IMG/VR virus record: IMGVR_UViG_3300028196_000002
Source: an uncultured virus (IMG/VR IMGVR_UViG_3300028196_000002)
Taxonomy: Duplodnaviria > Heunggongvirae > Uroviricota > Caudoviricetes
Reading direction: 5' to 3' (one strand)
Length of the DNA: 20,000 bases
In this document: positions 1 through 20,000 of the stretch, one piece after another
How positions within the stretch are numbered: the first letter of the stretch is position 1
Layout: the number at the start of each line of letters is the position of its first letter
Translations under genes and position numbers: made by a program
The notes under the pieces: generated by a model
Database searches by the model: none
What the model was told of the DNA's origin: nothing
What the model saw: only the letters and a program-made list of their open reading frames with translations

Positions 1-2
1 TG

Positions 3-3000
3 GTGGACATTCTAAAAGAAGTGTCAAGTCTCAACCAATTGCAATCTAAAATGGAAAGTTTTTCACCCTTTGAAAGAAAACCATATTATAATGATGGGAT
101 TGCCACAGTACCTTATATTTCTGATAATGTGTCTGAATCGTTTAAGTTACAAGACTACTCCCCCGATACATTAGAGTCGGCGGATATGAGTGAAGAGTAT
201 GAAAAATTAAAACTTAATTTAGTTGAGTACAATACAGATTCAACTAAAATAGGATCGAATACAATTGAATACAGAACTAATATATATCCTTTCAACTCTA
301 CCACATATTTGGGGTATATTGATAAGACTTCGATAACAAAAAACGACATTAACTTAAAAGATATTTTTGATGTCAAAACAACTAAAGGACTTATACAAAC
401 ACCTGTAAACTCCGAAGCATGGGTTCGAGATTTAAATGGTCAAGATAATCTCTTTAGTGGTTTAAATTCATACGCAGATATAGGAGATTCTAATAATAAT
501 AAACTAAGTTCCATAATCAATACACCTTATTTCCATAAATCATTATTTAATGATTTCTTTGGAACAAATAGTTCGGGTAAATATAAATCGTCCGCATACC
601 TACTTCTTAATTCATTACCATATCACGATTTAGACATGGAAATAGAGTTAAAAGAAGGTAAAAAAACAAGAATGTCAAACATCTTTAAAGAGATAAGTTC
701 GACACACTTTATACCATATCACCTTATGGTTAAGTGGGGGTCTATCTACCATAGATATAAAACATATATATTAGACGGTATTGATATAATGAATGGTGTT
801 ACTACACCAATAGACGGTGGATTATTTTTCGACATTAATCAGAATCAAACATTTTCGGGAATTACAAGAAATGATCAGACCGATATAGGTATACACCCTT
901 ATTATTCGAGTGTGTACCACCAAGTTATTAATGGGTACCTTTATTATGATGTATCAGACACAACACCAACATCGTTTGAAAACACGATTACAAACGGTAT
1001 TTTACATATAGACTCATTCGAAAAGTTTGGTGGTTTTAAATATTATAATTCATTTGTTGATAATAGTAAGTTTGTTGGTGGTGAAAAAAGATACACTATT
1101 TTACCATCACATGGTGTCATGGTTAGGACTGGAGGTAGTGCCGATAATTTTTATAACCCATACTCTACTGACTATAATATAACAGAACAATATAATTTTA
1201 ATGTCGATTGGACTTTTAAACACGATGAGGAGTTTGCGTTTAGTGGAGTGACATTCCCACCATATAACCAATACGTGAGTAAAAACAATAATGGGGATGT
1301 TAGACAGAATATAACAATAAGTGATAATAATAAAAAAGTTATAGATCTTATTGCAACATTCTCACCCGAAATATTAAATGAGTTTGAAGATTCATTTATT
1401 AAGTTCTCGAGTGAAAAGGTTGATACATACCAAGTCAGTAAAGAATTCGAAACTGTAAAATATGACAAATTTCAAAATTTATTACACGATTTAGTTACAG
1501 TAGAAAAGAAAGATGATGATGACTTAACAAATATTAATCACCACTTAAGATTAATCACTAGTAGACAGATAGAACAACAAAATTATGTGACATCAGAATT
1601 GATTAATGATAGGAATTTAGTACAACTAACGTTAGCGAACCCTAAGGAATTAAACTTAAATGCAATTAAGTTATATTCAGGTACAGGTGACAGAACATAC
1701 GATAGAGGATATGACTCATCACAACTAACGAACAACTCAAAATACATTGAATTATATCTTGGGGAAGATATGGACGGATATTACTCGGAATTTTTCCCAA
1801 TAAGTGATATGATACTAAATGAAGATAACATACTACACTACAGGTCAATAATTCAAATATATGCGGGTTATAGGGTGAATGGGGGTAATGCGGATAAAAC
1901 AGAGTTCACAGAATATCTAAGTAATGTAATTGTACTACCGTTTGAAGAAAGGTTTACTTCTTTTATGACAGGTTTATTAAGTCGATTCTCTCAGTTAAAG
2001 AGAAGTAAAGATAAAAACAATAATTTAGGTGTATTGAGAACATTTGGTATGGACCCACTAAAGTTGGAAACGTACAGTATGTTTAAACTCTTTAATGATA
2101 GGTGGTCCTCAGGAAACTCAATAGGACAAAGATTACTAATGGAAGAATTCTTATTTTTGGATAAGGCAAATAAAGACATTGGTAATGACCTATTTTATGA
2201 CGTAAAAAGACTACAAGTATTTGAAAAACCAGAAAGTCAAAATTTAAAACTATATAATGTTATTTCCCAAATGTTATCAAGAAATAATTTAGATTTTAGA
2301 CCACTTCCAGCATACGTTAATTTTTATGGTAACCAATCGGGTAAAACTAAAATCAAAAAATCAGAAGAAGTTGCGTCACTACTTTTTGGTAAATTTTTAG
2401 ATGTTGATGTTGAACATTCGACACCTAAAATGATTGTACAATACGTTGGTAAACCATCATCTCATATTGATACATCCACTATTAGTGAGGAATACAAATA
2501 CAAAAATGACACATTTAATGTGGGTGATGTAAACAATAACCCTGTATTGATAACCGACCCGAACTACTTTGAACAGAAAAATTTTAAAGACTCTAATAAA
2601 GTGGTTGCATTCGAGGTTAGTTTTGGTGACCAAAATCAAGGTATATTTAAGTCAATTAGTTTAGATCAATCACAATTCAAAGAAACATTTGAAAGTAATG
2701 TTGCATTAGAGAACACAGCGAGATCGGAATCGGGATCAGGGGTAGCACAAGTTAGTACTAATTTATATGACATATATAAGGTAAGGTCTTATGAGTGTAC
2801 GGTAGAATGTATGGGTAATGTAATGATCCAACCCACAATGTACTTCCAACTTAAGAACGTTCCTTTATTTGAGGGAGCGTATTGGATCGTTGAGGTATCT
2901 CATAGAATAGAAAACAACACTATACGTACAAACTTTAAAGGGGTTAGAATGCCAAGTGCTAGTTTACCTGACCCAAAAGAATCATTCACCGCATCATATA

Positions 3001-3692
3001 GAGTTATGTATGATAAGATAATGAAAAGTGCGCTGGCTAAGATTAAATCAGAAACTAAAAATGATACGTCTGAAGTAATATCAACACCTGAAGGTAATTT
3101 TAAGACCGATAGGGGTGGTACTACCATAGAGGGAGAAGAACTACTAAAACAAGTAGGTGTAACTAGTTTAGGAATACCATACAACGGGTATAAAAATAAC
3201 CTATCAATACAGAAGGTAAGATATCAAAACAAAACTTGGTTTAGAACCATCGTAACTAAATTCGATGGACCAACCGATTTAAATATGTCCTTACCTACAA
3301 AAGTATCTTCAAACATTACTGTAAAACCAACTAAAGTACCTTTTACAGAAATAGATCAATCTAGTAATAATTTTTATAGATTAAACTTTTATTCCCCACA
3401 CCTAACTAAGAAAAACAACACCACACCATCACAAGTGTCTGATTATTTACTTACCGCATCTTCAACGGATTTCAAAAACCCAAAAAACGGTATAACTAAA
3501 ACTATTGTGAGTTCTTCCGTATTGGATGGTTCGGGGGGAGCGACAAGACAAATAACAGGACCGGCGGATGAAGGTGGGTCAGTGTTAACGATTGGAGACA
3601 AAAAAGTCTATAGTGGAATTGCGTTATCTAAACAGTTAATGAAGGATTTAAAACTTCAAGAGGGGGACGTTATCTATTTTAATATTCGATAA
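3..3692 (+). CDS. Large virion structural protein, 5'-truncated; probable baseplate hub-like (gp27/GpD/VgrG-type) domain near the C-terminus
   Basis: Open frame of at least 1229 codons running in from the window edge, so the GTG at 3 is probably not the real start. The segment YECTVECMGNVMIQPTMYFQLKNVPLFEGAYWIVEVSHRIENNTIRTNFKGVR (~2790-2949) resembles the terminal beta-barrel pattern of hub proteins (G-N-x-x-I-x-P...G-x-Y-x-I-x-x-V-x-H). Baseplate genes lie downstream. Confidence 0.6.
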   Translation: MDILKEVSSLNQLQSKMESFSPFERKPYYNDGIATVPYISDNVSESFKLQDYSPDTLESADMSEEYEKLKLNLVEYNTDSTKIGSNTIEYRTNIYPFNSTTYLGYIDKTSITKNDINLKDIFDVKTTKGLIQTPVNSEAWVRDLNGQDNLFSGLNSYADIGDSNNNKLSSIINTPYFHKSLFNDFFGTNSSGKYKSSAYLLLNSLPYHDLDMEIELKEGKKTRMSNIFKEISSTHFIPYHLMVKWGSIYHRYKTYILDGIDIMNGVTTPIDGGLFFDINQNQTFSGITRNDQTDIGIHPYYSSVYHQVINGYLYYDVSDTTPTSFENTITNGILHIDSFEKFGGFKYYNSFVDNSKFVGGEKRYTILPSHGVMVRTGGSADNFYNPYSTDYNITEQYNFNVDWTFKHDEEFAFSGVTFPPYNQYVSKNNNGDVRQNITISDNNKKVIDLIATFSPEILNEFEDSFIKFSSEKVDTYQVSKEFETVKYDKFQNLLHDLVTVEKKDDDDLTNINHHLRLITSRQIEQQNYVTSELINDRNLVQLTLANPKELNLNAIKLYSGTGDRTYDRGYDSSQLTNNSKYIELYLGEDMDGYYSEFFPISDMILNEDNILHYRSIIQIYAGYRVNGGNADKTEFTEYLSNVIVLPFEERFTSFMTGLLSRFSQLKRSKDKNNNLGVLRTFGMDPLKLETYSMFKLFNDRWSSGNSIGQRLLMEEFLFLDKANKDIGNDLFYDVKRLQVFEKPESQNLKLYNVISQMLSRNNLDFRPLPAYVNFYGNQSGKTKIKKSEEVASLLFGKFLDVDVEHSTPKMIVQYVGKPSSHIDTSTISEEYKYKNDTFNVGDVNNNPVLITDPNYFEQKNFKDSNKVVAFEVSFGDQNQGIFKSISLDQSQFKETFESNVALENTARSESGSGVAQVSTNLYDIYKVRSYECTVECMGNVMIQPTMYFQLKNVPLFEGAYWIVEVSHRIENNTIRTNFKGVRMPSASLPDPKESFTASYRVMYDKIMKSALAKIKSETKNDTSEVISTPEGNFKTDRGGTTIEGEELLKQVGVTSLGIPYNGYKNNLSIQKVRYQNKTWFRTIVTKFDGPTDLNMSLPTKVSSNITVKPTKVPFTEIDQSSNNFYRLNFYSPHLTKKNNTTPSQVSDYLLTASSTDFKNPKNGITKTIVSSSVLDGSGGATRQITGPADEGGSVLTIGDKKVYSGIALSKQLMKDLKLQEGDVIYFNIR

Positions 3693-3716
3693 ACAGGATA
3701 ATTAGTAAAAACTTGA

Positions 3717-3724
3717 TATTTATA
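3717..3724 (+). promoter_or_regulatory. Putative phage late promoter motif TATTTATA
   Basis: 14 nt upstream of ATG 3739; the same motif precedes the genes starting at 13473 and 15820. Confidence 0.5.
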
Positions 3725-3738
3725 ATAAAAAGAATATT

Positions 3739-3942
3739 ATGAGCAATATCAAAATAGGTTCTGCAATTGATGGTTTTCTAAAAAATAAGAGTGTTAGAAA
3801 CATTAATGAAGAGGGAACAGAACAAGAAGTGTGTGACATGAACACAGGTGAGTGCTACACAATCAAAAGTAAGGATGGTCTCGTAGAGAGAATTAATAAA
3901 AAATATATTACCGAAGACGGTAGACAATTATTAAGAGATTAA
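3739..3942 (+). CDS. Hypothetical 67-aa phage protein
   Basis: ATG start with A-rich leader, fills the gap tightly (3 nt before the next ATG), preceded by TATTTATA; contains C-x6-C (CDMNTGEC). Confidence 0.8.
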   Translation: MSNIKIGSAIDGFLKNKSVRNINEEGTEQEVCDMNTGECYTIKSKDGLVERINKKYITEDGRQLLRD

Positions 3943-3945
3943 AAG

Positions 3946-4632
3946 ATGAATTTAGAAAAACAACTACAAGAAGAGTTAATGAGATACCGTAGTATCAATC
4001 AATACGGTAAGAAATTAATACAAGAACAAGAAGAACCTGTTGGTGATGCACCTTTAGAAGATATTCCTGCGGAAGAACCTGCTGGTGATGCACCTGTAGA
4101 CGATCTTCCTGTAGATGATCTTCCTGTAGACGATCTTCCTGATGGTGATGCACCTTTAGAAGATATTCCTGCTGAAGAACCTGCCGATGGTGGTATGGAA
4201 GCAGATGTTGAAGAAGTTGATATTACAGATCTTGTTAATATGACACAAAACATCAAAAACGACTTAGATTCATCTAAGTCTGATAACGATCAGGTAATGG
4301 GTAAAATGGGGGATCTATTCTCTAAATTAGATGATTTAGAAAGTAAATTATCTAAAATGGATAATCTAATAACTAAAATAGATGGTTTAGAATCTAAGGT
4401 TGAGAACATGAAAGAACCTACACCAGTGGAAAGACTTGAAATGAGATCGTTAGATTCATATCCATTTAGTCAAATTCCTTCAGAGTTTTTTTCACAGAAA
4501 CAACTTGATATGAAAGCGAGTGGTAAAAATGAATACGTTATAACTAAACAAGATGTGGCGGATTACAATCCAGGTGAAATGAGAGATTCATTTAATCAAG
4601 AAAAACCGGACGAAAATGAGGTTGAGTGGTAA
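3946..4632 (+). CDS. Acidic, Pro-repeat, coiled-coil protein (228 aa); possible head scaffold or internal protein
   Basis: D/E/P-rich repeats followed by a heptad pattern (LFSKLDDLESKLSKMDNLITKIDGLESKVENM). Function is inferred only. Confidence 0.7.
   Translation: MNLEKQLQEELMRYRSINQYGKKLIQEQEEPVGDAPLEDIPAEEPAGDAPVDDLPVDDLPVDDLPDGDAPLEDIPAEEPADGGMEADVEEVDITDLVNMTQNIKNDLDSSKSDNDQVMGKMGDLFSKLDDLESKLSKMDNLITKIDGLESKVENMKEPTPVERLEMRSLDSYPFSQIPSEFFSQKQLDMKASGKNEYVITKQDVADYNPGEMRDSFNQEKPDENEVEW
4030..4185 (+). repeat. In-frame coding repeat array: three 15-nt tandem units flanked by a 41-nt direct repeat
   Basis: CCTGTAGA(C/T)GATCTT x3 at 4093-4137; GGTGATGCACCTTTAGAAGATATTCCTGC(G/T)GAAGAACCTGC at 4042-4082 and 4144-4184. 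Encodes Pro every 4-5 residues (GDAP LEDIP AEEP, VDDLP x3). Confidence 0.95.
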
Positions 4633-4981
4633 TGTAAAATTCTTTCTTGAAGTTCAATCACAACTTAAGGTACTACATTGGCAAACTAAAAGTCACGCAA
4701 AACATGTATCGTTTGGGGAGACCTATAATGTATTAGATGGTTTAATTGATAATTTTGTTGAAATTGCAATGGGTATCTATGGTAGATTTAAGTTAGAAGA
4801 GGAAGAAACACACATATCCATTCAAAACCTTTCTGATGTTGATGTACTTGGAATGATTAAAACCGTAAGGGGTAGTCTACAACAAATGGAGATAAACCCA
4901 AAAGACACAGACTTACTAAATATCAAAGACGAAATGTTAGCTCAGATTAACAAACTATCTTATTTACTGACACTTAAGTAA
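4616..4981 (+). CDS. Small ferritin/Dps-like four-helix protein (DUF5856-like)
   Basis: LHWQTKSHAKHVSFGETYNVLDGLIDNFVE follows the Dps HW...H...Y......D...E ferroxidase-site spacing; C-terminal helix DLLNIKDEMLAQINKLSYLLTL; overlaps the upstream gene by 17 nt. Confidence 0.75.
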   Translation: MRLSGNVKFFLEVQSQLKVLHWQTKSHAKHVSFGETYNVLDGLIDNFVEIAMGIYGRFKLEEEETHISIQNLSDVDVLGMIKTVRGSLQQMEINPKDTDLLNIKDEMLAQINKLSYLLTLK

Positions 4982-5006
4982 AAAATACTACATATTTAAA
5001 ATTAAT

Positions 5007-5039
5007 AAAGTTCAAGGGGTTGACTCTTGGACTTTTTTT
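5007..5039 (+). terminator. Intrinsic terminator closing the left gene block
   Basis: AAAGTTCAAGGG-GTTGA-CTCTTGGACTTT forms a 12-bp stem with two G-U pairs, running into a T7 tract. Confidence 0.7.
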
Positions 5040-5050
5040 ATGTATCTTTT
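5019..5050 (+). promoter_or_regulatory. Putative host-RNAP (early/middle) promoter for the replication cassette
   Basis: TTGACT (5020-5025), 17-nt spacer, TATCTT (5043-5048). It can equally be read as Bacteroidota-style TTG-N20-TAnnTTT(T), against the consensus TAnnTTTG. Confidence 0.55.
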
Positions 5051-5083
5051 TTATATAACATTAATAAATTAAAATTTAAAATT

Positions 5084-5929
5084 ATGAGTTCAATCGACGC
5101 AATTCTTTCTCAATATGAGAAAAACACGCAACCTGCCGCAGGCGGCAACAGAATTTCCAGTGAGGAAAGACTTAAAAAGTACTTCACTACAATTCTTCCT
5201 AAAGGAACACAATCAGGACAAAAGAGAATTAGAATTCTCCCAACAACTGACGGTACAAGTCCGTTCCAAGAAATCGCATTCCATGAAGTACAAGTAGATG
5301 GGAAATGGTTAAAACTTTATGATCCATCACAAGATGGTGATGTATCTCCGTTAAACGAGGTAAGAGAAAGTTTATTATCAACAGGAAGTGAGGATGACAA
5401 AATCTTGGCAAGAAATTATAGAGCAAAAAAATTCTATATAGTCAAAGTTATCGATAGAGATAACGAACAAGATGGTCCAAAATTTTGGAGATTCAAACAC
5501 AACTACAAAGGTGATGGTAATTTAGATAAAATTATACCTATCATTAGAAGTAAAGGTGATATTACAGATGTTGTTGAAGGTAGAGATTTAATACTATCGT
5601 TAGCCGTAACTAAGGCAAACAATGGTAGAGAATACACTACTATCAACTCAATTATTCAAGAAGATAAGTCAGGTTTACATAGTGATCCTGAAGTGTCAAA
5701 CGCATGGACAAACGATCCACAAACTTGGAGAGATGTCTATTCGGTAAAACCTCTTGAATACTTACAATTAGTTGCATCAGGTGAAAACCCTGTTTGGGAC
5801 AAAGACGCTAAGAAGTTTATTTCTTCTATGGGTGGTGAGGAAACATTTGGTGGGTCATCAATGACACCTAAGGTTGAAGTAGAAGATGCACAATCAACAA
5901 CAAAAGTAGACGACAACCTACCATTTTAA
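5084..5929 (+). CDS. T4 gp32-like single-stranded DNA-binding protein (281 aa)
   Basis: RIRILP...PF...FH, FYIVKVIDRD...GPKFWRF and DITD..EGRDL motifs typical of the gp32-like family; acidic tail ending DDNLPF; directly upstream of the recombinase. ATG 5084 is preferred over TTG 5027, which lies inside the terminator/promoter. Confidence 0.8.
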   Translation: MSSIDAILSQYEKNTQPAAGGNRISSEERLKKYFTTILPKGTQSGQKRIRILPTTDGTSPFQEIAFHEVQVDGKWLKLYDPSQDGDVSPLNEVRESLLSTGSEDDKILARNYRAKKFYIVKVIDRDNEQDGPKFWRFKHNYKGDGNLDKIIPIIRSKGDITDVVEGRDLILSLAVTKANNGREYTTINSIIQEDKSGLHSDPEVSNAWTNDPQTWRDVYSVKPLEYLQLVASGENPVWDKDAKKFISSMGGEETFGGSSMTPKVEVEDAQSTTKVDDNLPF

Positions 5930-5936
5930 TTAACAC

Positions 5937-6015
5937 GGACCCACCCAAAACAATTATTGATGGAAACATCTGGTGGAGCTACAGAACCGATTAGTCGGTC
6001 CCTACGGGTGGGTCC
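5937..6015. other. Structured intergenic element (candidate cis-regulatory RNA or miniature inverted-repeat insertion)
   Basis: Perfect 10-bp inverted repeat GGACCCACCC (5937-5946) / GGGTGGGTCC (6006-6015) enclosing GATG-GAAA-CATC (5959-5970) and ACCGA-TTAG-TCGGT (5986-5999); direct repeat CCATTTTAA at 5921-5929 and 6014-6022. Confidence 0.75.
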
Positions 6016-6030
6016 ATTTTAAAAAACAAT

Positions 6031-7026
6031 ATGGCAATTAAGAAAAAAGATTTTAAAAGTATTAAATCAAAGTTCTCTAAACAGGCTAAGTTTAAGTCTG
6101 ATAGGTTTTTTGATTTAGGGGACGCATTTTTGGATGCGACGGGATTACCAGGACCATCTATGGGACATATTAATATGTTTTTAGGACATTCGGATACGGG
6201 TAAAACAACGGCACTTGTTAAGACCGCAGTTGATGCACAGAAAAAAGGGGTACTCCCTGTTTTTGTTATTACAGAACAGAAATGGGATTTCCCACACGCA
6301 AAACTAATGGGTCTTGATATTGAAGAAACGGTTGATGAGGAAACGGGAGAAATCGAATATGATGGATTCTTTCTATTCAACAACGAATTCCAATATATAG
6401 AACAAATTACTGATTACATAAATGAACTAATAGACGCTCAGAAGAAAGGTGAATTGGAATATGATTTACTATTCTTGTGGGATTCGGTTGGTTCGGTACC
6501 GTGTAAAATGACGTTTGATGGTAAAGGTGGTAAACAACACAACGCATCGACGTTAGCCGATAAAATCGGAATGGGTTTAAATCAGAGAATTTCAGGTTCA
6601 AGAAGAGTGGATTCAGAATTTACAAATACACTTGTTATTGTAAATCAACCATGGGTAGAACTACCTGACAATCCATTTAGTCAACCAAAGATTAAAGCGA
6701 AGGGTGGAGAATCAATATGGTTAAACTCTACACTTGTATTTAGATTTGGTAATCAGAAAAATGCGGGTACTAACCCTATCTCTGCCGTTAAGGACAAGAG
6801 AAAGGTAAAATTCGCAACAAGAACAAAGATTTCTATCATGAAGAACCACGTAAATGGTCTTGGTTATGAAGATGGTAGGATTATAGTAACCGCACATGGT
6901 TTCTTAAGTGGGAAAGATTCTACAGAAGAAAAGAAATCGTTAGAGGGTTACAAACAGGAACACGCAGAATTTTGGAAAGACCAATTAGGTATTGAAGGTG
7001 ACTTCGATATCAAAGAGGAGGTATAG
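6031..7026 (+). CDS. recA: RecA/UvsX-like recombinase
   Basis: Walker A GHSDTGKTT, catalytic Glu region VFVITEQK, Walker B LLFLWDSVG, VIVNQ, and KAKGGESIWLNSTLVFRF (equivalent of the RecA GG..L.F.A motif). Confidence 0.9.
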   Translation: MAIKKKDFKSIKSKFSKQAKFKSDRFFDLGDAFLDATGLPGPSMGHINMFLGHSDTGKTTALVKTAVDAQKKGVLPVFVITEQKWDFPHAKLMGLDIEETVDEETGEIEYDGFFLFNNEFQYIEQITDYINELIDAQKKGELEYDLLFLWDSVGSVPCKMTFDGKGGKQHNASTLADKIGMGLNQRISGSRRVDSEFTNTLVIVNQPWVELPDNPFSQPKIKAKGGESIWLNSTLVFRFGNQKNAGTNPISAVKDKRKVKFATRTKISIMKNHVNGLGYEDGRIIVTAHGFLSGKDSTEEKKSLEGYKQEHAEFWKDQLGIEGDFDIKEEV

Positions 7027-7052
7027 AATTGTTGAACCTATAAAAGGTAAAA

Positions 7053-8069
7053 ATGTCAGTATTATTAGTAGACGGAGATAACTTACTTACAATCGGATTT
7101 TATGGAGTAAAAAATTACTTCTATAAAGGTGATCACATTGGTGGTATATATCATTTCATTAATACTTTAAGAAAATCATTTGAACTTTATAAGTTAGACA
7201 AAATCGTTGTTTTTTGGGACGGAGAAGATGGTGCCGCCACTCGTAAAAGGATGTATTCTCGTTACAAAGAAAACAGAAGACAACGAATTAGAACCGACAA
7301 AGAAAAAGAGTCTTACACAAGACAAAGAAGAAGAATTCAACAGTACCTCGAGGAACTATATGTTAGACAAGGTGAGTTTGAATTCTGTGAGGCGGACGAC
7401 GGTATTGCTGAATACACACAAAAAAGTTCCGAAAATATAATTGTTTACTCTTCTGATGGGGACTTAGCTCAATTAGTATCTGATACAACAAAGATATATA
7501 ACCCATCACACAGGAAACTATACGGTCAAGATGATATAATCCTATACGAAAAAGAAGAACTACACATACAGAACGTTAAAATCGTTAAGATAGTGTGTGG
7601 GGACCGATCAGACAACATTACTGGTATCTATAATTTGGGTACTAAGAAAATGTTAAAACTTTTTCCCGAATTAAAAACAAAACCTGTCACTTTAAATCAA
7701 ATTGTTGAACGTTCAAATGAATTATTTGAGGGTGACAAGGATAACAAAACCATTAAAAACCTTTTAACGGGAGTTACAAAGTACGGTATTTACGGGGAGG
7801 AGTTCTTTAACCTTAACGAAAGTATTGTAAGTTTAGATCAACCGTTTCTCACGGATATTGCGAGAGAAACAATCACAGACCTTATAAATGAAAAATTGGA
7901 TCCTGAAGGAAGATCCTATAAGAACACGATGAAGATGATGATGGAAGATGGGATATTCACTGTCTTACCTAAATCGGATGATGCGTGGATAAAATTCCTT
8001 AATCCTTTCTTACGTTTAACCCGTAAGGAAAAAAATAAAAGAGTTATAAAAATTAAAACAAATGAGTAA
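7053..8069 (+). CDS. 5'-3' exonuclease / flap endonuclease (T4 RNase H, PolA N-terminal domain-like)
   Basis: LLVDGDNL, VFWDG, YKENR, EADD, SSDGDLAQL and H3TH motif GDRSDNITGIYNLGTK. Confidence 0.92.
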   Translation: MSVLLVDGDNLLTIGFYGVKNYFYKGDHIGGIYHFINTLRKSFELYKLDKIVVFWDGEDGAATRKRMYSRYKENRRQRIRTDKEKESYTRQRRRIQQYLEELYVRQGEFEFCEADDGIAEYTQKSSENIIVYSSDGDLAQLVSDTTKIYNPSHRKLYGQDDIILYEKEELHIQNVKIVKIVCGDRSDNITGIYNLGTKKMLKLFPELKTKPVTLNQIVERSNELFEGDKDNKTIKNLLTGVTKYGIYGEEFFNLNESIVSLDQPFLTDIARETITDLINEKLDPEGRSYKNTMKMMMEDGIFTVLPKSDDAWIKFLNPFLRLTRKEKNKRVIKIKTNE

Positions 8070-8514
8070 CAACGAAACTACAAAACTTGAATTTCTATTA
8101 ACCTTGAATGATAATATTATCTGTCAAAGGTTCTTCAATGTCCGAGCATTTAACCCAAAAGTTAAAAGATCTTTAGATCTTCACTATGATGTAAAAAATA
8201 TTTGTGAAGAAATCGAAGAAAATTTAAAACAAAAAACTTTGGATTATCTACATAAAGATCAACATTATTTTCCCGTTTTCGACCCTTCGAACAACGAGGG
8301 TCCAGACCCAGATGAATACTTCAGAGTAGAGATTAAGCAGAATGACGATGTATTTATTTCAAGGGCATTCCCTGCACATATTTATCACCCTAAGGTGAGA
8401 TATTCTGTGGACATTCGACCGATCTTAAGAAGAGTATTAGGTGGACTAAGTGAGACCTTCTCTTTAGAGGACATAACGACAAAATATATGAATTATAATT
8501 TACAACAAAACTAA
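8062..8514 (+). CDS. Hypothetical 150-aa protein in the replication cassette
   Basis: Overlaps the exonuclease gene by 8 nt and ends 6 nt before the helicase ATG; no motif recognised. Confidence 0.8.
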   Translation: MSNNETTKLEFLLTLNDNIICQRFFNVRAFNPKVKRSLDLHYDVKNICEEIEENLKQKTLDYLHKDQHYFPVFDPSNNEGPDPDEYFRVEIKQNDDVFISRAFPAHIYHPKVRYSVDIRPILRRVLGGLSETFSLEDITTKYMNYNLQQN

Positions 8515-8520
8515 AGTACT

Positions 8521-9912
8521 ATGAGTGAGATGAACTTCGGAAAATTAGGAAACCAATTCCAACAAGCATTAATAAAATCCATCATTGAAGATTCCAAATA
8601 CGGTGAACAAATAATGGAGGTTCTTGAAAGTAGGTACTTTGATAATAATTCATTTAAATACATTATTACACACGTAAAAGAGTTGCAGGATATATATAAA
8701 ACTATCCCAACATACGAGACTCTGAAACAGAAGATAATGACTGAAACGGCAAACAACCCATTAGCCGGTAGATTACACAGTGAAACACTTCAATCCATTG
8801 AAAATTTAGATGAGATTATTGTAGGTCAAACATACGTAAAGGATACTGCCCTTAATTTTTGTAAACAACAAAATTTAAGAAAAACAATGAGTGAAGCGTT
8901 AAAAATAATCGATAAGGGTGATTTTGAATCGTATGATAAAATTGCAGATATGGTTAATACGTCACTACAGGTAGGGGCAACAGACGATGACATTGTTGAT
9001 ATATTCGATGATCTTGATAATGCGTTGGATATTGATCCAAGAGTACCAATTCCAACAGGAATAGACGGATTGGACAACCTTTTAAAGGGTGGTATTGGTA
9101 CAGGTGAGTTAGGTATGATATTGGCACCCACAGGTGTCGGTAAATCAACTATTCTTACTAAGTTCGCGAACACAGCAGCAAACACTGGACACAATGTTGT
9201 ACAAATATTTTTTGAAGATACTCAGACACAAATTAGACAGAAACATTTCACATGTTGGTCAGGGTTTAGTACCGATCAGCAAGTTGAAAGTCCCGAGGCT
9301 AAGTTAGAGACAATATCGAAAGCACGTGAATGTCAAGAAAGAGAAAGTTTTGGTGGTTTAAAAATTATCAGAATGGAAAATTATAACACCACAGTTAGTG
9401 ATGTTAAAAGAAAATTATTAAAATTGCAGTCACAAGGGTTTAAGGCGGATTTAGTTGTTATTGATTATGTGGATTGTATGATTGCAGATAGATCAAAAGG
9501 ATATGATGAAGAGTGGAAAGGTGAGGGTTCTGTAATAAGACAATTAGATGCGATGTGTTACGACCTAAACGTGGCATTGTGGACAGCATCACAAGGTAAT
9601 AGAAGTTCAATATCTGCGGACATTGTAAATGTAGATGATATGGGTGGTTCGATTAAAAAGGCACAGACAGCACATATAATTCTTTCTATTGCAAAGAGTT
9701 TAGAACAAAAAGATAATAAGACGGCTAATATGAGTTTAATTAAGTCGCGAATTGGTAGAGACGGTGTGAACTTTAACAATTGTAAATTCGATAATGAATT
9801 TATGGATATCGATGTTACGGAACAAGAAACTTTATTGGGTCATCAAATGAGGAAACAAGAACAAGGTATTAGCCGTGCAGCAGAGATATACAAACAGACA
9901 CACAACATATAA
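8521..9912 (+). CDS. dnaB: Replicative SF4 DNA helicase (DnaB / T4 gp41-like)
   Basis: IPTGIDGLDNLLKGG, Walker A APTGVGKS, Walker B LVVIDYVD, WTASQGNR, KSRIG arginine-finger region; helical N-terminal domain. Confidence 0.92.
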   Translation: MSEMNFGKLGNQFQQALIKSIIEDSKYGEQIMEVLESRYFDNNSFKYIITHVKELQDIYKTIPTYETLKQKIMTETANNPLAGRLHSETLQSIENLDEIIVGQTYVKDTALNFCKQQNLRKTMSEALKIIDKGDFESYDKIADMVNTSLQVGATDDDIVDIFDDLDNALDIDPRVPIPTGIDGLDNLLKGGIGTGELGMILAPTGVGKSTILTKFANTAANTGHNVVQIFFEDTQTQIRQKHFTCWSGFSTDQQVESPEAKLETISKARECQERESFGGLKIIRMENYNTTVSDVKRKLLKLQSQGFKADLVVIDYVDCMIADRSKGYDEEWKGEGSVIRQLDAMCYDLNVALWTASQGNRSSISADIVNVDDMGGSIKKAQTAHIILSIAKSLEQKDNKTANMSLIKSRIGRDGVNFNNCKFDNEFMDIDVTEQETLLGHQMRKQEQGISRAAEIYKQTHNI

Positions 9913-9940
9913 TTAACTTAACTAAATACATTAAAAAAAC

Positions 9941-10915
9941 ATGAGTGAAAAGATTTTACAAGAAAATCCTGGACGATTCGTCCTATTCCCAATAACACAC
10001 AACGATATTTGGAAATACTATAAACAACAAGAGGCGAGTTTTTGGACTGCGGAAGAAATTGACTTACAACAAGATGTGAGTGATTGGGCCAATAAATTAA
10101 ACGACGATGAAAGACATTTCGTAAAACACGTATTGGCGTTTTTTGCGGCGTCTGATGGTATTGTCAATGAAAATCTCGCGGAGAATTTCATTAATGATGT
10201 ACAGTATACTGAAGCAAAGTTCTTTTATGGTTTTCAAATTGCGATGGAGAATATCCACTCAGAGACTTATTCATTATTAATTGATTCATTAATTAAAGAT
10301 ACGGAAGAACAAGATAGATTGTTTAATGCAATTGAAACTATTCCTGCAATTCAAAAGAAGGCGGAATGGGCACTTAAATGGATTGAATCTGATTCATTTG
10401 CAGAGAGACTTATTGCATTCGCAGCGGTGGAGGGTATATTCTTTTCAGGATCATTCTGTTCTATATTTTGGTTAAAGAAACGTGGTTTAATGCCGGGTCT
10501 AACATTTTCTAATGAATTAATTTCGAGAGATGAGGGATTACACTGTGATTTTGCATGTCACTTATATAACAATCATATTGAAAATAAATTACCTAAAGGA
10601 AGAATCGAGGAAATTATTCTTTCCGCATTGGAAATAGAGAAAGAATTTATCCTTGAGGCACTACCTGTTAGGTTAATCGGTATGAATGCGGATTTAATGG
10701 AAAAATACTTGGAATTTGTTACTGATAGATTGTTAGATTCTTTAAATATTAAAAAGAAATTTAATACTGAGAATCCATTTGACTTTATGCAAAACATAGC
10801 ATTACAAGGAAAAACTAACTTTTTCGAGAAAAGAGTGGCGGAATACCAAAAAGCGGGTGTTAATAACGAAACCGAAGAGGATATAGATTCTGCGTTCGGA
10901 GATATGGATTTTTAA
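9941..10915 (+). CDS. nrdB: Ribonucleotide reductase class Ia beta (R2) subunit
   Basis: [31 protein letters not shown] (radical Tyr), [26 protein letters not shown]. Confidence 0.97.
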
Positions 10916-10927
10916 CAACTAAAAAAG

Positions 10928-13381
10928 ATGAAAGTAAAAAAGAGAAATGGTTCCTTAGAACAAATGAAATATGACAAGATCACAAGGAGAATATCCGCAC
11001 TGTGTTCTGATCTAAACTTAGATTACGTAGACCCCACATATATTACTTTAAAGGTTACACAAGGAATATATGATGAGATAACCACAACAGAGTTAGATAC
11101 TTTGGCTGCGGAGACTGCGGCGTCTATGACAACCACTCATCCCGATTATGCAAAACTTGCGGGTAGACTAGCGGTTACTAACTTACATAAAACAACACCT
11201 AAAAAGTTTTCACAAGCAATAAAAGAACTATATTCTTTTATCGAACCAAGGACAGGTAAAGAATCCTCATTAATATCTGACGATTTATATGAATTCGTTA
11301 TGAAAAACAAAAGTGTCATTGATGGTGCGGTTGTACAGGAAAGGGATTTTGATTTTGATTATTTTGGGTTTAAGACTTTAGAGAGATCATATCTATTAAA
11401 AATTAGTGGTAAAATAGTTGAGAGACCTCAATACATGTATATGAGGGTCGCAATGGGAATATGTAATGGAGATATAAATGAAGGAATAAGGATTTATAAT
11501 GACTTGTCTCAACACTTCTATACTCACGCAACACCAACCCTATTCAATGCAGGTACAAGACGACCACAAATGTCATCTTGTTTCCTTATTGGTAATAAAG
11601 GTGATGATATTAATTCGTTATTTGATACCGTAAAGGATGTTGCTAATATATCCAAATGGGCTGGTGGTATTGGGTTACACGTACACGATGTAAGAGCGAA
11701 AGGTTCGTACATAAAAGGTACAGGTGGTGAGTCCGACGGGTTACTACCAATGATGAAAACCTACAACGAAGTTGCGAGATGGATAAATCAAGGGGGTAAA
11801 AGAAAAGGGTCATTTGCAATATACCTTGAACCATGGCATGCAGATGTCTTCGAATTTATTGACTTAAGAAAAAATCATGGTAAAGAAGAGATGAGAGCGA
11901 GAGATTTATTTCTCGCAATGTGGACTCCTGATTTATTCATGGAAAGGGTTAAACAAGATGGGGATTGGACTTTATTCTCACCTGATGAAGCGCCTGGTTT
12001 GTCAGATGTATATGATTCATCAGAATCTAAAAACTTTACTAAGTTGTATGAAAAATATGAACAAGAGGGTAAAGGTAGAAGAGTGGTGAAGGCGAGAAAA
12101 CTTATGGACGCGATATTGACAGCACAGATTGAAACAGGTACACCATACATGTTATATAAAGATGCCGCTAACTCTAAATCAAATCAAAAGAATTTAGGAA
12201 CCATTAAGTCATCTAACCTATGTACTGAAATTATTGAATATAGTTCACCTACAGAACAGGCGGTTTGTAACTTAGCATCTATAGCATTACCAAAATATAT
12301 TATAGATGGTGAGTTCAGTCACAGTTTACTATATGACTATGTCTATCAGGTAGTAAGGAATTTAAATAATGTAATTAACTTAAATTTCTACCCTACAGAA
12401 GAAACTAAAAGATCTAATTTTAGACACAGACCAATTGGGTTGGGTATACAAGGTTTGGCGGATGTATTCTGTAAACTTAAAATACCTTTTGAATCAGAAA
12501 TTGCGGATACACTTCAAACAGACATATTTGAAACCATCTATTTTGCGGCAATGACTTCATCTAAAGACATTTCTTCTGATGTTGGACCATATGAATCCAT
12601 ATCAGGGTCACCTATAGAAAAAGGTATTTTCCAATACCAAATGTGGGGATTAAAAGATAAAGATTTATCAGGTAGATGGGATTGGAAATCACTCAGAAAA
12701 GAGGTGGTTAAGTACGGTGTAAGAAATTCACTTCTATTGGCACCTATGCCGACAGCATCTACAGCACAAATATTAGGTAATAATGAGGCGTTCGAACCAT
12801 TTACTTCTAACCTATATTCAAGAAGAACATTAGGTGGTGAATTTATTGTAATCAACAAACATCTTGTACAGAGTTTAATGGAAAATGATTTATGGAATGA
12901 TGAAATCAAGAATAAACTTATAATGGAGAATGGTTCTGTACAGAATATTCCTGAAATCCCTGTTGATGTTAAGGAAGTTTACAAGACTGTTTGGGAAATG
13001 TCTCAAAAAACATTACTGAATATGGCGGCGAAAAGATCTGTTTTTATTGATCAATCACAGTCACTTAATCTTTTTATAAGTAATGCTACGAAGGCGAAGT
13101 TGTTGGCGGCACATTTACATGGATGGAATTTAGGTTTAAAAACAGGAATGTATTATTTAAGAACAAAATCTGCGGTCGACCCACTTAAAGGTTTGGGTGT
13201 AAGTACAACTAAAAACAAAACACCCGAGGTAGAGTCGGAACCACAAAAAGAAGTGGTTGAAAACAATACCATACTAACCTCTAATTCCTTAATAAGTGAC
13301 AATAAAGAATTACAAATGGTTTCACAACCTACAATACGTCCTGATGACTCACCGTTCGAGTGTGAAGGTTGCGGATCGTAA
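10928..13381 (+). CDS. nrdA: Ribonucleotide reductase class Ia alpha (R1) subunit with N-terminal ATP cone
   Basis: MKVKKRNG ATP cone, ATPTLFNAG, QMSSCFL, SNLCTEI (catalytic N-x-C-x-E), VCNLAS, APMPTAST, KTGMYY, C-terminal CEGCGS. Confidence 0.97.
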   Translation: MKVKKRNGSLEQMKYDKITRRISALCSDLNLDYVDPTYITLKVTQGIYDEITTTELDTLAAETAASMTTTHPDYAKLAGRLAVTNLHKTTPKKFSQAIKELYSFIEPRTGKESSLISDDLYEFVMKNKSVIDGAVVQERDFDFDYFGFKTLERSYLLKISGKIVERPQYMYMRVAMGICNGDINEGIRIYNDLSQHFYTHATPTLFNAGTRRPQMSSCFLIGNKGDDINSLFDTVKDVANISKWAGGIGLHVHDVRAKGSYIKGTGGESDGLLPMMKTYNEVARWINQGGKRKGSFAIYLEPWHADVFEFIDLRKNHGKEEMRARDLFLAMWTPDLFMERVKQDGDWTLFSPDEAPGLSDVYDSSESKNFTKLYEKYEQEGKGRRVVKARKLMDAILTAQIETGTPYMLYKDAANSKSNQKNLGTIKSSNLCTEIIEYSSPTEQAVCNLASIALPKYIIDGEFSHSLLYDYVYQVVRNLNNVINLNFYPTEETKRSNFRHRPIGLGIQGLADVFCKLKIPFESEIADTLQTDIFETIYFAAMTSSKDISSDVGPYESISGSPIEKGIFQYQMWGLKDKDLSGRWDWKSLRKEVVKYGVRNSLLLAPMPTASTAQILGNNEAFEPFTSNLYSRRTLGGEFIVINKHLVQSLMENDLWNDEIKNKLIMENGSVQNIPEIPVDVKEVYKTVWEMSQKTLLNMAAKRSVFIDQSQSLNLFISNATKAKLLAAHLHGWNLGLKTGMYYLRTKSAVDPLKGLGVSTTKNKTPEVESEPQKEVVENNTILTSNSLISDNKELQMVSQPTIRPDDSPFECEGCGS

Positions 13382-13409
13382 GTTTAACCACATTTTGTCA
13401 GTTTTTTTT

Positions 13410-13436
13410 AAACCCACCACCAAGGTGGGTTTTTTA
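13410..13436 (+). terminator. Intrinsic terminator after nrdA
   Basis: AAACCCACC-ACCAA-GGTGGGTTT perfect 9-bp stem running into a T tract. Confidence 0.85.
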
Positions 13437-13461
13437 TTTACAATCATTTTGGTATTGAATA

Positions 13462-13469
13462 TATTTATT
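13462..13469 (+). promoter_or_regulatory. Putative late promoter motif TATTTAT(T)
   Basis: Just downstream of the terminator and 3 nt upstream of ATG 13473 of the baseplate genes. Confidence 0.5.
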
Positions 13470-13472
13470 AGT

Positions 13473-13925
13473 ATGGCAGTAACATATGGAATTGACTTTC
13501 CTTTTAGAGAAAGTCTGACAGGAGATTATTTAAAAATGAGTACAAGCCCCGAAAAAGAGGTCAGGGCAAACCTTATTCACCTTATTCTTACAAAGAAAGG
13601 TAGTAGATATTACTTACCTGATTTTGGGACGAGGATATATGAATACATCTTTGATCAAAACGATATGGTTACATTTAATTTAATTGAGGAAGAAATTAGA
13701 GAGGGTTGTAAGAAATACTTACCGAATCTTGATATTAATTCAATTAAAGTGATTTCTTCAGAAGATGATTCCGATCCCGTAACAACGGTGGATGAAGAAG
13801 ATGATGAAAGATTATTTAGACTTGCGGACGAATCAACTAAACCATACACCGCAAAAGTTAAAATTGATTACACGGTTAATAATGGTGCGTTTTCGTCATC
13901 AGATTTTATAATAATTAATATATAA
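13473..13925 (+). CDS. Baseplate wedge protein, gp25/GpW-like (150 aa)
   Basis: GIDFPF...VRANLIHLILTKKGSRYYLPDFGTRIYEYIFD...IEEEIREGCKKYLP is the gp25 signature (L.T..GER...P.FG..L..F). ATG 13473 is chosen because the upstream extension crosses nrdA and the terminator. Confidence 0.88.
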   Translation: MAVTYGIDFPFRESLTGDYLKMSTSPEKEVRANLIHLILTKKGSRYYLPDFGTRIYEYIFDQNDMVTFNLIEEEIREGCKKYLPNLDINSIKVISSEDDSDPVTTVDEEDDERLFRLADESTKPYTAKVKIDYTVNNGAFSSSDFIIINI

Positions 13926-13926
13926 G

Positions 13927-15759
13927 ATGGCAAAAAAAATATCATACGCTAAAAGAGACTTTGCAGGATTAAGAGAGGAGTTGGTTAATTTAACTAACGA
14001 TTTTTACCCTGACTTAATAAAGAACACTAACGATGCATCGATTTATTCGGTGATGTTAGATCTTAACGCCGCAATAGGTGATAACCTACACTACCATATT
14101 GATAGGGTTTGGCAAGAAACGATGTTAGATTTCGCACAACAAAGGAGATCACTTTTTCACATTGCAAAAACATATGGTATTAATGTACCGGGTAATCGTC
14201 CATCAGTTGCATTATCTGATTTCTCAGTAAATGTACCTGTAAGAGGTGATAAAGAAGATGAGAGATATTTGGGTGTACTCAAGGCAGGGGCACAAGTATC
14301 GGGTGGAGGACAAACATTTGAAACTATAGAGGATATAGATTTCTCAAGTCCATTTAATAGTAAGGGAGAACCGAATAGACTTAAGATACCAAACTTTGAC
14401 AGTAATAATAAGTTGGTATCATACACAATTACAAAAAGAGATGCAATAGTTAATGGTGTGTCAAGAGTTTTTAGGAGAGTAATTGGGGCACAAGATCAAA
14501 AACCATTTTTAAAACTGTTTTTACCTGAACAAAATGTGTTAGGTGTAACGTCAATAATACATAAGGAAGGAACTAACTTCACATCTAACCCGTCAACCTC
14601 CGAATTTCAAGATGAGAAAAACAGGTGGTATGAAGTTAAGAGTTTAATGGAGGATAAGGTATTCCTCCCAAATAAAACCAAAACATCAGACACAGATAAT
14701 TTTACTGCGGGTGAATACAAAAGAGTAACAAACAAATTTATTTCAGAATATACACCTGAAGGATATATGTCAGTGACTTTTGGATCTGGTAATATTGATC
14801 CACTTGATAACTTAGACAAGTTTAACGAAGGTAAGTTGAAGGTTAACTTGGCATCATATTTAAATAATTTATCATTAGGGTCAACACCTAAGAAAAACTC
14901 AACTGTGTTTATCAAATATAGAATAGGTGGAGGTAAAAATAGCAATCTTGGTGTTAATGTAATAACAAGTGTAGAAAATGTAGAGTTTAATGTGACAGGA
15001 CCATTAGGAAATGTCAATAGTCAAGTTATACGTTCTTTAAATGCGACCAATGTAACCCCTGCGGTAGGTGGTTCAGATCAACCCACAATTGAGGAAATAA
15101 GAAATATGGTGGGATATAACTTTGCAGCACAGGATAGAGCGGTAACACTTAATGATTATAAAGTTTTGATAGAGACGATGCCTTCCACATACGGCGCACC
15201 CGCAAAAGTAAATGTCATGGAAGAAGACAATAAAGTTAAAATAAAACTTCTTTCCTACGATGATGAGGGTAACTTAAATGATACTGTTTCAACAACACTT
15301 AAAAACAACATATTAAGGTATCTAACGAACTATAGAATGATTAATGACTATATTGATATACAAAGTGGAGAAGTCCTTGATTTAGGGTTAGAAATCGATT
15401 TATTAATTGATAAGAATATTAATCAGACAGACGTACTCAAAGAAGTGGTTAGTCAATCAACATCATTCTTCAACATCGAGAAAAGAAAAATGGGTGACCC
15501 ACTGTTTGTAGGTGAGTTACAGAAAGAAATATCAAATATATCTGGAATTGTTAATGTTGTTGACTTAAGAGTTTTTGGAAAAACAGGTGGAGAATATTCA
15601 CCGGCGGAAGTAAGTCAAGGATATAGTGACGAGGAAACAAAACAAGTTGCTCAGTCAGATTCAACAATTTTTATGAAAAGTAACCAAATCTTCCAAATTA
15701 GATTCCCTAATAAAGATATAAAAATTAGGGTTAAATCTTTAGGTTCCACTACATTTTAA
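13927..15759 (+). CDS. Baseplate wedge protein, T4 gp6 / baseplate-J-like (610 aa)
   Basis: N-terminal RDFAGLREEL...D.L.Y..D....E..L..AQ.R.SL..IAK..G; YRIGGGKNSN; GGSDQPTIEEIR...FAAQDRAVTLNDY; follows the gp25-like gene by 1 nt. Confidence 0.88.
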   Translation: MAKKISYAKRDFAGLREELVNLTNDFYPDLIKNTNDASIYSVMLDLNAAIGDNLHYHIDRVWQETMLDFAQQRRSLFHIAKTYGINVPGNRPSVALSDFSVNVPVRGDKEDERYLGVLKAGAQVSGGGQTFETIEDIDFSSPFNSKGEPNRLKIPNFDSNNKLVSYTITKRDAIVNGVSRVFRRVIGAQDQKPFLKLFLPEQNVLGVTSIIHKEGTNFTSNPSTSEFQDEKNRWYEVKSLMEDKVFLPNKTKTSDTDNFTAGEYKRVTNKFISEYTPEGYMSVTFGSGNIDPLDNLDKFNEGKLKVNLASYLNNLSLGSTPKKNSTVFIKYRIGGGKNSNLGVNVITSVENVEFNVTGPLGNVNSQVIRSLNATNVTPAVGGSDQPTIEEIRNMVGYNFAAQDRAVTLNDYKVLIETMPSTYGAPAKVNVMEEDNKVKIKLLSYDDEGNLNDTVSTTLKNNILRYLTNYRMINDYIDIQSGEVLDLGLEIDLLIDKNINQTDVLKEVVSQSTSFFNIEKRKMGDPLFVGELQKEISNISGIVNVVDLRVFGKTGGEYSPAEVSQGYSDEETKQVAQSDSTIFMKSNQIFQIRFPNKDIKIRVKSLGSTTF

Positions 15760-15807
15760 AATTCTTTTTCTGTATTATTATTAATTAAGGGAAACTATGT
15801 TCCAATC

Positions 15808-15815
15808 TATTTATA
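15808..15815 (+). promoter_or_regulatory. Putative late promoter motif TATTTATA
   Basis: 4 nt upstream of ATG 15820 (7 nt upstream of the alternative ATG 15823). Confidence 0.5.
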
Positions 15816-15819
15816 TGAT

Positions 15820-18800
15820 ATGATGCAGAAACACAGAATACGTACTGAAATAGGAAATAATCAAAAATTGACTGTAGAGTTAAAACAAGATTACGACTTA
15901 TTAGAAATACTTTCACTCAAATTTAGTCAAAAAGACGCATACACATCTCTTTGTGCTGATTATGGGGTGGTCTGTGGTAGAATCAGTGCAAACAATGGAT
16001 TTGGTGTTGCAAATGCAAGGGTATCTATTTTTATACCGTTGGATGATGTTGATGAACAAGATCCCGTAGTATCTGCACTTTATCCATATAAATTAACACA
16101 GGACACAAATACAGACGGATACAAGTACAATCTATTCCCAAAAAGGAAACAACACACAGGACATACTCCTACAGGTACATTTCCTGATCAAGAAGACATT
16201 CTAACAAGAGAGGAAGTACTATATGTGTATGAAAAATATTATAAGTACACTGTAAAGACTAACGACGCTGGTGATTTCATGATATGGGGGGTTCCTGTTG
16301 GTAAACAAACAATACATGTAGATGTAGATTTGTCCGACATGGGGTGTCAGTCATTAGTACCTTATGATTTTATCTATGAAGGGGTTTCTGAAGAAAAGTT
16401 TGAAAACAATTACTCATTTAGAAGTAGTTCTGATATTGGGAGTTTACCACAGACATTAACTTTTGAGGAGAGTTTAGAAGTTTATCCTTTTTGGGGTAAC
16501 GAGGATTTATGTGAAATAGGAATTACAAGAACAGATTACGATTTATCTGAACAAGGTATTAGGATAGAACCATATTCAATCATGATGGGCGGAACCTTTA
16601 CTGATTCAGGAAAAGATTCGGTAAGAGTTGGGTGTAATGTTGATAATCAAATGGGAGAAAAATGTTCACTCATAACTGGTGAGGGGGATATTGAAACTAT
16701 TAGATTTTCAGGATATTATGAAGATAATGATGACGGGACACCAAACTACGAGAGACCAATATTGGAAGCATTACAATTGGATTCCCAAATAGATAAGGAT
16801 GGTAATTTCTTTTTTAGGGTTCCTATGAATATGGGATACAGAATCACAAATGAATTCGGTGAATTGGTAGAGACTAAAGACACCCAAAGAGGTATACCAA
16901 CAAGAGGAACATATAGATTTAGACTTTCATTACAAAATGATAATGGTCAGAAAAAACAATACAGGGGTAAGTATTTGGTACCACAAATTAAAGAACATCA
17001 ATTAAGTGGTCAAATTCATCCCAATGCGTATGCATTCTCAGATAATTTAGATGACTACCCTTCCGATTCACATGATGATATTACGGGGGTTAATAATAAT
17101 GGGTTTGCAAATGACATGTTTTACTCTTTTAGATACAATAGGGTTTATACAGTATCGTCATTTATTAACCAATACCATAATAAATCTTGGGGTGAACGTG
17201 TATTTCCGTTTTTTGCGAAAGATAGGAACGAATCCTTTATCGGTATAAAAGAAATACAACCCTCTATTGAAGAAGATTGTTCGAATGGCAATGAGTACTT
17301 TCCAATTACCGACGCGGTTAGAAATCACAAATTTAAGTTTCTAATCACAACCATCTTAAATTTTTTAGAAAGACTTTATTTGATTATTACTCAATTTGCA
17401 TTTGATTTTATTGTTGAGTTTATATTTGATGTTGCTGAAATCCTTTATGATATTAAAATTCCTGTTGTTAAATACAGACCTTTCAAAGGAACCGCAAGAA
17501 AAGTTGCCAGATTCGGACGACAAATTCAAATTGCTACAATTAGAAATTTAGAATTGATTAATTATCCTGACTGTTATGAATGTTCAAAAGATCCACTAAC
17601 GGGTAGTGACGGAACCCCTGGTGGAGATACATACGAGATAGTTCTTGTGGACAATAATGGAGATGAAATTTCATACCCAAGTAGTACCACTAGTAGTGGA
17701 TTGGAATCAACTGTAAATACTTTAGGTCTAACAGCGGTGAATAGTAATATAGTTACTAACCACCCATATGACCCAAATGATGGTACTTCAAGTGGTTCTC
17801 CCGATCATTTGGATTTAACTATATCAGGTGGACATCCTGATAAAAACTATATTATAAAATTTATTGTTGAACCAGAAGTTGGATATACTGATCCCGATAC
17901 AGGAGATTACATAATTACATCACAGGCGGTATATTATTATCTATTTATTGGATATGGATCTGATTCTCCGGTAAACGATTCAGTTAATGGAAGGTATGAT
18001 GGTCTTTCGTACGAGATATTTACTGCCTACTATGATAGCAACAATACAGATATGAGTGGTTCCTTACCCACTTCAGAGTCGGGAACTGTATTATCCGCTG
18101 TTGGCCAATTTACCATTCACACCGTCTATTTCTATGGTGAAAAACAGGTAAATACGACTTCTAATGATTTAGCGGAATCCGGTTGTTCTAAATATGATAC
18201 CATTTACGATCCTGATAATGACATGTCATTAAAGGCGTATTTGAATAATGCTGGAGGGACAAATGATTACAATTATTGGGTTGGGGTTGGTTCACAAGGA
18301 AGTGCTTATCCCGACATCTTTATAGACACTGAAAATCCGTGTAACTATACCCCACCATCATTTGATATCGTGGCATCAATTAGTGCGTGGTATAAGGAAG
18401 CCGGTAAAACGGGTGATCCATATACCTCAAGAAGATGTAGGATAGCGGACGGACACGCACCAGATAGAGAAACAGGAATCCCTGCAGGTACTGCGTCAGG
18501 ACATTCAGAATTTAGAGACGGTGTCTATACTTTAATTGCGGCTGCGGGTAAAAATAGAGCAATGATTCTAAACTACTCAAGAAGAAAATTACTCGGAAAA
18601 CTTATGTGTGGGGGTATAACATCATACACATTTAGTAATAGTTGGTTAAATGGGTCATTATACTTCTTCCAATTTAGAAGAAGAAAAGGGGGTAATAATG
18701 CAAAATATTGTAAAGATATTATACATCGGGAAGTAGACGAGACTGGGGTACACTATTATTATAGATCAACACCATATGACGGTACTAATTTTATTGGTGG

Positions 18801-19665
18801 TAAAAATGAAGAAAATAGTCAGACTAACCCCGAAATATTATTTCCAACAACAATTATGGATTTAGGACCAAGAAACATGTTCATTAAGGAGATATGTGTA
18901 GACCCTGAATTAGATGTAAACTGTTCAGTATCTAAGAGTATTGGAAATACATCATATCAAGACATAAACGACCTAATGGAGTGGGTTATATCCTCCAAAG
19001 AAGTTAAAGAACAAGGAAAGTTAAAAGTCCAAGATCTTTTTGATAAAAGGGGTAATGGTTCAATGGACGGAGATATTGTCCAACTATTAAATTTCAACTC
19101 TCAACTTGGAATATATGGGTATGATGATGAGGATGATGAAAGTCCATACTTTCCAGTTAATGGGGCTGAGTATTTTGATGGTGCGGGACCACTAAGTTTA
19201 AACTTTGTTTTTTCTGAAGATGATGAGGATACCGAAATTGTTGAAAAAGATGGTACGTTACTTAGATTATGTATAAACTCAGCAGGTAATTTAACCGAAA
19301 CATCTCAAGACATCCCATATTATAGGTGGGATAAAAAGGGTGACGGATTTGGTGGTGTCGGGACGACCAATACAGAAACCCAAGATTGGTCGAGAAATAC
19401 CATATACTCAACCAAATATCAGGGAGGGTGGACCTTTCCCGGTTTAATGGAAACAGACCCATATGGAGATGCCGGTGGGGATCCAACAGATGATATAAAT
19501 AGTCATTATTATGATGGTAGTATTTTACCACCATTCCGTGAATGTGAGCAGGATAATTATATACCAAATGAGGTTCCACTTGGTGGGCCTTTCCACTTTT
19601 ACTTCGGTTTAAGAACTGGTAAAAGTTCTTGGAATAAATTTATTAAAAACTTCGGTCCATTATGA
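15820..19665 (+). CDS. Large baseplate/tail-associated structural protein (1281 aa) with an N-terminal carboxypeptidase-regulatory-like beta-sandwich
   Basis: GVVCGRISANNGFGVANARVSIF...TVKTNDAGDFMIWGVPVGKQTIHVD fits the G.V....G.P...A.V / T.T...G.F....VP.G.Y.I pattern; lies after the wedge genes; S/T/G/D/Y-rich middle. Confidence 0.6.
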   Translation: MMQKHRIRTEIGNNQKLTVELKQDYDLLEILSLKFSQKDAYTSLCADYGVVCGRISANNGFGVANARVSIFIPLDDVDEQDPVVSALYPYKLTQDTNTDGYKYNLFPKRKQHTGHTPTGTFPDQEDILTREEVLYVYEKYYKYTVKTNDAGDFMIWGVPVGKQTIHVDVDLSDMGCQSLVPYDFIYEGVSEEKFENNYSFRSSSDIGSLPQTLTFEESLEVYPFWGNEDLCEIGITRTDYDLSEQGIRIEPYSIMMGGTFTDSGKDSVRVGCNVDNQMGEKCSLITGEGDIETIRFSGYYEDNDDGTPNYERPILEALQLDSQIDKDGNFFFRVPMNMGYRITNEFGELVETKDTQRGIPTRGTYRFRLSLQNDNGQKKQYRGKYLVPQIKEHQLSGQIHPNAYAFSDNLDDYPSDSHDDITGVNNNGFANDMFYSFRYNRVYTVSSFINQYHNKSWGERVFPFFAKDRNESFIGIKEIQPSIEEDCSNGNEYFPITDAVRNHKFKFLITTILNFLERLYLIITQFAFDFIVEFIFDVAEILYDIKIPVVKYRPFKGTARKVARFGRQIQIATIRNLELINYPDCYECSKDPLTGSDGTPGGDTYEIVLVDNNGDEISYPSSTTSSGLESTVNTLGLTAVNSNIVTNHPYDPNDGTSSGSPDHLDLTISGGHPDKNYIIKFIVEPEVGYTDPDTGDYIITSQAVYYYLFIGYGSDSPVNDSVNGRYDGLSYEIFTAYYDSNNTDMSGSLPTSESGTVLSAVGQFTIHTVYFYGEKQVNTTSNDLAESGCSKYDTIYDPDNDMSLKAYLNNAGGTNDYNYWVGVGSQGSAYPDIFIDTENPCNYTPPSFDIVASISAWYKEAGKTGDPYTSRRCRIADGHAPDRETGIPAGTASGHSEFRDGVYTLIAAAGKNRAMILNYSRRKLLGKLMCGGITSYTFSNSWLNGSLYFFQFRRRKGGNNAKYCKDIIHREVDETGVHYYYRSTPYDGTNFIGGKNEENSQTNPEILFPTTIMDLGPRNMFIKEICVDPELDVNCSVSKSIGNTSYQDINDLMEWVISSKEVKEQGKLKVQDLFDKRGNGSMDGDIVQLLNFNSQLGIYGYDDEDDESPYFPVNGAEYFDGAGPLSLNFVFSEDDEDTEIVEKDGTLLRLCINSAGNLTETSQDIPYYRWDKKGDGFGGVGTTNTETQDWSRNTIYSTKYQGGWTFPGLMETDPYGDAGGDPTDDINSHYYDGSILPPFRECEQDNYIPNEVPLGGPFHFYFGLRTGKSSWNKFIKNFGPL

Positions 19666-20000
19666 TAAAAAAGAAAATCGTATCACCGAGTAAGAGATAC
19701 AAAAAGGCGGAATCTGAAGACTTAACTTTAAGAATAAATTTTGAAGAAGATAAGAGTTTATTAAGAGAAGGTGATAAAAATATAGTATTAGACATTGCGG
19801 AACTTTATAGAAAGGAACGTAATGAAAGTACCAAATATAGAATTTACGGTAAGATGAATATGGTGTTTAGAAACACATATAGTGGAACCACCACATACGA
19901 TCCTTTACTTAATAACCTTTATGTTATTGGTGATGGTCTTGATGGTGATTTTACGGGTCACTTACCATATAACGAATTTGCGTTCATTAGAAACGATTAT
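19662..20000 (+). CDS. Hypothetical protein, 3'-truncated (absent from the ORF track); probably structural
   Basis: ATGA overlap with the upstream stop; 113 open codons to the window end: MIKKKIVSPSKRYKKAESEDLTLRINFEEDKSLLREGDKNIVLDIAELYRKERNESTKYRIYGKMNMVFRNTYSG... Confidence 0.85.
   Translation, partial: MIKKKIVSPSKRYKKAESEDLTLRINFEEDKSLLREGDKNIVLDIAELYRKERNESTKYRIYGKMNMVFRNTYSGTTTYDPLLNNLYVIGDGLDGDFTGHLPYNEFAFIRNDY

Follow-up and report, generated by a model that had tools for sequence, protein, structure and literature searches.

A structured element in the 3' untranslated region of ssb

The window, that is the whole stretch of 20,000 nucleotides analysed here, is part of a 133.5-kb virus record (G000) with 34% GC that is rated 43% complete. 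The element under study lies between two genes for which a preliminary description, made from the letters alone, had given the names ssb and recA, and both names agree with the proteins found, a gp32-like SSB (PF08804) and a RecA/UvsX-like protein. The parts of the element and its neighbours are collected in Table 1.

Table 1 The element between ssb and recA, its parts and the two flanking genes.
Feature	Position	Strand	Remarks
ssb, gp32-like single-strand DNA-binding protein gene	5084..5929	+	PHROG 224/1192, PF08804; element in its 3' UTR
Closing stem, 5' strand GGACCCACCC, 10 bp	5937..5946	+	locus-specific, terminator-like; compensatory changes in relatives
P1 hairpin GAUG-GAAA-CAUC	5959..5970	+	abuts arm A without gap; predicted stacking cap for target A76
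Arm A UGGUGGAGC	5971..5979	+	complement of mature tmRNA / tRNA-Ala 3' end RCUCCACCA
Third stretch CAGAACC	5982..5988	+	predicted pairing with tmRNA D-loop-like GGUUUUG, nt 11-17 (cofold structure, loop test in relatives); its CC doubles as the start of P2
P2 hairpin CCGA(U)-UA-(G)UCGG	5987..5998	+	covariation; hides most of arm B in the free RNA
Arm B GUCGGUCCC	5994..6002	+	complement of tmRNA 5' end GGGGYCGAC
Closing stem, 3' strand GGGTGGGTCC (6006-6015), and short U run	6006..6020	+	likely weak intrinsic terminator
RecA/UvsX-like recombinase gene	6031..7026	+	PHROG 97; downstream neighbour only

The gap between the two genes has the 101 nt first stated for it, counted from the ssb stop at 5929, but it does not stand alone in its size, since the junction before ssb measures 102 nt and holds a terminator-like hairpin. 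That most junctions are shorter than 30 nt is correct, 10 of the 14 listed being under 30 nt or overlapping (in this list the junction after nrdA was mis-sized, because nrdA was listed from a GTG). Ordinary terminator-like hairpins are found at 5007-5035, before ssb, and at 13409-13438, after the ribonucleotide reductase genes, and a ATATTTAT box before the following gene, and before many genes in relatives, is likely a phage promoter.

The 10-bp closing stem (5937-5946/6006-6015) was recovered exactly as described, as were the hairpins GATG-GAAA-CATC at 5959-5970 and ACCGA-TTAG-TCGGT at 5986-5999 and the 15 nt, beginning with ATTTT, that separate the stem from the recA ATG at 6031. The extent of 5937..6015 given to the element holds only for its inner part, the conserved core being 5959-6002; the closing stem lies outside the core and is specific to this locus. 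Compensatory changes are seen in 5 of its 15 consensus pairs in relatives, and the stem is followed by AUUUU here and by CUUUU to CUUUUUU in relatives. Because of this compensatory variation and of the U runs, the closing stem is likely a local terminator of the ssb-recA site. With its U run it stands where relatives have a plain terminator, but unlike a Rho-independent terminator it encloses a structured loop of 59 nt, and the conserved core is elsewhere found outside the terminator; owing to the loop size, a terminator scanner did not call this stem of 10 bp plus AUUUU. RNA contigs over the element end at 5990-6035 in runs X1, X3, X5, X7 and X9, and a contig of run X4 bridges the element into recA; such contigs give neither strand, true ends nor level, and they are a weak hint of termination.

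The core recurs at unrelated sites in phage-like contigs

Among 80 loci gathered by RecA, the element stands at the ssb-recA site in 14, and the remaining 66 lack it there, mostly having a plain hairpin and a U run. It is carried by 38 of 80 loci gathered by SSB. An unrelated 100-aa gene was used to gather a further 80 loci, and in 72 of these the core lies directly before a terminator; only 3 of 30 loci gathered by the gene upstream of the second locus contain the element. The core is thus tied neither to ssb-recA nor to the gene upstream of the second locus. At the non-ssb loci the upstream genes are many and unrelated, and are not amino-acid genes; the next gene is convergent in four loci (L517, L542, L556, L518), and in a 54%-GC phage (L085) the core lies in a tRNA array. 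Its settings are therefore the inside of a terminator-like stem (the window), a position before a terminator, the space between convergent genes and a tRNA array.

This distribution bears on the function first proposed, an attenuator, processing element or gp32-sensing switch controlling the SSB:RecA ratio. Such a device, or a mere large-loop terminator, would suit the location of the element after ssb and before recA, the plain terminator found here in relatives and the thinning out of RNA contigs past the element. Either would account for the closing stem only, whereas the core also follows genes of other kinds, occupies spaces between convergent genes and occurs inside a tRNA array, and most recA relatives lack it at the ssb-recA site. 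Structured RNAs beside a gp32-like gene are known (the T4 gene 32 leader and the GP32-upstream candidate RNAs), but the gp32 leaders described in PMC10690425 are upstream of gp32, whereas our element is downstream and mostly away from gp32. We consider control of the SSB:RecA ratio, or a terminator and nothing else, very improbable; what stands of the early interpretation is a conserved structured RNA, with a small RNA among the options.

Relaxed pattern scans of viral and metagenome contigs gave at least 91 distinct cores, and eight more were found by hand or by looser search, bringing the total to over 90 variants. For the counts below 82 parsed variants were reduced to 66 by removing 12 false parses starting in P1 together with L019, L213, L558 and L756; L540/L520 was left out as lying inside an ORF, and L839, L898 and L830 were removed from the later relaxed-scan set. 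The parser forced the first P2 pair to be C-G and a7 to be A or G. A looser search of 126 unparsed loci gave 4 more cores, two with C at a7, which breaks or bulges the pair to U70, and two with A at a9. As the variants are related, counts over them overstate the number of independent events.

The carriers are AT-rich phage-like contigs, except L085 and L120. Where examined, aquatic jumbo phages have one copy per genome, and no second copy was found in G000. A covariance model gave 2 hits in 121 Flavobacteriaceae-family genomes, one on a phage-like contig in the MAG G001 and one, in G081, that is the sole non-phage hit and, judged by likeness, the reverse complement of a tmRNA-like 3' end. A phage-like contig among those binned into a Flavobacteriaceae MAG bears a copy identical to the element of the window, and the closest isolates by RecA are the Flavobacterium phages vB_FspM_immuto (recombinase 44%), whose gene order is identical to that of the window but whose ssb-recA junction is 2 nt long. 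On account of these isolates and of the identical copy, the hosts are likely flavobacterial. A genome-contig pattern scan (at least 120 hits) gave, among the matches listed, GC-rich chance matches except L276; L273, L280 and L316 were dropped as copies, having no P1 or terminator or lying inside ORFs. The contig G001:C1 (L276, L621, L635, L651) holds the element, a phage tmRNA and a tRNA cluster and is likely binned phage rather than host DNA.

As the preliminary description expected, the element matched no family in Rfam 15: cmscan gave no match over it in the window at E<=5, nor over it in 11 + 12 homologous loci at E<=1. The twister, pistol, hatchet, hammerhead and HDV-like/theta ribozymes were rejected on the same search and on a negative by-eye check against their consensuses. 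A blastn search of the junction against 50,697 phage records returned only four 27-nt chance matches in Synechococcus phage genes. No account of such an RNA was found in the literature at the level of listings and abstracts, and a search for complementary terminators linked to tmRNA genes gave zero matches. The motif string was absent from four supplement files of the viral candidate RNAs of Fremin et al. 2023 (PMC10690425) and from six of PMC8040213; the alignments of both may already include the motif, with no function assigned to it.

Several other features were observed near the motif or at the ssb-recA junction of relatives. After the ssb stop, L452-L473, L481, L491 and L492 have a stem of terminator type whose conserved loop is GAGAUAACGUCA; this may be a second small motif. 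In L024, L030, L031, L037 and L043 the ssb-recA junction contains, after the terminator, short inverted/tandem repeats TTACGAAAA...TTCGTAACGAAAA that resemble an operator bound by a protein, placed before recA. GOLLD RNA lies 0.4-1.5 kb from the motif in three loci (L828:683-1092, L104:2964-3035 and L848:2664-2794).

The conserved structure lies on the plus strand

Each strand folds better than its shuffles, the plus strand at -31.8 kcal/mol (z -2.75, with 2 of 200 shuffles as good) and the minus strand at -37.1 kcal/mol (z -4.09, none of 200). Despite the better energy of the minus strand the active RNA is the plus strand, an assignment that we draw from G·U usage: read on the plus strand, the P2 stems of the 66 variants contain 22 G·U and 0 A·C pairs, and those of P1 contain 13 G·U. 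The strand, which had been called ambiguous, is thereby settled.

The comparison of relatives proposed at the outset gave compensatory changes in P1 and P2 as well as in the closing stem. In the alignment used (A6, which was fitted to the structure and includes two junk rows) 7 of the 9 pairs of P1 and P2 change on both sides, a number equalled by none of 500 shuffles; two MAFFT alignments (A1/A2), in which P2 was misaligned, were excluded from the counts. P1 is a hairpin of 3-8 bp with 23 different 5' stem sequences among the variants. It is missing in 2 of the 66; in the 64 that have it the gap between P1 and the core is always 0, and in 62 of these a U precedes it. The order of the core is P1, UGGUGGA(G)Y, a spacer of 0-10 nt, P2 (CYRRY/RYYRG) and the tail YCC(N); given the exceptions from the looser search, only UGGUGG is close to invariant.

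The two arms are complementary to the ends of mature tmRNA

By consensus, arm A reads UGGUGGAGY, the complement of the tmRNA 3' end, and arm B reads GUCGGYCCC, the complement of its 5' end. In Flavobacteriaceae the tmRNA 5' end is GGGGYCGAC in 23 of 30 sampled genomes, and the 3' end is RCUCCAC with an added CA. Against these 23 tmRNAs a mean of 17.0-17.3 of the 18 arm positions pair over the 66 variants, compared with 13.6-15.5 for tmRNAs with a purine at position 5, 13.6 for the tRNA-Ala of G001, 11.6-13.6 for 18 tRNA-Ala sequences of the family and 7.2-13.0 for 29 other tRNAs. Shuffled arm pairs reached 18 of 18 in 22 of 300,000 trials (P about 7e-5), in a null that keeps composition and self-complementarity and was tested against 42 end pairs; the idea that the element clamps tmRNA was itself framed after the motif had been seen. 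Of the 44 variants gathered by neighbouring proteins, 37 pair at 17 or more of the 18 positions. Two variants have U8, a mismatch to C69, and one has A3.

Three details suggest which molecule is matched. U1-G2 of arm A pair with C75-A76, and the CCA end is gene-encoded in only 1 of 30 tmRNA genes of the family; since C75-A76 are so rarely encoded, the complementarity is to the mature tmRNA sequence and not to its DNA. The match extends to tmRNA positions 8-9 (A, C), which lie outside the acceptor stem and favour tmRNA over tRNA-Ala. Position a9 of arm A, which the parser did not force, is a pyrimidine throughout the 44 variants gathered by neighbouring proteins, and 42 of them have an A·C mismatch as the mirror of the tmRNA pair G3·U70. 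The covariation of b4 with a10 that full pairing would lead one to expect was not seen among the variants.

The P2 loop may add a third contact. Loops often contain AACC, AGCC, AUCC or UUCC, stretches complementary to the D-loop-like GG with the letters following it, and CC is present in 35 of 42 distinct loops against an expected 16-29%. With tmRNA 5' ends 36 of the 42 pair better than their shuffles do, by 2.3 kcal/mol on average, the gain reaching p<=0.1 in 10 of 42.

Part of this pattern can be had without a partner, by pairing of GG in the arm with CC in the loop. A self-contained fold would make the likeness to tmRNA a coincidence: the core would use its GG to pair with the YCC tail or, as a pseudoknot, with the loop CC, and the conserved letters would serve in protein or ligand binding, nuclease resistance or catalysis. 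The covariation of P1 and P2 would be expected of it, RNAfold pairs GUGG with CUAC in the window, G5-G6 can pair with b7-b8 in 44 of 44 variants and A7 with b6 in 22, and loops such as AGCCA, AACCA or AUCC could pair with UGGU or GGA. However, the pseudoknot is impossible in variants with short loops, and neither the pyrimidine at a9 nor the A·C mirror would be explained. GUCGG is moreover retained in L413, which has lost the P2 partner, and in L403, in which the partner is bulged, and the shuffle null and the subfamily changes described below, which match natural tmRNA variants, would again have to be coincidences. We regard such a fold as unlikely, though as an explanation to be taken seriously.

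A reading from the other strand starts from the better fold of the minus strand, which resembles a tmRNA 5' end, a hairpin and a tmRNA 3' end in succession (GGGRCCGAC...CUCCACCA) and might form a mini acceptor stem acting as a decoy, or be the attachment-site relic of a tmRNA gene; the 61%-GC virus L120 has a similar stretch right behind its tmRNA gene. However, the minus strand keeps all four acceptor pairs in only 5 of 44 variants and does not keep the T-loop, and both the G·U count and the terminators, which face the plus strand, go against it. The CCA is rarely encoded in host genes, and the 200 nt downstream of 58 host tmRNA genes gave no such element, only three short chance matches. ARAGORN called no tmRNA or tRNA gene at the element, and we think both minus-strand readings highly improbable.

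Two tmRNA arrangements in GC-richer viruses are recorded here in their own right. In L120 (1500-1899, minus strand) the motif-like stretch directly after the tmRNA gene can pair back with its 3' end and is followed by a terminator. L758 (G208:C1 about 30323-30425 and downstream), from a 54%-GC phage, has a circularly permuted two-piece tmRNA gene in the order 3' end with CCA, hairpin spacer and 5' end GGGCCUGAC, and on the same contig a tRNA array carries the motif (L085), next to a pseudogene resembling tRNA-Pro.

Divergent subfamilies fit natural tmRNA variants

Some subfamilies depart from the consensus in ways that fit the natural tmRNA variants C4-G69, A5, U5 and U8-A9, fits that are not host-matched. 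The L391 family has C at a8 and G at b6, which predicts a C4-G69 target, and such tmRNAs occur in 2 of 401 sampled Bacteroidota genomes. Against real C4-G69 tmRNAs it pairs at 17.7 of 18 positions with -14.7 and -18.7 kcal/mol, against the usual ends with -5.7 and -7.6 kcal/mol, and for the G8 variants the preference is reversed. The L379 core, with A at b5, fits U5-type ends best and the L395 core, with U at b5, A5-type ends; in L385 and L386 the preference is less distinct than in these two. For the copy in the complete genome G002, the best of 77 tmRNAs is the single one of the GGGGCUGUA type, predicted to pair through nt 1-17 with -16.9 kcal/mol against a median of -5.9 over the 77. Coming from variants that are related to one another, these crossed fits are suggestive support for a tmRNA target. 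The Bacteroidota tmRNAs at L930, L931 and L777 are rare cases whose acceptor stem has the pair C4-G69 or G4·U69.

Predicted binding energies

All energies were computed with truncated models of the ends, which leave out SmpB, EF-Tu, modifications and pseudoknots. Mean predicted binding was -14.1 kcal/mol to the pyrimidine-5 tmRNAs of the family, -10.2 to -10.5 to purine-5 tmRNAs, -10.6 to -13.1 to tRNA-Ala and -8.8 to phage tmRNAs; other tRNAs gave -4.4 and the minus strand gave -1.7. Energy separates tmRNA from tRNA-Ala weakly, tRNA-Ala being the best class for 20 of the 66 variants. When the plus strand of G000 was scanned in 11,122 windows, the element was the best binder of the host tmRNA-end model (-23.8 against a mean of -1.2 kcal/mol) once the antisense of the tmRNA gene carried by the phage itself is set aside. 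A nested cofold that takes in the closing stem gave only -2.8 and 0.0 kcal/mol, a calculation that cannot represent binding within the closed loop and for which the extra opening cost is about 5 kcal/mol.

Comparison with known tRNA-pairing RNAs

In part the element resembles two known systems, the T-box discriminator and the primer-binding site, as far as can be judged from its letters, and it seems to lack the defining features of both. The T-box discriminator likewise sets a UGGN tetramer, complementary to a tRNA-like NCCA, against a helix (UGGN stacks on helix A1) and beside a terminator, as described in PMC7583486. Unlike it, our element lies 3' of genes, has no Stem I with specifier and no A1-A2 helix overlapping a terminator, and its predicted pairing extends beyond 4 bp, along the acceptor stem and over the 5' end, in a strand swap. 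Stem I, specifier loop, K-turn and Stem III are all absent, P1 starting tens of nt after the stop codon, and no Rfam T-box model matched. Mutual exclusion of antiterminator and terminator is absent as well, core and terminator being separate in the second and third locus types.

A sensor in cis that is T-box-like only in outline, in which pairing of uncharged tmRNA or tRNA-Ala would control termination, read-through or stability of the carrier mRNA and so link expression to alanine charging, has in its favour that UGGU follows its helix without a gap in every variant with P1, as in the T-box (PMC7583486), that the core is always beside or within a terminator, and that run X4 reads into recA. 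The terminator, however, does not overlap the core at most loci and no exclusive fold is evident; at four loci the next gene is convergent, the upstream genes have no relation to one another or to amino acids, and a specifier stem is missing. We judge it distinctly improbable.

The primer-binding sites of retroviruses and LTR retroelements begin with UGG, are complementary to a tRNA 3' end and invade the acceptor stem. The element, too, has a leading UGG and complementarity over 8-11 nt to a tRNA-like 3' end, so that a captured tmRNA or tRNA-Ala might prime DNA synthesis as in retroelements. Here, by contrast, the carrier is a dsDNA phage, a second arm matches the 5' end, and the hairpin directly upstream, P1, would block the template just past A76; no RVT_1 domain (PF00078) was found in 5 phage genomes, three of them with the element, although divergent reverse transcriptases could escape this search. 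Of all the explanations weighed, this one has the least to recommend it.

A putative clamp on host tmRNA

The reading that we prefer is that of a conserved plus-strand RNA clamp that may act in trans on the acceptor stem of host tmRNA and block its alanine charging and hence trans-translation; we put its probability at about 0.5. The self-contained fold comes next, then the cis sensor, and the remaining explanations taken together rank slightly below the latter. The fuller version of the preferred reading, to which we give a little under an even chance, is that flavobacterial jumbo phages of a widespread group encode a natural anti-tmRNA, a host-tuned three-arm toehold clamp that would capture the uncharged tRNA-like domain and silence host ribosome rescue, often beside a phage tmRNA differing at 5:68.

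Starting from a conserved plus-strand motif that closes phage transcription units on their 3' side and is complementary to both tmRNA ends, we infer the following course. Forming the 3' end of an operon mRNA made in abundance, here that of ssb, the RNA would accumulate, shielded by the terminator stem. UGGU would dock on ACCA, which is single-stranded in uncharged tmRNA, A76 would stack on P1, and GGAGY would then displace acceptor nucleotides 68-72. The freed 5' strand GGGGYCGAC would be caught by YCCC, unzipping P2, and the AACC, AGCC, AUCC or UUCC stretch would add pairs with the D-loop GG. The trapped tmRNA could be neither alanylated nor delivered, and host trans-translation tagging would fall. 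tRNA-Ala, whose last 8 nt and first 4 nt are in common with tmRNA, would be a weaker second target. Charging by AlaRS is required for tmRNA according to PMC8012679, which also cites synthetic antisense oligonucleotides to tmRNA that likewise block trans-translation by base pairing; those are artificial and aimed at the mRNA-like domain, whereas the element is natural, phage-encoded and predicted to target the tRNA-like ends.

During such a block a phage-encoded tmRNA would possibly take over. A tmRNA gene is present in 8 of 14 records with the element, and ten standard phage tmRNAs all have a purine at position 5. The complete genome G002, however, has the element and no tmRNA was found in it, and the reverse holds for G005 (99%) and G192 (93%), which have a tmRNA and no recognised copy of the element; replacement by the phage tmRNA is for this reason only a possibility. 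That the element spares the phage's own tmRNA is a weak idea. SmpB was found in 1 of 5 genomes searched, namely G192.

Three observations concern phage ribosome-rescue genes themselves. Outside the window, G000:C1:36910-37293 (minus strand) encodes a phage tmRNA (ARAGORN tag VDSKVAVA) beside tRNA-Met, Arg, Leu and Glu. Related phages have tmRNAs of a similar kind, in which position 5 is always a purine. In a 311-kb relative the SmpB gene (G192:C1:1118-1519, L929) lies about 5 kb from the tmRNA.

Even if the pairing is not real, an undescribed motif that covaries and comes in over 90 variants is left. If it is real, the element is a new kind of phage RNA and, to our knowledge, would be the first aimed at both ends of a host tRNA-like RNA; it would represent a new mode of RNA-RNA control by strand swap in the acceptor stem. 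It would also suggest a role of trans-translation in anti-phage defence, and provide a short marker from which the hosts of uncultured jumbo phages could be predicted through their tmRNA ends. An RNA directed against host tmRNA would bear on why large phages carry tmRNA and tRNA genes, and would make a take-over of ribosome rescue directly testable.
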